Of a DNA stretch of 43,922 nucleotides, positions 1 through 43,922 are shown piece by piece. The stretch is from a virus (Duplodnaviria; Heunggongvirae; Uroviricota; Caudoviricetes): the IMG/VR virus record IMGVR_UViG_3300045988_002593, positions 1 to 43,922 of that record; one strand, given 5' to 3'. How positions within the stretch are numbered: the first letter of the stretch is position 1; each line of letters starts with the position of its first letter. The translations under genes were made by a program, and so were the position numbers. The notes under the pieces are model-generated. The model was not told the origin of the DNA and made no database searches. It saw only the letters and a program-made list of their open reading frames with translations.

Positions 1-119
1 ATTTTTTTTATCTATTTTCTGTGATGACTAGTTGACTATTATCCTCGACCCTATTATATTTACTTCATCGACAACGAGAACGGAGTAGAGAGAAATGGGC
101 AACGTATCGACGATAGAAA
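1..119. repeat. Terminal overlap copy, identical to 43804-43922 (circular closure or terminal redundancy)
   Basis: Bases 1-119 match 43804-43922 base for base, including promoter 32-60 and the first 25 nt of the gene at 95. Confidence 0.9.
32..60 (+). promoter_or_regulatory. Sigma70-like promoter for the early operon (TTGACT-17-TATATT)
   Basis: -35 TTGACT at 32-37, 17-bp spacer, -10 TATATT at 55-60; about 35 nt upstream of the ATG at 95, which has a GGAG-containing RBS. Confidence 0.5.
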
Positions 120-295
120 TAACCGAAGAACTCGAAGTTAAATGTATCGCATCAGCTATAATAGGGAATGGTTCGGTGGAAAAACTACAGATGAGGGCTG
201 CTGCGGGCTACATACGCAGGGCTAATAGCGCGCAGACTGATGTTTTACGTAAACGTTACCTCGTGAAAGCGTTAGAAATACTGGAGAATAACTAA
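95..295 (+). CDS. Hypothetical early protein; paralogous to the central domain of the 41310-41924 product
   Basis: ORF with RBS; motif AGYIRRANSAQTDVLRKRYLVKALE recurs as AIGYIRRANSAMTDTLRRQYLSKALE in the 204-aa protein. Confidence 0.6.
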   Translation: MGNVSTIEITEELEVKCIASAIIGNGSVEKLQMRAAAGYIRRANSAQTDVLRKRYLVKALEILENN

Positions 296-444
296 TGAAA
301 ATCACAGATATCGAAGCATTCAAAGACGCGCAACTGATGGCGAGCATCGCAGTTAGTAACCTGAGCAACAGCATTCCTGCGGACGCGTTCTGGTTCGCTG
401 CTATGCAGACACTTAAAGCAGCTTATGCAGGAGAGAAGAAATGA
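295..444 (+). CDS. Hypothetical small protein (49 aa)
   Basis: ATG overlaps the upstream stop (TAATG) and its stop overlaps the next ATG (ATGA); consistent with translational coupling. Confidence 0.4.
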   Translation: MKITDIEAFKDAQLMASIAVSNLSNSIPADAFWFAAMQTLKAAYAGEKK

Positions 445-638
445 AAGTTAAAGCCGCTAAAATTCTCTGGTTAGCCGCCCTTGACTATGTGACAGAGGGT
501 AAAGTGTATGATGTATACAACCCGACAGCTACTGGTTTCGGTTATATAGACTCCGACGACGACTGCCATATTTTCATAGACTTTGGTAACGATGATGGTG
601 ATGGTTTCCACGGCGTTAAATGGGAGGTTGTAGAATGA
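441..638 (+). CDS. Hypothetical early protein
   Basis: ORF track; start and stop overlap neighbouring genes. Confidence 0.5.
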   Translation: MKVKAAKILWLAALDYVTEGKVYDVYNPTATGFGYIDSDDDCHIFIDFGNDDGDGFHGVKWEVVE

Positions 639-796
639 GTGAACAAGTTCAAATAAACCCGTCAATACGAGTAGGCCGTAAGGTAAGTCACACCCCGTTT
701 CCTACACGCGAGGAACTGATGAAACGTAACAGTTTCCCTGGGCCGGACAAGAACAAGTATCTCAACCGCATGTGGGGAGAGCGTAAAAATGACTGA
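635..796 (+). CDS. Hypothetical small protein (53 aa)
   Basis: ATGA overlap with the upstream stop; ends within the start region of the next gene. Confidence 0.4.
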   Translation: MSEQVQINPSIRVGRKVSHTPFPTREELMKRNSFPGPDKNKYLNRMWGERKND

Positions 797-974
797 CCGT
801 GAATATGAAAAGATGATGGTAGAGGCCGTTAACGGCGGCGTAGACATTAGCCACGTGATGTGCGTCCTGAATAATAAAATCGCGGTAGCCGAGCAAATGG
901 TGGAGTCGCTTTATGAGACGCGCCGCGAACTGATTAACCGCTTCAACCTGAACAAAGGTGACACCAATGCCTAA
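789..974 (+). CDS. Hypothetical early protein
   Basis: ORF track; in the compact early operon. Confidence 0.5.
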   Translation: MTDREYEKMMVEAVNGGVDISHVMCVLNNKIAVAEQMVESLYETRRELINRFNLNKGDTNA

Positions 975-1266
975 AATCACAATAGCATCACTTGAGCGCC
1001 GTATTATGGTGCTTGAGTCAGAGAAACAGACGTTAGGCGGGCAACTGTCAATTAACGGTGAGTTTCAACTGGAGGCGTATAAAGAACTTCTAGAGGCGTT
1101 TAAAGAGCTACAAGCCATCGCGTCTGACATAGAAAATATGATTGGATTGTTGCAATCCGGGGAGTGGGCCGAACACTGCACTAAATCGGCGTTAGGAAAA
1201 CGGCTTGAGACGGAGATTACTGACATGCTGAGTTGTCTTGTTGAGGCGCCAGATGAGCACGCCTGA
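967..1266 (+). CDS. Hypothetical coiled-coil protein
   Basis: ORF track, start moved to the ATG at 967 with an AAAGG RBS; heptad-like LE/EL-rich sequence. Confidence 0.5.
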   Translation: MPKITIASLERRIMVLESEKQTLGGQLSINGEFQLEAYKELLEAFKELQAIASDIENMIGLLQSGEWAEHCTKSALGKRLETEITDMLSCLVEAPDEHA

Positions 1267-1435
1267 GCCGGTAGTTATCGATGGCGTCCTGTGGAAACCT
1301 TACTCGGTTAACCACATCGACGCCGATGGGAAGAAGTTCAGTTTCTACATTTTTGCGATTAGCCGTGAGCACGCTGCGTGTGTAGTAGACGATATACGAG
1401 AAACGGCGTGGCTTGGCGATGAGATAGTGGGGTGA
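1253..1435 (+). CDS. Hypothetical early protein
   Basis: ORF track, start at internal ATG 1253 preceded by GAGG. Confidence 0.45.
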   Translation: MSTPEPVVIDGVLWKPYSVNHIDADGKKFSFYIFAISREHAACVVDDIRETAWLGDEIVG

Positions 1436-1439
1436 GAGC

Positions 1440-1523
1440 ATGAGTCTTGAGGTTGTTATAAGTCTGGTTGGTCTTAGTTACTTCATTGGGCTATTGGTCG
1501 GTTTTCTGTGGGGTAGATACTAA
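1440..1523 (+). CDS. Hypothetical membrane peptide (27 aa)
   Basis: Short hydrophobic ORF whose stop overlaps the next ATG (TAATG); below the ORF-track size cut-off. Confidence 0.3.
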   Translation: MSLEVVISLVGLSYFIGLLVGFLWGRY

Positions 1524-1693
1524 TGTTCAGCGACATCAACGCAGCAATCGAAGAAGCAATCTGGCGCCGTTACAACGGCGAGCAACAGCGTCACTTCTGC
1601 CTGGTGCAACGTGGTAACATGGTCGCCGTGGTGCAGGACCGCGATAACAAATATCCAAATGCGATGTGGACAACGAGGAATTTCGTAGGATGA
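1523..1693 (+). CDS. Hypothetical small protein (56 aa)
   Basis: ATG overlaps the upstream stop; stop overlaps the ATG at 1690 (ATGA). Confidence 0.4.
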   Translation: MFSDINAAIEEAIWRRYNGEQQRHFCLVQRGNMVAVVQDRDNKYPNAMWTTRNFVG

Positions 1694-1926
1694 TTACCAG
1701 CATTCCGAACCTGATTAAAGAATTCGGCACGATGGCCGAGACATGCCGACAAACCGGCATCAACGAAATGACGATTGCCAAGTACAGTAAAGACGTTGAT
1801 TGCGAGCGCCACGTAATTTATAACAACCGTCTGATGACGCACGTTAAGACAAGCCCGGTGTTATTCACGCGCCGGGGTATCACTAAAACCGAGCAACGTA
1901 TCGCACGAGGGGAGAGCAGGGAATGA
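1690..1926 (+). CDS. Hypothetical early protein
   Basis: ORF track, start moved to the ATG at 1690. Confidence 0.45.
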   Translation: MITSIPNLIKEFGTMAETCRQTGINEMTIAKYSKDVDCERHVIYNNRLMTHVKTSPVLFTRRGITKTEQRIARGESRE

Positions 1927-1998
1927 TTGACGTCTGAATAGCCTGCTAGTATAGTTAAAACGCGTCATACACTAATTTAACGAACAGAGAGAGCAAAT

Positions 1999-2229
1999 AT
2001 GGATACTAAATTTGAAGTAATCGATGAAAACACAGTTACGGTAACTGAAGAAGGTAGCCACTACATCCTTATTGATAAGGTAAATGGTAGTTGGAGAGCA
2101 AAAGCGTACTTTAACGGTGGCGCTACAGTTGTATCAAAAGGCACGCATACGTCTTTTACTTCCGCATACGATAACCTTAAAGATGCGGTTAAATCCGCGG
2201 CCAGTCATATGGCATCAGCAGAGCTGTAA
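1999..2229 (+). CDS. Hypothetical protein
   Basis: ORF with RBS GAGAGAG upstream; followed by an intrinsic terminator. Confidence 0.55.
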   Translation: MDTKFEVIDENTVTVTEEGSHYILIDKVNGSWRAKAYFNGGATVVSKGTHTSFTSAYDNLKDAVKSAASHMASAEL

Positions 2230-2244
2230 AATACCCGCTCAACA

Positions 2245-2267
2245 AGCCCTCTACGGAGGGCTTTTCT
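2245..2267 (+). terminator. Rho-independent terminator ending the early operon
   Basis: GCCCTC/GAGGGC stem with TACG loop followed by TTTTCT. Confidence 0.55.
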
Positions 2268-2296
2268 GTACATCCTGCCCAATCCCCTTATATAAT
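2267..2296 (+). promoter_or_regulatory. Candidate promoter for the packaging/head operon
   Basis: Perfect -10 TATAAT at 2291-2296 with a weak -35 (TGTACA, 18-bp spacer); followed by a 7-bp-stem hairpin at 2303-2321. Confidence 0.35.
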
Positions 2297-2361
2297 CCCT
2301 TTAGACGCGTAGGGCGCGTCTGGTGCGCTCTGATGGTCAGACGCATATGCAAGGGGATTCT

Positions 2362-2871
2362 ATGAAGCTGAAACTTAAGCAGCCATCGCCAGAGGTGGTG
2401 CAAGCTGCACATGAAGAAGCTGTTAGCGCAAACCGTCGCCGTAAACGGCCGCGCGGCAAACAGAGCCTTTATCAATCATCTCGTAATTCCGCCGCGTTGT
2501 GGGACCCGGACTATTGCGACGCGTTAATCGAGTTCTTTGACCGCACGTCATGGGAGCTTGTACCCACGTCTAAGGGTGACGAACGTCCGTTGATTCAGGA
2601 TAAACCGCCATCACTGGCTCGCTTCGCCTTACACATCGGTGTCACTATCCCGATTATTAAGCTTTGGCTGCGTGAGATTCCCGCATTTGCAGAAGCCTGG
2701 GAGACAGCACAGGCGCTGGAAGAGGCATACTTCACTGAAACGGGGGCCGCGGGCATCTCTGCTACGTTTGCTGCCGCGAAACTGGGCCTGAATAAAACAG
2801 TTGTCGCCGAAGAAGTACGCGACGAGCCAATCAGCGAAGTAACAATTAAGGTGGTGTCCGGTGAATGTTAA
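2362..2871 (+). CDS. Putative terminase small subunit
   Basis: Directly upstream of and overlapping the large terminase gene; basic N-terminus; size typical of TerS; assigned by position only. Confidence 0.5.
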   Translation: MKLKLKQPSPEVVQAAHEEAVSANRRRKRPRGKQSLYQSSRNSAALWDPDYCDALIEFFDRTSWELVPTSKGDERPLIQDKPPSLARFALHIGVTIPIIKLWLREIPAFAEAWETAQALEEAYFTETGAAGISATFAAAKLGLNKTVVAEEVRDEPISEVTIKVVSGEC

Positions 2872-4132
2872 TATCACGGCAACGGAGCCGCAAGGCGCGT
2901 TTCTCGGTATGCATTGCAAGTTTCCGGCATTCGTAGCTGGCTTCGGTACGGGTAAATCCGAAGTTATGTGCAACTCTGCACTACTCGACAGCATGGAAGG
3001 TGGTAGCGATTCTATCATCGCCATGTATGAGCCGACTTATGACCTGGTGCGCCTCATCCTTGCACCGCGTATGGAAGAAAAGCTCACCGACTGGGGTATC
3101 CGGTACAAATACAACAAGTCTGACAACATAATCTATACGTCTTCCGGACAATTTGGGGATTTTGTTCTGCGTACACTTGATAATCCAGCACGAATCGTTG
3201 GCTACGAATCGTTTCGTGCGAAAATCGACGAGTTGGACACCCTTAACATGGAGCACGCCGAGCACGCGTGGAACAAAGTCATCGCCCGTAACCGCCAGTT
3301 GCCGCGGACATATAAACCTATTACACCGAAACCTGCTAATACCGTTTCCGTGTTCACTACCCCGGAAGGATTCCGTTTCGTACATGACCGCTGGGTAGTC
3401 AAAAAGAATCCAGGCTACGAGATGATTCAGGCGTCCACCCTGTCTAACCCGTTCCTGCCAGAAGATTATGTGCAGTCGTTACGCGACACATACCCAGGTC
3501 AGTTGATTGACGCCTACATCAACGGCGAGTTCGTCAACCTGACGGCGGGGACTGTCTATTACGCCTATGACCGCAGGAAAAACAGCAGCCGCGAAACAAT
3601 AAAACCAGGCGAGACTCTGTATATCGGGCAGGACTTTAACGTAGGCCACATGGCTAGTACAGTTTACGTGCAACGTGGCAAAGTCTGGCATGCAGTCGCC
3701 GAGTTGGTGGATATGTTCGATACGCCCGATGTGGTGAGAGCCGTAACAGAGCGCTGGAAAAGTAAGGGCCACTATATCGTTATGTACCCCGACGCAAGCG
3801 GTAAAAACCGTAAAAGTAACAACGCCAGCACATCTGATATTGCCCAGTTACAGCAGGCCGGCTTCGAAGTGCGCGCTAAATCGACAAACCCACCGGTTAA
3901 AGACCGCGTAGCGGCGATGAATAAGGCGCTTGAATCTGGTATGGTCATGATTAATGAACAGGCTTGCCCTGTTACCGCACGATGCCTGGAGCAACAGGCT
4001 TACGACAAGAACGGCGAACCGGATAAATCAGGCGGTGTGGACCACCAGAATGATGGAACCACATACCCTATCGCGTATGAAATGCCGATTCGCAAACCAG
4101 TTATTAACGTCCCGGTGACTTTCGCACTTTAA
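2861..4132 (+). CDS. Terminase large subunit
   Basis: Walker A-like GFGTGKS near the N-terminus, 423 aa, directly upstream of the portal gene. Confidence 0.85.
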   Translation: MNVNITATEPQGAFLGMHCKFPAFVAGFGTGKSEVMCNSALLDSMEGGSDSIIAMYEPTYDLVRLILAPRMEEKLTDWGIRYKYNKSDNIIYTSSGQFGDFVLRTLDNPARIVGYESFRAKIDELDTLNMEHAEHAWNKVIARNRQLPRTYKPITPKPANTVSVFTTPEGFRFVHDRWVVKKNPGYEMIQASTLSNPFLPEDYVQSLRDTYPGQLIDAYINGEFVNLTAGTVYYAYDRRKNSSRETIKPGETLYIGQDFNVGHMASTVYVQRGKVWHAVAELVDMFDTPDVVRAVTERWKSKGHYIVMYPDASGKNRKSNNASTSDIAQLQQAGFEVRAKSTNPPVKDRVAAMNKALESGMVMINEQACPVTARCLEQQAYDKNGEPDKSGGVDHQNDGTTYPIAYEMPIRKPVINVPVTFAL

Positions 4133-4144
4133 GAGGATTATTCA

Positions 4145-5626
4145 ATGTTAACTATGAACGGTCAGAATCAGGGTGTTAAGACAAAACACCGGGAATGGCT
4201 GCATCACTTCGATAAATGGCAGAAGGTACGCCACGCTCTTGAAGGCGACCTTATCCGCTATCTGCGCAACGTCGGGAAGAACGAGCCTGACCAGACCTAC
4301 GCAGCACAGCGACAGGAAGAATACGAGAACGGCGCTATCTGCTACAATTTCACCAAACGCACGCTGGCGGGGATGACGGGGTCAGTGATGCGCAAAGACC
4401 CTGAGCAGATTATCCCGCCTGAACTTGAGTACCTGTTGCACAACGCTGACGGTTCAGGTGTCGGGCTGTGGCAGCACGCGCAGGATACGCTGATGGAGAT
4501 TAACTCGATAGGCCGTGGCGGGTTGCTGGTGGACGCCCCGGAAACAGCCGCAGCAACGGCGGCAGAGCAGAACGCGGGATTATTAAACCCGGTAATCGCA
4601 TTCTATACCGCGGAGAACATTATCAACTGGAGACTCACCCGCATCGGTTCAGTGAACCGCGTGACGATGGTTGTATTGCGTGAGGCATGGGAATACTCGG
4701 AACCAGGCGCTGAGTTTGAAACAAAATTCGGCGAGCAATACCGCGTCCTTGACCTGATTGACGGTCGCTACCGCCAGCGCATCTACCGCTTCGATGCCGA
4801 AGGTGGCGCACAGGATGAAGTAATCGAAATCTTCCCGGAACTCGGCGAACAGTTGCGCGGTAAAATCCCGTTCACGTTCATTGGCGCAAGCAACAACGAC
4901 GCCACTATAGACGATGCGCCTTTACTGCCGTTAGCTGAGCTAAATATAGGACACTTCAGAAATTCGGCCGATGTGGAAGAGGCCAGCTTTATAGTAGGTC
5001 AACCGACACTGTTCATTGCCCCCGGCGAGAACATGAGCATGGAGCAGTGGAAAGAAGCCAACCCACACGGCATACGCATGGGGTCGCGTTCAGGCCACAA
5101 CATCGGCTCCGGCGGAAATGCGTTTCTGGTTCAGGCGGCGGAAACTAACCTCGCCAAACAGAATATGCTGGATAAAGAGAATCAGGCCATCCAGATTGGC
5201 GCGCAGCTTATCACCCCGACGCAGCAAATCACCGCGGAATCGGCCCGCCTGCAACGCGGCGCCGACACGTCAGTCATGGCAACAATAGCACGTAATGTAA
5301 GCATGGCGTATACCGATGCGTTGCGCTGGGTTGCGGGTATGCTTGGGCTTAGTGAAGATACTGAGATTGAGTTCAAGCTGAATATGGAATTCTTCCTGCA
5401 ACCTATGACAGCTCAGGACCGCGCTCAGTGGATGGCGGATATTAACGCTGGCCTGCTACCCGCCACCGCTTACTATGCTGCGTTGCGCAAGGCAGGTGTG
5501 ACTGACTGGACAGATGAGGACATTCAGAACGCTATTGAAGACGCACCTCTGCCGTTGGGTTCTGTTGCTCAGGTAGCGGGAGAGATTCCGCAGTCGGCGC
5601 AGCAACAGGACACCACTCAGCAGTAA
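4145..5626 (+). CDS. Portal protein
   Basis: 493-aa ORF immediately after the terminase; canonical position and size. Confidence 0.7.
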   Translation: MLTMNGQNQGVKTKHREWLHHFDKWQKVRHALEGDLIRYLRNVGKNEPDQTYAAQRQEEYENGAICYNFTKRTLAGMTGSVMRKDPEQIIPPELEYLLHNADGSGVGLWQHAQDTLMEINSIGRGGLLVDAPETAAATAAEQNAGLLNPVIAFYTAENIINWRLTRIGSVNRVTMVVLREAWEYSEPGAEFETKFGEQYRVLDLIDGRYRQRIYRFDAEGGAQDEVIEIFPELGEQLRGKIPFTFIGASNNDATIDDAPLLPLAELNIGHFRNSADVEEASFIVGQPTLFIAPGENMSMEQWKEANPHGIRMGSRSGHNIGSGGNAFLVQAAETNLAKQNMLDKENQAIQIGAQLITPTQQITAESARLQRGADTSVMATIARNVSMAYTDALRWVAGMLGLSEDTEIEFKLNMEFFLQPMTAQDRAQWMADINAGLLPATAYYAALRKAGVTDWTDEDIQNAIEDAPLPLGSVAQVAGEIPQSAQQQDTTQQ

Positions 5627-5662
5627 GTTCACCTATAGCCCCGAAAGGGGCTTTCTTATAGT

Positions 5663-6739
5663 ATGCTATTAACTTTAGCGCCACAGGGTTTATCTATGAG
5701 CTTACTTACATCCCTAATCAGCCATCAGATATGGCTGCAACGCACCGCATCCGGTGAAGTGAAAGACCTCACGCCGTTCATTCAGGAGATAAGGGATGAA
5801 ATCAAACGGCAGGTGCTGTTATTCGGTGACGACGGTCGCAGCACTGCGCGACTGAATAAACTGTTACGCGACCTGGAAGAAGCACTAACCGGTATTACGG
5901 GTGACTGGCAAACAAAGCTAACAGACGACCTTAAGGAACTGTCGGCGTACGAGGCTGAGTGGAACGTAAAGACACTGACCGCCAACGTAGACGCGGAATT
6001 TGTTACGCCTACCGCTGAGCAGGTATGGGCCGCTGCCGAGTTTCAACCATTATCATTGAGCGACAAGCCCGTTGATTTCACCAAGCTGATGTCTGGATGG
6101 GGCGAAACGGAAGTAGCACGTCTTGTAACTGGAGTTAAGATGGGCTTTGTGCAAGGTCAAACCACACGGCAGATTGTTAAGAATGTTGTTGGCGCTGGTG
6201 GACTAGCCGACATCTCAGAACGTAACGCGACTACGGTAATCCGCACCGCGCTGTCCCACGTATCCAACGAGGCCCGTAACGAGACGTACCGCCAGAACGA
6301 CGACATCATCGAGAAATATGAGTGGGTGTCAACTTTGGACAGCCGTACCAGCACGATTTGCAGGGCCAGAGACGGAATGACGTGGGAAATCGGTAAAGGT
6401 CCGATGCCACCAGCCCATCCTAATTGCCGAAGTACCACTGCACCGGTAATCAGTTCAGAGTTCGACTTCCTTGATAAAGGCGCAAAACGTGCGGCTAAGG
6501 GTGCGGACGGCGGTACTCAGGTAAGCGCAGACACCACCTATTACGAGTTCCTGAAACAACAACCAGCATGGTTTCAGGACCAGGCGCTCGGTCCTGTTCG
6601 TGGTAAGATTTTCCGTAACAGCGGTATATCGCCGGAAGAGTTTCGCGTAAAATCTGTAGATGGTTTCGGGAATCCGCTTACGCTTAAGCAGATGGCGGAA
6701 CTCGATAAACGTGTTGCTGATTATCTGAAAGGGGATTAA
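5663..6739 (+). CDS. Head morphogenesis / minor head protein
   Basis: 358-aa ORF directly after the portal gene, the usual position of this family. Confidence 0.55.
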   Translation: MLLTLAPQGLSMSLLTSLISHQIWLQRTASGEVKDLTPFIQEIRDEIKRQVLLFGDDGRSTARLNKLLRDLEEALTGITGDWQTKLTDDLKELSAYEAEWNVKTLTANVDAEFVTPTAEQVWAAAEFQPLSLSDKPVDFTKLMSGWGETEVARLVTGVKMGFVQGQTTRQIVKNVVGAGGLADISERNATTVIRTALSHVSNEARNETYRQNDDIIEKYEWVSTLDSRTSTICRARDGMTWEIGKGPMPPAHPNCRSTTAPVISSEFDFLDKGAKRAAKGADGGTQVSADTTYYEFLKQQPAWFQDQALGPVRGKIFRNSGISPEEFRVKSVDGFGNPLTLKQMAELDKRVADYLKGD

Positions 6740-7200
6740 TGATGGGCTTTTTCAAAGTAACTGATGTGCCGTCACGTCGCGTAGTCCAGTACGCTCGGGT
6801 GTCTGGCTCTGGTGAGAACGTGGTGTTTATTGAGGATGAAAGTGTACTGGGTACCCCGGTAGACGACATGCCGTTTGCGGATAAAACCGGCATTGCGCTG
6901 CCTGCGGCCGGTATGCTCTATGAGATTCCGTATCTGGCGGACGCAGGCGATGTGTATTTCTCTGTGCAACCAAAAGACGCTGAACTGGCCGACGGCAGCG
7001 CGACTATCACTGTCGAAGTTAAAGCAGGTGAAGCGCCGTATGCACTGACCTGGTACAAAGACGGTAAGGAAGTTGTCAACGCCCCGGAAGAGGCACTTTC
7101 CTTGACGGTTAACGCAGTGGGTGAATACTTCGTTAAAGTTACCGATGCTGATGGTGTAGAGGCTGTCAGTAAAGCTGCGAAGGTCACTAAGCCCGAATGA
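6739..7200 (+). CDS. Ig-like domain protein (possible capsid decoration or adhesin)
   Basis: Motif YALTWYKDGKEV...GEYFVKVTDADG resembles Ig-like folds; paralogous to 10512-10862. Confidence 0.45.
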   Translation: MMGFFKVTDVPSRRVVQYARVSGSGENVVFIEDESVLGTPVDDMPFADKTGIALPAAGMLYEIPYLADAGDVYFSVQPKDAELADGSATITVEVKAGEAPYALTWYKDGKEVVNAPEEALSLTVNAVGEYFVKVTDADGVEAVSKAAKVTKPE

Positions 7201-7203
7201 TAA

Positions 7204-7230
7204 AAGGCCCCATTAAGGGGCCTTAGTTTT
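7204..7230. terminator. Bidirectional intrinsic terminator
   Basis: AAGGCCCC/GGGGCCTT stem with ATTAA loop, T-run on + and A-run upstream; sits between convergent genes. Confidence 0.65.
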
Positions 7231-7433
7231 CAACGGAATCTTGTGTTTAAATCCTGCTCGTGGACGACCTTCAGAACAGTGTCATAATCCCCGTATCTTC
7301 CAGGTTCAAATACATCTAATGCCTTGTAAGCAGACATTGCGTCAGGGAAAACCTGCAGAACCTTTTTAACACGGCACAAGTCACCGTCGAACTCTTCATC
7401 GAACTCTTGAACTACTTCGCAAATTGCATACAT
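7230..7433 (-). CDS. Hypothetical acidic protein
   Basis: ORF track; RBS AGGAGG upstream of the start on the minus strand. Confidence 0.55.
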   Translation of the reverse strand: MYAICEVVQEFDEEFDGDLCRVKKVLQVFPDAMSAYKALDVFEPGRYGDYDTVLKVVHEQDLNTRFR

Positions 7434-7460
7434 TTTTCACCTCCTGCTTAAGTTAACTGA

Positions 7461-7489
7461 ATAGTACCCTATTATATTGGGGTGTGCAA
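7461..7489 (-). promoter_or_regulatory. Promoter, TTGCAC-17-TACTATTCA class
   Basis: Minus-strand -35 TTGCAC (7484-7489), 17-bp spacer containing TATAAT, -10 TACTAT (7461-7466); drives 7230-7433. Confidence 0.5.
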
Positions 7490-7555
7490 ACTATTTATTT
7501 ACTTATTCCAGTTATTCCGCTCAATTGTAAATGTTGTAATAAACTATTCGAATAG

Positions 7556-7584
7556 TTGACTTTTCACTAAAAATATGATAAGCT
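7556..7584 (+). promoter_or_regulatory. Promoter with extended -10 (TTGACT-17-TAAGCT) preceding conserved element A
   Basis: -35 TTGACT, TG at -15/-14, -10 TAAGCT; identical architecture at 39399-39427; -35 overlaps the 14-bp palindrome ACTATTCGAATAGT (7543-7556). Confidence 0.45.
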
Positions 7585-7590
7585 CCACCT

Positions 7591-7791
7591 GAGCTTGTGA
7601 AGTATGAACAAGCGACCGCGGCGCGGGCAGGTAACGGAGCGGGACGTAAGTCCTGAGTGTAGTTACGCTGACGCGTTCGGAAGGGCCATACTCTATTGCT
7701 TGTGTAAAAAGTAACAGGTTTACTTAGATTACGCCGTTTCTATGTTTAAATGATAAGGACTAGCGCCCTGCTTTAAGGCAGGGCTTTACTT
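7591..7791 (+). ncRNA. Candidate structured leader/ncRNA, copy A (conserved core about 7591-7698)
   Basis: About 118 nt conserved with 39424-39541; compensatory stem GGAC-GUAA-GUCC here versus GUGC-GUCA-GCAC in copy B; ends at an intrinsic terminator. Confidence 0.3.
7765..7791 (+). terminator. Intrinsic terminator between element A and the spanin genes
   Basis: GCCCTGC/GCAGGGC stem, TTTAAG loop, then TTTACTT. Confidence 0.5.
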
Positions 7792-7808
7792 ATCGAGAAA
7801 GGGGAAAC

Positions 7809-8195
7809 ATGAATCTTAAAGCAACCGTCGTAGCAGGAGCATGTTTCATCATCCTGGCTTACACACACGGCATTTATCAGTACCGCAGCGGCTGGCACGA
7901 AGGCCGCGCTAATCTCGTTTCGCAGCAACAGCAGAAAGCACAGGCCGAGTTAGCGAAGAAAACACAACGGCAGCAGCAAGATGAATCAAAGGCCGCCGCC
8001 GCTGACAACGAAGGCAAGACGAAATCAGAGGTGATCACCCGTGAAGTCGTTAAGTACATTAAAACTCCTGGTCGCAGCGTGTGCACTTTCGACCCTGAGC
8101 GCGTGCAGCTCAAGTCCCGCGCCGTCGCAAACGCCAATTCCATCCCCGGATACGACGATGATGCAGCCGCCGTGCAAGCTGGCACCGCCGAGTAG
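7809..8195 (+). CDS. Putative i-spanin (Rz-like)
   Basis: N-terminal TM helix, Q/A/K-rich coiled coil, periplasmic C-terminus; an overlapping lipoprotein ORF lies in another frame. Confidence 0.55.
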   Translation: MNLKATVVAGACFIILAYTHGIYQYRSGWHEGRANLVSQQQQKAQAELAKKTQRQQQDESKAAAADNEGKTKSEVITREVVKYIKTPGRSVCTFDPERVQLKSRAVANANSIPGYDDDAAAVQAGTAE

Positions 8196-8304
8196 CGACG
8201 CTGACGAGGATTTAGCTATCGACGTTCAGAACGCTGAATGCGTACGGCAGCTGCGGCTGAAAGTGTTCATGTTGCAGGATTACGTGAGGAATATTCTGGA
8301 ATAG
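8041..8304 (+). CDS. Putative o-spanin (Rz1-like lipoprotein), overlapping the i-spanin gene
   Basis: Signal peptide with lipobox LSAC, Pro-rich mature region, starts inside the i-spanin ORF in a different frame. Confidence 0.5.
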   Translation: MKSLSTLKLLVAACALSTLSACSSSPAPSQTPIPSPDTTMMQPPCKLAPPSSDADEDLAIDVQNAECVRQLRLKVFMLQDYVRNILE

Positions 8305-8386
8305 TTGCCTTGCATGTTGGAATAATTTATTCTTGACATGTAAATCCGGGTGGCCCGGGTTCCAACGTCCAGGGGACATACTGACT

Positions 8387-9091
8387 ATGAATCGTTTTTT
8401 ACGTTATCCGTTCCAGGAAGAAGCTGGGGCAGAAGATAAAGCTGGTGGCGGTGACGCGCCGAAAATGTTCACCGCTGAAGAAGTTCAGGCGCTGATTGAG
8501 AAAGAAGTTGCCGGGCTTAAGGCTAATCAGGAAGCATTGTTGGCGGAGAAGAAAGAAGCCGCTCGCAAAGCAAAAGAGGCCGAAGAAGAACGGCAGCGCG
8601 CGCACCAGGAGGCGTTAAAAGCCGCTGGTAAGATGGATGAGTTCGAAAAGACGATTCGTAGCCAGTATGACCCGGTGTTAGCCGAGAAAGACGGTCGCAT
8701 CTCCAGAATGGCAGAGCGTATCCTCGGCAGCGAACGTAAAGCGGTGCTAGGCTCTTTCGCGGGTGACTTTATTACCCCAGAAGCAGTGGACATTCTTGCG
8801 CCGTTCGTTAAGACTGAGTTCGAAGGCGATGATGTGGTTACTAAGTTTGTTGGCGCAGACGGCAACGTAATCACGACTGACCCGGAACAGTTCCGCAAAT
8901 ACTTGCGAGAACACAAAGCGTTTTCACATTTGATTAAAGCAAATGCAGCTTCCGGCGGCGGGGCTTCCGGTAGCAAAGGCGGCGGGGCCGCACCAGCGTT
9001 TAAAGACATGAGTGAAGCGGAGCGTATCGCTCTGTACGAATCGAACCCTGCCGAATTTGAACGGCAACTTAAAGCCCTGAGGAAAAAATAA
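8387..9091 (+). CDS. Scaffolding protein
   Basis: Directly upstream of the major capsid gene; charged E/K/A-rich helical sequence; start set at ATG 8387 with a GGGGA RBS. Confidence 0.6.
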   Translation: MNRFLRYPFQEEAGAEDKAGGGDAPKMFTAEEVQALIEKEVAGLKANQEALLAEKKEAARKAKEAEEERQRAHQEALKAAGKMDEFEKTIRSQYDPVLAEKDGRISRMAERILGSERKAVLGSFAGDFITPEAVDILAPFVKTEFEGDDVVTKFVGADGNVITTDPEQFRKYLREHKAFSHLIKANAASGGGASGSKGGGAAPAFKDMSEAERIALYESNPAEFERQLKALRKK

Positions 9092-10140
9092 TGGCAATTA
9101 CTACTATCGGCGACATCGTAACTGGTAAAGAATCGGTAATCCTGTCCTACATGACAGAGGACCCGGTAGAGAAAACCGCGTTCTTCCAGTCCGGTATCCT
9201 TACCTCGACTCCGTATGCCGCCGCTATCGCAAACGGCCCGTCCAACAAAGCGGTCCTGCCGTACTGGAAAGCTATTGATACCTCTATCGAGCCGAACTAC
9301 TCGAACGACGTATATCAGGACGTCGCCACCCCGCGTAACGTGCAAACCGGTGAGATGGATGTTCGCGTAGCTTACCTGAACGAAGGTTTTGGTCAGGCTG
9401 ACCTGACGGTAGAACTGACCAGCCAGAATCCGCTGCAATCCGTGGCTTCCCGTCTGGATAACTTCTGGCAGCGTCAGGCACAACGCTGTCTTATTGCTAC
9501 CGCGCTCGGTCTGTACAATGATAACGTAGCGGCTACCGATGCGTACCACGAGCAGAACGACATGGTTATTGACGTGTCCGCTACTCTGGGCTTCGACTCC
9601 GGCGCGTTCATCGATGCTACCCAGACTATGGGCGATGCGCTGATGGGTAACGGTGGTGAAGTGCTTGGCGCTATCGCGATGCATAGCTTCGTTTATGCGC
9701 AGGCACGTAAGCAGCAGCTTATCGACTTCATCCGTGACGCGGACAACAACACCATGTTCGCCACCTACCAGGGCTACCGCGTGATTGTTGACGACAGCAT
9801 GACCGTAGTCGGCACTGGCCCGACCCGTAAGTTCATCTCCATCATCTTCGGCAACGGCGCTATCGGTTACGGTGAAGGTTCTCCGTCCAACCCGCTGGAA
9901 TACGAGCGCGAAGCGTCCCGCGGCAACGGCGGCGGCGTTGAAACCCTGTGGACCCGTAAGACCTGGTTGCTACATCCGTTTGGTTACAGCTTCACCAGTG
10001 CAGTAATCACTGGCAACGGCACCGAGACTACCCCGCGCTCTGCTTCCTGGCAGGACCTGGCGAACGCCTCCAACTGGAACCGTGTGGTTGACCGCAAGCA
10101 CGTACCGATTGCCTTCCTGGTAACTGGTGTCGGTGCTTAA
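9091..10140 (+). CDS. Major capsid protein
   Basis: 349-aa ORF following the scaffold, followed by a strong terminator. Confidence 0.7.
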   Translation: MAITTIGDIVTGKESVILSYMTEDPVEKTAFFQSGILTSTPYAAAIANGPSNKAVLPYWKAIDTSIEPNYSNDVYQDVATPRNVQTGEMDVRVAYLNEGFGQADLTVELTSQNPLQSVASRLDNFWQRQAQRCLIATALGLYNDNVAATDAYHEQNDMVIDVSATLGFDSGAFIDATQTMGDALMGNGGEVLGAIAMHSFVYAQARKQQLIDFIRDADNNTMFATYQGYRVIVDDSMTVVGTGPTRKFISIIFGNGAIGYGEGSPSNPLEYEREASRGNGGGVETLWTRKTWLLHPFGYSFTSAVITGNGTETTPRSASWQDLANASNWNRVVDRKHVPIAFLVTGVGA

Positions 10141-10155
10141 GGTTAAGCTATAATC

Positions 10156-10184
10156 GAGAGGGACTTCGGTCCCTCTTTTCATTT
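10156..10184 (+). terminator. Intrinsic terminator after the capsid gene
   Basis: GAGAGGGAC/GTCCCTCTT stem with TTCG tetraloop, then a T-tract. Confidence 0.65.
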
Positions 10185-10199
10185 ACTAAGAGGTAAATT

Positions 10200-10499
10200 A
10201 TGGTCAAGACCGGAAAAGGCTTGCCGCGCAGCCTTCAGAATGTCGATTTCGGCGACTTTGATATCCCAGTCACGCCTGCTACTACCAGCGTAGTTGGTGG
10301 GGTTAAAAAGTCAGCTACTGTGGCTGCACCTGCGGCCATTACCGCCGCCGCCGGGGTGCAGTCCGCCGCGGCACCGACTAAGGAAGAGTTCGACGCCCTT
10401 GTAGCGGAGTACAACAAACTCCGAACCGATGTTACCGCGCTGCGCACTACCGTAGCAAATCTGTTGACTGCGCTTAAAAACGCAGGAACCGTAAGCTAA
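10200..10499 (+). CDS. Hypothetical structural protein (Ala-rich, C-terminal coiled coil)
   Basis: ORF with RBS AAGAGG; between the capsid and head-tail genes. Confidence 0.5.
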   Translation: MVKTGKGLPRSLQNVDFGDFDIPVTPATTSVVGGVKKSATVAAPAAITAAAGVQSAAAPTKEEFDALVAEYNKLRTDVTALRTTVANLLTALKNAGTVS

Positions 10500-10511
10500 A
10501 GGAGCTTAAAA

Positions 10512-10862
10512 ATGGTTGATGTAATCAAACGTCGTATTACCGGTGTTTCTGATGATTCTCCTGCCGATGGTCAGGTTGAAATCGATATGGCGAATATCTC
10601 GCCAGCGTCTTTTTCTGCCGCGCTTGCGGCTACCACCGCAGTTACGGTGGGGCAGACTATGACTCTTACCGTAGTGGTAACTGGCGGTCTGGAGCCGTAT
10701 TCCTACCAGTGGTACAAAGATAACAACGCCATCGACGGAGCCACCGCAGCTACCTATGCGAAGGCGTCCACTACTACCGCAGATTCAGGCACGTATAAAG
10801 TGGTTGTTCACGATGTGTATGGTAATATTATCTCCAGCAGCACCGTAGCAACTGTGTCTTAA
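10512..10862 (+). CDS. Ig-like domain protein (possible decoration protein)
   Basis: Motif YSYQWYKDNNAI...DSGTYKVVVHDVYGN resembles an Ig-like fold; paralogous to 6739-7200. Confidence 0.5.
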   Translation: MVDVIKRRITGVSDDSPADGQVEIDMANISPASFSAALAATTAVTVGQTMTLTVVVTGGLEPYSYQWYKDNNAIDGATAATYAKASTTTADSGTYKVVVHDVYGNIISSSTVATVS

Positions 10863-10898
10863 TACAACGGCCCTTCGGGGCCGTAATAAGGAAAGGTC

Positions 10899-11078
10899 AT
10901 GGCAGATAATTACGTAATCCGCGAAAAGTATACCCACGTTGATATCGTTGACGGACAGGTGATGCCTGTTCGCGGTGTGGTAGAAGCGGATGAACTGGTT
11001 GCAACCCAACCAGACAATGAAGAAGCGCACAACAACGGCGGTGGTACTAAGCGTCGTCGCCGTAAGTCAGAGGAATAA
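10899..11078 (+). CDS. Hypothetical small protein (59 aa) with basic C-terminus
   Basis: ATG with RBS AAGGAAAGG; ends 3 nt before the next gene; below the ORF-track cut-off. Confidence 0.4.
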   Translation: MADNYVIREKYTHVDIVDGQVMPVRGVVEADELVATQPDNEEAHNNGGGTKRRRRKSEE

Positions 11079-11081
11079 TTT

Positions 11082-11594
11082 ATGCCGCTAATCGTGGAAA
11101 CTGGGGTGATCGTCCCAAATGCCGACAGTTACATTAGTCTGGCTGACGCCCGCGCGTTAGCGGCTAATTATGGCCTTGAGCTGCCGGAAGACGATACCGC
11201 AGCAGAGGTGGCCTTACGCAACGGTGCTACTTATGTAGGGCTTGCAGAACCGCAGATGTGCGGTCGTCGAGTATCCGCCGAACAGTCTCTTGCATACCCC
11301 CGCACCGGCGTTACGTTAAACGGGTTCCCGGTGGTCAACAACGCCATTCCGAAACAGGTGATTCTTGCGCAGGTAATCGCTGCCGCTACATATGGCGAGG
11401 GCACCGAAGTCCGGGCTAACTCAGACGGTCGCGCCGTGCAGACTGAGCGTGTCGAGGGTGCGGTAACAGTGACCTACTTCAACAATGGCAACAGTGGCGC
11501 TACGACCGCGATTACCGCTGCTGACGACGCTTTACGCCCGTTATTGTGTGGCGGTCTTAACAATGGTTTCTCGTTTAACGTGTACCGGGGTTAA
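11082..11594 (+). CDS. Putative head-tail connector / adaptor protein
   Basis: Position between the capsid and tail genes; 170 aa. Confidence 0.45.
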   Translation: MPLIVETGVIVPNADSYISLADARALAANYGLELPEDDTAAEVALRNGATYVGLAEPQMCGRRVSAEQSLAYPRTGVTLNGFPVVNNAIPKQVILAQVIAAATYGEGTEVRANSDGRAVQTERVEGAVTVTYFNNGNSGATTAITAADDALRPLLCGGLNNGFSFNVYRG

Positions 11595-11596
11595 AA

Positions 11597-11722
11597 ATGG
11601 CGAAGACTAAATCAGAGATATTCACGCTAATCGGTTCCGAGCTACCGGACAACACGACCGGACAACACGACCGGACTTATTACGCCTGCGAAGTTGCGCG
11701 GGGTATTAACCCAGATGGCTGA
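11597..11722 (+). pseudogene. 5' fragment of a structural gene split by a 13-bp tandem duplication
   Basis: ATG at 11597 with RBS; frame ends at 11722; deleting one 13-bp repeat unit fuses it in frame with 11694-12224. Confidence 0.4.
11645..11676 (+). repeat. Tandem direct repeat CCGGACAACACGA, about 2.5 copies
   Basis: Two full 13-bp units (11645-11657, 11658-11670) plus a partial third; the unit is not a multiple of 3. Confidence 0.9.
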
Positions 11723-12224
11723 CTCACCTATTTACGCCACTCCGGGTGTTAAAGAGGTTGAAGTTCTCCGCGCTGCGTCGACAGTAGCGCAAGCGCCTAC
11801 CGCAGTAGATACGGCGTTGCAGGTATCGTTCGGCTCTGCTCAGGGTAGTGCATCTGACCCGGTAATGATTAATGCTGCGGGGCTGGTTACATTCAACACC
11901 GCGGGTAACTATGCCGTTCGCATCAAGTTACAGGCCGGTCGCTCCGGCGCTAGCGGAACGTCTATCCTGTTGTCGCGTATCCTCATTAACGGCGCTCAGT
12001 ACGGCTCACCAGCAGCTACGAAACTTGTTAGCTCGGAAACCACCATCCCTATTGAATCCCGTGTAGTGATTAACCCAACCGCCGGGCAAACATTCGCCGT
12101 TCAGATTATGCGAGATAGCGCCGGGACTAACTTCGGAGGCGTATACCCGCAGGTGGCTACTGTAACTGCATGGGGCACGGCACCGTCCGCGCTACTGGTT
12201 ATTTCGAGACTGGAGGCTGCCTGA
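11694..12224 (+). CDS. Putative head-tail joining / neck protein (downstream part of the split gene)
   Basis: ORF track; reading frame opens at 11631; an internal ATG at 11715 could reinitiate. Confidence 0.45.
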   Translation: MRGVLTQMADSPIYATPGVKEVEVLRAASTVAQAPTAVDTALQVSFGSAQGSASDPVMINAAGLVTFNTAGNYAVRIKLQAGRSGASGTSILLSRILINGAQYGSPAATKLVSSETTIPIESRVVINPTAGQTFAVQIMRDSAGTNFGGVYPQVATVTAWGTAPSALLVISRLEAA

Positions 12225-12583
12225 TGAGCACTGCTTTCAGTAAACGTATGCAAGGCGTGGGTACACGCCTGTTAACCAAATTCGGTAGCACGGTATCTCT
12301 GATTCGCGCTGGCTCGAAAGTGTGGGATGAAGTTCTCGGTGAGTACGTCTGGTCTGCGGATGAAGTGTTGCCGTTGAAGGCCGTTCCGGTTCCTGTTAAT
12401 GCGGGTCTGGTGAACGGTACGACGATTCAGGCTGGTGACATGATTGTTAAAGCCGATTACAGCGTCGTTCCTAAGATGGAAGACAAAGTGCAATTCGGCG
12501 GCGAGCAATGGTCCGTCGTAGCCATTGAGAAGAAGGTGGTTAACGATGATGTTGTGGCCTACTTTATTCAGGTGAGAAAATGA
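12224..12583 (+). CDS. Putative head closure / neck protein
   Basis: ATG overlaps the upstream stop (TGATG); within the head-tail joining cluster. Confidence 0.45.
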   Translation: MSTAFSKRMQGVGTRLLTKFGSTVSLIRAGSKVWDEVLGEYVWSADEVLPLKAVPVPVNAGLVNGTTIQAGDMIVKADYSVVPKMEDKVQFGGEQWSVVAIEKKVVNDDVVAYFIQVRK

Positions 12584-12975
12584 GTTTCGCGCTGGACGTC
12601 TCTAAGTTCGTGGAAAAGGCGAAGAAGAACCCTGAGAAGGTGATGCGTCAGGTGTCTATCAAGCTGTTTTCCGCTATTATAAAGGCGAGTCCGGTAGATA
12701 CTGGTCGGTTTCGCATGAACTGGATGGCATCTGGCGGTACTCCTGCTTCCGGGATTACGGATGCTACGGATAAATCAGGAAACACAGCAACCGGAAACGC
12801 TACAAGTTTCGTGCTGAAAGCCACCGACTGGCATGAGTTCACGCTGACAAATAACCTGCCGTATGCACAACGGCTGGAGTATGGCTGGTCGCAACAGGCC
12901 CCGCAAGGATTCGTCAGGACTAACGTGTCCCGCTTCCAGCAACTCATTAACGAAGAAGCTAGCAAGGTGAGATGA
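12580..12975 (+). CDS. Putative tail completion protein
   Basis: ORF track; overlapping start/stop; gene order. Confidence 0.45.
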   Translation: MSFALDVSKFVEKAKKNPEKVMRQVSIKLFSAIIKASPVDTGRFRMNWMASGGTPASGITDATDKSGNTATGNATSFVLKATDWHEFTLTNNLPYAQRLEYGWSQQAPQGFVRTNVSRFQQLINEEASKVR

Positions 12976-13388
12976 TGGGCTACTTTGAGGACTTAACAAA
13001 AGCGTTTGATGTGCCGCTGGTAGCCTTCGGAACCACCAACGGCATCAAGGTAGCGCTTGAAAACATCGACGCGCCGACGTCAACAGATACGCCGTATCTG
13101 GCAAGTTACATGTTGCTGGCGGATACCGAGCAGGCTGACTTATTCTTCACGGAACAACGCGCCGGTGTCTATCAGATAGACATTAACTACGCATCGGTGA
13201 AAGGTAGCGCGCCAATCAATAAAATGGCAGACTTACTTAACACGGCGTTTAAATCAGGTAAGGCATTTTCGCGTAACGACATCTGCGCCGAGGTTCAATC
13301 GGTTAGCCTGGGGCCGCTGATTGTAGAAAACGGATGGGCCAAACGACCATTGTCAATTAACTTTATTGCATTCACCAAGAGGCTGTGA
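12972..13388 (+). CDS. Putative tail terminator protein
   Basis: ORF track; immediately upstream of the putative major tail gene. Confidence 0.4.
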   Translation: MMGYFEDLTKAFDVPLVAFGTTNGIKVALENIDAPTSTDTPYLASYMLLADTEQADLFFTEQRAGVYQIDINYASVKGSAPINKMADLLNTAFKSGKAFSRNDICAEVQSVSLGPLIVENGWAKRPLSINFIAFTKRL

Positions 13389-13390
13389 AT

Positions 13391-14557
13391 ATGGCTACAA
13401 CTCCTTTTAAGGGCGCGAATACCGCGCAATTCTATGTGGCGGAAACTACCCCGGGCGTAACACCGGCTAACCCTGTCTGGTCGCCGTTGCGTAACACTGG
13501 CGGTGTTCCTGCCGTAACCCGCGATGCGCTGACTTCCAACGAACTAGACGGCAGCCGTGAAACTACATCCATCCGGACCGGTAACAAACAGGTTAGCGGG
13601 GAGTACGCCATCGAACTTAGCTCTCGTAGCCAGGATGATTTCCTTGCGGGAGCGATGACTTCTACGTGGCAAGCTGGGGTAGAGATTACTGGCGCCGAAA
13701 TTACGGTCGCCCCAGCAGGTAAAACATTCACCCGCGCTGCCGGTAGCTTCATTACTGACGGTGTAGAAGTTGGCGACCTTATTGCGTTCACCGACTTAAC
13801 CGGCGACAACGCAAAACCGTTTATCGTGACCGCGGTTTCCGCTCTGGTAGTTACGGGCGCAGGTATTCAGCACACGCTGACAGCAGAGACAGTAACCACT
13901 GACGCAAAAACTGGCGACAAGCTGGAAACCGGTAACGCGTGTAAGACGTTCTCCATCCTGACGTGGTTCAAGGGCCAGTGTGGTAACCCGGACGCGTACA
14001 TGCTGACCAAAGGTGTGGAAATCTCTGGCTTTACCGTAGAGCAGGCGGTTAACGCCATGGTCACCGGCAGCTTCCCGTTCATCGGCCTGAGTCAGGAGAT
14101 TCTTACCGCGCCGCCGTCTGGCTCTGATTTCTCTCAGGTTACGTTCACCGATGAGCCGTTCTCGTCGGTAGATGTGTCGGTGTTCGATGGCTCCACGCCG
14201 TTGCGTTGCGATACTCTCACCATCACCAACGACAACGGAGCTTCCGCGCAGTTCGAACTCGGTAACAGTAGCGTGGCGTTCGTCGAACGTGGACGCGCAG
14301 CTAACACATTCTCTATCTCTGGCAAGCTGTACGACATGGCGATGATTCAGAAGTTTATCAACGAGCAGCAGGTAGAGATTAACTCTATTCTGGCAGGGGT
14401 AAACGGGGCTATGTCTTTCAGTTTGAAACGTGCAGAGCTTACGGCGGTTACACCTGAGATTGGTGGGCCTGAGTCAATCACTCAGTCCATTGAAGGCCAG
14501 GCTACCGGCAATCAGTACCAGTCGTCTATCGTAATTCAACGTATCACCTACGCATAA
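13391..14557 (+). CDS. Putative major tail (tube) protein
   Basis: Largest ORF between the neck genes and the tail chaperones; followed by a strong terminator; start at ATG 13391 with an AGAGG RBS. Confidence 0.5.
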   Translation: MATTPFKGANTAQFYVAETTPGVTPANPVWSPLRNTGGVPAVTRDALTSNELDGSRETTSIRTGNKQVSGEYAIELSSRSQDDFLAGAMTSTWQAGVEITGAEITVAPAGKTFTRAAGSFITDGVEVGDLIAFTDLTGDNAKPFIVTAVSALVVTGAGIQHTLTAETVTTDAKTGDKLETGNACKTFSILTWFKGQCGNPDAYMLTKGVEISGFTVEQAVNAMVTGSFPFIGLSQEILTAPPSGSDFSQVTFTDEPFSSVDVSVFDGSTPLRCDTLTITNDNGASAQFELGNSSVAFVERGRAANTFSISGKLYDMAMIQKFINEQQVEINSILAGVNGAMSFSLKRAELTAVTPEIGGPESITQSIEGQATGNQYQSSIVIQRITYA

Positions 14558-14561
14558 AACT

Positions 14562-14585
14562 AAGGCCCCTTTCGGGGCCTTTTTC
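14562..14585. terminator. Bidirectional intrinsic terminator
   Basis: AAGGCCCC/GGGGCCTT stem with TTTC loop, T-tracts on both strands; separates convergent tail and cassette transcripts. Confidence 0.65.
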
Positions 14586-15140
14586 TTACAAACCTAATTT
14601 TAAAGCAATGTCTATAACGTTCGATTTAACGTCACCCGGTATGATGTAGGTGTCGTAATCTTTTACACCACTAACATCGTACAGATAGCCACGGCTATCG
14701 CAGATGAACGTATAGCCGTCACGATGGAGGCGGACGATTCGCACGTCATGCCCCGCGGCGACGATAGGGGCAACTTCACTGGCGAATCCACCATCGGACA
14801 CTACAAAAACTTCGTCGCCGTCAGGCAAGTTTTCAGCAAGATACTTACCGAAATAATCATCGCCGAATACCGGTTTAATGAATTGCTCAGAAATGGCAAT
14901 CATTAACCGGCGGCGGGACAACCCATTAAGAAAACCCTCGGGTTTTTCTTTCCGCGCCCGGTCGTCGTAGCCGTCGAGAAATTCGTGGTAAGCATCCTGG
15001 CCTAACGCTGCCAAAGCAATATTGAACATTGGATTCTTGAAACTGGTAGTTCCTTTCGCAAAGCCCATTTCTACCAGCGCCATAGCAAGCGTGTCTTTCC
15101 CGCAACCCGCAGGGCCATTAAGAATAATTACCTTAGCCAT
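14586..15140 (-). CDS. P-loop kinase, deoxynucleoside-monophosphate-kinase-like
   Basis: Walker A GPAGCGKDT, an RRRLM motif and a VRIVRLHRDG segment that I recall from T4 gene 1 dNMP kinase (from memory, not searched). Confidence 0.55.
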   Translation of the reverse strand: MAKVIILNGPAGCGKDTLAMALVEMGFAKGTTSFKNPMFNIALAALGQDAYHEFLDGYDDRARKEKPEGFLNGLSRRRLMIAISEQFIKPVFGDDYFGKYLAENLPDGDEVFVVSDGGFASEVAPIVAAGHDVRIVRLHRDGYTFICDSRGYLYDVSGVKDYDTYIIPGDVKSNVIDIALKLGL

Positions 15141-15628
15141 TATTTATCGCTCCCGTGTGGTTTTAAGTGTGTAGAGTTCCCGTTACAGTCGTATTCGGTA
15201 ACTGCGTGTGCGGTTATGCCGAGGTAACGGAAATGCTTTATTACCGCTGGAGAGTCGTCGAACGCACACAAGATTCTTTCCAGTCCGAAAGCACGCAACA
15301 CCTCTTCTTTAATTACGATGTCTTTTCTGTTGTCGTGTTTGCTGCGCATGATTAGCGTGTCAAACCTAACGTTATTCTCTCGTAACCATTCGCGAGTCTC
15401 CTCCTCAGCGTCATCACTTCGCCCGGTAAGGATAATTATAGTAAGTCCGGAATGCCACAGTACGCTACACAAATGGATATTGTCGTATATCGGAGCGTCA
15501 TCTTTGCAGGCCATGTTAAATGGCTTCCACGCCCACGTTTCTCCGTAGTTATCTTTTGGTAACAGGTGTAAGCGATGGGTACCGTCGGCCAATGTCCCGT
15601 CTAAATCGAAAATTACAATATCTTTCAT
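15140..15628 (-). CDS. HAD-superfamily phosphatase
   Basis: HAD motifs FDLDGTL, ILTGR, RKDIVIKEE and FDDS; as I recall, resembles polynucleotide 3'-phosphatase or nucleotidase-type small HADs. Confidence 0.6.
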   Translation of the reverse strand: MKDIVIFDLDGTLADGTHRLHLLPKDNYGETWAWKPFNMACKDDAPIYDNIHLCSVLWHSGLTIIILTGRSDDAEEETREWLRENNVRFDTLIMRSKHDNRKDIVIKEEVLRAFGLERILCAFDDSPAVIKHFRYLGITAHAVTEYDCNGNSTHLKPHGSDK

Positions 15629-16755
15629 CCCAGCATCTCCGGTGAAATAGTTAAACGTGCGACCTCGCCATATTCGGCGCTATAAGTAATTACATTTGCA
15701 CTGCGGCCCGACATCCATCCGCCGCGAGAGGCGTAGGCGTCTTTAGCCGCTAAGGTGCGGTGTTGCTCAACAATCATGTTACGGCTTTCTACAATCTTCT
15801 GGTGGTGCAGATGGCCTACGTGGGCGTAGCTGTAAACACTCTCGCCGAACGCTTTACGGAACTTGGCAATCATAACCGGTTCGATAGCGTCGAATCGTGC
15901 TTTATGCCCGTGATGGAAGAACAGCGTCGTTTTGCCGTGTTGCACCATCTTGTAAACATCCGGCGACGTATCGACGAACACGCGCGGCTCATTGTCGTAC
16001 AGCGTACTGAACATCTCAGCCAACCAAATCATACCCGATTCGTCGTGATTCCCTTGCACGATAAGCAAGCGAACATTTTTATGCTTAACCAACGCCATAT
16101 CAACGACACGGCGGACCATACGAATCATGTAACGGACCAGTTTCTGATAGCGCGTGTCAGCGTCAAGGACATGACCGCTTGCGGGCGTAACGGCATCAAG
16201 ACTATCGAAGTGTGCGAAGTCCCCAAGCAGGTTAATAACCCCAGTACCGGCATCCGGTGCTTTCTGGAATGCTGCATCGAACCAACGAGAGAACAGGTCT
16301 TCCGCAATCTTCATGTCCCAGTCGTCGCCGCTCTCGTCGGCCCAGGCCAGCATACCGAGATGGAAATCGGATACAGTGTAAAGATTGAGCAGCTTATCGT
16401 CCCGTTTGGCACGAACGGCTTTAACAGGTGCAACGGGCGTAATCTCCGATTTCATGCCTTCGATCACGGCTTTCATCAATTCAACCTGACGTTCGGCGTC
16501 AGTGTCGGTCTTAACCCATTGCAACTTAGTGTTGCCGAACTCATCCACCAGTGACGACGTTCCTTTAATCTTATAGCCGTCCGGGACAAGGTGGCTAACA
16601 TCACGTCCGTGACCTACACCTTTCTTAGCCAGCTTCGCTTTACGGATACGAATTACGCGGTCTGAGATGCCGTATTTACGGGCGATGTCTACATTCTTCA
16701 TTCCGGCGTTCAATTCTTCCTGTAACTGTTCGTCGGTTATTTTCTTCCAGGCCAT
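15625..16755 (-). CDS. Calcineurin-like metallophosphoesterase with N-terminal HTH extension
   Basis: Motifs SDFHLG, GDFAHFD, GNHDE, HHGH and GHLHH in canonical order, SbcD/Mre11-like; N-terminal ~45 aa look like an HTH. Confidence 0.6.
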   Translation of the reverse strand: MAWKKITDEQLQEELNAGMKNVDIARKYGISDRVIRIRKAKLAKKGVGHGRDVSHLVPDGYKIKGTSSLVDEFGNTKLQWVKTDTDAERQVELMKAVIEGMKSEITPVAPVKAVRAKRDDKLLNLYTVSDFHLGMLAWADESGDDWDMKIAEDLFSRWFDAAFQKAPDAGTGVINLLGDFAHFDSLDAVTPASGHVLDADTRYQKLVRYMIRMVRRVVDMALVKHKNVRLLIVQGNHDESGMIWLAEMFSTLYDNEPRVFVDTSPDVYKMVQHGKTTLFFHHGHKARFDAIEPVMIAKFRKAFGESVYSYAHVGHLHHQKIVESRNMIVEQHRTLAAKDAYASRGGWMSGRSANVITYSAEYGEVARLTISPEMLG

Positions 16756-16793
16756 GCTTACTTCCTCGTGTTTAGGATTTGTCTTATAGTAGC

Positions 16794-16985
16794 CTACTTC
16801 TCTTTCACGTTCGAGTTACAAGCCCAGATTAAAATGAATACCCACGGCAACAGAACCCACCCGAGAAATAAGTTAGCCATGAATATCGCTAGCTTTGCTT
16901 TATGGTTTCGCATATGGGCCACAAAAAACGGGATAAAATAAACGCCTACAACAATAATTAAAAAGAACATAGCGATACCGGTCAT
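16794..16985 (-). CDS. Small membrane protein (63 aa)
   Basis: Two hydrophobic helices; start moved to the ATG at 16985 with an AGGAG RBS 7 nt upstream; first gene after the cassette promoter. Confidence 0.5.
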   Translation of the reverse strand: MTGIAMFFLIIVVGVYFIPFFVAHMRNHKAKLAIFMANLFLGWVLLPWVFILIWACNSNVKEK

Positions 16986-17027
16986 AACATAACTCCTGAT
17001 TTGAGATAACATCGTTGGTGTAAGTGA

Positions 17028-17056
17028 ATAGTACGCTATTATATCAGGGTGTGCAA
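17028..17056 (-). promoter_or_regulatory. Promoter, TTGCAC-17-TACTATTCA class, for the minus-strand cassette
   Basis: Minus-strand -35 TTGCAC (17051-17056), 17-bp spacer containing TATAAT, -10 TACTAT (17028-17033). Confidence 0.5.
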
Positions 17057-17163
17057 GTAGTATGTTAGAATAATTTTGCGCCTAGTGTCGCACACGAAAA
17101 GCGGGTGGTTCCCGTCTGGCGCATTTCCTTTAACCAGTAACCTCTTAACCAAAGGATTAAAGA

Positions 17164-17580
17164 ATGAAACTTTCTGATTTTTATTACGAAGCTGAAGCTG
17201 AAAAGGGTGCACGTATGCCGATACCATTAAAAGACGGTACCGATTCCGGGGAATGGCTTAATGTTGTTTCTCCTGAGGCAGACGTTGCCGTTAAGGCTAT
17301 GCGCGCGTTCACCCTTGCATACCGGGCAGTGTTAGGGAAATTAAAACCGCTTCGTGATAAGTGCGAAGAGATGAAAGATTTCTCTGAATACAACCTGAAG
17401 ATGGAAGACGCGGCGACGGACCTTAACCGTCAGTTAGCGGTTGAATTGGTTAACGGGTGGAGCCTTGACGACGAATTCAATAAAGAGAATCTGAACACAC
17501 TCCTGACGCAATATAAACGACTCGCGGAACTTGTTGTTGTGTTTCATAACGAACAACTGCACCAGCTACAGGAAAAGTAG
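17164..17580 (+). CDS. Tail assembly chaperone (G-like)
   Basis: Directly upstream of the tape measure gene; followed by a -1-frame ORF. Confidence 0.55.
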   Translation: MKLSDFYYEAEAEKGARMPIPLKDGTDSGEWLNVVSPEADVAVKAMRAFTLAYRAVLGKLKPLRDKCEEMKDFSEYNLKMEDAATDLNRQLAVELVNGWSLDDEFNKENLNTLLTQYKRLAELVVVFHNEQLHQLQEK

Positions 17581-17585
17581 ACGCG

Positions 17586-17945
17586 TTGCTCCAGTTCGCC
17601 CGTTGGAACTTCATAACCCGCCACAAACGGCGGGAATTTGACAGTATCGCCGATGGGCATAAAGCCGCGCTAATTGCTATGGGGGTTATGCAAGACGCGC
17701 CGGACGCAACGCAGGCCACTGGGCCGGAATGCCCCCCTGAACTACTAACCACATTTGAGAAGTACAGGGAAATTAAATTCACCCGCCGAGTGGACGACGA
17801 CGGCATCAAGATGTACCCGCGCGAGCAATTACGATGGTCAGATTTAGTGGCGTACAGCACCGTTTCAGGCCAGAATATAGGGATGTTCGAATCTGACATC
17901 ATCATGAGCTTAGACGCTATTTTCGAGGGTAGAAACGATGGCTGA
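17586..17945 (+). CDS. Tail assembly chaperone frameshift extension (T-like), probably made as a G-T fusion
   Basis: Open in the -1 frame from 17550; candidate slip site GGAAAAG at 17571-17577 just before the G stop; overlaps the tape measure start. Confidence 0.45.
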   Translation: MLQFARWNFITRHKRREFDSIADGHKAALIAMGVMQDAPDATQATGPECPPELLTTFEKYREIKFTRRVDDDGIKMYPREQLRWSDLVAYSTVSGQNIGMFESDIIMSLDAIFEGRNDG

Positions 17946-20277
17946 TGTAGCTAGTTTAGTCGTAAAAGTATCAGAGCAAGGCGCGAAAGCCACATCAGAC
18001 CGTCTTGATAATCTTTCAAAGTCCGCAAAAGTAGCGGGGGCCGCCGTAGCAGGCCTCGCTTCTATCGTAGCGGCTACCGCGTATAAAGCCGCCCAAGAAC
18101 TAGTTGACTCACAGCGGCAACTGGACAAGATGTCCGCCAGTTTGAAGACCTTAACCGGAAGTACCCAAGGTGCTAAACAGGCGCTAAGTATCCTGCAAGA
18201 TTTTGCACGCGACACCCCATACGGACTGGAGCAGGCGGTGGAAGGCTTCCGTAAGCTGGTGGCCCTTGGCCTTACCCCATCCGAGGAGGCGTTGCGGTCC
18301 TACGGCAATACCGCATCGGCTATGGGTAAGGACCTTAATCAGATGATTGAGGCGGTAGCCGACGCCAGTACGTTTGAGTTCGAACGCCTCAAAGAATTCG
18401 GCATCAAAGCCAAGCAGAACAAAACCGACGTAGAGTTTACGTTCCAGGGAACGACAACCGTAGTTAAGAAAAGCGCTGCCGATATTGAGCAGTATTTACT
18501 TAACATTGGTAACGTAAATTTTGCGGGGGCTATGGCGGACCAGGCCAACACCCTTAACGGCGCTATCGCGAGTGCCAGTGACTCATGGTCGCAGCTAAAA
18601 ATGACGCTTGCCACCAGTCTTGATGTTGGCGCACTTGCTGAACCTATCAGGTATATCGATGACTTGATTCAGGAATTAAACGCGTCTGTTGCTTCCGGTG
18701 AATTAGCCGCTGAAATGCAGATGTGGGGGAACATCGCGTCGGAAGTAGGAAGCGCTATCGAGATGTCATTCGACGCTGCGTTTGGCTTTGTTGGCGATGC
18801 CATCAACGGGCTTAATGAACTGTGGGATTTCAGCAGCAAGAGTATTACGGATAGCGGAGAACAAACGGCTACTACCATCGCTGAATCCGCCGCCGATGCG
18901 CTTGACTTCATCGCGGAAGAGTTCACCGCGATGGAGAGATTCTTTGAAGATATGGTTAAAGGCGCGCAGGACGCGGGCCGTCTTGTACGAGCCGCTTTTA
19001 CCCCCGGGGAATCAGTAGACGTAGCTAAAAATATCAACTTCCAGCTTGGCCTGGCTTTGGATACCCAGCGCGATGTCACCGACGTTACGCGTAAAAGTTT
19101 CCGCGAACAGGTAGAAGCTCAACAGGATATTGTAGCGTTAAAACGCGCGGCGTATGACATCGATAAGGAGTCCGCAAAAGCTGAGGGGTTAAACAAATTT
19201 AAGGTAACCGGAACTGGCGGCGGTTCTGACGATGACGGGTCAGCCGCAAAAGCCGCTAAGAAAGCGGCGGACGCGTTCGAGCGCCAGAAAAAAGCGGCGG
19301 AAGACTTCTACTATCAGTCAATCCATCTTAATGATGACGTATTTCAGAAAATAGAAGCTAACCAGGAAGAGCAACTGTCTAAGTTGCAGGACTTCTATAG
19401 CAATAAGCTTCTTAGCGACCAACAGTACGAAAACGCCAAGACGCAGATTATGTTATCCGCGGAACAGGCCCGCCAGGAAGAACTGGATAAGAAAAGGAAG
19501 GAGGCCCAGGAGAATCAGCAGAAAGGCGAGGATTTCATGGCTCAGATTATGGGTCAGAACGCCACCGAGCTTGAGCTTCTGGATATTCAGGAACAGCAGA
19601 AACTGGCAGTAGCCGATAAGTACCGTGAACAGGGTCTTATTAGCGAGAAGCAGTATCAGGCCGCGCTTAACGCCATCAACGAGCAGTACGCCACGAAGCG
19701 TGCCGACGCAACGGCAACGGCCTTCGGTAACATGGCCTCAAACATCGGTTCGGCTTTGGGCGAGGCTTCTGGCGCGTACAAGGCATTCGCTATCGTGCAG
19801 GCCACTATAGCCACGTACACCGCGGCTATTGAGGCGTATAAGTCAACAGCGGCTATCCCTGTAGTTGGCCCGTTCCTGGCTCCTGTAGCTGCCGCTGCTG
19901 CCGTTGGGGCGGGTATGGCGCAGATTTCCGCTATCAGGTCCGCACGTGAACAGGGCGGACAGTTATCCGCGGGGCAGGCTTCAACCATCGCCGAACGCGG
20001 TAAACCAGAAGTTATCATGCCCGCTGGTGCGTCACGTGTACGCACCGCACAGCAGATGAAAGAAATTATGGGGCAAAACGGGTCTTCTTCCGGCCCATCT
20101 AATGTTACTATCGTAAATAACACGAGTTCTCAAATAGGCAACGTATCCACTGAGCAAGATGATGAAGGCCGTTTGCGTATCATCATCGAGGAGCAAGTGG
20201 CTGCCTCTTTGCAGAACAGTAACAGTAAGATTAGCAAGGCCCGCAAGGCCACAAGAAATGCGCCGGGGTTCAAATAA
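17938..20277 (+). CDS. Tail tape measure protein
   Basis: 779-aa Ala/Gln/Glu-rich helical protein following the chaperone pair. Confidence 0.8.
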   Translation: MADVASLVVKVSEQGAKATSDRLDNLSKSAKVAGAAVAGLASIVAATAYKAAQELVDSQRQLDKMSASLKTLTGSTQGAKQALSILQDFARDTPYGLEQAVEGFRKLVALGLTPSEEALRSYGNTASAMGKDLNQMIEAVADASTFEFERLKEFGIKAKQNKTDVEFTFQGTTTVVKKSAADIEQYLLNIGNVNFAGAMADQANTLNGAIASASDSWSQLKMTLATSLDVGALAEPIRYIDDLIQELNASVASGELAAEMQMWGNIASEVGSAIEMSFDAAFGFVGDAINGLNELWDFSSKSITDSGEQTATTIAESAADALDFIAEEFTAMERFFEDMVKGAQDAGRLVRAAFTPGESVDVAKNINFQLGLALDTQRDVTDVTRKSFREQVEAQQDIVALKRAAYDIDKESAKAEGLNKFKVTGTGGGSDDDGSAAKAAKKAADAFERQKKAAEDFYYQSIHLNDDVFQKIEANQEEQLSKLQDFYSNKLLSDQQYENAKTQIMLSAEQARQEELDKKRKEAQENQQKGEDFMAQIMGQNATELELLDIQEQQKLAVADKYREQGLISEKQYQAALNAINEQYATKRADATATAFGNMASNIGSALGEASGAYKAFAIVQATIATYTAAIEAYKSTAAIPVVGPFLAPVAAAAAVGAGMAQISAIRSAREQGGQLSAGQASTIAERGKPEVIMPAGASRVRTAQQMKEIMGQNGSSSGPSNVTIVNNTSSQIGNVSTEQDDEGRLRIIIEEQVAASLQNSNSKISKARKATRNAPGFK

Positions 20278-21674
20278 TGACCGAATTATATTTCCCACGT
20301 AGCCTTAAGCCGGTGGTGTCGAAAGGCTACTCAATGACCAGACGTAACAACGTCTGGAGCGTAGATTTAGCCGGTGGCGGGGTGCGTCAGGGCCGTGACA
20401 CGTATTATGACGTGTTCCCGGTAAGCGTAACCCTGATTACATCGGCGCTGGGTCGGCAGGCGTTTCTGTCGTTCCTTGAGAAAGTCGACGGTGGTGCGTC
20501 GAGTTTCTGGATGGCGCACGACTTCGGCATGGGTATTGAGGACTACCAGGTGACAATCACGTCCACCATTGCGGAGTCCACTGAAGACGGGATTAACTGG
20601 ACGATTACTTTCACGGCAACCGCTGAGAAATCACCGTTCCAGGACCAAGAGAACCAGTGCCTGATTAACAATCTTCCAGATTTGTACGGTTGTTACGGGG
20701 ATTGTCTGGGTAGTTTCCTGAAAATATACGCGAACTACGAAACTACGTTCCCGCGCATCTGGAGCAATGAAGGGCCTGCCGGGTATCCACCGATTAACCT
20801 TCTGGCGTCGACTCTTGATAGCCGCATTGTTTACGATGGGCCACAGGTTTACTACATCAACCGAAATGGCAATCTTGTGCAGTCCGCCGCCAATGAATGG
20901 CCTCTTACGTTCATTGATGGTGTTGCGGTCGGGCGTGTGCCGCCAGAATCCACATCCAGCAATATCCTGATTAAATCGTCGAAATTATCTGACGCATCGT
21001 GGGCTAAAACTAGAGCAACAGTGTCGGACGCAGTTGACGGATTTCTAAACGGCGGTACGTTCTCACTAGTCCCGACCCAGACAAACGACAGCCATCTCGC
21101 ATATCAATCGGTGTCTTCCGCTTTTGCGGAGGGTGATGTATACACTCTCAGTTACGTTGCTAAGGCATATGGTTATAATTATGCGAGACTTCGCGCCGCT
21201 GATGATGCTGGGTTTATCGCGGATTGTGTTGCTAACTTATCGACAGGGGTTATTTACGCGGGCGCCCCCGGCAGCGATATAGCAGAGCTTGGCGATGGTT
21301 GGTATCGATTTACAGAAACGGTAGCTATACGCCAGGGCGGCGCATCTTCTCTGCTTTTAGCGTCATGGGTGTACAACAACTCCGCCGTTGGTTCATTTGT
21401 CGGTGACGGGGTTAGTGGGATATTAGTGTGCGCGATGCAAATAGAAAAATCACCTTTTGCCACGTCGCCAATAGTAACCGAATCGTCACCGGTAACCCGA
21501 ACGACGGCATCGGCAAAAGTAGTAATGAACGGTGCAACAAGCATTGATATTACATATTCAGACGGCTCTGTGGTAAACGTTCCGTCTGTTGACGGTTACG
21601 CCGCCATCCCTCAAGCAGACTCTGCGTGGGGAAGCAAGTACATCACCCGTATTGATTTTAATGTGGACAGTTAA
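20277..21674 (+). CDS. Minor tail protein (distal tail / M-like)
   Basis: Position directly after the tape measure; start overlaps its stop (TAATG). Confidence 0.5.
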   Translation: MTELYFPRSLKPVVSKGYSMTRRNNVWSVDLAGGGVRQGRDTYYDVFPVSVTLITSALGRQAFLSFLEKVDGGASSFWMAHDFGMGIEDYQVTITSTIAESTEDGINWTITFTATAEKSPFQDQENQCLINNLPDLYGCYGDCLGSFLKIYANYETTFPRIWSNEGPAGYPPINLLASTLDSRIVYDGPQVYYINRNGNLVQSAANEWPLTFIDGVAVGRVPPESTSSNILIKSSKLSDASWAKTRATVSDAVDGFLNGGTFSLVPTQTNDSHLAYQSVSSAFAEGDVYTLSYVAKAYGYNYARLRAADDAGFIADCVANLSTGVIYAGAPGSDIAELGDGWYRFTETVAIRQGGASSLLLASWVYNNSAVGSFVGDGVSGILVCAMQIEKSPFATSPIVTESSPVTRTTASAKVVMNGATSIDITYSDGSVVNVPSVDGYAAIPQADSAWGSKYITRIDFNVDS

Positions 21675-21677
21675 CTT

Positions 21678-22193
21678 ATGAGCCAGGAATCAGTAGAAGC
21701 CGCCTATCGCCGTAAGCTGGCCTCCAACCCCGACGGCGAGATGGACTACATCACGTTGCAAATCAGCCACCCGTTGCTGTCTAAGACGTACTATCTTGTG
21801 CGCGGGTTACAGGAACTCACGGCAACACTGGAGACAGGCGAAATTATCACGTTCGAGCCAACCCCGATGGAGGCGTCGGGGGCGGCTAACAACAGTGATA
21901 TGGACCAGACGACTACGTTTACTTTACCGGATATTCTCAATCAACTTGACGATGAGATGGATAAAATCCCTATGAGTAACACCGAGTTGCCGAAGTTCGT
22001 CTTCCGTCGTTACGTCAGCACAGACCTGTCTTATCCGGCTGACGGTCCTGTCATGTATGAGTTGCAGGCCATCAACCAGGAGAAGGGCGAGTTCTCCGCG
22101 GATGTTGGTACACCTATGCTGAACCAGCGAAGCACTGGTATACTGATGACACCTAAAGAGATACCGTTATTACGCGGCCTGTTGACCACATGA
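21678..22193 (+). CDS. Minor tail protein (L-like)
   Basis: Gene order in the tail tip cluster. Confidence 0.45.
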   Translation: MSQESVEAAYRRKLASNPDGEMDYITLQISHPLLSKTYYLVRGLQELTATLETGEIITFEPTPMEASGAANNSDMDQTTTFTLPDILNQLDDEMDKIPMSNTELPKFVFRRYVSTDLSYPADGPVMYELQAINQEKGEFSADVGTPMLNQRSTGILMTPKEIPLLRGLLTT

Positions 22194-22555
22194 ATATTAA
22201 CGACTACACGGGCATACCTTACGACTTTCGCAAGCGCAATTGCTGGCATCACGTGCGCATTGTCCGCGCGGATGCCGGGTTAGAAACCCCTGCGTTCGAC
22301 GTTACAAGCCCAACGGCAATTAACGAAGCGTTTGACGAAGGCCACCGTGACACGAAGGGGCTTACAAAAATTGATAAGCCTGAAAACTTCTGCGCGGTGC
22401 TTATGGGTTATCGCCGCGGGGGTCGTATCGTGTGGCACGCTGGAGTTTACTTCGACGGGATGGTGAGTCATTGCGAGCTTGCATCCCGTCAGGTACGGCT
22501 TGACAGGCTGGTGGACCTCAGAGACACGTACACGGAGATTGAATTTTGGCGATAA
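22190..22555 (+). CDS. Tail assembly protein with NlpC/P60-like Cys/His motif (K-like)
   Basis: Motif NCWHH then H...GVYFDGMVSHCE; position before the large tail tip gene. Confidence 0.5.
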   Translation: MNINDYTGIPYDFRKRNCWHHVRIVRADAGLETPAFDVTSPTAINEAFDEGHRDTKGLTKIDKPENFCAVLMGYRRGGRIVWHAGVYFDGMVSHCELASRQVRLDRLVDLRDTYTEIEFWR

Positions 22556-25113
22556 TCCTGCACTACACGCGAAACGCTGAAGGCGCTTTCGACCGTACAA
22601 AACACGTCGGGATGCCGATGGAGTTTGTCGTTAACCGTATTCCCTACGGCGTGCCTGTGCGCGTCTATCTCGGTGAGATTGGCGATGATACAGATGTAAC
22701 AGACGACTTCAATGCGCTCAAAGACGAGGACGCCGTGTACCACATTATCGAGGGTGCAGGCGGTGGTATCGGCGACGCTATCGGTAGTGTATTCAGTTTC
22801 ATCCTTAAGCCAATTGCCAAATTGTTCGGGCTAAACACAGCAGCTAACGCTAATTATTCCGCTACCAACAATCAGGCTACGTCGCCTAACAACAGTCTTA
22901 CTGACCGCTCGAACAAGCCACGACCTTATGAACGTTCTTATGACATCTGCGGGACAGTGCAGACTATACCCAATGACCTGATGCAGACGTATAAGGTGTT
23001 TAACGCCACGGGGGCGCTTATTGAATATGCGTACTATGACGCCGGTCGAGGGTATCTGCATATTGAGGAAGACGGTGTAACTGAGGCAGATACCCGAATC
23101 AGCGAGATAACTGGCTCGTCGGTGACGGTGTATTCTCCTTACACTTCGCTGAATAACACCAGCACACCACAATTGCATATCGGCGACCCTATAGACCAGA
23201 AATTGTACGTTACATTTAAAAACGCCGATGTCGATGGCGCTGTTCTTCCCGCCCCTAATGATATCGCTATAGACGTGCAGGACTACACTGTCCAGCGGCA
23301 GGGAACAACCGGCGTTGTAGTAGGCGATGACGCTGGTTTCGATGAGTTTTTGGCGGTCGGGGACCTGGCATACTTCGATAACGTATATGCAGATACAACC
23401 CCAGGGTCTTTGGGTAATGAGGTTAACCTGGACGGGAGGTACACGGTTCTTTCTGTTAGTGAAACGACCCTTATTGTGGACGTCAGTACAAATCAATCAA
23501 TATGGAACCAGCTAGGAACATCTGTATGGTTTATAGGTGAAGAGGGCAACCATCTTATAGGCCCGGCGGATACTTACGCGGCTTCCCTCTCTGAATGGGC
23601 GTACATCACCCGCGGAACCGTCGACCGTGTTGTAGCCAATGTGGCTGCCAGCAACGGCATGTACAAATACAACGGCGACTATAACCGCGCTTCAGTGACA
23701 GTCGAACTGCAATACCAGATGGTAGATGAATTGAAACAGCCTGTAGGTGACATATTTACCGTACGAGGAACCGTAACAGGCCGGAACACGGATTACACAG
23801 GGATTACTCTTTACGGAAGTTTACCAACTGCTTCCAGATTCCGCGCCCGTATGCGTCGTGTTTCGGACACCGATAAAGATTTTGAAGGTACTGTTAGCGA
23901 CGAGGTTACTTTCACTAATCTGTATGGGCAGTCGCTGGACACAACCCCCCACTACGGCAACCGTACTACCGTACACTGCGCCCGTAAACAAACCCCACGT
24001 GCAGCCGAGGTGTCCGAACCGGAACTGCGCATGATTGCAACCGAGATGTGCTACAAATACTTAGGTAACGGCGTATTCGATACAGTAATGACACCGAACA
24101 CTCAGGCCGTGCAGTCGCTAATCAGGCTGGCGCGTGACCCTGTGGTGGGTAATCTGGAACTGACAACGGCAAATATGGACAAGTTACTTGCCGTGCAGGA
24201 AGAAATTGAGTCGTATTTTGACAGTGAATTAGCCGGGCAGTTCTGCTACACATTCGACGACTACGACACAACCATGCAAGACATCGTTCAGACCATCGCG
24301 GAAGCCGTGTTTTGTACGGCATACCGTAAAGGTGCTGATATTATGCTGCGATTCGACCGTCCTGTTGCGGGGCCTGAGATGGTTTTCACCCACCGCAGCA
24401 AAACGACCGGTACGGAGAAATGGACGCGCACGTTCAACGATTCGACAACCTACGATAGCCTGTCGTTCTCGTACATTGACCCGGATACAAACGTACAGGA
24501 GACGATTTATATCCCGGAAGAACTCGGCGCGAACACCGAGGAGTACGAATCGAAGGGTGTACGTAACTATCAGCAAGCGTACTGGCTGGCGTGGCGTCGC
24601 TACCAGCGCAACACGTTAAGTAAAGTTGTCGTAGAGTTCGAAGCTACCGAAGAAGGCGCTCTCGCTACTCCCGGCGGCGTAATCAGTGTGGTTAAAGGCT
24701 CGCGTATCGCGCCGCAGGATGGTTATGTTGTTGCCGTCAATGGCCTTACGCTGACGCTGTCTCAGCCTGTTACGTTTACTCCTGGTGATGACCATTCCAT
24801 CATTCTTAAGAAGCGCGACGGCTCTGTGCAGAGTATTTCTGTTATCAAAGGAAGCCACGACCGCGAAGTGATTATGCTCTCCGCGCCGGAGGAGGCAATC
24901 TACACGGGGAATAGTGCGCTAAAAACTGAGTTTTCATTCGGCAACGAAGCAAGGCATAATGCTCAGAAGATAGTTGTTTCTTCAATCGACCCCGGCGACG
25001 ACCGCACGGTCAAGATTACGGGCTACAACTATGATGACGGATTCTATAAATACGACGGCGTCGCGCCATACGGCAGCGGTTTCTCCGACGGATTCAGCAA
25101 TGGTTTTAATTAA
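22546..25113 (+). CDS. Tail tip / central fibre host specificity protein (J-like)
   Basis: 855-aa ORF after the K-like gene; start uncertain (TTG at 22546 or ATG at 22612). Confidence 0.6.
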   Translation: MAIILHYTRNAEGAFDRTKHVGMPMEFVVNRIPYGVPVRVYLGEIGDDTDVTDDFNALKDEDAVYHIIEGAGGGIGDAIGSVFSFILKPIAKLFGLNTAANANYSATNNQATSPNNSLTDRSNKPRPYERSYDICGTVQTIPNDLMQTYKVFNATGALIEYAYYDAGRGYLHIEEDGVTEADTRISEITGSSVTVYSPYTSLNNTSTPQLHIGDPIDQKLYVTFKNADVDGAVLPAPNDIAIDVQDYTVQRQGTTGVVVGDDAGFDEFLAVGDLAYFDNVYADTTPGSLGNEVNLDGRYTVLSVSETTLIVDVSTNQSIWNQLGTSVWFIGEEGNHLIGPADTYAASLSEWAYITRGTVDRVVANVAASNGMYKYNGDYNRASVTVELQYQMVDELKQPVGDIFTVRGTVTGRNTDYTGITLYGSLPTASRFRARMRRVSDTDKDFEGTVSDEVTFTNLYGQSLDTTPHYGNRTTVHCARKQTPRAAEVSEPELRMIATEMCYKYLGNGVFDTVMTPNTQAVQSLIRLARDPVVGNLELTTANMDKLLAVQEEIESYFDSELAGQFCYTFDDYDTTMQDIVQTIAEAVFCTAYRKGADIMLRFDRPVAGPEMVFTHRSKTTGTEKWTRTFNDSTTYDSLSFSYIDPDTNVQETIYIPEELGANTEEYESKGVRNYQQAYWLAWRRYQRNTLSKVVVEFEATEEGALATPGGVISVVKGSRIAPQDGYVVAVNGLTLTLSQPVTFTPGDDHSIILKKRDGSVQSISVIKGSHDREVIMLSAPEEAIYTGNSALKTEFSFGNEARHNAQKIVVSSIDPGDDRTVKITGYNYDDGFYKYDGVAPYGSGFSDGFSNGFN

Positions 25114-25125
25114 AGAGGACTCTAT

Positions 25126-27111
25126 ATGTCAAGCGGATGCGGTGACGTTTTAAGCCTGGCGGATTTACAGACCGCCAAGAAACATCAGATTTTCGAGGCC
25201 GAGGTTATCACTGGCAAATCCTGCGGTGTAGCTACGGGTGCAGACATTGATTACGCAACAAATCAGGTTACCGGGCAGACGCAGAAGACGCTTCCTGCCG
25301 TGTTGCGCGACGCGGGTTTTTCTCCGGTGTCATGGGATTTCTCCACAGGCGGCACGTTAACCGTTAACGACCGGGACAAGGTGGTGTATGACCCTGTTAG
25401 CAAAACATGGTACTCGTACGCAGGTACGTTACCAGTTGTTGCCCCTGCATCGTTTAATCCAGTCGGTAACGCTAACTGGAAGCCGCAGACAGACCCAAAT
25501 TTGCGTAATGATTTGGCGTCAAGTACCGCCGGTTTAGGGGCTTCACTGGTGTCTTTTTCCAACGGTAACACCGTTGAAACATTATCTGACGCGGAAGGTG
25601 CCAAGAACATAGGCAGTGGCGAAAGGAGTTTGCTTGCACGTAACAATGATATTAAGCATTCTGGCGACTTTTCTACCCTTCAAGCCGCGGTAGATGCGTC
25701 GTTAACTAAAAACGACTTAATTGTTTCTCCGGGTGAGTATACAGAAGCAATCACTCTGGGTAGTAAGCAGATAAAAGGTGTAGGTGGTGCTGCAATATTA
25801 AAACCATCGGCAAACTATGCAAATACTGTACAGGTTAATTTATCCGCCCCGCACTGGCAGTTTCGACACAGCGGTGGTTTTGCCGTAGATGGTACAGGTA
25901 CAACTGGGGCCGTAGGTATTAGTTTTGACCCGTCAGACCAATATTCCGGACGTCATAATTTTAGTGATTTATACATCCACAACATCAACAAGGCCATTCA
26001 GAAGCCTTCCGGGAACATCGGTAATACATGGAGAAATATTGGGGTATCTACGTGTGATTGGGGGTATTACGCGATTAGTGGCTCAGAGATGCATTGCGGG
26101 GCCGATACCCTCTACAATATCCACTTCGACGGCATCTCCACCTATGCCGTCTACCTAAACGGCACTGTCGATAACGGCGGGATAGGCGGATGGTGGCTTA
26201 AAGACTCCATTATTGAGGCTTCCGGAGGCGGCGGGATATATTTAAAAAGCAAATCAGGTGACTGCCCTACATCTCCATGCGGGGTATCCAATGTATGGAC
26301 GGAAGCGATTGCAACATCATCGGCTGTTCAGGTAGACGGCGTGGCGCAAAAACCGCGAGTTCTCAAGTTGGTAGACACCGCGATATTCTTTGCTGAGTAT
26401 TCTTATCTCAACAACATCGAGCTATCCAACTCCAACTTAGTAACTTATGGTTGCCGTTTTGACAACGCCGATGGTAATCAGGATATTGTAGTGGATGCAC
26501 AAAGCACCATCGTAGCCCACGACGTGTATTTAAACGGCAGCTCTGGAAAGGACGTTATTGTAGAGTCTGTCGCGTCGCAATCCGCAACGATAGCCACTAC
26601 AAACTTGTCTCTACGAGGAAATTTAACAAGGGGACGAGTGTTTAATACGCCGACGGGGAATAAGTTAAAAGCTATCACATTTGACTCAGGTAGCCATAAT
26701 TTTTCTGGTAGCGGTACCGTTAACGGTTCGACTGTATCTGACGGACTTCACGCCGCTACATGTACCGAATTTTCATTCCCTGGGTCCGGTTTATATGAAA
26801 TGGTAGCGTCAAGAACGACACTTACATCCGGTAGATGGTACGTGTGGGGCGTCAACTCTCGCCTCCAATCAGGAACAGCAGATGTGAGTATAACGTCAGG
26901 TATTACTATGGGTAGCGTTTATACTAAGTCTGGTGAGTGGATTAGCACATTTGGGGTGGGTAAAGCTTCCGCTAACGGTACTGTAGGTCTGTACGTCTCT
27001 ACTGGGGGAGGTTCAGGTGCTGTTATCAGATTTAGTGACTTCTTCATCGCTGAGTTTACGACGCAGGCTCAGGCTTTAGCTTTCGCTAACTCCCGAATGT
27101 CGTTGGCTTAA
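25126..27111 (+). CDS. Tailspike / receptor-binding protein with beta-helix domain (possible depolymerase)
   Basis: 661 aa; Gly/Asn/Thr/Ser-rich repetitive central region typical of right-handed beta-helices; last structural gene; RBS AGAGGA. Confidence 0.6.
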   Translation: MSSGCGDVLSLADLQTAKKHQIFEAEVITGKSCGVATGADIDYATNQVTGQTQKTLPAVLRDAGFSPVSWDFSTGGTLTVNDRDKVVYDPVSKTWYSYAGTLPVVAPASFNPVGNANWKPQTDPNLRNDLASSTAGLGASLVSFSNGNTVETLSDAEGAKNIGSGERSLLARNNDIKHSGDFSTLQAAVDASLTKNDLIVSPGEYTEAITLGSKQIKGVGGAAILKPSANYANTVQVNLSAPHWQFRHSGGFAVDGTGTTGAVGISFDPSDQYSGRHNFSDLYIHNINKAIQKPSGNIGNTWRNIGVSTCDWGYYAISGSEMHCGADTLYNIHFDGISTYAVYLNGTVDNGGIGGWWLKDSIIEASGGGGIYLKSKSGDCPTSPCGVSNVWTEAIATSSAVQVDGVAQKPRVLKLVDTAIFFAEYSYLNNIELSNSNLVTYGCRFDNADGNQDIVVDAQSTIVAHDVYLNGSSGKDVIVESVASQSATIATTNLSLRGNLTRGRVFNTPTGNKLKAITFDSGSHNFSGSGTVNGSTVSDGLHAATCTEFSFPGSGLYEMVASRTTLTSGRWYVWGVNSRLQSGTADVSITSGITMGSVYTKSGEWISTFGVGKASANGTVGLYVSTGGGSGAVIRFSDFFIAEFTTQAQALAFANSRMSLA

Positions 27112-27115
27112 AACT

Positions 27116-27140
27116 AAGGCCCCAAACGGGGCCTTTTCTC
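27116..27140. terminator. Bidirectional intrinsic terminator
   Basis: AAGGCCCC/GGGGCCTT stem with AAAC loop and T-tract; between convergent modules. Confidence 0.6.
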
Positions 27141-27277
27141 TACTCTTCTGATAACTTCTCCAGTACAAACGCCAGTTGCGCATTAGCGGCGTCTCTTTGC
27201 TGACGTAGCCGCAGAACCTCTTCTTCGAGTTCCTTGATACGTTTTTGCAATGCCGGAATTGGGGCTATGATGTTCAT
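27140..27277 (-). CDS. Hypothetical small coiled-coil protein (45 aa)
   Basis: ATG overlaps the stop of the Toprim gene (ATGA); last gene of the minus-strand operon. Confidence 0.3.
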   Translation of the reverse strand: MNIIAPIPALQKRIKELEEEVLRLRQQRDAANAQLAFVLEKLSEE

Positions 27278-27789
27278 CTGGTAAATTTCCTCGCAAGATA
27301 CGTTATTTCTTCTTCACAAAGTTCATCAAGGTCGTTAGATACAAATCCTCTGGTGAATGTTTTGCTGAACTTTAATCCAGCTTTATCATTGTCGCCAGCG
27401 CATACCCAGTCATACGGCAAAAGTGACATTTGCTGCCGTAGGTCTGTTGATATATTTGACCCCAGTGCGCTTACAGCATTGAACCCGCAATTCATCAAGG
27501 CTACGGCTTTGAATATGCTTTCGGTAACAAATACCACCCCGCTTTCCGGCAAATACTCAAGCCCCCATAAACACGGCCTTGTTGTTCTGGTAAAGTACCG
27601 CGCGTCTTTAGGGTTTTTACAGTTCTTTTCGGCATGTGGTTTGTAATGCTGGTATCCGCGAAGCCTACCGTCAAACCCCCACAGGTAAAACGTAGCTACT
27701 CCAGGGGCTAAGACTACCTGGAGACGGTCAGCGTCAAACCCACGCGCCAGCAGATGAGCTTTAAGTAGAAACTCTTCGAAATCCATCAT
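27274..27789 (-). CDS. Toprim-domain protein (primase-like catalytic core)
   Basis: Motifs VFVTESIFKAVAL and CAGDNDKAG resemble the Toprim E...DxD signature; start overlaps the helicase stop. Confidence 0.5.
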   Translation of the reverse strand: MMDFEEFLLKAHLLARGFDADRLQVVLAPGVATFYLWGFDGRLRGYQHYKPHAEKNCKNPKDARYFTRTTRPCLWGLEYLPESGVVFVTESIFKAVALMNCGFNAVSALGSNISTDLRQQMSLLPYDWVCAGDNDKAGLKFSKTFTRGFVSNDLDELCEEEITYLARKFTR

Positions 27790-29216
27790 TTCTTACCTCG
27801 TCTCTTCATGTAATTAAGCAACTCTTCCTGTACCGATTTCTTCTCGTCGGTACGCGCGGCGACAACCTCGTCCAGAGTGTCTTTAGCAACGATGTGATAA
27901 AGGAACACCGGGCGCTCGTGACCCGCCTGTTTCTGGCGGACTGGGCCTATGCGCTCAACAACCTGCAAATAGTGCTCAAGGTTCCAGCCTTGCGAGATGA
28001 ACGCCAGATGATGACCCCCGTCCTGTAAATTCAAACCATGCCCGGCTGACGCAGGATGCACGCATAAAATCTCGATTTCCCCACGGTTCCACGCTTCCAT
28101 CTGCTTGTTCCCCCTAGCGCCTTTGGCGAACGCCTGTGCCTGTGGGAATCGCTTAAGGATACGCTCCAGTTCGTGTTTAAACTGATAGGCTACAAGCAGC
28201 GGCGCGCCCTGTAACTCCTCGACAATTGACTCAAGCGCATCCAGTTTCGTGTCGTGCACTTTCTCCCAGTCTTTGGTCGCTTCGCCGTCTGGTCCTGACA
28301 CATACACAGCACCGGATGCAATTTGCAAGCACTTCGACGTCTTCGCCGCGGCGTTAGCCGCTTCAACTTCCCCGCTCTCCAGTTCCGCAAATAACTTCTC
28401 CTCCATATCAATGTACGCCTGACGCGCTTTCTTCGGCAGGTCGATTTCGACCGGTACAATAATCGGCGCTTCACAACCGAACCATTCGGCGGGGTCTATG
28501 GTCAGGCTGATGTCTTTCATCTTCTGATGAATCTCATTATCTGCACCCGGGCGTGCGTGATATTCACGTGCCATAGCCGATTTGCCTTTCTGTACCGAGT
28601 TAAACCAGCGGTCAGTGAACGCTGTGTACGAAGAACCGAGGCGCTCGCCAGCGTCGATAAACCAGTTCTGCCCCCACAGGTCTTTGAGGCCGTTTGGTGA
28701 TGGTGTGCCCGTAAGGTTGATGAAACGCTTAACCTTGCCGAACGCAACCTTGCTAAGCGCCTTCGCCCTCTTGCTACCACCTGAACGGCTGCGGAACGAT
28801 TTAAGCTTCGTGCTTTCATCGGCAACGATAACGGTAAAAGGCCAGTCGTCTTTGCCGTAGTAGTCAATCAGCCACTCGATAACTTCGTAGTTAGTGCACA
28901 CCACGTTAGCATCAGACTCCAGCGCTGCGATGCGGCGCTTTTCTGAACCGGTTGCATCTACGACGCGCAGACAAGGGAATTTCCATTTCTCTTGTTCTGC
29001 AGGCCATGTACCGGACGCAACGCGCAACGGGGCGAGGATTAACACGCGGTCCTCTTCTGTAAGCTGCCCGTTGCGGAACAGCCGGTTAAGCACCCACATA
29101 GTGGAGGAGGTTTTACCCCCTCCCATGCCGCACCAGATATTACAGCGCGGGTGTTGCAGCATGAACGAGGTCATGAGCTTCTGGTACTCTCGACGGATAA
29201 ATTTAGACATACTCAA
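27786..29216 (-). CDS. SNF2-like superfamily 2 helicase
   Basis: Walker A GMGGGKTS, motif II DEST, motif III LTGTP. Confidence 0.8.
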   Translation of the reverse strand: MSMSKFIRREYQKLMTSFMLQHPRCNIWCGMGGGKTSSTMWVLNRLFRNGQLTEEDRVLILAPLRVASGTWPAEQEKWKFPCLRVVDATGSEKRRIAALESDANVVCTNYEVIEWLIDYYGKDDWPFTVIVADESTKLKSFRSRSGGSKRAKALSKVAFGKVKRFINLTGTPSPNGLKDLWGQNWFIDAGERLGSSYTAFTDRWFNSVQKGKSAMAREYHARPGADNEIHQKMKDISLTIDPAEWFGCEAPIIVPVEIDLPKKARQAYIDMEEKLFAELESGEVEAANAAAKTSKCLQIASGAVYVSGPDGEATKDWEKVHDTKLDALESIVEELQGAPLLVAYQFKHELERILKRFPQAQAFAKGARGNKQMEAWNRGEIEILCVHPASAGHGLNLQDGGHHLAFISQGWNLEHYLQVVERIGPVRQKQAGHERPVFLYHIVAKDTLDEVVAARTDEKKSVQEELLNYMKRRGKK

Positions 29217-29407
29217 CCCTTAACGTAGAGCACCAGCTCTTTACGCCCGAACGCCGTAACGTTACCAGTTACATCTTCGATAACCAGTTTACCGTTCGAC
29301 TCGACGAACACCGTATCAACGGCAACAGGGCGACGTGTCTTAACGTTGAAAATCATGTCGCCAGGTACGATGTCACGTGCTGGTTTGCGGTCATATTCGT
29401 GTTTCAT
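29213..29407 (-). CDS. Hypothetical protein
   Basis: ORF track; stop overlaps the helicase start; own promoter upstream. Confidence 0.5.
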   Translation of the reverse strand: MKHEYDRKPARDIVPGDMIFNVKTRRPVAVDTVFVESNGKLVIEDVTGNVTAFGRKELVLYVKG

Positions 29408-29437
29408 TTCTCAATTCCTTATATTGTTGGTGTAAGG

Positions 29438-29722
29438 CTAACTATAATAGTTCGCTATTAGGTCGTCAACCTGTTTAAACGAACCGACGACAAAAACATT
29501 TGCACCGCGTTTACGCATCCGCTCATGCTCACGTAACTGGTGTGGGTCTGGCTTCGTATTTTCGTCTTTCTTAACCTCGACGAACCAGACGATGCCGCCG
29601 GGGAGAATTACCAGCAGGTCAGGAGCACCGGAGCGCCCCTCGTAGGAAAGTTTACGAACGAGGCCACCAATGGCCTCGAATCGCTCTTTTGCGTATTTCT
29701 GAATCTTGCCTTCCGGGGTCAT
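29438..29722 (-). CDS. VRR-NUC domain nuclease
   Basis: Motif GAPDLLVIL...WFVEVKK matches the PD-(D/E)XK VRR-NUC signature. Confidence 0.65.
   Translation of the reverse strand: MTPEGKIQKYAKERFEAIGGLVRKLSYEGRSGAPDLLVILPGGIVWFVEVKKDENTKPDPHQLREHERMRKRGANVFVVGSFKQVDDLIANYYS
29441..29469 (-). promoter_or_regulatory. Promoter, TTGACR-17-TATAGT class
   Basis: Minus-strand -35 TTGACG (29464-29469), 17-bp spacer, -10 TATAGT (29441-29446); lies within the 3' end of the VRR-NUC gene. Confidence 0.5.
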
Positions 29723-29871
29723 GAGCGCAGAACCCAGGTTATAAACGCTCCTCCGAGAACGGCAACGCCAACAAACTTAAAGAACAGGCCGTAACAGAAC
29801 ATCGCAGCTATTCCCGCGCCGAGTAACAGTGCGAGCATGGTTACTATGGTCCAGAATACTAACATTGTCAT
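29719..29871 (-). CDS. Hypothetical membrane peptide (50 aa)
   Basis: Hydrophobic ORF; ATGA overlaps at both ends with neighbouring genes. Confidence 0.4.
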   Translation of the reverse strand: MTMLVFWTIVTMLALLLGAGIAAMFCYGLFFKFVGVAVLGGAFITWVLRS

Positions 29872-29957
29872 AATACGCACCCCTCACGTTTCGTATGCTC
29901 AATCCCGCAGCGCGGACAGATTCGGCAGTCTTCTTCGTATAACCAGTAAATTTTCAT
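29868..29957 (-). CDS. Hypothetical zinc-ribbon peptide (29 aa)
   Basis: CRICPRCG...EGC cysteine pattern; ATGA overlaps at both ends. Confidence 0.35.
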   Translation of the reverse strand: MKIYWLYEEDCRICPRCGIEHTKREGCVL

Positions 29958-30085
29958 TCCAGCACCCACAAATAAATTGCTACTAGCATACCCAATACGG
30001 CGACCATCATGCCGTATTGACCCTCGTGACAGTAGACACCAGCGGCGAATCCCGCCAGCACCGCGATACTTAGTTTACTTGGCAT
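29954..30085 (-). CDS. Hypothetical membrane peptide (43 aa)
   Basis: Hydrophobic ORF whose ATG overlaps the last codons of the polymerase gene; stop overlaps the next ATG. Confidence 0.35.
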   Translation of the reverse strand: MPSKLSIAVLAGFAAGVYCHEGQYGMMVAVLGMLVAIYLWVLE

Positions 30086-32246
30086 AACGCTTCATCTCCG
30101 CGCCTTCCGCTACAAGAGGGAAGCCCTCTGCCCACTCTGGCAACGCACACATTAATTTCTCCAGTTCAGCTACGTTGTATTCCGGCGTATCTGGAGTTTC
30201 ACATACCAGTTCATCGTGTACATGAAGTACAATAGGGTAGCCGTTTGCTTCTACGTTCAGCAGTGCATTAGCCAGCAAATCACGGCACAGCGCCTGCGTA
30301 CAGTTTTCCACGAGTTTACCGGAATATGTGTACTGGAACCCCCACTGTCGGGTTAGCTGATTTTCGCCCTGGTACTTGATGCGCACGTTAGTAGACACCT
30401 TCCCGTCTTCGTCTGTCTCTTTTGATACGCTTAACCCGACGCCTGGATAAGACATAACACGACCCGACGGCAGCGTCATACGCAACCACCAACCAGCGAC
30501 TTTGTTGCCGTTGTTATCTGTCTCTACGTTACGCGAAAACTTAACCCCGCGCGGCCCTGCGGTGAACTCTTTACCCGGATTGCGGATAGCCGCCATAGCT
30601 GCATCTTCAATATCGCGCCAGAATTGGACTATTGCTGGGTTAGCTTCCCGGTACATGCGCTTTAAAGCGTCACAGGTGCGCCAAACTTTCTTATCAAGAA
30701 TATATGATGGTCGGTCATCTTTTTCACCAGGACGTGGCGGTCGCTTGGCTTCCTGAATACGCGCCCATTCATATCCTCGTGCGGTAGCGGCCCAGATATG
30801 GTCAGGGAAAGTCCCGTCTAAAGTACGGGCCATATCGTTCAAATCAAGCCCTAAGTTTTTAGCAAACGTGACGAAAGCCCCTACACCCCCCGCGTAACCC
30901 AGTCCGAGAACCATTGCTTTGGCTATTTGTCTTTGGTCCTTTGTTACGTCGTCATAACTAACGTTGAACACGGTTGATGCGAGTTTCTTATACACATCAA
31001 CCCCGTTTACAAATACTTCTATTAAATCGTCTTCGCCAGCCAGCCACGCCAAACCACGGCCTTCAACGTTAGAGTAATCGGCTACGACAAACTTATGCCC
31101 TGCTTCCGGGATAATACAGCTACGAACCGTCGACGCCGTTAGCTTGGCTACGTCGAAACGGCGATGCGCACGACCCTTAAGTAGCGCTGAAATGCCCTTA
31201 TCCAGTTCATCATCGTGATAGTACCCGCGCGCCAGGTTCTGTGGTTGGAAGCCTTTACCTGCGAACCGTAACGTACGCTTGGCCCCACCGTACTGGATGC
31301 AACCACGGCGGCGGTCGTCCGACGAGCGACCCAACAGCAGCGGGTTATATTTCGTTGACGCAGTGGACGCGGCCCCGAGGCGCATTTCTATAATTGTGCG
31401 GGCGTCGTCGGGTAAATCCTCATCCGCCAGCAGGTCGTTAAGCGTTGACTTCTGCGCGTTGTGGATACGGTGCGCTGGCGCAAGTTCACGCAGAATCGGC
31501 AGGAAGTCCTTACCAGTAAGAGAGCCACCGTATTTTCGTTGGGCTTCTTCCTGTAACTGCGCCTTGTGCTTCTCCACGGCTTCAATCGCGGCTTCTGCCA
31601 GTGCAACGTCAACCTTAAACCCGCGGTCATTTATTAACTGGTCAAGTTCCAGTACACGGTCTTCGAACTCGGAGTTACCCCAACGTGGCAGCTTATGGAA
31701 GACTTCACGCATCGCGGTGATGTCGCTCACGGCGTACTTGATGAACAGCGCCCACTCGTCCGGGTGTGTTTCTGCGGTATAGCGTCTGATTTTGTAGTTC
31801 TTCGGTGTCGGTTTAGAGAAACGCTGAATCAGCGCCTTGCCGCGTTTATCTTTCGCGTTGTCGGCGGATACGCCCAACACTTCGCACAAGGCATCCAGTG
31901 AACCTGGCAGCGCGTGACGAAACGCCCAAATCATCGTATCAATGGTGTTGCTTACGGGAATATCAAAACCCCAGCAGTGCTTCATGATGAGCCTATCGAA
32001 CATTGAGCCGTTGTGCCACACCATCTTGGTGCGGCTGTTTGGCTTAACCAGGCGGCGCAAGGCGCGGTGCAAATCTCCCGGCATGTCGCTGCCGTCGGTG
32101 CAATCCCATACCTGTACAGGCTCGTCATCAAAGGCATATGTGCAGATTAGCACTTCGGTTGACGGGTGTTCGGCGTAAGCGTAGGAGCCGACTTTCTTTA
32201 AATCGGCTTCGGAGAATGTTTCAAAGTCTAAGAACAGGTAACTCAT
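30075..32246 (-). CDS. DNA polymerase, family A, with 3'-5' exonuclease domain
   Basis: Exo I motif LFLDFETFS; polymerase motif A DYSNVEGR, motif B K...YG (KAMVLGLGYAGG), motif C HVHDE. Confidence 0.9.
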   Translation of the reverse strand: MSYLFLDFETFSEADLKKVGSYAYAEHPSTEVLICTYAFDDEPVQVWDCTDGSDMPGDLHRALRRLVKPNSRTKMVWHNGSMFDRLIMKHCWGFDIPVSNTIDTMIWAFRHALPGSLDALCEVLGVSADNAKDKRGKALIQRFSKPTPKNYKIRRYTAETHPDEWALFIKYAVSDITAMREVFHKLPRWGNSEFEDRVLELDQLINDRGFKVDVALAEAAIEAVEKHKAQLQEEAQRKYGGSLTGKDFLPILRELAPAHRIHNAQKSTLNDLLADEDLPDDARTIIEMRLGAASTASTKYNPLLLGRSSDDRRRGCIQYGGAKRTLRFAGKGFQPQNLARGYYHDDELDKGISALLKGRAHRRFDVAKLTASTVRSCIIPEAGHKFVVADYSNVEGRGLAWLAGEDDLIEVFVNGVDVYKKLASTVFNVSYDDVTKDQRQIAKAMVLGLGYAGGVGAFVTFAKNLGLDLNDMARTLDGTFPDHIWAATARGYEWARIQEAKRPPRPGEKDDRPSYILDKKVWRTCDALKRMYREANPAIVQFWRDIEDAAMAAIRNPGKEFTAGPRGVKFSRNVETDNNGNKVAGWWLRMTLPSGRVMSYPGVGLSVSKETDEDGKVSTNVRIKYQGENQLTRQWGFQYTYSGKLVENCTQALCRDLLANALLNVEANGYPIVLHVHDELVCETPDTPEYNVAELEKLMCALPEWAEGFPLVAEGAEMKRYAK

Positions 32247-32260
32247 TATTTTCGACCCTT

Positions 32261-32286
32261 AGTAAAAAGGCCCAATGAAGGGCCTT
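32261..32286 (-). terminator. Intrinsic terminator downstream of 32306-32935
   Basis: AAGGCCC/GGGCCTT stem with a 6-nt loop; T-tract on the minus strand. Confidence 0.55.
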
Positions 32287-32305
32287 AGTTAAACAGATTC
32301 AGATA

Positions 32306-32935
32306 TTAACCACGGCGACGACGTTCGCGGCGTGGTGCTTCATCCTCTTCGTCGTCTTCCAGGTCATTGACGCTCGCGGCGACTTTAGAACCGCCGAACG
32401 CTTTACCTTCTCCAACGTACTTAATTGCCAACAGGTTAACACCGAGAACTTTGTATTTCTGACTGAACCAGATTTCTACGCTTACGTTAGCAACGCAGCC
32501 ACTGTAAACCTGTTCACCTTCAATCTGTTCGCCGTCTACATTGAAGTCCTGCTCTACCTGAGTCTCACCTTTTTTAGAGGTTACAATCAGCGGCTGCTTC
32601 TGTGCCTTCGCTTTGAAGTAGAAGCCTTCCGGGAAGTCTTCAAACGGATTGTCACGCTCGGCAATGTCTTTAATCGCACATTTATCCATGTGCTTACCTT
32701 CGCCGTAGTTGGACTTCATCCACTTCTCGGCGGCGGCTGCACCTAACGCTTCTTCAACTACAGCGTAAACGGTGTCGTAGAGCGCGTCGATTTGCGCGTG
32801 GTCGGACGGCAGGATAATAGTCGCGCTGTACTGACCTTTAGTGATTGAACCATCATCATTTTCACGGTCTTTTTCGCGTTCGAATACGTTAACCCAAGCA
32901 GTGTTTACTTTACGCAGATTTAATTTCAGTCCCAT
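32306..32935 (-). CDS. Putative ssDNA-binding / annealing protein with acidic C-terminal tail
   Basis: Acidic tail DLEDDEEDE; sits in the recombination cluster near the Cas4-like nuclease; function inferred weakly. Confidence 0.35.
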   Translation of the reverse strand: MGLKLNLRKVNTAWVNVFEREKDRENDDGSITKGQYSATIILPSDHAQIDALYDTVYAVVEEALGAAAAEKWMKSNYGEGKHMDKCAIKDIAERDNPFEDFPEGFYFKAKAQKQPLIVTSKKGETQVEQDFNVDGEQIEGEQVYSGCVANVSVEIWFSQKYKVLGVNLLAIKYVGEGKAFGGSKVAASVNDLEDDEEDEAPRRERRRRG

Positions 32936-32990
32936 TTCTCGATTCCTCAGTTTTCAGTTTACTCCGGGAGCTGCCCGGCCAGTGATTAGA

Positions 32991-33019
32991 ACTATAATAG
33001 CTAACTATTCAGGTGTCAA
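32991..33019 (-). promoter_or_regulatory. Promoter, TTGACA-17-TATAGT class
   Basis: Minus-strand -35 TTGACA (33014-33019), spacer with GAATAGT, -10 TATAGT (32991-32996); leader contains hairpin CCGGGAGCTGCCCGG (32964-32978). Confidence 0.55.
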
Positions 33020-33208
33020 ATAAAATTTCGCAATACGGACTATGTTCTCGAAATCATTCATATCAACAGGTTCGAATTCATCCTCCACATGGTTGTATCG
33101 CACCATCGTGCCGTTCAGGAACGTAAACGATTCCGAATGGATATAACCGCCCCAGCGCCATATCATCACAAAATCTTTATCTGTGGGCATTTCATTTACT
33201 TGAATCAT
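33005..33208 (-). CDS. Hypothetical protein
   Basis: ORF track; start overlaps the upstream gene stop. Confidence 0.5.
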   Translation of the reverse strand: MIQVNEMPTDKDFVMIWRWGGYIHSESFTFLNGTMVRYNHVEDEFEPVDMNDFENIVRIAKFYLTPE

Positions 33209-34446
33209 TATAAATCCTCCTCTGTTACCCTATTCCACTCAGGACGTTTGTCGTCTGCCGTTGCAACACATGGTGCGCCTGGCTTACGGGTAATGAAGTC
33301 TTTCAGTTCTTCTTCCGGTATGACTTTAACCGCTTCGGTTGGCGTCATGAGCACTTGCTTCATTAGCGCTATGCCATACTTGCCAGCCACTTTCTCTGCA
33401 TCTTTCCACGCACGATTACCCGGGCGGCCTTCAACCAGCTTGTACCCCGGCACTTTCTTACCGGAATGCAACGCGGCAGCCATCGCTTTCTCAACCTTGT
33501 CGATGTGCTGGCGCAACAACGGCAACTTCTCATACTCAGCTACGAGTTGCTCCGGCGTAAGTTCCAGGGCAAAGTCGTCCTCCAGTTCTTCCGCCAGCAC
33601 AGAGTTAACCGTCTTTGTACGCGCGGCGCACTGTTCAGAGAACCGGCACCACTGACAACCATCAACCGACGGCTTGAAGTCTGACGCTTTCAGGTTCTTC
33701 TTGCCACGGTGATAAGCATCAAGCGCTAACAGTGCGCGTTTCTGTGCGAACTTAGCGAACAGCTCCATACCTTCAACCGAGATGTCCCACTCCGACGCGC
33801 CGCCAGTGTACGGCTGGAAGATTACCAGACGAACAACTGTTATGTTATAACGTCTCTTGAGTCGGCGATAAACACCGAGAGCGTAAAGCATAAGCTGCTT
33901 GTTTTCTTTCGCTTCGACGCGATGCCGCCCGGTTTTCAGGTCGCCGATAATGAGCATGTGCTCGTCGGTGTTTGCCAGTTCCTGGACAGCAACGAGGTCA
34001 GCGGTTCCGAACGTCTCAACGCCTTCATACCCCGGATGCAATACCTCAGTAAGATTGACACGCATTTCCAGCTTGGCGTAAGTCGCTACGTCTATAATCG
34101 CTTTGCAGTAGTCGGTGTACTTGCGCACCTGCTCAATCATGTCCGCCGTAATCAGTACCGCGCCTTTCATCGGGCTGATTAGCGCCTTAATCTGACCTTT
34201 GCCTTCATCCAGTACGTAAGCGCCGACTTCACGCTCCAACGGCAACGCAGTGCCGCGTATATAGGCGTTGAGATGGACCTCAGCTATGGTGTGCATGGCG
34301 GTTCCTAATACAGCGGCTTTACCCGACGTGTTAGGGGTATCTTTTTCACACGCCAGCGACGCAGCGCATGACAGCCACTTTTTAGCGCCTGACGGTGACA
34401 GTAAGGCGTGTACATCATTATTGCCGCCTCGTTCTTTTAGAATCAT
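33208..34446 (-). CDS. Cas4-like / RecB-family PD-(D/E)XK exonuclease with Fe-S cysteine motif
   Basis: IIGDLKTG and QLMLYALG motifs; N-terminal Cys plus C-terminal C-x2-C-x5-C (CQWCRFSEQC). Confidence 0.6.
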   Translation of the reverse strand: MILKERGGNNDVHALLSPSGAKKWLSCAASLACEKDTPNTSGKAAVLGTAMHTIAEVHLNAYIRGTALPLEREVGAYVLDEGKGQIKALISPMKGAVLITADMIEQVRKYTDYCKAIIDVATYAKLEMRVNLTEVLHPGYEGVETFGTADLVAVQELANTDEHMLIIGDLKTGRHRVEAKENKQLMLYALGVYRRLKRRYNITVVRLVIFQPYTGGASEWDISVEGMELFAKFAQKRALLALDAYHRGKKNLKASDFKPSVDGCQWCRFSEQCAARTKTVNSVLAEELEDDFALELTPEQLVAEYEKLPLLRQHIDKVEKAMAAALHSGKKVPGYKLVEGRPGNRAWKDAEKVAGKYGIALMKQVLMTPTEAVKVIPEEELKDFITRKPGAPCVATADDKRPEWNRVTEEDL

Positions 34447-34703
34447 TATTTAGCCTCCTCCGGTAGTTCTGGTAAATACATCCAGTGTGTTATACCCATC
34501 TCGATATACCGTTTCGTATATAACTGATTTCCGTTTTCATCCAGCCCAGCAGTAATGTCGTCGAAATAGTCCTGTATATGCACAAAATCAATTCCGCCTT
34601 CCGGGAACCCATTATCGTCACATTTACTTCCGTCTACTGAGCAAACTAAAACAGAATCATCTTTTGACTCTGGTAGTGCTTCGTTTACGCTAACCCAATT
34701 CAT
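34446..34703 (-). CDS. Hypothetical protein
   Basis: ORF track; translationally coupled overlap. Confidence 0.45.
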   Translation of the reverse strand: MNWVSVNEALPESKDDSVLVCSVDGSKCDDNGFPEGGIDFVHIQDYFDDITAGLDENGNQLYTKRYIEMGITHWMYLPELPEEAK

Positions 34704-34972
34704 ACCCTGTTATCCCACTGGTCAATTAAATGTCGTGTCTTATGGTCGCAGTGCATGGCCCACCCATACATCGACTCGAAGACATAAAAGTCAGGCTTGG
34801 CGAAAGTTGTGCGCTTAATCTGTGACACGTGACGGCCTATATCTTTAGGCCGTGGTACTTTTCCTAAGTACGCCATCTCTTCCATCTGGTGCGCACCGGA
34901 CGGAGCACGCAATAGCCATAGCGCCTCTGTGTTATCCCGCCTGTCGACGGCTCGGTAGAGTTGGTAAATCAT
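34700..34972 (-). CDS. Hypothetical protein
   Basis: ORF track; translationally coupled overlap. Confidence 0.45.
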   Translation of the reverse strand: MIYQLYRAVDRRDNTEALWLLRAPSGAHQMEEMAYLGKVPRPKDIGRHVSQIKRTTFAKPDFYVFESMYGWAMHCDHKTRHLIDQWDNRV

Positions 34973-35015
34973 AATTCCGACCCTCAGTTAAAGCGGCCCG
35001 AAGGCCGCGAGATAG

Positions 35016-35540
35016 TTATTCTTCTTCGAAATACTTGTTCTTGATTGCTGTCAGGCGTTCCAGGTACTCAACCAGGTCTTCGTCTTTAATCGCGGCAATC
35101 TTCATCTTCTTACCTGTGAACTCTTCCAGCAGTTCATCAGAATCATCGCACGCGGCATCGCTAGGACCTTCATTAATTGCATCGTCGATGGCCTGAATCT
35201 GGTCACGCAGAGACTTGTAATCGACTTCTTCTTTCTCTTCTTCCGGTTCTGGCGCAGGTTCCTCTACTTTAGCTTTACGCGGCTTGCGTTTTGGCTTCTC
35301 TTCTTCTTCTTCTGCCGGTTTGGTGTCAACTACGTCTTCACCTTCAACCGGGATTTCTTTTGTTTCTTCTTTTACAACAGTAGGCGTGATTGTTGCAGTT
35401 TCTGCAACACCACTGTCGACGTCTTTACCATATTGCGCAGTGATAGCCTTCGGCAGTTCAGTACGGCGTGCACTGTTCGCAGCAATCAGTTCATGTGCAA
35501 CTACGAAACGTTCCAGTAATACTAAGAATTTCTCTAACAT
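35016..35540 (-). CDS. Hypothetical acidic, low-complexity protein
   Basis: E/K/P-rich central stretch flanked by acidic regions. Confidence 0.5.
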   Translation of the reverse strand: MLEKFLVLLERFVVAHELIAANSARRTELPKAITAQYGKDVDSGVAETATITPTVVKEETKEIPVEGEDVVDTKPAEEEEEKPKRKPRKAKVEEPAPEPEEEKEEVDYKSLRDQIQAIDDAINEGPSDAACDDSDELLEEFTGKKMKIAAIKDEDLVEYLERLTAIKNKYFEEE

Positions 35541-35564
35541 TATTTATTCTCCTGTTTATTTGGG

Positions 35565-35792
35565 TTACTCGCCGTCGCCTTCTGTAAGGCTATCGTCTAT
35601 TAATTCAAATTTACCGTTTGGGTGTTGAATAGCTTCTTGCCCGCAATGGTCGCAGACAACAAGTTTATCGAACCCATCAAACTCGTCCCCGACTACGCAA
35701 GAAAGTACAAATTTATGTTTTGTGCACACTTCCTGCGATTCTCCGAAAATTGCTAGAAAACCTTTAGCTATGGCTCCCGTTATTGTGTTCAT
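35565..35792 (-). CDS. Hypothetical Cys-containing protein (possible zinc ribbon)
   Basis: C...C and CDHCG cysteine pairs; first gene after promoter 35821-35849. Confidence 0.5.
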   Translation of the reverse strand: MNTITGAIAKGFLAIFGESQEVCTKHKFVLSCVVGDEFDGFDKLVVCDHCGQEAIQHPNGKFELIDDSLTEGDGE

Positions 35793-35820
35793 ATCCGCCC
35801 CTCTCGTTTGGTATGGGCTA

Positions 35821-35849
35821 ACTATAATAGCGAACTATTCACATGTCAA
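35821..35849 (-). promoter_or_regulatory. Promoter, TTGACA-17-TATAGT class, in the divergent control region
   Basis: Minus-strand -35 TTGACA (35844-35849), spacer with GAATAGT, -10 TATAGT (35821-35826); overlaps the first of two 16-bp direct repeats. Confidence 0.55.
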
Positions 35850-35913
35850 TGGGCTTTTCTAAAATAATTAATATGGTACTATTCACATATCAACTGACTA
35901 AGGAGTAATTGAC

Positions 35914-36129
35914 ATGCAACCATCTGAACTAGGTATCCGTGTAGAACAACGCCGTAAAGAACTCGGCATCTCCCAGCGCCGTTTGGCGGCCCTGACCGGC
36001 GTTTCCCAGGGCGCGATTAACCAACTGGCACTTGGAGTAACTCAGGACGTCCGCCCGGCAACGCTGTTCAAACTGGCGGAAGTTCTGGAAGTAGACGCCA
36101 AGTGGCTGGCGTTAGGTGAAGGGGCTTAA
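35914..36129 (+). CDS. Cro/CI-type HTH transcriptional regulator
   Basis: Motif LGISQRRLAALTGVSQGAINQL; lone + strand gene in a minus-strand block; RBS AAGGAG. Confidence 0.65.
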   Translation: MQPSELGIRVEQRRKELGISQRRLAALTGVSQGAINQLALGVTQDVRPATLFKLAEVLEVDAKWLALGEGA

Positions 36130-36144
36130 AGCCCCTTTCTTTTT
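36121..36144 (+). terminator. Intrinsic terminator after the HTH gene
   Basis: GGGGC/GCCCC stem with TTAAA loop followed by TTTCTTTTT. Confidence 0.6.
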
Positions 36145-36457
36145 ATAGCAACTTATCGAGTTCTTCCAAATTCTTAATAGTGTGTTGCACGTTCAGGTAC
36201 TGAATCCAGGCGAGAAACCACGCACTTACAGGAAAACTTATAACAATAGTTATCGATATAATTAATTTGAAAAGGCACTTTATAATCTCTGCCAGCGTCA
36301 TGTCTAAAATGTCTTTAAACTCCGCAAAAATCCCCGCTGCATACACACAAAAAGTCCACCAGTTGTTGCTTACAGCGGAAACACATGTCAGGTATGACGG
36401 GCGGTATCCTGCCTTCACTGCTTTAAACGGGTTATCTATAAAATCGTAAATATTCAT
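36143..36457 (-). CDS. Hypothetical membrane protein
   Basis: Two hydrophobic helices; start overlaps the primase stop. Confidence 0.5.
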   Translation of the reverse strand: MNIYDFIDNPFKAVKAGYRPSYLTCVSAVSNNWWTFCVYAAGIFAEFKDILDMTLAEIIKCLFKLIISITIVISFPVSAWFLAWIQYLNVQHTIKNLEELDKLL

Positions 36458-38706
36458 TCCAAATCCTCCTCGGTCACTGTCAGCATTTCATTCGGTTCGT
36501 ATATTGTCTTCGGAATCTTGTTATCTGTTATCATGGTGTTCAGTCTGTAACGGCCTGGGATTATCTGATTGTTTTCGTCAGTACCCGGAACAAGATACCC
36601 AGCCTCAACCATTTTCTTAATCTTCCCGCGTTCTATGGCTTCTTTGGAGTTAAACGCCTTTGCGTTGGGGTCAGACTGCGCGAGCTTATTCGCTGCGGAT
36701 ACCGTGATGCCCTCGTTGCCGTTGTAGGTCCCCTCCGCCAGTTCAAACGCCGCGAGTATCGTGGCCTCGGAACTGTTGACGGCGTTCTCTATGGTTTTAC
36801 GTACATTTTGTTTACCTTCGTTAGTTAACCCTTCTTCCCTCTCTTTCTCCTCGTCGGTCTTGAATGGCTCGAAGCCCCACGGCATCAATACAAGCGCCTT
36901 GTGCGGCTCAGGCAGGTCGAGGTTTACTATTGTGCCGTATTCCTCTGTGCTACCGAGGAACTCAACCGCGCGGTACTCTTTCGGCGGCGGTGCTTCACGG
37001 AACTGTACAGACTCCAGTACCATGCCAACCGTCTTCTGTTGAGGACCGTGCTTAAATTTAGAGTGGTATACGTTTATCTGACGGTCGGTAGCGCGTTCGA
37101 TTGTCAGTTCCACGTCGACACCCGCATACAATGCTCCACTGCCGCGGGCTTTCTTTCCGCCCTTCGGAGTATGGTGAACGACACCGACAGCGGCTTTAGT
37201 TGCATCGCGCACTTCTTTCAGGATGGCGATAACTTTACCCATACCGATTGCCGTTGATGAACTGTTCTCGTCGAACTTATCAATCGTCAGGGCCAGCGTC
37301 TGGTTAAGGGTGTCGAAGGCAACCATGCCAATAGGTTCATCCCCTGCGGTTTCGCGCATCCTGCGGATTAGAGCTGGAATTTTTTTATCACCATGCGTAG
37401 CGAGTATTTCGCCCATATCGATGACATGTACATAATCTTTACCTTCCTCGCCATATTTAGCCGCGAGTGCATCAATACGTGTTCGTGTAGCTGCACCACC
37501 CTCGCCGTCAATATAGAAATGGTGGCAACGTTGGGTGTCAGCCCCCGCAAACCGGTACCCGGCGGCGCTCAGGTACATCATCCCCAGCGTATAGAATGAT
37601 TTGTACGTGCCGGATTCCCCGACAATATCCCAGATACAATCCGACGGCATGTACCCCTCAACGACGAAATCAGCCTTTACCGGTTCTGGTAACTCGTCCT
37701 CTTCTTCAAGGTCTTCCAGCGTGCAAGTTACAGGCTCCTCGTTCTCTGTGCGGTGCAGTTCTTCAATCTCTTCATCCGGTAAATCAGGCAGAGCCGCACG
37801 AATGCTGTTAATACTGATAGGTTGCTTGTCTACGTTAAGCTCGTCTGGCAGGCCGCACATACGCAGGGCCAAATGCTGTCGGCGGTTAAGCTCGGTGCAA
37901 GCGCCGTTGTTTGTATGCTGGCACACAAAGCGCACTTCTTTACCATCAAGCATGATGCTTGTGGAGCCTTTGCCTGTATGCAGATGTTCGTTAGGGCATG
38001 GGACTTCGTACCCGCGCCCGGAAGATAAAGCGTCAAGGCCAAGCTCGGCTTCGCAGAAATGCGCTATATCAGCGTTAAGCCCATACTCATCGGCGGCAAG
38101 TGTCTTAACTTCACGTTTACTCAACCCCATCTCTTCGGCTTTCTTGATGTACCGCTCGGCACGGATAACACGCCCTTCTGTAACCGTTATCTTCGACTCT
38201 TTGTGCGGCAGGTAGATAAGGCGGTTGCCATCTTCCGTGCAGTGGTCGCGCAACGCTTCGTCTATTTCTAACTCTGCACAAATAGCCCGTTGCACCATCC
38301 ACGCATCGTTAGAGTTAAACGGAGTGCGAGCCGGAACCAGAACGCGGAATGCGTAATCCCCGTTTTTACACGCATGCTGATGCGATGCCGTTGTGTGCAG
38401 AATATTGAAGAACGGTGCGTTCTTGAATTTGCGGGTAAGGTCGCGGTACTGAGTACGGTTGAGATGGTCAAAATCGAACTTAACCACACTGTCTTCCAGG
38501 ATAGCGTTTTTACGGCGACCCCCAACAGGCGCAATAGCTTTCTGCTTAATCTTGGCAGCGTCGTACTCTTCCTTAGACCACGACGGATCCACGGATAAAC
38601 GCTTCGATGTATCGCAGACATACTCCACAAACTGCTCGAGCGGCATCTCACGCGCTACAGGGTTTTTATCGAATGTGTTGCGCAGCGTTGCAAAAACAAT
38701 ATTCAT
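36454..38706 (-). CDS. DNA primase-helicase (N-terminal primase-like domain with zinc motif, C-terminal RecA-like ATPase)
   Basis: Zinc-binding CPNEHLH...C...C; Walker A GESGTYKS; motifs VAFDTLNQ and VVHHTPKGG. Confidence 0.75.
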   Translation of the reverse strand: MNIVFATLRNTFDKNPVAREMPLEQFVEYVCDTSKRLSVDPSWSKEEYDAAKIKQKAIAPVGGRRKNAILEDSVVKFDFDHLNRTQYRDLTRKFKNAPFFNILHTTASHQHACKNGDYAFRVLVPARTPFNSNDAWMVQRAICAELEIDEALRDHCTEDGNRLIYLPHKESKITVTEGRVIRAERYIKKAEEMGLSKREVKTLAADEYGLNADIAHFCEAELGLDALSSGRGYEVPCPNEHLHTGKGSTSIMLDGKEVRFVCQHTNNGACTELNRRQHLALRMCGLPDELNVDKQPISINSIRAALPDLPDEEIEELHRTENEEPVTCTLEDLEEEDELPEPVKADFVVEGYMPSDCIWDIVGESGTYKSFYTLGMMYLSAAGYRFAGADTQRCHHFYIDGEGGAATRTRIDALAAKYGEEGKDYVHVIDMGEILATHGDKKIPALIRRMRETAGDEPIGMVAFDTLNQTLALTIDKFDENSSSTAIGMGKVIAILKEVRDATKAAVGVVHHTPKGGKKARGSGALYAGVDVELTIERATDRQINVYHSKFKHGPQQKTVGMVLESVQFREAPPPKEYRAVEFLGSTEEYGTIVNLDLPEPHKALVLMPWGFEPFKTDEEKEREEGLTNEGKQNVRKTIENAVNSSEATILAAFELAEGTYNGNEGITVSAANKLAQSDPNAKAFNSKEAIERGKIKKMVEAGYLVPGTDENNQIIPGRYRLNTMITDNKIPKTIYEPNEMLTVTEEDLE

Positions 38707-38831
38707 TTCTTTTTCTCCGCACGTTCTAAGGCTTCCTGCATACGGCGCATTGCGCGGTTCATCTTTACCGGTGCGAAGAAGTCAGCGCCGTGTTTCTGGC
38801 GGCGTAGCTGTGGAACTATTAACTTTGTCAT
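38703..38831 (-). CDS. Hypothetical small basic protein (42 aa)
   Basis: ATG with AAGGA RBS; stop overlaps the primase ATG (ATGA). Confidence 0.35.
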   Translation of the reverse strand: MTKLIVPQLRRQKHGADFFAPVKMNRAMRRMQEALERAEKKK

Positions 38832-38899
38832 TGTATAATCCTTATGCTTACTTTGATGATTTGTACTTTAGCCCCGACGTTCTGGCGTTGGGGTTTCTT

Positions 38900-39112
38900 T
38901 TACTTAACGCCCGCAATCCACGCACGCTCCGAAGCGTAGAAACGACACTTACTTAAAGCCTCGATTGGCATCTTAATAATGCGTGTCGGTTCCAACAAAT
39001 GATTAGGCTTACATATTTCCGCATAGAATCCGCTGTCAGTAATTTCCGACGCAAACTTAAACCAGTATTTAACTTTACAGTTTTCAAAGTAACAACCCAT
39101 ACGCCCAATCAT
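38900..39112 (-). CDS. Hypothetical protein
   Basis: ORF track; start overlaps the AlpA-like gene stop. Confidence 0.45.
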   Translation of the reverse strand: MIGRMGCYFENCKVKYWFKFASEITDSGFYAEICKPNHLLEPTRIIKMPIEALSKCRFYASERAWIAGVK

Positions 39113-39291
39113 TTCACGTTCTCCTTAATCCATGCTTCAACTTTATTACGGTCAAATGTTCCTGGTAAACGGCGACCCATAACCTTAATACAGCAATCAG
39201 GGAATTTACCACTGCGCAACCAGTTATTAATTGTTTGACGTGTCACCCCGATACGTTCAGCCACTTCATTCTGTGTCATGTAATGCTGCAT
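39109..39291 (-). CDS. AlpA/excisionase-like HTH DNA-binding protein
   Basis: Motif MTQNEVAERIGVTRQTINNWLRSGKFP; start moved to ATG 39291 with an AGGAG RBS. Confidence 0.6.
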   Translation of the reverse strand: MQHYMTQNEVAERIGVTRQTINNWLRSGKFPDCCIKVMGRRLPGTFDRNKVEAWIKENVK

Positions 39292-39322
39292 TTTTATATC
39301 TCCTGTTTGTTTGGTGAAAACG

Positions 39323-39351
39323 AGTATAGGATAGCGTGAATGTAAAAGCAA
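39323..39351 (-). promoter_or_regulatory. Candidate promoter for the AlpA-like operon (TTGCTT-17-TATACT)
   Basis: Minus-strand -35 TTGCTT (39346-39351), 17-bp spacer, -10 TATACT (39323-39328), about 30 nt upstream of the start. Confidence 0.4.
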
Positions 39352-39398
39352 CCAAAACACCACACAAAGTTACTAATATACAAAAGATGCTAATGGTA

Positions 39399-39427
39399 TT
39401 GACTTTTACTAAGAAATGTGCTAAGCT
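39399..39427 (+). promoter_or_regulatory. Promoter with extended -10 (TTGACT-17-TAAGCT) preceding conserved element B
   Basis: Same architecture as 7556-7584: -35 TTGACT, TG at -15/-14, -10 TAAGCT. Confidence 0.45.
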
Positions 39428-39433
39428 CCACCT

Positions 39434-39665
39434 GAGCTTGTGAAGTATGAACAAGCGACCGCGGTGCGGCAGGAAACGGAGCGGTGCGTCAGCACTGAGT
39501 GTAGTGTCGCTGCCTGCATTCGGAAGGGCCATAATCTATTGTAAATCCCGTCTAAATAACCCAAGTCACTAATAATTAAAAGTTTCTATAGTTGCCGTAA
39601 GCAAGGTAGAGAGTACTTCACTCCGCTGGGGTGGGCTAAAGCCCACCCGCTGCGTTGCGTACTCT
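39434..39665 (+). ncRNA. Candidate structured leader/ncRNA, copy B (conserved core about 39434-39541)
   Basis: Conserved with 7581-7698; compensatory stem GUGC-GUCA-GCAC; divergent 3' part ends in an 8-bp GC-rich hairpin (39629-39648). Confidence 0.3.
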
Positions 39666-39707
39666 TTAAAGAAACAAAAGAATCACAACGGCAACGTAAC
39701 TATTATC

Positions 39708-39736
39708 TTGCACACCCCAACATAATAGGATACTAT
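39708..39736 (+). promoter_or_regulatory. Promoter, TTGCAC-17-TACTATTCA class, for the second early operon
   Basis: -35 TTGCAC, 17-bp spacer containing CATAAT, -10 TACTAT, 34 nt upstream of the ATG at 39771. Confidence 0.5.
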
Positions 39737-39770
39737 TCACTTATCGGAACGAGACATAAGGAATTTAGAA

Positions 39771-39974
39771 ATGAACAAAGCGACCGCAATCAAAGAAGTT
39801 TACGGCATCGATATCTCTGAGCGCGTAATTATCGGGAACAAGCGCAACTTCTTTACGTTCGACACCGACGGAATGGATGAAAATGATTTTGTTAACGTAC
39901 AACGTTTCGCTAACGGTAAAGGACTTCGTAACGAGCCAGCGGGTTACAAGAAATTTGCTATCTACTTTAAATAA
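39771..39974 (+). CDS. Hypothetical early protein
   Basis: ORF with RBS AAGGAA; its first 17 nt (ATGAACAAAGCGACCGC) closely match a segment inside both conserved elements. Confidence 0.55.
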   Translation: MNKATAIKEVYGIDISERVIIGNKRNFFTFDTDGMDENDFVNVQRFANGKGLRNEPAGYKKFAIYFK

Positions 39975-39992
39975 GACAGAGGAGTGATGGTT

Positions 39993-40178
39993 ATGTTTAA
40001 GAAGGGTCAGTTGGTTAAAACAAAACGCGGCGGACAGTACGTAATAGTTACCAAGAATGAGGATGAATATAGTACCGCTGTAGACGTATGGGGTCTTGTA
40101 CGAAAGAAACATGGTTACGCTTTCAGAGATAATTTAACACTCATCGGCAACAATTTTAAATTCAAAGGGGTGAAGTGA
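39993..40178 (+). CDS. Hypothetical early protein
   Basis: ORF track, start moved to ATG 39993 with a GAGGAG RBS 9 nt upstream. Confidence 0.5.
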   Translation: MFKKGQLVKTKRGGQYVIVTKNEDEYSTAVDVWGLVRKKHGYAFRDNLTLIGNNFKFKGVK

Positions 40179-40360
40179 TGCAAGAATTAATTTACGACGT
40201 ATATGTAGGAGGAAAATTTAGCTATTCAACGAGAAGCAGAGGTGAGGCGTTTAACCATTGCTGTGCATTAACGAAGTTAGGCTTCAACGCGGAATTTAAA
40301 TCCAGAACGGCGTCGAATCATGATGCTCGTGCCGACGACTCTGAGGGAGGTTGCCGTTAA
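40178..40360 (+). CDS. Hypothetical early protein
   Basis: ATG overlaps the upstream stop (TGATG). Confidence 0.45.
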   Translation: MQELIYDVYVGGKFSYSTRSRGEAFNHCCALTKLGFNAEFKSRTASNHDARADDSEGGCR

Positions 40361-40515
40361 TGAAAATTCGAATAACTGACCGCAGGCTTATAGATTTCGG
40401 TATCTCGGTAGGTGATGTTTTTCTGGCGTTCAGCAGCAACCATTATGGTTTTATGATTGAGTACAAAGGGTCATTATTGTTCGTGTATCGGGATGAATGC
40501 GAGGTTCTGGTATGA
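40360..40515 (+). CDS. Hypothetical small protein (51 aa)
   Basis: TAATG and ATGA overlaps with neighbours; below the ORF-track cut-off. Confidence 0.35.
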   Translation: MKIRITDRRLIDFGISVGDVFLAFSSNHYGFMIEYKGSLLFVYRDECEVLV

Positions 40516-40685
40516 GAGAAGCATTCGAACGGTGGGCCATCGTCGAGGGTCTGCCGGTTAATAAGGGTTCGAAGAAAGAGTACCTGAACGTTAAGACGCG
40601 TCTCGCGTGGCGGGCGTGGAAAGCTGGTGTGCAAGCAAGGGCGGGTATAACAGGTGGTGTAACAGGTCAAAAGGTTACTAATTGA
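40512..40685 (+). CDS. Hypothetical early protein
   Basis: ORF track, start at ATG 40512; followed by two hairpins (about 40697-40760). Confidence 0.45.
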   Translation: MREAFERWAIVEGLPVNKGSKKEYLNVKTRLAWRAWKAGVQARAGITGGVTGQKVTN

Positions 40686-40821
40686 CTGAGTGACTTACGC
40701 TGCTACACAGCAGCGTACAACTTTAGCTTAGTGTCGTCAAAAGGCGACACTTGCACGAAACGCAACAATCGAAGCGACTATTGCAGGAGATGCAACAATA
40801 ACAGACACCAATAAAATTTAC

Positions 40822-40850
40822 TTGCACACTGGGATAGAATAGTCTACTAT
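40822..40850 (+). promoter_or_regulatory. Promoter, TTGCAC-17-TACTATTCA class
   Basis: -35 TTGCAC, 17-bp spacer with TAGAAT, -10 TACTAT, 30 nt upstream of the ATG at 40881 (RBS GAGGAGAGG). Confidence 0.5.
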
Positions 40851-40880
40851 TCATTTACACAAACGAGAGGAGAGGCAGAG

Positions 40881-41030
40881 ATGGTTACTTTGATGATTAT
40901 GGAGTTTGAAAACAGCGCAGCAACTTACCGTGAGATGACTATGGCGCAGGCATATCACCTGGCCTCAAACGGCAACTTCTACAAGGCTCAAATCATCAAT
41001 GAGTTCGGGGTAATTGACTATGAATTTTAG
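40881..41030 (+). CDS. Hypothetical small protein (49 aa)
   Basis: Strong RBS; directly downstream of a promoter; stop overlaps the next gene start. Confidence 0.4.
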   Translation: MVTLMIMEFENSAATYREMTMAQAYHLASNGNFYKAQIINEFGVIDYEF

Positions 41031-41292
41031 CAGCTACACCGTGACTGTTGATTTTGAGGGGCTGGAGTTGCCCCTCCCTAACAACTACAGGTATATAACT
41101 CGCGACCGTTTCGGGTTTATTCAGGGGTGGAGGAACAAACCGACAGACACTGAGTTCGGGATGTCGGGTGGAGAAGAGTTGCCGATCACGTTCGGGCATC
41201 AGAGCAGCAATGAAGAGCTTAAAACGGTGATTCGTAAGTATCGCCGCCGCGGTAACACCGGGCTTATAGCAATAACAGGTGCTGTTGAATAA
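41020..41292 (+). CDS. Hypothetical protein
   Basis: ORF track, start at ATG 41020. Confidence 0.5.
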   Translation: MNFSSYTVTVDFEGLELPLPNNYRYITRDRFGFIQGWRNKPTDTEFGMSGGEELPITFGHQSSNEELKTVIRKYRRRGNTGLIAITGAVE

Positions 41293-41309
41293 GTGAGGGG
41301 AGAGACAGA

Positions 41310-41924
41310 GTGAACAATAAAAACGAAGTATTCGAGTACCTGATCGACCAGCTACGGCAGCAGGTAAGCAGTAACCTGTACAAGCAGCAGTGCGAAGACC
41401 TGGCACATGAGGTACTGTCACTTAAGAATCAGTTACGTGATGCTTCGGCGCTGGTGGCGGAGTTGCAGGAAGACAACATTAAGAAATCCGACCATATATC
41501 ACATCTGACCGGGCAATTGTCCGCGTATCGCAATGATGCGTTGCGCTTTCAAGCGCAAGTCGGGGACCTGGTAAAACGACTGGCTAAGGCCACTGGTGAC
41601 GAGTCTGTGCAGATTAAGGAGTTGACGCTCGCGCTAGATAGTTTAGATAACGAGGTTATGTGTCTTCGTTCAATCGTTTACCTGGACCCTAAAGGCGCGA
41701 TTGGGTACATCCGGCGGGCAAATAGTGCAATGACTGACACCCTGCGCCGCCAATACCTTAGCAAAGCACTTGAGGAACTCGGATGTAAGGATGCGCCAGA
41801 ACAATCCGGTTGCCGAAAGGAAGACGCTCAACTACCTGTATGCTCGTGCATTCCGGCTCACTGCGGAACTTACTACGGCAACACTGTAGTCTGTGATAAC
41901 TGTGGTGGAGCTATAACCGAATGA
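41310..41924 (+). CDS. Hypothetical coiled-coil protein with C-terminal Cys-rich zinc-finger-like region
   Basis: GTG start with GAGGGGA RBS; heptad-rich N-terminal half; C-terminal CSCIPAHCG...CDNCGG; central domain paralogous to 95-295. Confidence 0.55.
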   Translation: MNNKNEVFEYLIDQLRQQVSSNLYKQQCEDLAHEVLSLKNQLRDASALVAELQEDNIKKSDHISHLTGQLSAYRNDALRFQAQVGDLVKRLAKATGDESVQIKELTLALDSLDNEVMCLRSIVYLDPKGAIGYIRRANSAMTDTLRRQYLSKALEELGCKDAPEQSGCRKEDAQLPVCSCIPAHCGTYYGNTVVCDNCGGAITE

Positions 41925-42124
41925 CCAGCATCTTATTTATCTGGGTATTGTCGGCAGGCCAGATGCAACTAGCGGCATCAGAAACGTTTTACTCGATGGA
42001 GGCGTGCCAGTCAGCGGCACGCGCCGCAGAGAACGCGCACTTCCTGTTTCAGGGCGACAAGCCCAACGATTCAGAGGTACGAGCTATCTGCTCACCCAAG
42101 CGACTTGGTAAACAGGAGAAATAA
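41921..42124 (+). CDS. Hypothetical secreted/membrane protein
   Basis: N-terminal hydrophobic segment resembling a signal peptide; ATGA overlap with the upstream gene. Confidence 0.45.
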   Translation: MTSILFIWVLSAGQMQLAASETFYSMEACQSAARAAENAHFLFQGDKPNDSEVRAICSPKRLGKQEK

Positions 42125-42125
42125 C

Positions 42126-42308
42126 ATGGTACAGAGATATACCTACGACCAGATATTCGGGTTTACTCCCGATGTTGAGGGCGTGTTAGTGCTTTACGAA
42201 GATTACGCGAAACTCGAAGCTGAGTTACAGAAATACAAGGGCCAGTTCCCGGATTACGTTGAGTGTGCGAACTGCGGGTCAGTTACACATGTGGAGGGGG
42301 TGGAGTGA
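42126..42308 (+). CDS. Hypothetical protein with C-terminal CxxC
   Basis: ORF track, start at ATG 42126 with an AGGAG RBS. Confidence 0.45.
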   Translation: MVQRYTYDQIFGFTPDVEGVLVLYEDYAKLEAELQKYKGQFPDYVECANCGSVTHVEGVE

Positions 42309-42631
42309 TGTCTCTTGCAACTGACATCCTGAAACTAAGCGGCCTTGCGCCGCTGTCACCGAGAGCGAAGACACGTATACACAAGCGTCGCCGTAACGTG
42401 CTGTACCCATAGATACAAGAACGGCGTAAAGCTATCCGCGCCTGTGGATTCCAGAACGGAAAGGCCGTGAATCTAGGAGAGTTTAAAACACAGGAACGCG
42501 CGGCAATCGCTAATCGGTTATTTAATTACTGGAAATCGCTCGGATACGATGATATTCCGACTAAACCGCAGAGACGACAATACATCTGGCGTCATAAATA
42601 AACCGTTATTAAGATAATTCCTAACCGTGCT

Positions 42632-42671
42632 ATCCTCCAGTTACTGCATACTTAATACGCACCTGGAGGAT
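42632..42671 (+). promoter_or_regulatory. RBS-sequestering stem-loop upstream of the holin gene
   Basis: 9-bp stem ATCCTCCAG/CTGGAGGAT with 22-nt loop; the 3' arm contains the holin SD (GGAGGA); holin start is TTG at 42677. Confidence 0.45.
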
Positions 42672-42676
42672 TCATC

Positions 42677-42985
42677 TTGGATAAATTTACTGAAACAGTG
42701 ACGGGGTGGCTTCTCGCTGCCGCACTGGTCGGTGGGGTAATAGGCTTACGGCAACACAAAGCCACTATTACCGACCCTGTCGATGCTCTCTGTTTTCTCG
42801 CCACTGGCTTTGCGTGCGCCGTATTCGGTGCGCCTCTCGCCGCTCAATGGTTCGGTATCGCAGGTGAACGCGAAATAGCGGGCCTTGGATTCATCATTGC
42901 TATTCTCTGGATGCCAATTTATTCCCGTCTCTCTGGCATTGTCGCCGGAGAATACATCGCACGTCGCGGAGGTGGTAATGAATGA
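42677..42985 (+). CDS. Holin (three predicted TM helices)
   Basis: Three hydrophobic segments and a charged C-terminus; directly upstream of a second membrane protein and the endolysin. Confidence 0.6.
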   Translation: MDKFTETVTGWLLAAALVGGVIGLRQHKATITDPVDALCFLATGFACAVFGAPLAAQWFGIAGEREIAGLGFIIAILWMPIYSRLSGIVAGEYIARRGGGNE

Positions 42986-43250
42986 GTTATTCTGGTTTGG
43001 TGGTATGCTCGCAATCGGGAGCACATCGCTGTTTAACGTATACCACCCCAGCGTAGATGATGGGCTGTTCGGGCGTGTGCTTTATATTCTGACTGCTATT
43101 GTCTGCGCCGCCGGATGTATCCACCTGTTACAGGGCAGCATGTCACCTACGCTGCCTGAGACATTAATCACATTAGTTGCGCTGCGTCAGATTCGTCAGG
43201 CGTGGCTGTCGTACGGAGGACATAAGCGTGTCTCGAAACATTTCAGATAA
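42978..43250 (+). CDS. Second holin-like membrane protein (possible antiholin or lysis regulator)
   Basis: Two hydrophobic helices; ATG overlaps the holin stop; overlaps the endolysin start. Confidence 0.45.
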   Translation: MNELFWFGGMLAIGSTSLFNVYHPSVDDGLFGRVLYILTAIVCAAGCIHLLQGSMSPTLPETLITLVALRQIRQAWLSYGGHKRVSKHFR

Positions 43251-43716
43251 TGGGTTGCATTTCACCGCAGCGTTTGAGGGGTTCCGCGGAACTGCGTATC
43301 GTGCTACGCCAAATGAGAAGTACCTGACTATTGGGTACGGTCATTATGGGCCAGACGTAACGCCAGGCAAGACCATCACACCGGGACAAGGACTCCTGTT
43401 ACTGAATCGTGATATGGCTAAGGCCGTAGCTGCGGTTGACGCAGCAGCACACCATTCATTGACACAGGCACAGTTCGATGCAGTGTGCGACCTGGTATAC
43501 AACGCAGGTGCTGGTGTGATTGCTGCTACTACCGGCACGGGTAAGGCACTGCGTTCTGGTGATATTGCAACGCTGCGGGCTAAGCTGGCGCTGTTCATCA
43601 ACCAGAACGGCAAACCGTTACTAGGCCTGCGTCGCCGTACCGCCGGTCGTCTGGCGCTGTTCGACGGTAAACCGTGGCAGGAGGCTGAGGCTATCGGGCG
43701 CGCGGTGAAAGGTTGA
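43228..43716 (+). CDS. Endolysin, lysozyme (glycoside hydrolase family 24-like)
   Basis: ISDNGLHFTAAFEGFRG...YLTIGYGH and C-terminal LRRRTAGRLALF, which I recall from P22/lambda-type lysozymes; GTG start assumed. Confidence 0.8.
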   Translation: MSRNISDNGLHFTAAFEGFRGTAYRATPNEKYLTIGYGHYGPDVTPGKTITPGQGLLLLNRDMAKAVAAVDAAAHHSLTQAQFDAVCDLVYNAGAGVIAATTGTGKALRSGDIATLRAKLALFINQNGKPLLGLRRRTAGRLALFDGKPWQEAEAIGRAVKG

Positions 43717-43780
43717 CACATAAGACTAATCCGACGATACTTAAATCACCTCCTGCTCCATCCCTCTGCTCTCCAGTTTT

Positions 43781-43812
43781 ATCCCGGCCCTGACCCAGCC
43801 GGGATTTTTTTT
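43781..43812 (+). terminator. Strong intrinsic terminator after the lysis cassette
   Basis: ATCCCGGC/GCCGGGAT stem with 9-nt loop followed by eight T; the T-tract runs into the terminal overlap. Confidence 0.7.
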
Positions 43813-43922
43813 ATCTATTTTCTGTGATGACTAGTTGACTATTATCCTCGACCCTATTATATTTACTTCATCGACAACGAGAACGGAGTAGAGAGAAATG
43901 GGCAACGTATCGACGATAGAAA
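43804..43922. repeat. Terminal overlap copy, identical to 1-119
   Basis: Exact repeat of window bases 1-119. Confidence 0.9.

Follow-up and report, generated by a model that had tools for sequence, protein, structure and literature searches.

An AATAG-N4-CTATT inverted repeat beside a Cro-like gene recurs at candidate promoters of a lytic Kagunavirus genome and may be the operator of a phage-encoded repressor

Results

The divergent region analysed here is a 121-bp gap separating a minus-strand gene (35565–35792) from a plus-strand gene that encodes a 71-aa helix-turn-helix (HTH) protein (35914–36129). The window, i.e. the whole 43,922-bp stretch of DNA that was analysed, is a complete genome of a lytic E. 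coli phage of the genus Kagunavirus (Guernseyvirinae); its positions 1–119 duplicate positions 43804–43922, indicating that it holds one whole genome with an assembly overlap. Over the 2 kb surrounding the repeats described below, it is 99.3% identical to Escherichia phage vB_EcoM_SHAK7858 and 86–97% identical to many Kagunavirus genomes, and hundreds of Salmonella Jerseyvirus genomes are related to it. On the gene map, obtained by transferring the SHAK7858 gene set with tblastn, the virion genes are read rightward (~2.3–14.6 kb and 17.2–27.1 kb), the DNA-metabolism genes form a leftward block (27.1–39.3 kb), and small genes and lysis genes are again read rightward from 39.3 kb to the end. The HTH gene is the sole plus-strand gene within ~27.1–39.3 kb of this transferred map, as a first-pass annotation of the region had described it. 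That annotation had also seen no integrase, which agrees with the absence of any annotated integrase or lysogeny module in the 99%-identical SHAK7858 genome and with the description of the genus as lytic (PMC9787291). Because the lysogeny module is absent, a regulator of the lytic cycle is the sensible reading of the HTH gene. No known RNA element was detected with Rfam within the 121-bp gap.

The gap holds two 16-bp direct repeats, ACTATTCACATGTCAA and ACTATTCACATATCAA, located where the first-pass annotation had placed them, identical at 15 of 16 positions and starting 44 bp apart (Table 1). Their similarity reaches further to the left, over 25 nt in total (35825–35849 versus 35869–35893, 84% identity); a 44-bp tandem duplication was discarded since the similarity ends after these 25 nt. 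When up to three mismatches are allowed, the 16-mer has five matches in the window against 0.52 expected, and none of 100 shuffles gave five. As had been noted from the letters, repeat 1 overlaps the −35 hexamer of a strong minus-strand promoter (P_L1), and repeat 2, which overlaps a weaker one (P_L2), lies just ahead of the ribosome-binding site of the HTH gene. The distance from the end of repeat 2 to this AAGGAG sequence is 6 nt. P_L1 combines sigma70-type hexamers, a spacer within 17±1 bp, a gene downstream and a predicted start site, and this candidate promoter faces a leftward block that includes gene 47, a DUF551 gene and a PD-(D/E)XK exonuclease gene. The function of P_L2 is doubtful because its −35 is mutated in 3 of the 37 sequences compared below. 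Two candidates may serve the HTH gene itself: for candidate (a), the final two −35 positions (35842–35843) vary among relatives; candidate (b) resembles the promoters at 39724 and 40838.

Table 1. Coordinates of the features discussed in the text (window positions; classes A to C are defined in the text).
Feature	Position	Strand	Remarks
75-aa gene, first downstream of P_L1	35565..35792	-	no Pfam match; variable gene slot in relatives
P_L1, sigma70-type candidate promoter, TTGACA-N17-TATAGT	35821..35849	-	11/12; 29 nt upstream of gene start
O1, AATAG-CGAA-CTATT	35826..35839		perfect 14-bp inverted repeat across spacer and -10 of P_L1; class A on the minus strand
Repeat 1, ACTATTCACATGTCAA	35834..35849		O1 right half + 2 variable nt + reverse complement of P_L1 -35
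P_R candidate (a), HTH gene, TTCACA-N16-TAAAAT	35838..35865	+	10/12; back to back with P_L1 -35
P_L2, weak candidate tandem promoter, TTGATA-N18-AATTAT	35864..35893	-	9/12
O2, AATAT-GGTA-CTATT	35870..35883		one conserved mismatch; 44 bp from O1; weakly class A on the minus strand
P_R candidate (b), extended -10 TG-g-TACTAT inside O2	35874..35882	+	proposed from sequence
Repeat 2, ACTATTCACATATCAA	35878..35893		O2 right half + TTGATA-like hexamer (minus strand)
AAGGAG ribosome-binding site of HTH gene	35900..35905	+	read from sequence
Intrinsic terminator of HTH transcript (hairpin + T-run)	36118..36147	+	stop codon within loop
60-aa excisionase-like HTH gene (PHROG 66)	39112..39291	-	rival candidate reader
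Class A, one mismatch, TTGACG-N17-TATAGT	1937..1950	+	upstream of terminase, portal and head genes
Palindrome copy, one mismatch	5657..5670		just after hairpin at portal / head-morphogenesis junction
Class B, TTGCAC-N17-TACTAT, -10 inside palindrome	7460..7473	-	upstream of 67-aa leftward gene; presumed orientation
Class C-like, one mismatch, AATAGTTGACTTTT with TTGACT-N17-TAAGCT	7551..7564	+	upstream of spanin, scaffold and capsid genes
Class B	17027..17040	-	upstream of leftward Sie, exonuclease, PNK, dNMP-kinase operon; presumed orientation
Class A, TTGACG-N17-TATAGT	29446..29459	-	upstream of helicase operon
Class A, TTGACA-cc-TG-AATAGTTAGCTATT-ATAGTT	32996..33009	-	upstream of SSB and DNA polymerase genes
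Class B	39724..39737	+	upstream of rightward small genes (39771 onward)
Class B	40838..40851	+	upstream of rightward genes, 40881 through holin and endolysin
Class C, one mismatch, TTGACT-N17-TATATT	43830..43843	+	identical sequence to 27-40

The first-pass annotation had taken the 16-bp direct repeat as the recognition unit; the repeat instead joins, as read on the minus strand, a −35 hexamer (TTGACA or TTGATA), 2 nt and the half of a 14-bp palindrome that is flanked by TG. Aligned on the strand of the following gene, the five matches of the 16-mer read TTGACA-nn-TGAATAGT-nnnn-TATTATAGTT, and this alignment contains the inverted repeat AATAG-N4-CTATT. Each 16-bp repeat reveals only part of a probable promoter-plus-operator module of ~25–30 bp, the other half of each palindrome (35826–35833 and 35870–35877) lying outside the repeat coordinates as first drawn. 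The two complete palindromes of the gap are termed O1 and O2, and O2 overlaps what may be the −10 or the start site of the HTH promoter. A dyad symmetry inside the 16-mer itself (TTCACATGTCAA, 10/12 palindromic) was rejected, being lost in repeat 2 and in the relatives that carry a 1-nt insertion.

With at most one mismatch, AATAG-N4-CTATT has 13 matches in the window against 1.28 expected, a number reached by none of 100 shuffles; after allowing for the terminal overlap, these correspond to 12 distinct sites. A blind count of all 5+gap+5 palindromes placed AATAG-N4-CTATT first, with seven exact copies for a null maximum of three. A chance origin of the repeats and of the palindrome is ruled out by the shuffles. 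All 12 distinct sites lie at gene or operon starts, and 10 of them overlap a sigma70-like −35/−10 hexamer pair at an operon start. The palindrome is thereby found at ten genome sites beyond the gap, nine of them within candidate promoters, so the purely local operator array put forward by the first-pass annotation does not hold. Conversely, among the intergenic sigma70 matches of at least 10/12, all carry the palindrome except one candidate (2267–2296); the matches of at least 10/12 without a palindrome are mostly inside genes.

The palindrome overlaps the hexamers in three registers (−25 to −12, −19 to −6, or over the −35) and in both orientations, which argues that it is a site of its own and not a part of polymerase recognition. 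Class A promoters, the type seen at P_L1, read TTGACA-nnTG-palindrome-ATAGTT with a −10 TATAGT. In class B, the element is inverted (TTGCAC-N10-palindrome) and its ACTATT arm forms the −10 TACTAT. In class C, the palindrome, AcTAG-TTGA-CTATT, spans the −35 and is combined with TTGACT-N17-TATATT, a similar form being present at 7551. The hexamers of class B match at only 8/12, with equal-scoring pairs on the opposite strand, and orienting these sites by hexamer score was abandoned since both strands give 8/12; we infer their orientation from the following gene (4/4), the shared TTGCAC motif, and the leader …TTACACCAAC/AAACGAGAGG that they have in common with class A. At 5657, no sigma70 hexamers were recognised at the site. 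Two candidate promoters carry no full palindrome, namely 39393(+), TTGACT-N17-TAAGCT, and ~39350(−), TTGCTT-N17-TATACT, the latter leading to the excisionase-like gene and the helicase-primase. Imperfect but conserved sites are present at promoters ahead of the packaging and head genes. A general rule that late promoters carry imperfect sites is not clean, as the holin/endolysin operon starts at the perfect site 40838.

We then examined the conservation of the gap in a set of 37 sequences, composed of 36 IMG/VR relatives and the window. The region is retained although the first leftward gene is one of at least seven different genes across relatives. The suggestion that this is a divergent control region is thus borne out by its conservation in related phages; what did not survive is the 16-mer as its unit and the local scope. 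The arms of O1 and O2 and the −35 of P_L1 are invariant (37/37 for the latter), and O2 is identical in 34 of the 36 relatives. The variable columns of the module are the central bases of O1 (35831–35832) and the 2–3 nt between ACTATTCA and TGTCAA, i.e. positions 9–10 of repeat 1, where a 1-nt insertion is found at the second position in 16 of the 37 sequences; in repeat 2, three relatives carry a mutated TCAA end. Invariant arms with a drifting middle indicate that selection does not act on the 16-mer as a unit. O1 and O2 are spaced by 43–45 bp in the Kagunavirus relatives, against 55 bp in Jersey. In phage Schulenburg, the differences over 11 orthologous sites amount to 0/110 in the arms, 5/44 in the centres and 24/264 in the 12-nt flanks (Fisher p 0.0016 and 0.0003). 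Such invariant arms around a free centre are the pattern expected for an operator whose arms are contacted.

The same palindrome core is present at matching promoters of phage Jersey, several of which are annotated as promoters in the Jersey record, among them the counterparts of 29446 and 43830. In Kagunavirus, nearly every site is made of one TGAATAG and one ATAATAG half, whereas 13 of the 14 half-sites in Jersey are TAATAG, so that the flank differs in concert between the genera. Serratia phage Otaku has four palindrome matches against 0.47 expected, three of which have candidate promoters around them, one being a class A copy, TTGACA-gc-TGAATAGAATACTATT, upstream of a putative nucleic-acid-binding (SSB-like) gene. 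In the Salmonella phage St162 (FSL SP-031-like), AATAG-N4-CTATT is not enriched (1 match versus 1.1 expected), and ATTAG-N4-STAAT is found instead in six intergenic promoter-proximal regions. Note that this second motif was derived post hoc from the St162 intergenic regions and is not rare as a bare pattern, with 11 matches versus 4.3 expected in the window. St162 and Jersey infect the same host genus and carry different motifs; the motif therefore tracks the phage lineage and not the host, which argues against a host factor or the polymerase as its reader.

The HTH gene encodes a genuine Cro/434-type protein, as first proposed, with a Pfam HTH_3 match of E 3.9e-13 (49.7 bits for a cutoff of 23). 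A phmmer comparison aligns its residues 6–68 with 434 Cro (E 8.5e-6), and its best solved relatives are 434 Cro, also of 71 aa, and the N-terminal domain of the 434 repressor, aligned over the full length. The AF2 model (pLDDT 77) has five helices, and its best PDB fold is 434 Cro (2cro; TM 0.70/0.75, 40% identity), with SinR, HipB, the P22 C2 N-terminal domain and the controller proteins C.AhdI and C.BclI as further structural neighbours. The Schulenburg record labels the gene 'Cro', citing 434 Cro. Homologues of at least 77% identity fall into 20 clusters, all on phage-sized contigs (~40–45 kb). Across one genome per species for 185,579 species, no close homologue was found, the best matches being at most 51% identical and from unrelated taxa, which fits a non-lysogenising lineage. 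Linking the protein to an operator through prophage homologues was given up for the same reason, nothing being closer than 51% identity. The recognition helix, GVSQGAINQLALG, is invariant across the homologues of 77–100% identity.

A Cro-like HTH gene is found in all four lineages (Kagunavirus, Jersey, Otaku and St162), and in St162 and Otaku it opens the operon bearing the primase-helicase, which is the classical Cro position. The recognition helix begins with VSQ in the three AATAG lineages and with VTQ in St162. Identity between the Kagunavirus and Jersey proteins is just 48%, with substitutions at several positions of the recognition helix, and still the two genera have the 5-bp core site in common. 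The excisionase-like HTH protein is 80% identical between Kagunavirus and Jersey, and is absent from St162 and Otaku.

Discussion

Our main reading, to which we give a probability of about one half, is that a dimeric HTH repressor encoded by the phage has the palindrome as its operator, and that the 71-aa 434-Cro-like protein is the likeliest reader. This protein is preferred as no other candidate DNA binder is shared by all four lineages; with 48% identity between Kagunavirus and Jersey despite the common core, the comparison leaves it favoured and not proven. In such a scheme, a Cro-like dimer would bind AATAG-N4-CTATT, and its occupancy of O1 would block RNA polymerase at the spacer and −10 of P_L1, turning down the leftward recombination/replication block. 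At O2, the conserved weaker site lying over the −10 or start of the HTH gene's own promoter, either TTCACA-N16-TAAAAT or the extended −10 TG-g-TACTAT that mimics class B, binding would result in negative autoregulation. The same binding would turn down about nine other candidate promoters, those of the SSB/DNA polymerase, helicase, terminase/head, spanin/capsid and Sie/nucleotide-kinase genes and of two rightward accessory/lysis operons. The protein would then act as a brake or timer for transcription by the host polymerase across the whole genome of a strictly lytic phage, with the palindrome-less promoters 39393(+) and ~39350(−) as candidates for unregulated immediate-early transcription. 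As the palindrome sits in about a dozen candidate promoters, the repressor circuit probably extends over the genome, with the gap region as one of its nodes and not as a local switch. Sites of the putative repressor are present on late-gene promoters too, which is odd for a simple early shut-off model.

A real operator could have another reader, be it the excisionase-like HTH protein, a further phage protein or a host regulator such as SlyA, and we consider this unlikely. The excisionase-like protein is attractive for its 80% identity in the two clearest AATAG genera, for its absence from the AATAG-less St162, and for its own promoter being without a full palindrome; an HTH-domain gene is moreover among the only four early genes of phage K1B4 (PMC12645636), and the systematic asymmetry of the Kagunavirus sites is unusual for a simple homodimer. 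Otaku, however, has no excisionase-like gene and yet keeps the palindrome at three candidate promoters, so that this protein cannot be the reader there, and a 14-bp inverted repeat of the 5+4+5 type is more suited to a dimer of the Cro/C2 type than to a Xis-like winged-helix protein. For host factors, the different motifs of Jersey and St162 within one host genus are the contrary evidence. The site of the MarR-type regulator SlyA, TTAGCAAGCTAA, has the same TAG-N4-CTA layout, which makes a SlyA-like reader a lead of low probability. The sites of the host regulators ArgR, Lrp, Fis, IHF, LexA and CRP/FNR were also considered and do not fit in spacing. It is quite unlikely that no regulator is involved and that the motif is a promoter cassette, copied by duplication or recombination and kept only through its use by RNA polymerase. 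The sites do come with common leaders, for example ...ACCAAACGAGAGG, and delimit variable gene slots, and CTATT overlaps −10-like words (TATTAT, TATAGT, TACTAT). No single polymerase contact fits all three registers in both orientations, however; the arm located in the spacer is as invariant as the hexamers while adjoining positions drift, and the flank and half-site changes are concerted per lineage though the E. coli and Salmonella polymerases are essentially identical.

Two further schemes were considered. The protein could act in a dual manner, repressing where the site overlaps the −10 and activating from about −40 to −45, in the style of CI at P_RM or of C proteins, examples being the pairs of O1 with P_R candidate (a) and of site 17027 with an extended −10 tail promoter. 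The geometry is suitable, the predicted starts of TTCACA-N16-TAAAAT and TG-t-TAGAAT lying ~39.5 bp and ~44 bp downstream of the centres of O1 and site 17027, respectively, and C.AhdI and C.BclI are among the structural neighbours of the protein; against it, these starts are only predicted and the −35 of P_R varies in relatives, and we regard dual action as very unlikely. Most improbable of all the schemes considered here is the literal version of the first-pass annotation, in which the two 16-bp direct repeats are the operators of a purely local switch. Their 15/16 identity and 44-bp spacing beside an HTH gene are what suggested it. The variable positions 9–10 of repeat 1 with their extra base in relatives, and the change of spacing between Kagunavirus and Jersey, speak against it, as do the other genomic copies, which have only the ACTATTCA part and the other arm of the palindrome in common.

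Reading by the Cro-like protein invites comparison with several known systems. Phage 434 Cro has the same size (71 aa) and the same five-helix HTH_3 fold, and is the best match in both sequence and structure; as in 434, a 14-bp inverted-repeat operator overlaps promoters and a cro-type gene lies beside its own operators. Unlike 434, there is here no CI partner, P_RM, integrase or tripartite OR, the phage is obligately lytic, and 12 sites are spread over the genome instead of six at two loci. The operator sequence differs as well, AATAG-N4-CTATT here versus ACAA-N6-TTGT in 434. In place of a divergent CI-type repressor, the neighbour of the HTH gene is a 75-aa protein with no Pfam match, and no CI is present in the SHAK7858 annotation; the 121-bp gap contains only two sites, 44 bp apart, and no tripartite operator. 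Nor is there a sign of lambdoid lysogeny, no integrase being annotated and homologues being found only on phage-sized contigs. The P22 C2/Cro operator has 5-bp arms and a 4-bp non-contacted centre (TTAAG-N4-CTTAA), a layout like the present one, and the N-terminal domain of C2 is a significant structural neighbour of the HTH protein; the half-site differs, and P22 is temperate with an immunity region. The controller proteins of restriction–modification systems (C.AhdI, C.BclI) are stand-alone HTH_3 dimers of ~70–80 aa; each recognises palindromic boxes located upstream of the gene that encodes it, and they serve as timers. Unlike theirs, the sites are here genome-wide and activation is not indicated; beside the HTH gene, there is no restriction endonuclease/methyltransferase pair, its neighbours being genes of unknown function and the helicase-primase. 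The stoperators of mycobacteriophages L5 and Bxb1 offer a precedent for many copies of one short repressor site across a genome. These are asymmetric sites of temperate phages, placed within transcription units in a single orientation, whereas the present sites are palindromic, overlap candidate promoter cores and occur in either orientation, which sets them apart from stoperators.

In itself, a Cro-type gene next to divergent promoters with operators is nothing unusual. What deserves attention is that the putative operator unit differs from the one first proposed and that nearly all promoters recognised in this obligately lytic phage carry it. On a bolder view, which we offer tentatively, essentially all host-polymerase promoters, from replication and accessory to lysis and virion genes, may be wired to one orphan Cro-type protein through a single operator used in three registers, making a dose-dependent governor or timer. 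Equally tentatively, the grading of the sites may serve this governor, perfect ones being on the DNA-metabolism and accessory promoters and imperfect ones on the packaging and head promoters and on the protein's own gene. Activation at some sites, or titration of the protein by replicating genomes, could possibly add to it. If this were true, an orphan Cro-type protein would do the job that a sigma/anti-sigma cascade does in other lytic phages. The Guernseyvirinae (Kagunavirus, Jerseyvirus) are among the commonest E. coli and Salmonella phage isolates, enter therapy and biocontrol cocktails, and have been proposed as a small engineering chassis. A 14-bp operator at a dozen mapped sites offers them a directly testable model of gene control and, if the model is true, a regulatable promoter set for engineering.

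In the literature searched, we found no study of Guernseyvirinae promoters, operators, transcription schedule or of this regulator, the mentions being at annotation level only, and the BASEL paper describes the Guernseyvirinae groups as largely understudied. RNA-seq of Kagunavirus K1B4 gave only four early genes, including the HTH-domain gene _008, and placed the 'specific DNA binding' gene _004, beside the AAA helicase _005, in the middle and not the early class (PMC12645636). Gene order makes it probable that _004 corresponds to the Cro-like gene and _008 to the excisionase-like one. If _004 is the HTH gene, its middle-class timing counts against the main reading. In annotations, the HTH gene is labelled 'DicA/Cro-like repressor' or is sometimes left unannotated, and genome papers list a 'transcriptional repressor DicA' yet state that the phage is lytic and without repressors (PMC9787291). 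A genome-wide brake of the kind proposed here would explain why a 'repressor' gene in Guernseyvirinae genomes does not signal lysogeny.

Gene content and orientation around the HTH gene

The first gene downstream of P_L1, the predicted strong leftward promoter, lies in a hot-spot of gene swapping: at least seven unrelated coding sequences are found in this slot among 37 relatives (the IMG/VR loci L002-L037 and the window itself), and all of them adjoin one conserved leader and RBS. The terminator of the HTH gene carries a T-run on the plus strand only, so that leftward transcripts of the helicase-primase operon could traverse this gene in antisense and reach P_L1. The Cro-like gene is co-directional with the primase-helicase gene, and the first in that operon, in both Salmonella phage St162 (L042/L045, 9779-12685) and Serratia phage Otaku (L043/L062, 26573-29341), whereas in Kagunavirus and in Jersey the primase-helicase gene is convergent toward it, which implies that the primase-helicase segment is inverted between the two arrangements.

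The relative SHAK7858 is 99.3% identical to the window over the 2-kb region tested. Its public record (L041, OR594183.1) is classified as Autographiviridae/Kayfunavirus under the name vB_EcoM; the genes it contains, however, are those of a Kagunavirus. The HTH gene is unannotated in this record, a 31-aa antisense ORF being called instead.

Palindrome sites and duplicated module

The candidate operators of Kagunavirus are consistently asymmetric, with one half reading TGAATAG and the other ATAATAG (the 12 palindrome sites of the window, compared with the relatives' loci L061 and L040); those of Jersey are symmetric (TAATAG-N4-CTATTA). The palindrome copy that overlaps the annotated start codon of the head-morphogenesis gene is kept in Schulenburg (at 3369), and no sigma70 hexamers were found at it. 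The two ends of the window are identical, which indicates either terminal redundancy or an assembly overlap; the palindrome sites at 27 and 43830 are therefore a single site.

A module of ~50 nt, comprising a promoter and a leader, is present twice. The copy at 7555-7600 precedes the spanin and capsid genes. The copy at 39393-39440 sits within a largely non-coding region of ~480 bp at the left/right divergence point, and in it a 2-nt insertion accounts for the absence of the palindrome.

Coordinates of the features in the window
Feature	Position	Strand	Description
Palindrome copy	5657-5670		TATAGTATGCTATT; immediately follows a GC-rich hairpin
Duplicated module	7555-7600; 39393-39440		TTGACTTTT...TAAGCTCCACCTGAGCTTGTGAAGTA; hairpin AAGCTC/GAGCTT
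Possible extended -10	17063-17071		TG-t-TAGAAT
int-alpA RNA candidate	17075-17139	+	Rfam match, RF02996
Conserved leader and RBS	35793-35810		...TCTCCTCTCGTTTGG...
HTH terminator	36118-36138		
Identical ends	1-119; 43804-43922		

Candidate int-alpA RNA

The int-alpA candidate scores 36.6 bits, just over the Rfam gathering threshold of 35.8 (E 4.6e-4). It is positioned in the divergent gap upstream of the tail-chaperone and tape-measure operon, and transcription from the possible extended -10 would begin at about its 5' end. In the SHAK7858 annotation, this region is overlapped by a 37-aa CDS on the minus strand.

Follow-up and report, generated by a model that had tools for sequence, protein, structure and literature searches.

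In bacteriophage T4, the Shine-Dalgarno (SD) sequence and start of gene e (lysozyme) are sequestered on long transcripts, and a promoter in the DNA of the 5' strand of the structure yields short transcripts that are translated; for gene e this transcript-selective arrangement has been demonstrated, and it has been inferred for the leaders of soc, 49, and I-TevI (PMC3014915). In phage lambda, a stem-loop upstream of the holin gene S lies over its GGGGG SD, governs ribosome access to it, and influences when lysis occurs; initiation is thereby divided between two starts, Met1 and Met3, which give antiholin and holin (bioRxiv 10.1101/2025.05.14.654169). Here, we analyze a hairpin immediately ahead of a holin gene in a 43,922-nt stretch of viral DNA (hereafter, the window). 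No description of this element was found in the searchable literature.

The locus resembles T4 gene e in that, by its in silico anatomy, a lysis gene is situated downstream of earlier-transcribed genes and the SD is base-paired in a hairpin on modeled transcripts coming from upstream. The parallel may extend to the promoter, as the DNA of the 5' strand bears a promoter-like signature whose predicted start falls 3' of the anti-SD. It differs from gene e in the type of the signature, which is sigma-70-like (an extended −10, or −35 and −10 boxes) and not the late promoter TATAAATA used with gp55, the latter being absent from the 5' arm in the window. Further, the regulated gene is a holin here and an endolysin in T4, with no sequence homology between the two. 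As in lambda S, a stem-loop directly upstream covers the SD of a class-I-type holin gene, and several relatives of the locus carry a GGGG(G) SD inside the stem. Unlike lambda S, the gene lacks a Met-Lys-Met motif and has a single start, TTG, with the TAA at 42653 closing the reading frame upstream. Homology to lambda S was not detected, as the protein matches no Pfam family at E up to 0.01; it belongs to PHROG 2359.

By sequence matches, the window genome belongs to Kagunavirus, a genus of the subfamily Guernseyvirinae. Matches to the 1.6 kb surrounding the hairpin were found in 214 phage records, the best being those of Escherichia phages of this genus, with 88–98% identity. The identification of the gene as a holin, made earlier in a sequence-only reading of this DNA, was confirmed by the profile match, and the gene is the first of a cassette comprising a holin, a second holin or antiholin, and an endolysin:

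42677–42985, + strand: holin gene, 102 aa, TTG start; PHROG 2359, E = 1.6e-29, profile aligned from residue 1.
42978–43250, + strand: second holin/antiholin gene, 90 aa, ATG start, overlapping the 3' end of the first holin gene; PHROG 2508 (holin), E = 2.9e-33.
43228–43716, + strand: endolysin gene, the last of the cassette, GTG start; phage lysozyme family, Pfam PF00959 (Phage_lysozyme), E = 5e-27.
43781–43815, + strand: intrinsic-terminator-like hairpin and T-run at the end of the lysis cassette; −13.8 kcal/mol, z = −2.67.

The same gene order is annotated in phages Bas72, phiEc3, and Sciku. The last of these, a related phage with 72 genes and an expert annotation (Center for Phage Technology), was used as the reference set for gene-wide ranks of SD stems and start codons. 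Its homologue of the holin is annotated as "antiholin/holin class I" with three predicted transmembrane domains, a terminator is annotated after the cassette at the same relative place as the 43781–43815 hairpin, and the cassette forms the end of a small-gene operon running rightward from a divergent intergenic region. When positions 40000–43922 were scanned for promoters and terminators, no terminator was found between the holin and the same-strand genes upstream. The holin thus closes an operon of small genes with no terminator shielding it, and premature holin synthesis must therefore be prevented by some device. The matter is of consequence, as holin accumulation sets the lysis time and hence burst size and fitness. 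The hairpin, with covariation across the subfamily and its metagenomic relatives, is a concrete candidate for such a device. The gene directly upstream of the holin is syntenic in nearly all clades; its product has the N-terminus MSLATDIL and weak AP2-like DNA-binding matches. The stop codon of the upstream reading frame (42599–42601) is 31 nt ahead of the 5' arm, which rules out translational coupling to it in the window.

The hairpin consists of the following parts:

42632–42640, + strand: 5' arm ATCCTCCAG, holding the anti-SD CCUCC; identified by sequence, fold, conservation, and covariation.
42641–42662, + strand: 22-nt loop, inside which UGC (42645–42647) and GCA (42659–42661) pair as a 3-bp helix; identified by fold.
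42663–42671, + strand: 3' arm CTGGAGGAT, holding the SD GGAGGA (42665–42670); unchanged in 38 of 38 loci and annotated as the ribosome-binding site in Sciku.

The two arms, ATCCTCCAG and CTGGAGGAT, are perfect 9-bp reverse complements, as had been noticed from the sequence, and the SD within the 3' arm is separated from the TTG codon (42677–42679) by the 6-nt spacer TTCATC. The fold check proposed at the same time bore this out: in RNAfold predictions for 42620–42690 the stem is formed, with −17.8 kcal/mol and z = −3.35, and none of 200 shuffled sequences was as stable. In the modeled read-through RNA the pairing probability of the SD is approximately 1.0. Perfect 9-bp inverted repeats with loops of at most 30 nt are not rare at the genome scale (seven in the window, compared with 5.1 ± 3.0 in dinucleotide shuffles), and hence the significance of the hairpin rests on its position and conservation. 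In only four of the 72 Sciku genes is the SD window covered by a stem of at least 8 bp, with the holin in joint first place for length. By SD pairing probability it ranks third of 72, the two higher-ranked genes having their SD inside the preceding coding sequence. Rfam 15 covariance models, including those of RNA thermometers, gave no match at E up to 1 in 42300–43100, and a search of the window for further occurrences of the element or its sub-motifs, aimed at a repeated phage-specific promoter or operator, yielded only chance-level 8–11-mers. A role as an RNase III site was dismissed, as such a site calls for a longer stem than this one.

The TTG at 42677 is the genuine start of the holin. 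It is present in 38 of 38 Kagunavirus loci, the PHROG 2359 alignment begins at residue 1, and the start and ribosome-binding site annotated in Sciku are the same. An in-frame TAA at 42653–42655 closes the frame upstream, so that TTG is the first possible start of the open reading frame 42677–42985. The next in-frame start downstream is the GTG at 42698, which is codon 8 and has no SD. Further, the N-terminus MDK aligns with MDDK or MDNK of distant homologues that use GTG or ATG at the equivalent codon. In Sciku, TTG starts three of 72 genes, and non-ATG codons (TTG or GTG) start eight of 72. Non-ATG starts are found for the holins of about one-half of the lineages considered here, and are much more common than among phage genes generally. 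TTG itself is restricted to Kagunavirus and the metagenomic loci L095 and L096. GTG is used in Jerseyvirus and in L097–99, L106, L110, L121, and L125, and ATG in the L053 clade, L100–105, L107–109, L111–119, and others. Given these GTG and ATG starts in relatives, a weak start is no obligatory partner of the hairpin. The sequence-only reading had combined a weak start with an occluded ribosome-binding site. Its second half was borne out in silico and strengthened, the hairpin being under selection with cross-clade covariation (see below), whereas the weak start proved not to be conserved alongside it.

Conservation within the genus was assessed in 37 IMG/VR loci and the window (38 in total). 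Pairwise identity is 98.6% for the segment from the hairpin to the start codon, 84.6% for the holin coding sequence, and 65% for its third codon positions. Of 121 GenBank phage records, 110 match the 96-nt element with an identity of 95% or more; for the 441-nt holin region, 110 of 121 records have 80–90% identity. The conserved block (approximately 42607–42702) begins just past the upstream stop codon, is far more conserved than its flanks, and is retained even where the neighboring upstream gene is a different one, encoding an HslV-like peptidase. Synonymous sites of the first eight holin codons are unchanged in the Kagunavirus loci. Within Kagunavirus the loop is near-invariant, but L095 and the other clades have entirely different ones. 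The hairpin alone does not explain why this loop and codons 2–8 vary so little in the genus. The stem is invariant in the genus, which makes a covariation test inside it impossible; the rare variants observed are compatible with the stem: A42639G in L038 creates a G-U pair, and the stem grows to 11 bp in L004 and 14 bp in L028 through changes in the loop.

Across clades, the Kagunavirus holin is only 22–30% identical to its homologues in Jerseyvirus and several metagenomic clades. Distant homologues were collected from a protein database and a metagenome scan, and the DNA upstream of them was compared; a profile-based scan of viral contigs added no further clades. In the main clades, the longest stem within the 62 nt preceding the start holds in its 3' arm the only SD-like run (GGAG, GGGG(G), or GGAGG). 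Stems in the relatives have 10–14 bp, and their arms differ between clades:

Jerseyvirus: 5' arm AAUCUCCGAAGG, 3' arm CUUUCGGAGAUU.
L053 clade: 5' arm CUCCGUAUGG, 3' arm CUAUACGGAG.
L097 type: 5' arm UGCCCCUGAUU, 3' arm AAUCAGGGGUA.
L100 type: 5' arm GCCCCCGA, 3' arm UCGGGGGU.
L095: the Kagunavirus arm retained with G-U pairs, loop unrelated.

The L103/L104 clade does not fit and has an additional in-frame ATG upstream and CCUCC downstream of its GGGG.

Plain MAFFT alignment across clades shifted the L053 clade one column out of register, and for this reason a covariance model was used. It was built from 18 representatives and found the element ahead of 31 and then 49 holin genes. Covariance-model alignments are fitted to the structure, and therefore controls with slid partners are given alongside each value. 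In alignment A5, 86.8% of cells are paired (33–59% for slid partners), and the covariation score is 0.50 (at most 0.21 for slid partners). In the larger alignment A10, the respective values are 81.1% (34–56%) and 0.46 (at most 0.18). In both alignments eight of ten pairs are changed on both sides, and none of 500 column shuffles reached the observed values. Nine rows of A10 contain unpaired cells at several pairs; we ascribe these to L053-type rows placed out of register, as perfect 8–10-bp stems are detected there de novo. G-U and U-G pairs are frequent in the cross-clade stems. As G-U pairs correspond to A-C mismatches in the DNA or on the other strand, the constraint acts on the + strand RNA. 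Judged from these sequence comparisons, the hairpin is a selected RNA structure rather than a chance repeat, and the property conserved is occlusion of the holin SD.

The 5' arm is associated with a second conserved signal, listed here together with a motif immediately upstream of it:

42628–42636, + strand: extended −10 promoter-like element TG-C-TATCCT, with the hexamer 42631–42636 overlapping the 5' arm; consensus match only.
42611–42624, + strand: palindrome-like motif AAGATAATTCCTAA (of the form GGAT-nn-ATCC followed by TAA), near-invariant in the Kagunavirus loci.

The TG and TATCCT are unchanged in 38 of 38 Kagunavirus loci, and the "n" position between them (42630, C or G) is among the few polymorphic sites. 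The extended −10 pattern recurs at the equivalent place as TGGTATCCT in L095, TG[T/C]TAATCT in Jerseyvirus, and TG[A/C]TAA[T/C]CT in the L053 clade. In the L096–L125 clades, the near-invariant hexamers TTGC(A/G)G and TA(T/C)ACT are 18 nt apart. The second, the −10 box, adjoins the 5' arm (TATACT followed by GCCCC), and the 7–8 nt ahead of it vary freely. Sigma-70 promoters carry either a −35 box or a TG extension, as the clades here do. Every main clade has a putative sigma-70-type promoter signature next to or overlapping the 5' arm. The Kagunavirus candidate TATCCT matches the consensus in four of six positions and has no −35 box; its conservation is partly explained by the hairpin, because the pyrimidine half doubles as the anti-SD. 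The same cannot be said of the L053 clade, where TAAT is outside the stem and pairing cannot account for its conservation. The generic promoter and terminator scan of 40000–43922 found nothing at the element; it requires a −35 hexamer and is blind to extended −10 promoters. GATAAT (42613–42618), within the palindrome, was considered as a −10 box and dismissed, as it is not conserved as such elsewhere (GATTAA, GATAAA).

With transcription starts placed 7 nt after the −10 hexamer, the predicted start in the window is A42643, in the loop, and in every clade it is 3' of the anti-SD, with leaders of 26–34 nt. The calculated cost of opening the SD in the window is 11.4 kcal/mol in read-through RNA vs. 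2.7 kcal/mol in RNA from the predicted start; the means for 20 representatives are 10.7 and 3.5 kcal/mol, respectively. The predicted short transcripts retain some SD pairing, with a probability of 0.4–0.99, in weak structures. No transcription-start mapping in Guernseyvirinae was found in the literature, and the sole Kagunavirus transcriptome paper found is at gene level, with no 5'-end resolution and no mention of the holin.

A step common to all readings of the element as a leader structure is that a cis-acting hairpin in the holin mRNA would block access of the 30S subunit to the SD. We favor, with moderate confidence, a transcript-selective mechanism of the T4 gene e type, in which read-through transcripts would be silent and promoter-proximal transcripts lacking the 5' arm would be translated. 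In RNA entering from the same-strand upstream genes, AUCCUCCAG (42632–42640) would pair with CUGGAGGAU (42663–42671), and the paired arms would keep the 30S subunit off GGAGGA, leaving the holin cistron silent. The DNA for the 5' strand also bears the sigma-70-type extended −10 signature TGnTATCCT (42628–42636), and transcripts from this embedded candidate promoter, starting at about A42643, would lack the anti-SD strand and hence present an open SD on a translatable holin mRNA. The weak TTG start may keep the output of the short transcripts modest, and through the hairpin, transcription of the upstream operon would leave the lysis clock unaffected. The L103/L104 clade counts against this model.

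If the embedded promoter is real, the strategy of T4 gene e would have arisen independently in siphophages relying on the host sigma-70, and for a holin instead of an endolysin. Phages of Kagunavirus and Jerseyvirus are widely isolated with therapy and biocontrol in view, and mutations in the arms or a change of TTG to ATG may provide an engineering handle on lysis timing. The element also defines an RNA motif that is absent from Rfam.

The main rival to the transcript-selective mechanism is a constitutive throttle, which we regard as a realistic possibility with a lesser claim to belief. Here, both arms would be present on every holin mRNA, and rare opening combined with the TTG start would lead to low, constant synthesis and a long, precise latent period. 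A stable SD-occluding stem conserved with covariation is what such a device would look like. The excess of non-ATG holin starts over their frequency among Sciku genes suggests selection for low initiation, and experiments on lambda S demonstrate that SD strength and leader stem-loops shift the lysis time (bioRxiv 10.1101/2025.05.14.654169). However, the throttle offers no explanation for the conservation, in every main clade, of −35 and −10-like hexamers or of TGn-TAnnCT precisely at the 5' arm, next to spacer bases that vary. Besides, although the SD GGAGGA is near-consensus, an opening cost of 11–14 kcal/mol would nearly abolish translation rather than tune it. The proposal of the sequence-only reading that holin translation is held low fares accordingly: the SD-blocking hairpin stands, but an always-low output overlooks the conserved sigma-70-like signature over the 5' arm.

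A more far-reaching interpretation, which we consider unlikely, is that the whole block of approximately 42607–42702 functions as a dedicated control region comparable to lambda pR', constituting a new late-gene switch of Guernseyvirinae. The product of the MSLATDIL gene could then bind GGAT-nn-ATCC in the promoter spacer or −35 region, and polymerase starting from approximately 42643 could make the holin the first gene of a long rightward unit, extending across the lysis genes and then, beyond two terminators, into the genes for terminase and structural proteins. The lysis, terminase, and structural genes are all on the + strand. The hairpin could act in this case as a translational insulator here and additionally as a terminator in Jerseyvirus. 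Irrespective of this reading, the palindrome-like motif would span roughly −32 to −19 in the predicted promoter, and related forms (GATTAATCC, GATAAATCC, and GATTATTCC) precede the holin hairpin in all main clades. The window holds no second good copy of it, and neither GATAATTCCTAA nor GGATnnATCC is enriched there; the single match with two mismatches (16772–16783) lacks the hairpin context.

That the hairpin is a terminator, attenuator, or mRNA-stability element of the upstream operon, its overlap with the SD being incidental, appears decidedly unlikely. Intrinsic terminators with overlapping promoters occur at operon boundaries, and the Jerseyvirus hairpin resembles them, as it is followed by UUUUUUAUU, with a U-tract as in a bona fide intrinsic terminator, and overlaps TGnTAATCT. 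In contrast, the stem in the window is followed by UUCAUCUUGG, which has no U-tract, termination is not predicted, and the scan found no terminator in 42600–42700; the U-tract is also absent in the L053 and L096–L125 clades. Moreover, the feature conserved by all clades is the SD in the 3' arm, which termination would not need.

We consider it very improbable that selection acts on a DNA-level element instead of an RNA structure, with the block serving as a binding site for a protein or as a recombination "linker" where modules meet. The conservation of the block 42607–42702 far above its flanks, loop and synonymous sites included, would suit such an element, as would the mosaic junctions at the block, namely, the HslV-like peptidase gene inserted upstream and the exchanged holins of VT223 and of an LSPA1-like phage. 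However, the arms change between clades and yet pair, often with G-U pairs, and the loop is not conserved between clades. A linker role could coexist with the RNA role and may add to the extreme conservation, but it does not explain the covariation.

Finally, an RNA thermometer melting at the body temperature of the host to license lysis would have the architecture of a simple SD-sequestering hairpin, and the bacterial hosts are enteric, but the perfect 9-bp stem with five G-C pairs, its −17.8 kcal/mol at 37 °C, the 10–14-bp stems of the relatives, the lack of an Rfam match at E up to 1 in 42300–43100, and the absence of mismatches and weak pairs such as known thermometers typically have make this exceedingly improbable.

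Outside the 9-bp stem, the minimum-free-energy fold has additional weak outer pairs that reach the start codon; they are not relied on here, because they involve the polymorphic position 42624. Counting against the favored mechanism, in the same fold GUG (42627–42629), whose UG is the TG of the candidate promoter (42628–42629), can pair with CAU (42673–42675).

A palindrome-like motif, AAGATAATTCCTAA in the window (42611-42624), lies upstream of the hairpin that masks the Shine-Dalgarno sequence of the holin gene, and is conserved in all main clades. At other loci (L096-L132 and L043-L057), its counterpart upstream of the holin hairpin is GGATTAATCC, GATTATTCC, or GATAAATCC, plus TAA. In Kagunavirus and in the metagenomic L097-type clade, the motif is situated at about -31 to -23 relative to the predicted sigma-70-type promoter at the 5' arm of the hairpin, and it is found approximately 25 nt farther upstream in Jerseyvirus and in the metagenomic L053-type clade. 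Only one copy is present in the window genome. The motif could be a regulator-binding site.

The gene immediately 5' of the holin control region, whose product has the N-terminus MSLATDIL..., is syntenic in nearly all clades, and is assigned to PHROG 9632 in the window. Its locations are as follows.

Upstream gene preceding the holin control region
Window 42308-42601, PHROG 9632 gene directly before the element
L096 610-936, syntenic gene
L099 567-944, syntenic gene
L100 556-933, syntenic gene
L106 608-934, syntenic gene
L108 603-944, syntenic gene
L028 893-1258, syntenic gene

This gene is a candidate for a DNA-binding regulator. Its matches to the AP2 domain are weak, the top one (E = 1.6e-5) falling under Pfam's threshold. 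Some 20-40 residues present in the other clades, the conserved PGV motif among them, are missing from the Kagunavirus version. The PHROG 9632 product of phage Bas72 is 97 aa long; in the window, an in-frame TAG (42410-42412), where Bas72 has GAG, splits the gene into two ORFs and is either a nonsense mutation or a sequencing error. In many Kagunaviruses, e.g., phiEc3 (L002, 1799-2239), an inserted gene for an HslV-like peptidase separates the upstream gene from the holin leader, and the TAA stop codon of the peptidase gene is located within the conserved motif (GGA-TAA-TTCC). The window has no such gene.

Within the holin gene itself, synonymous sites of the first eight codons (window 42680-42702) are invariant in 38 loci, and variation begins at 42703. 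This pattern indicates that the start of the coding sequence is constrained at the nucleotide level, either by accessibility of the initiation region or by another structure. Start codons may also have alternatives: L103 and L104 (960-1020) contain an additional in-frame ATG six codons 5' of the start (MGYPPDM...), with the string GGTATCCTCC downstream of the GGGG run and ahead of the ATG, and an in-frame TTG directly precedes the ATG in the L105, L113, and L116 types (L105, L113, L116-L119, L123). Both codons could serve as alternative starts.

Two loci are reciprocal mosaics. In Salmonella phage VT223 (L040, 1691-1935), a Kagunavirus-type element with approximately the initial 25 codons of a holin is separated by unrelated sequence from a downstream Jerseyvirus-type element and its own holin. 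The LSPA1-like locus L028 (1295-1506) has a Jerseyvirus-type element with a 32-codon holin stub followed by a Kagunavirus-type element and a complete holin. Thus, after a holin swap, short ORFs that encode a single transmembrane domain are left downstream of a leader that looks functional. In phage vB-Eco-KMB36 (L041, about 820-930), an apparent tandem duplication of ~55 nt in the holin gene (CGGCGCACCTCTAGCGGCTCAATGGTTCGGCATTACCGGGGAGCGTGAAATCGCT, twice) would explain the shortened holin annotated there (252 nt).

Downstream of the lysis cassette, the window contains a terminator-like hairpin (43781-43815, including a T8 run) and, 3' of it, a near-consensus sigma-70 promoter (TTGACT-17-TATATT, 43835-43863), which presumably drives the next small-gene cluster.
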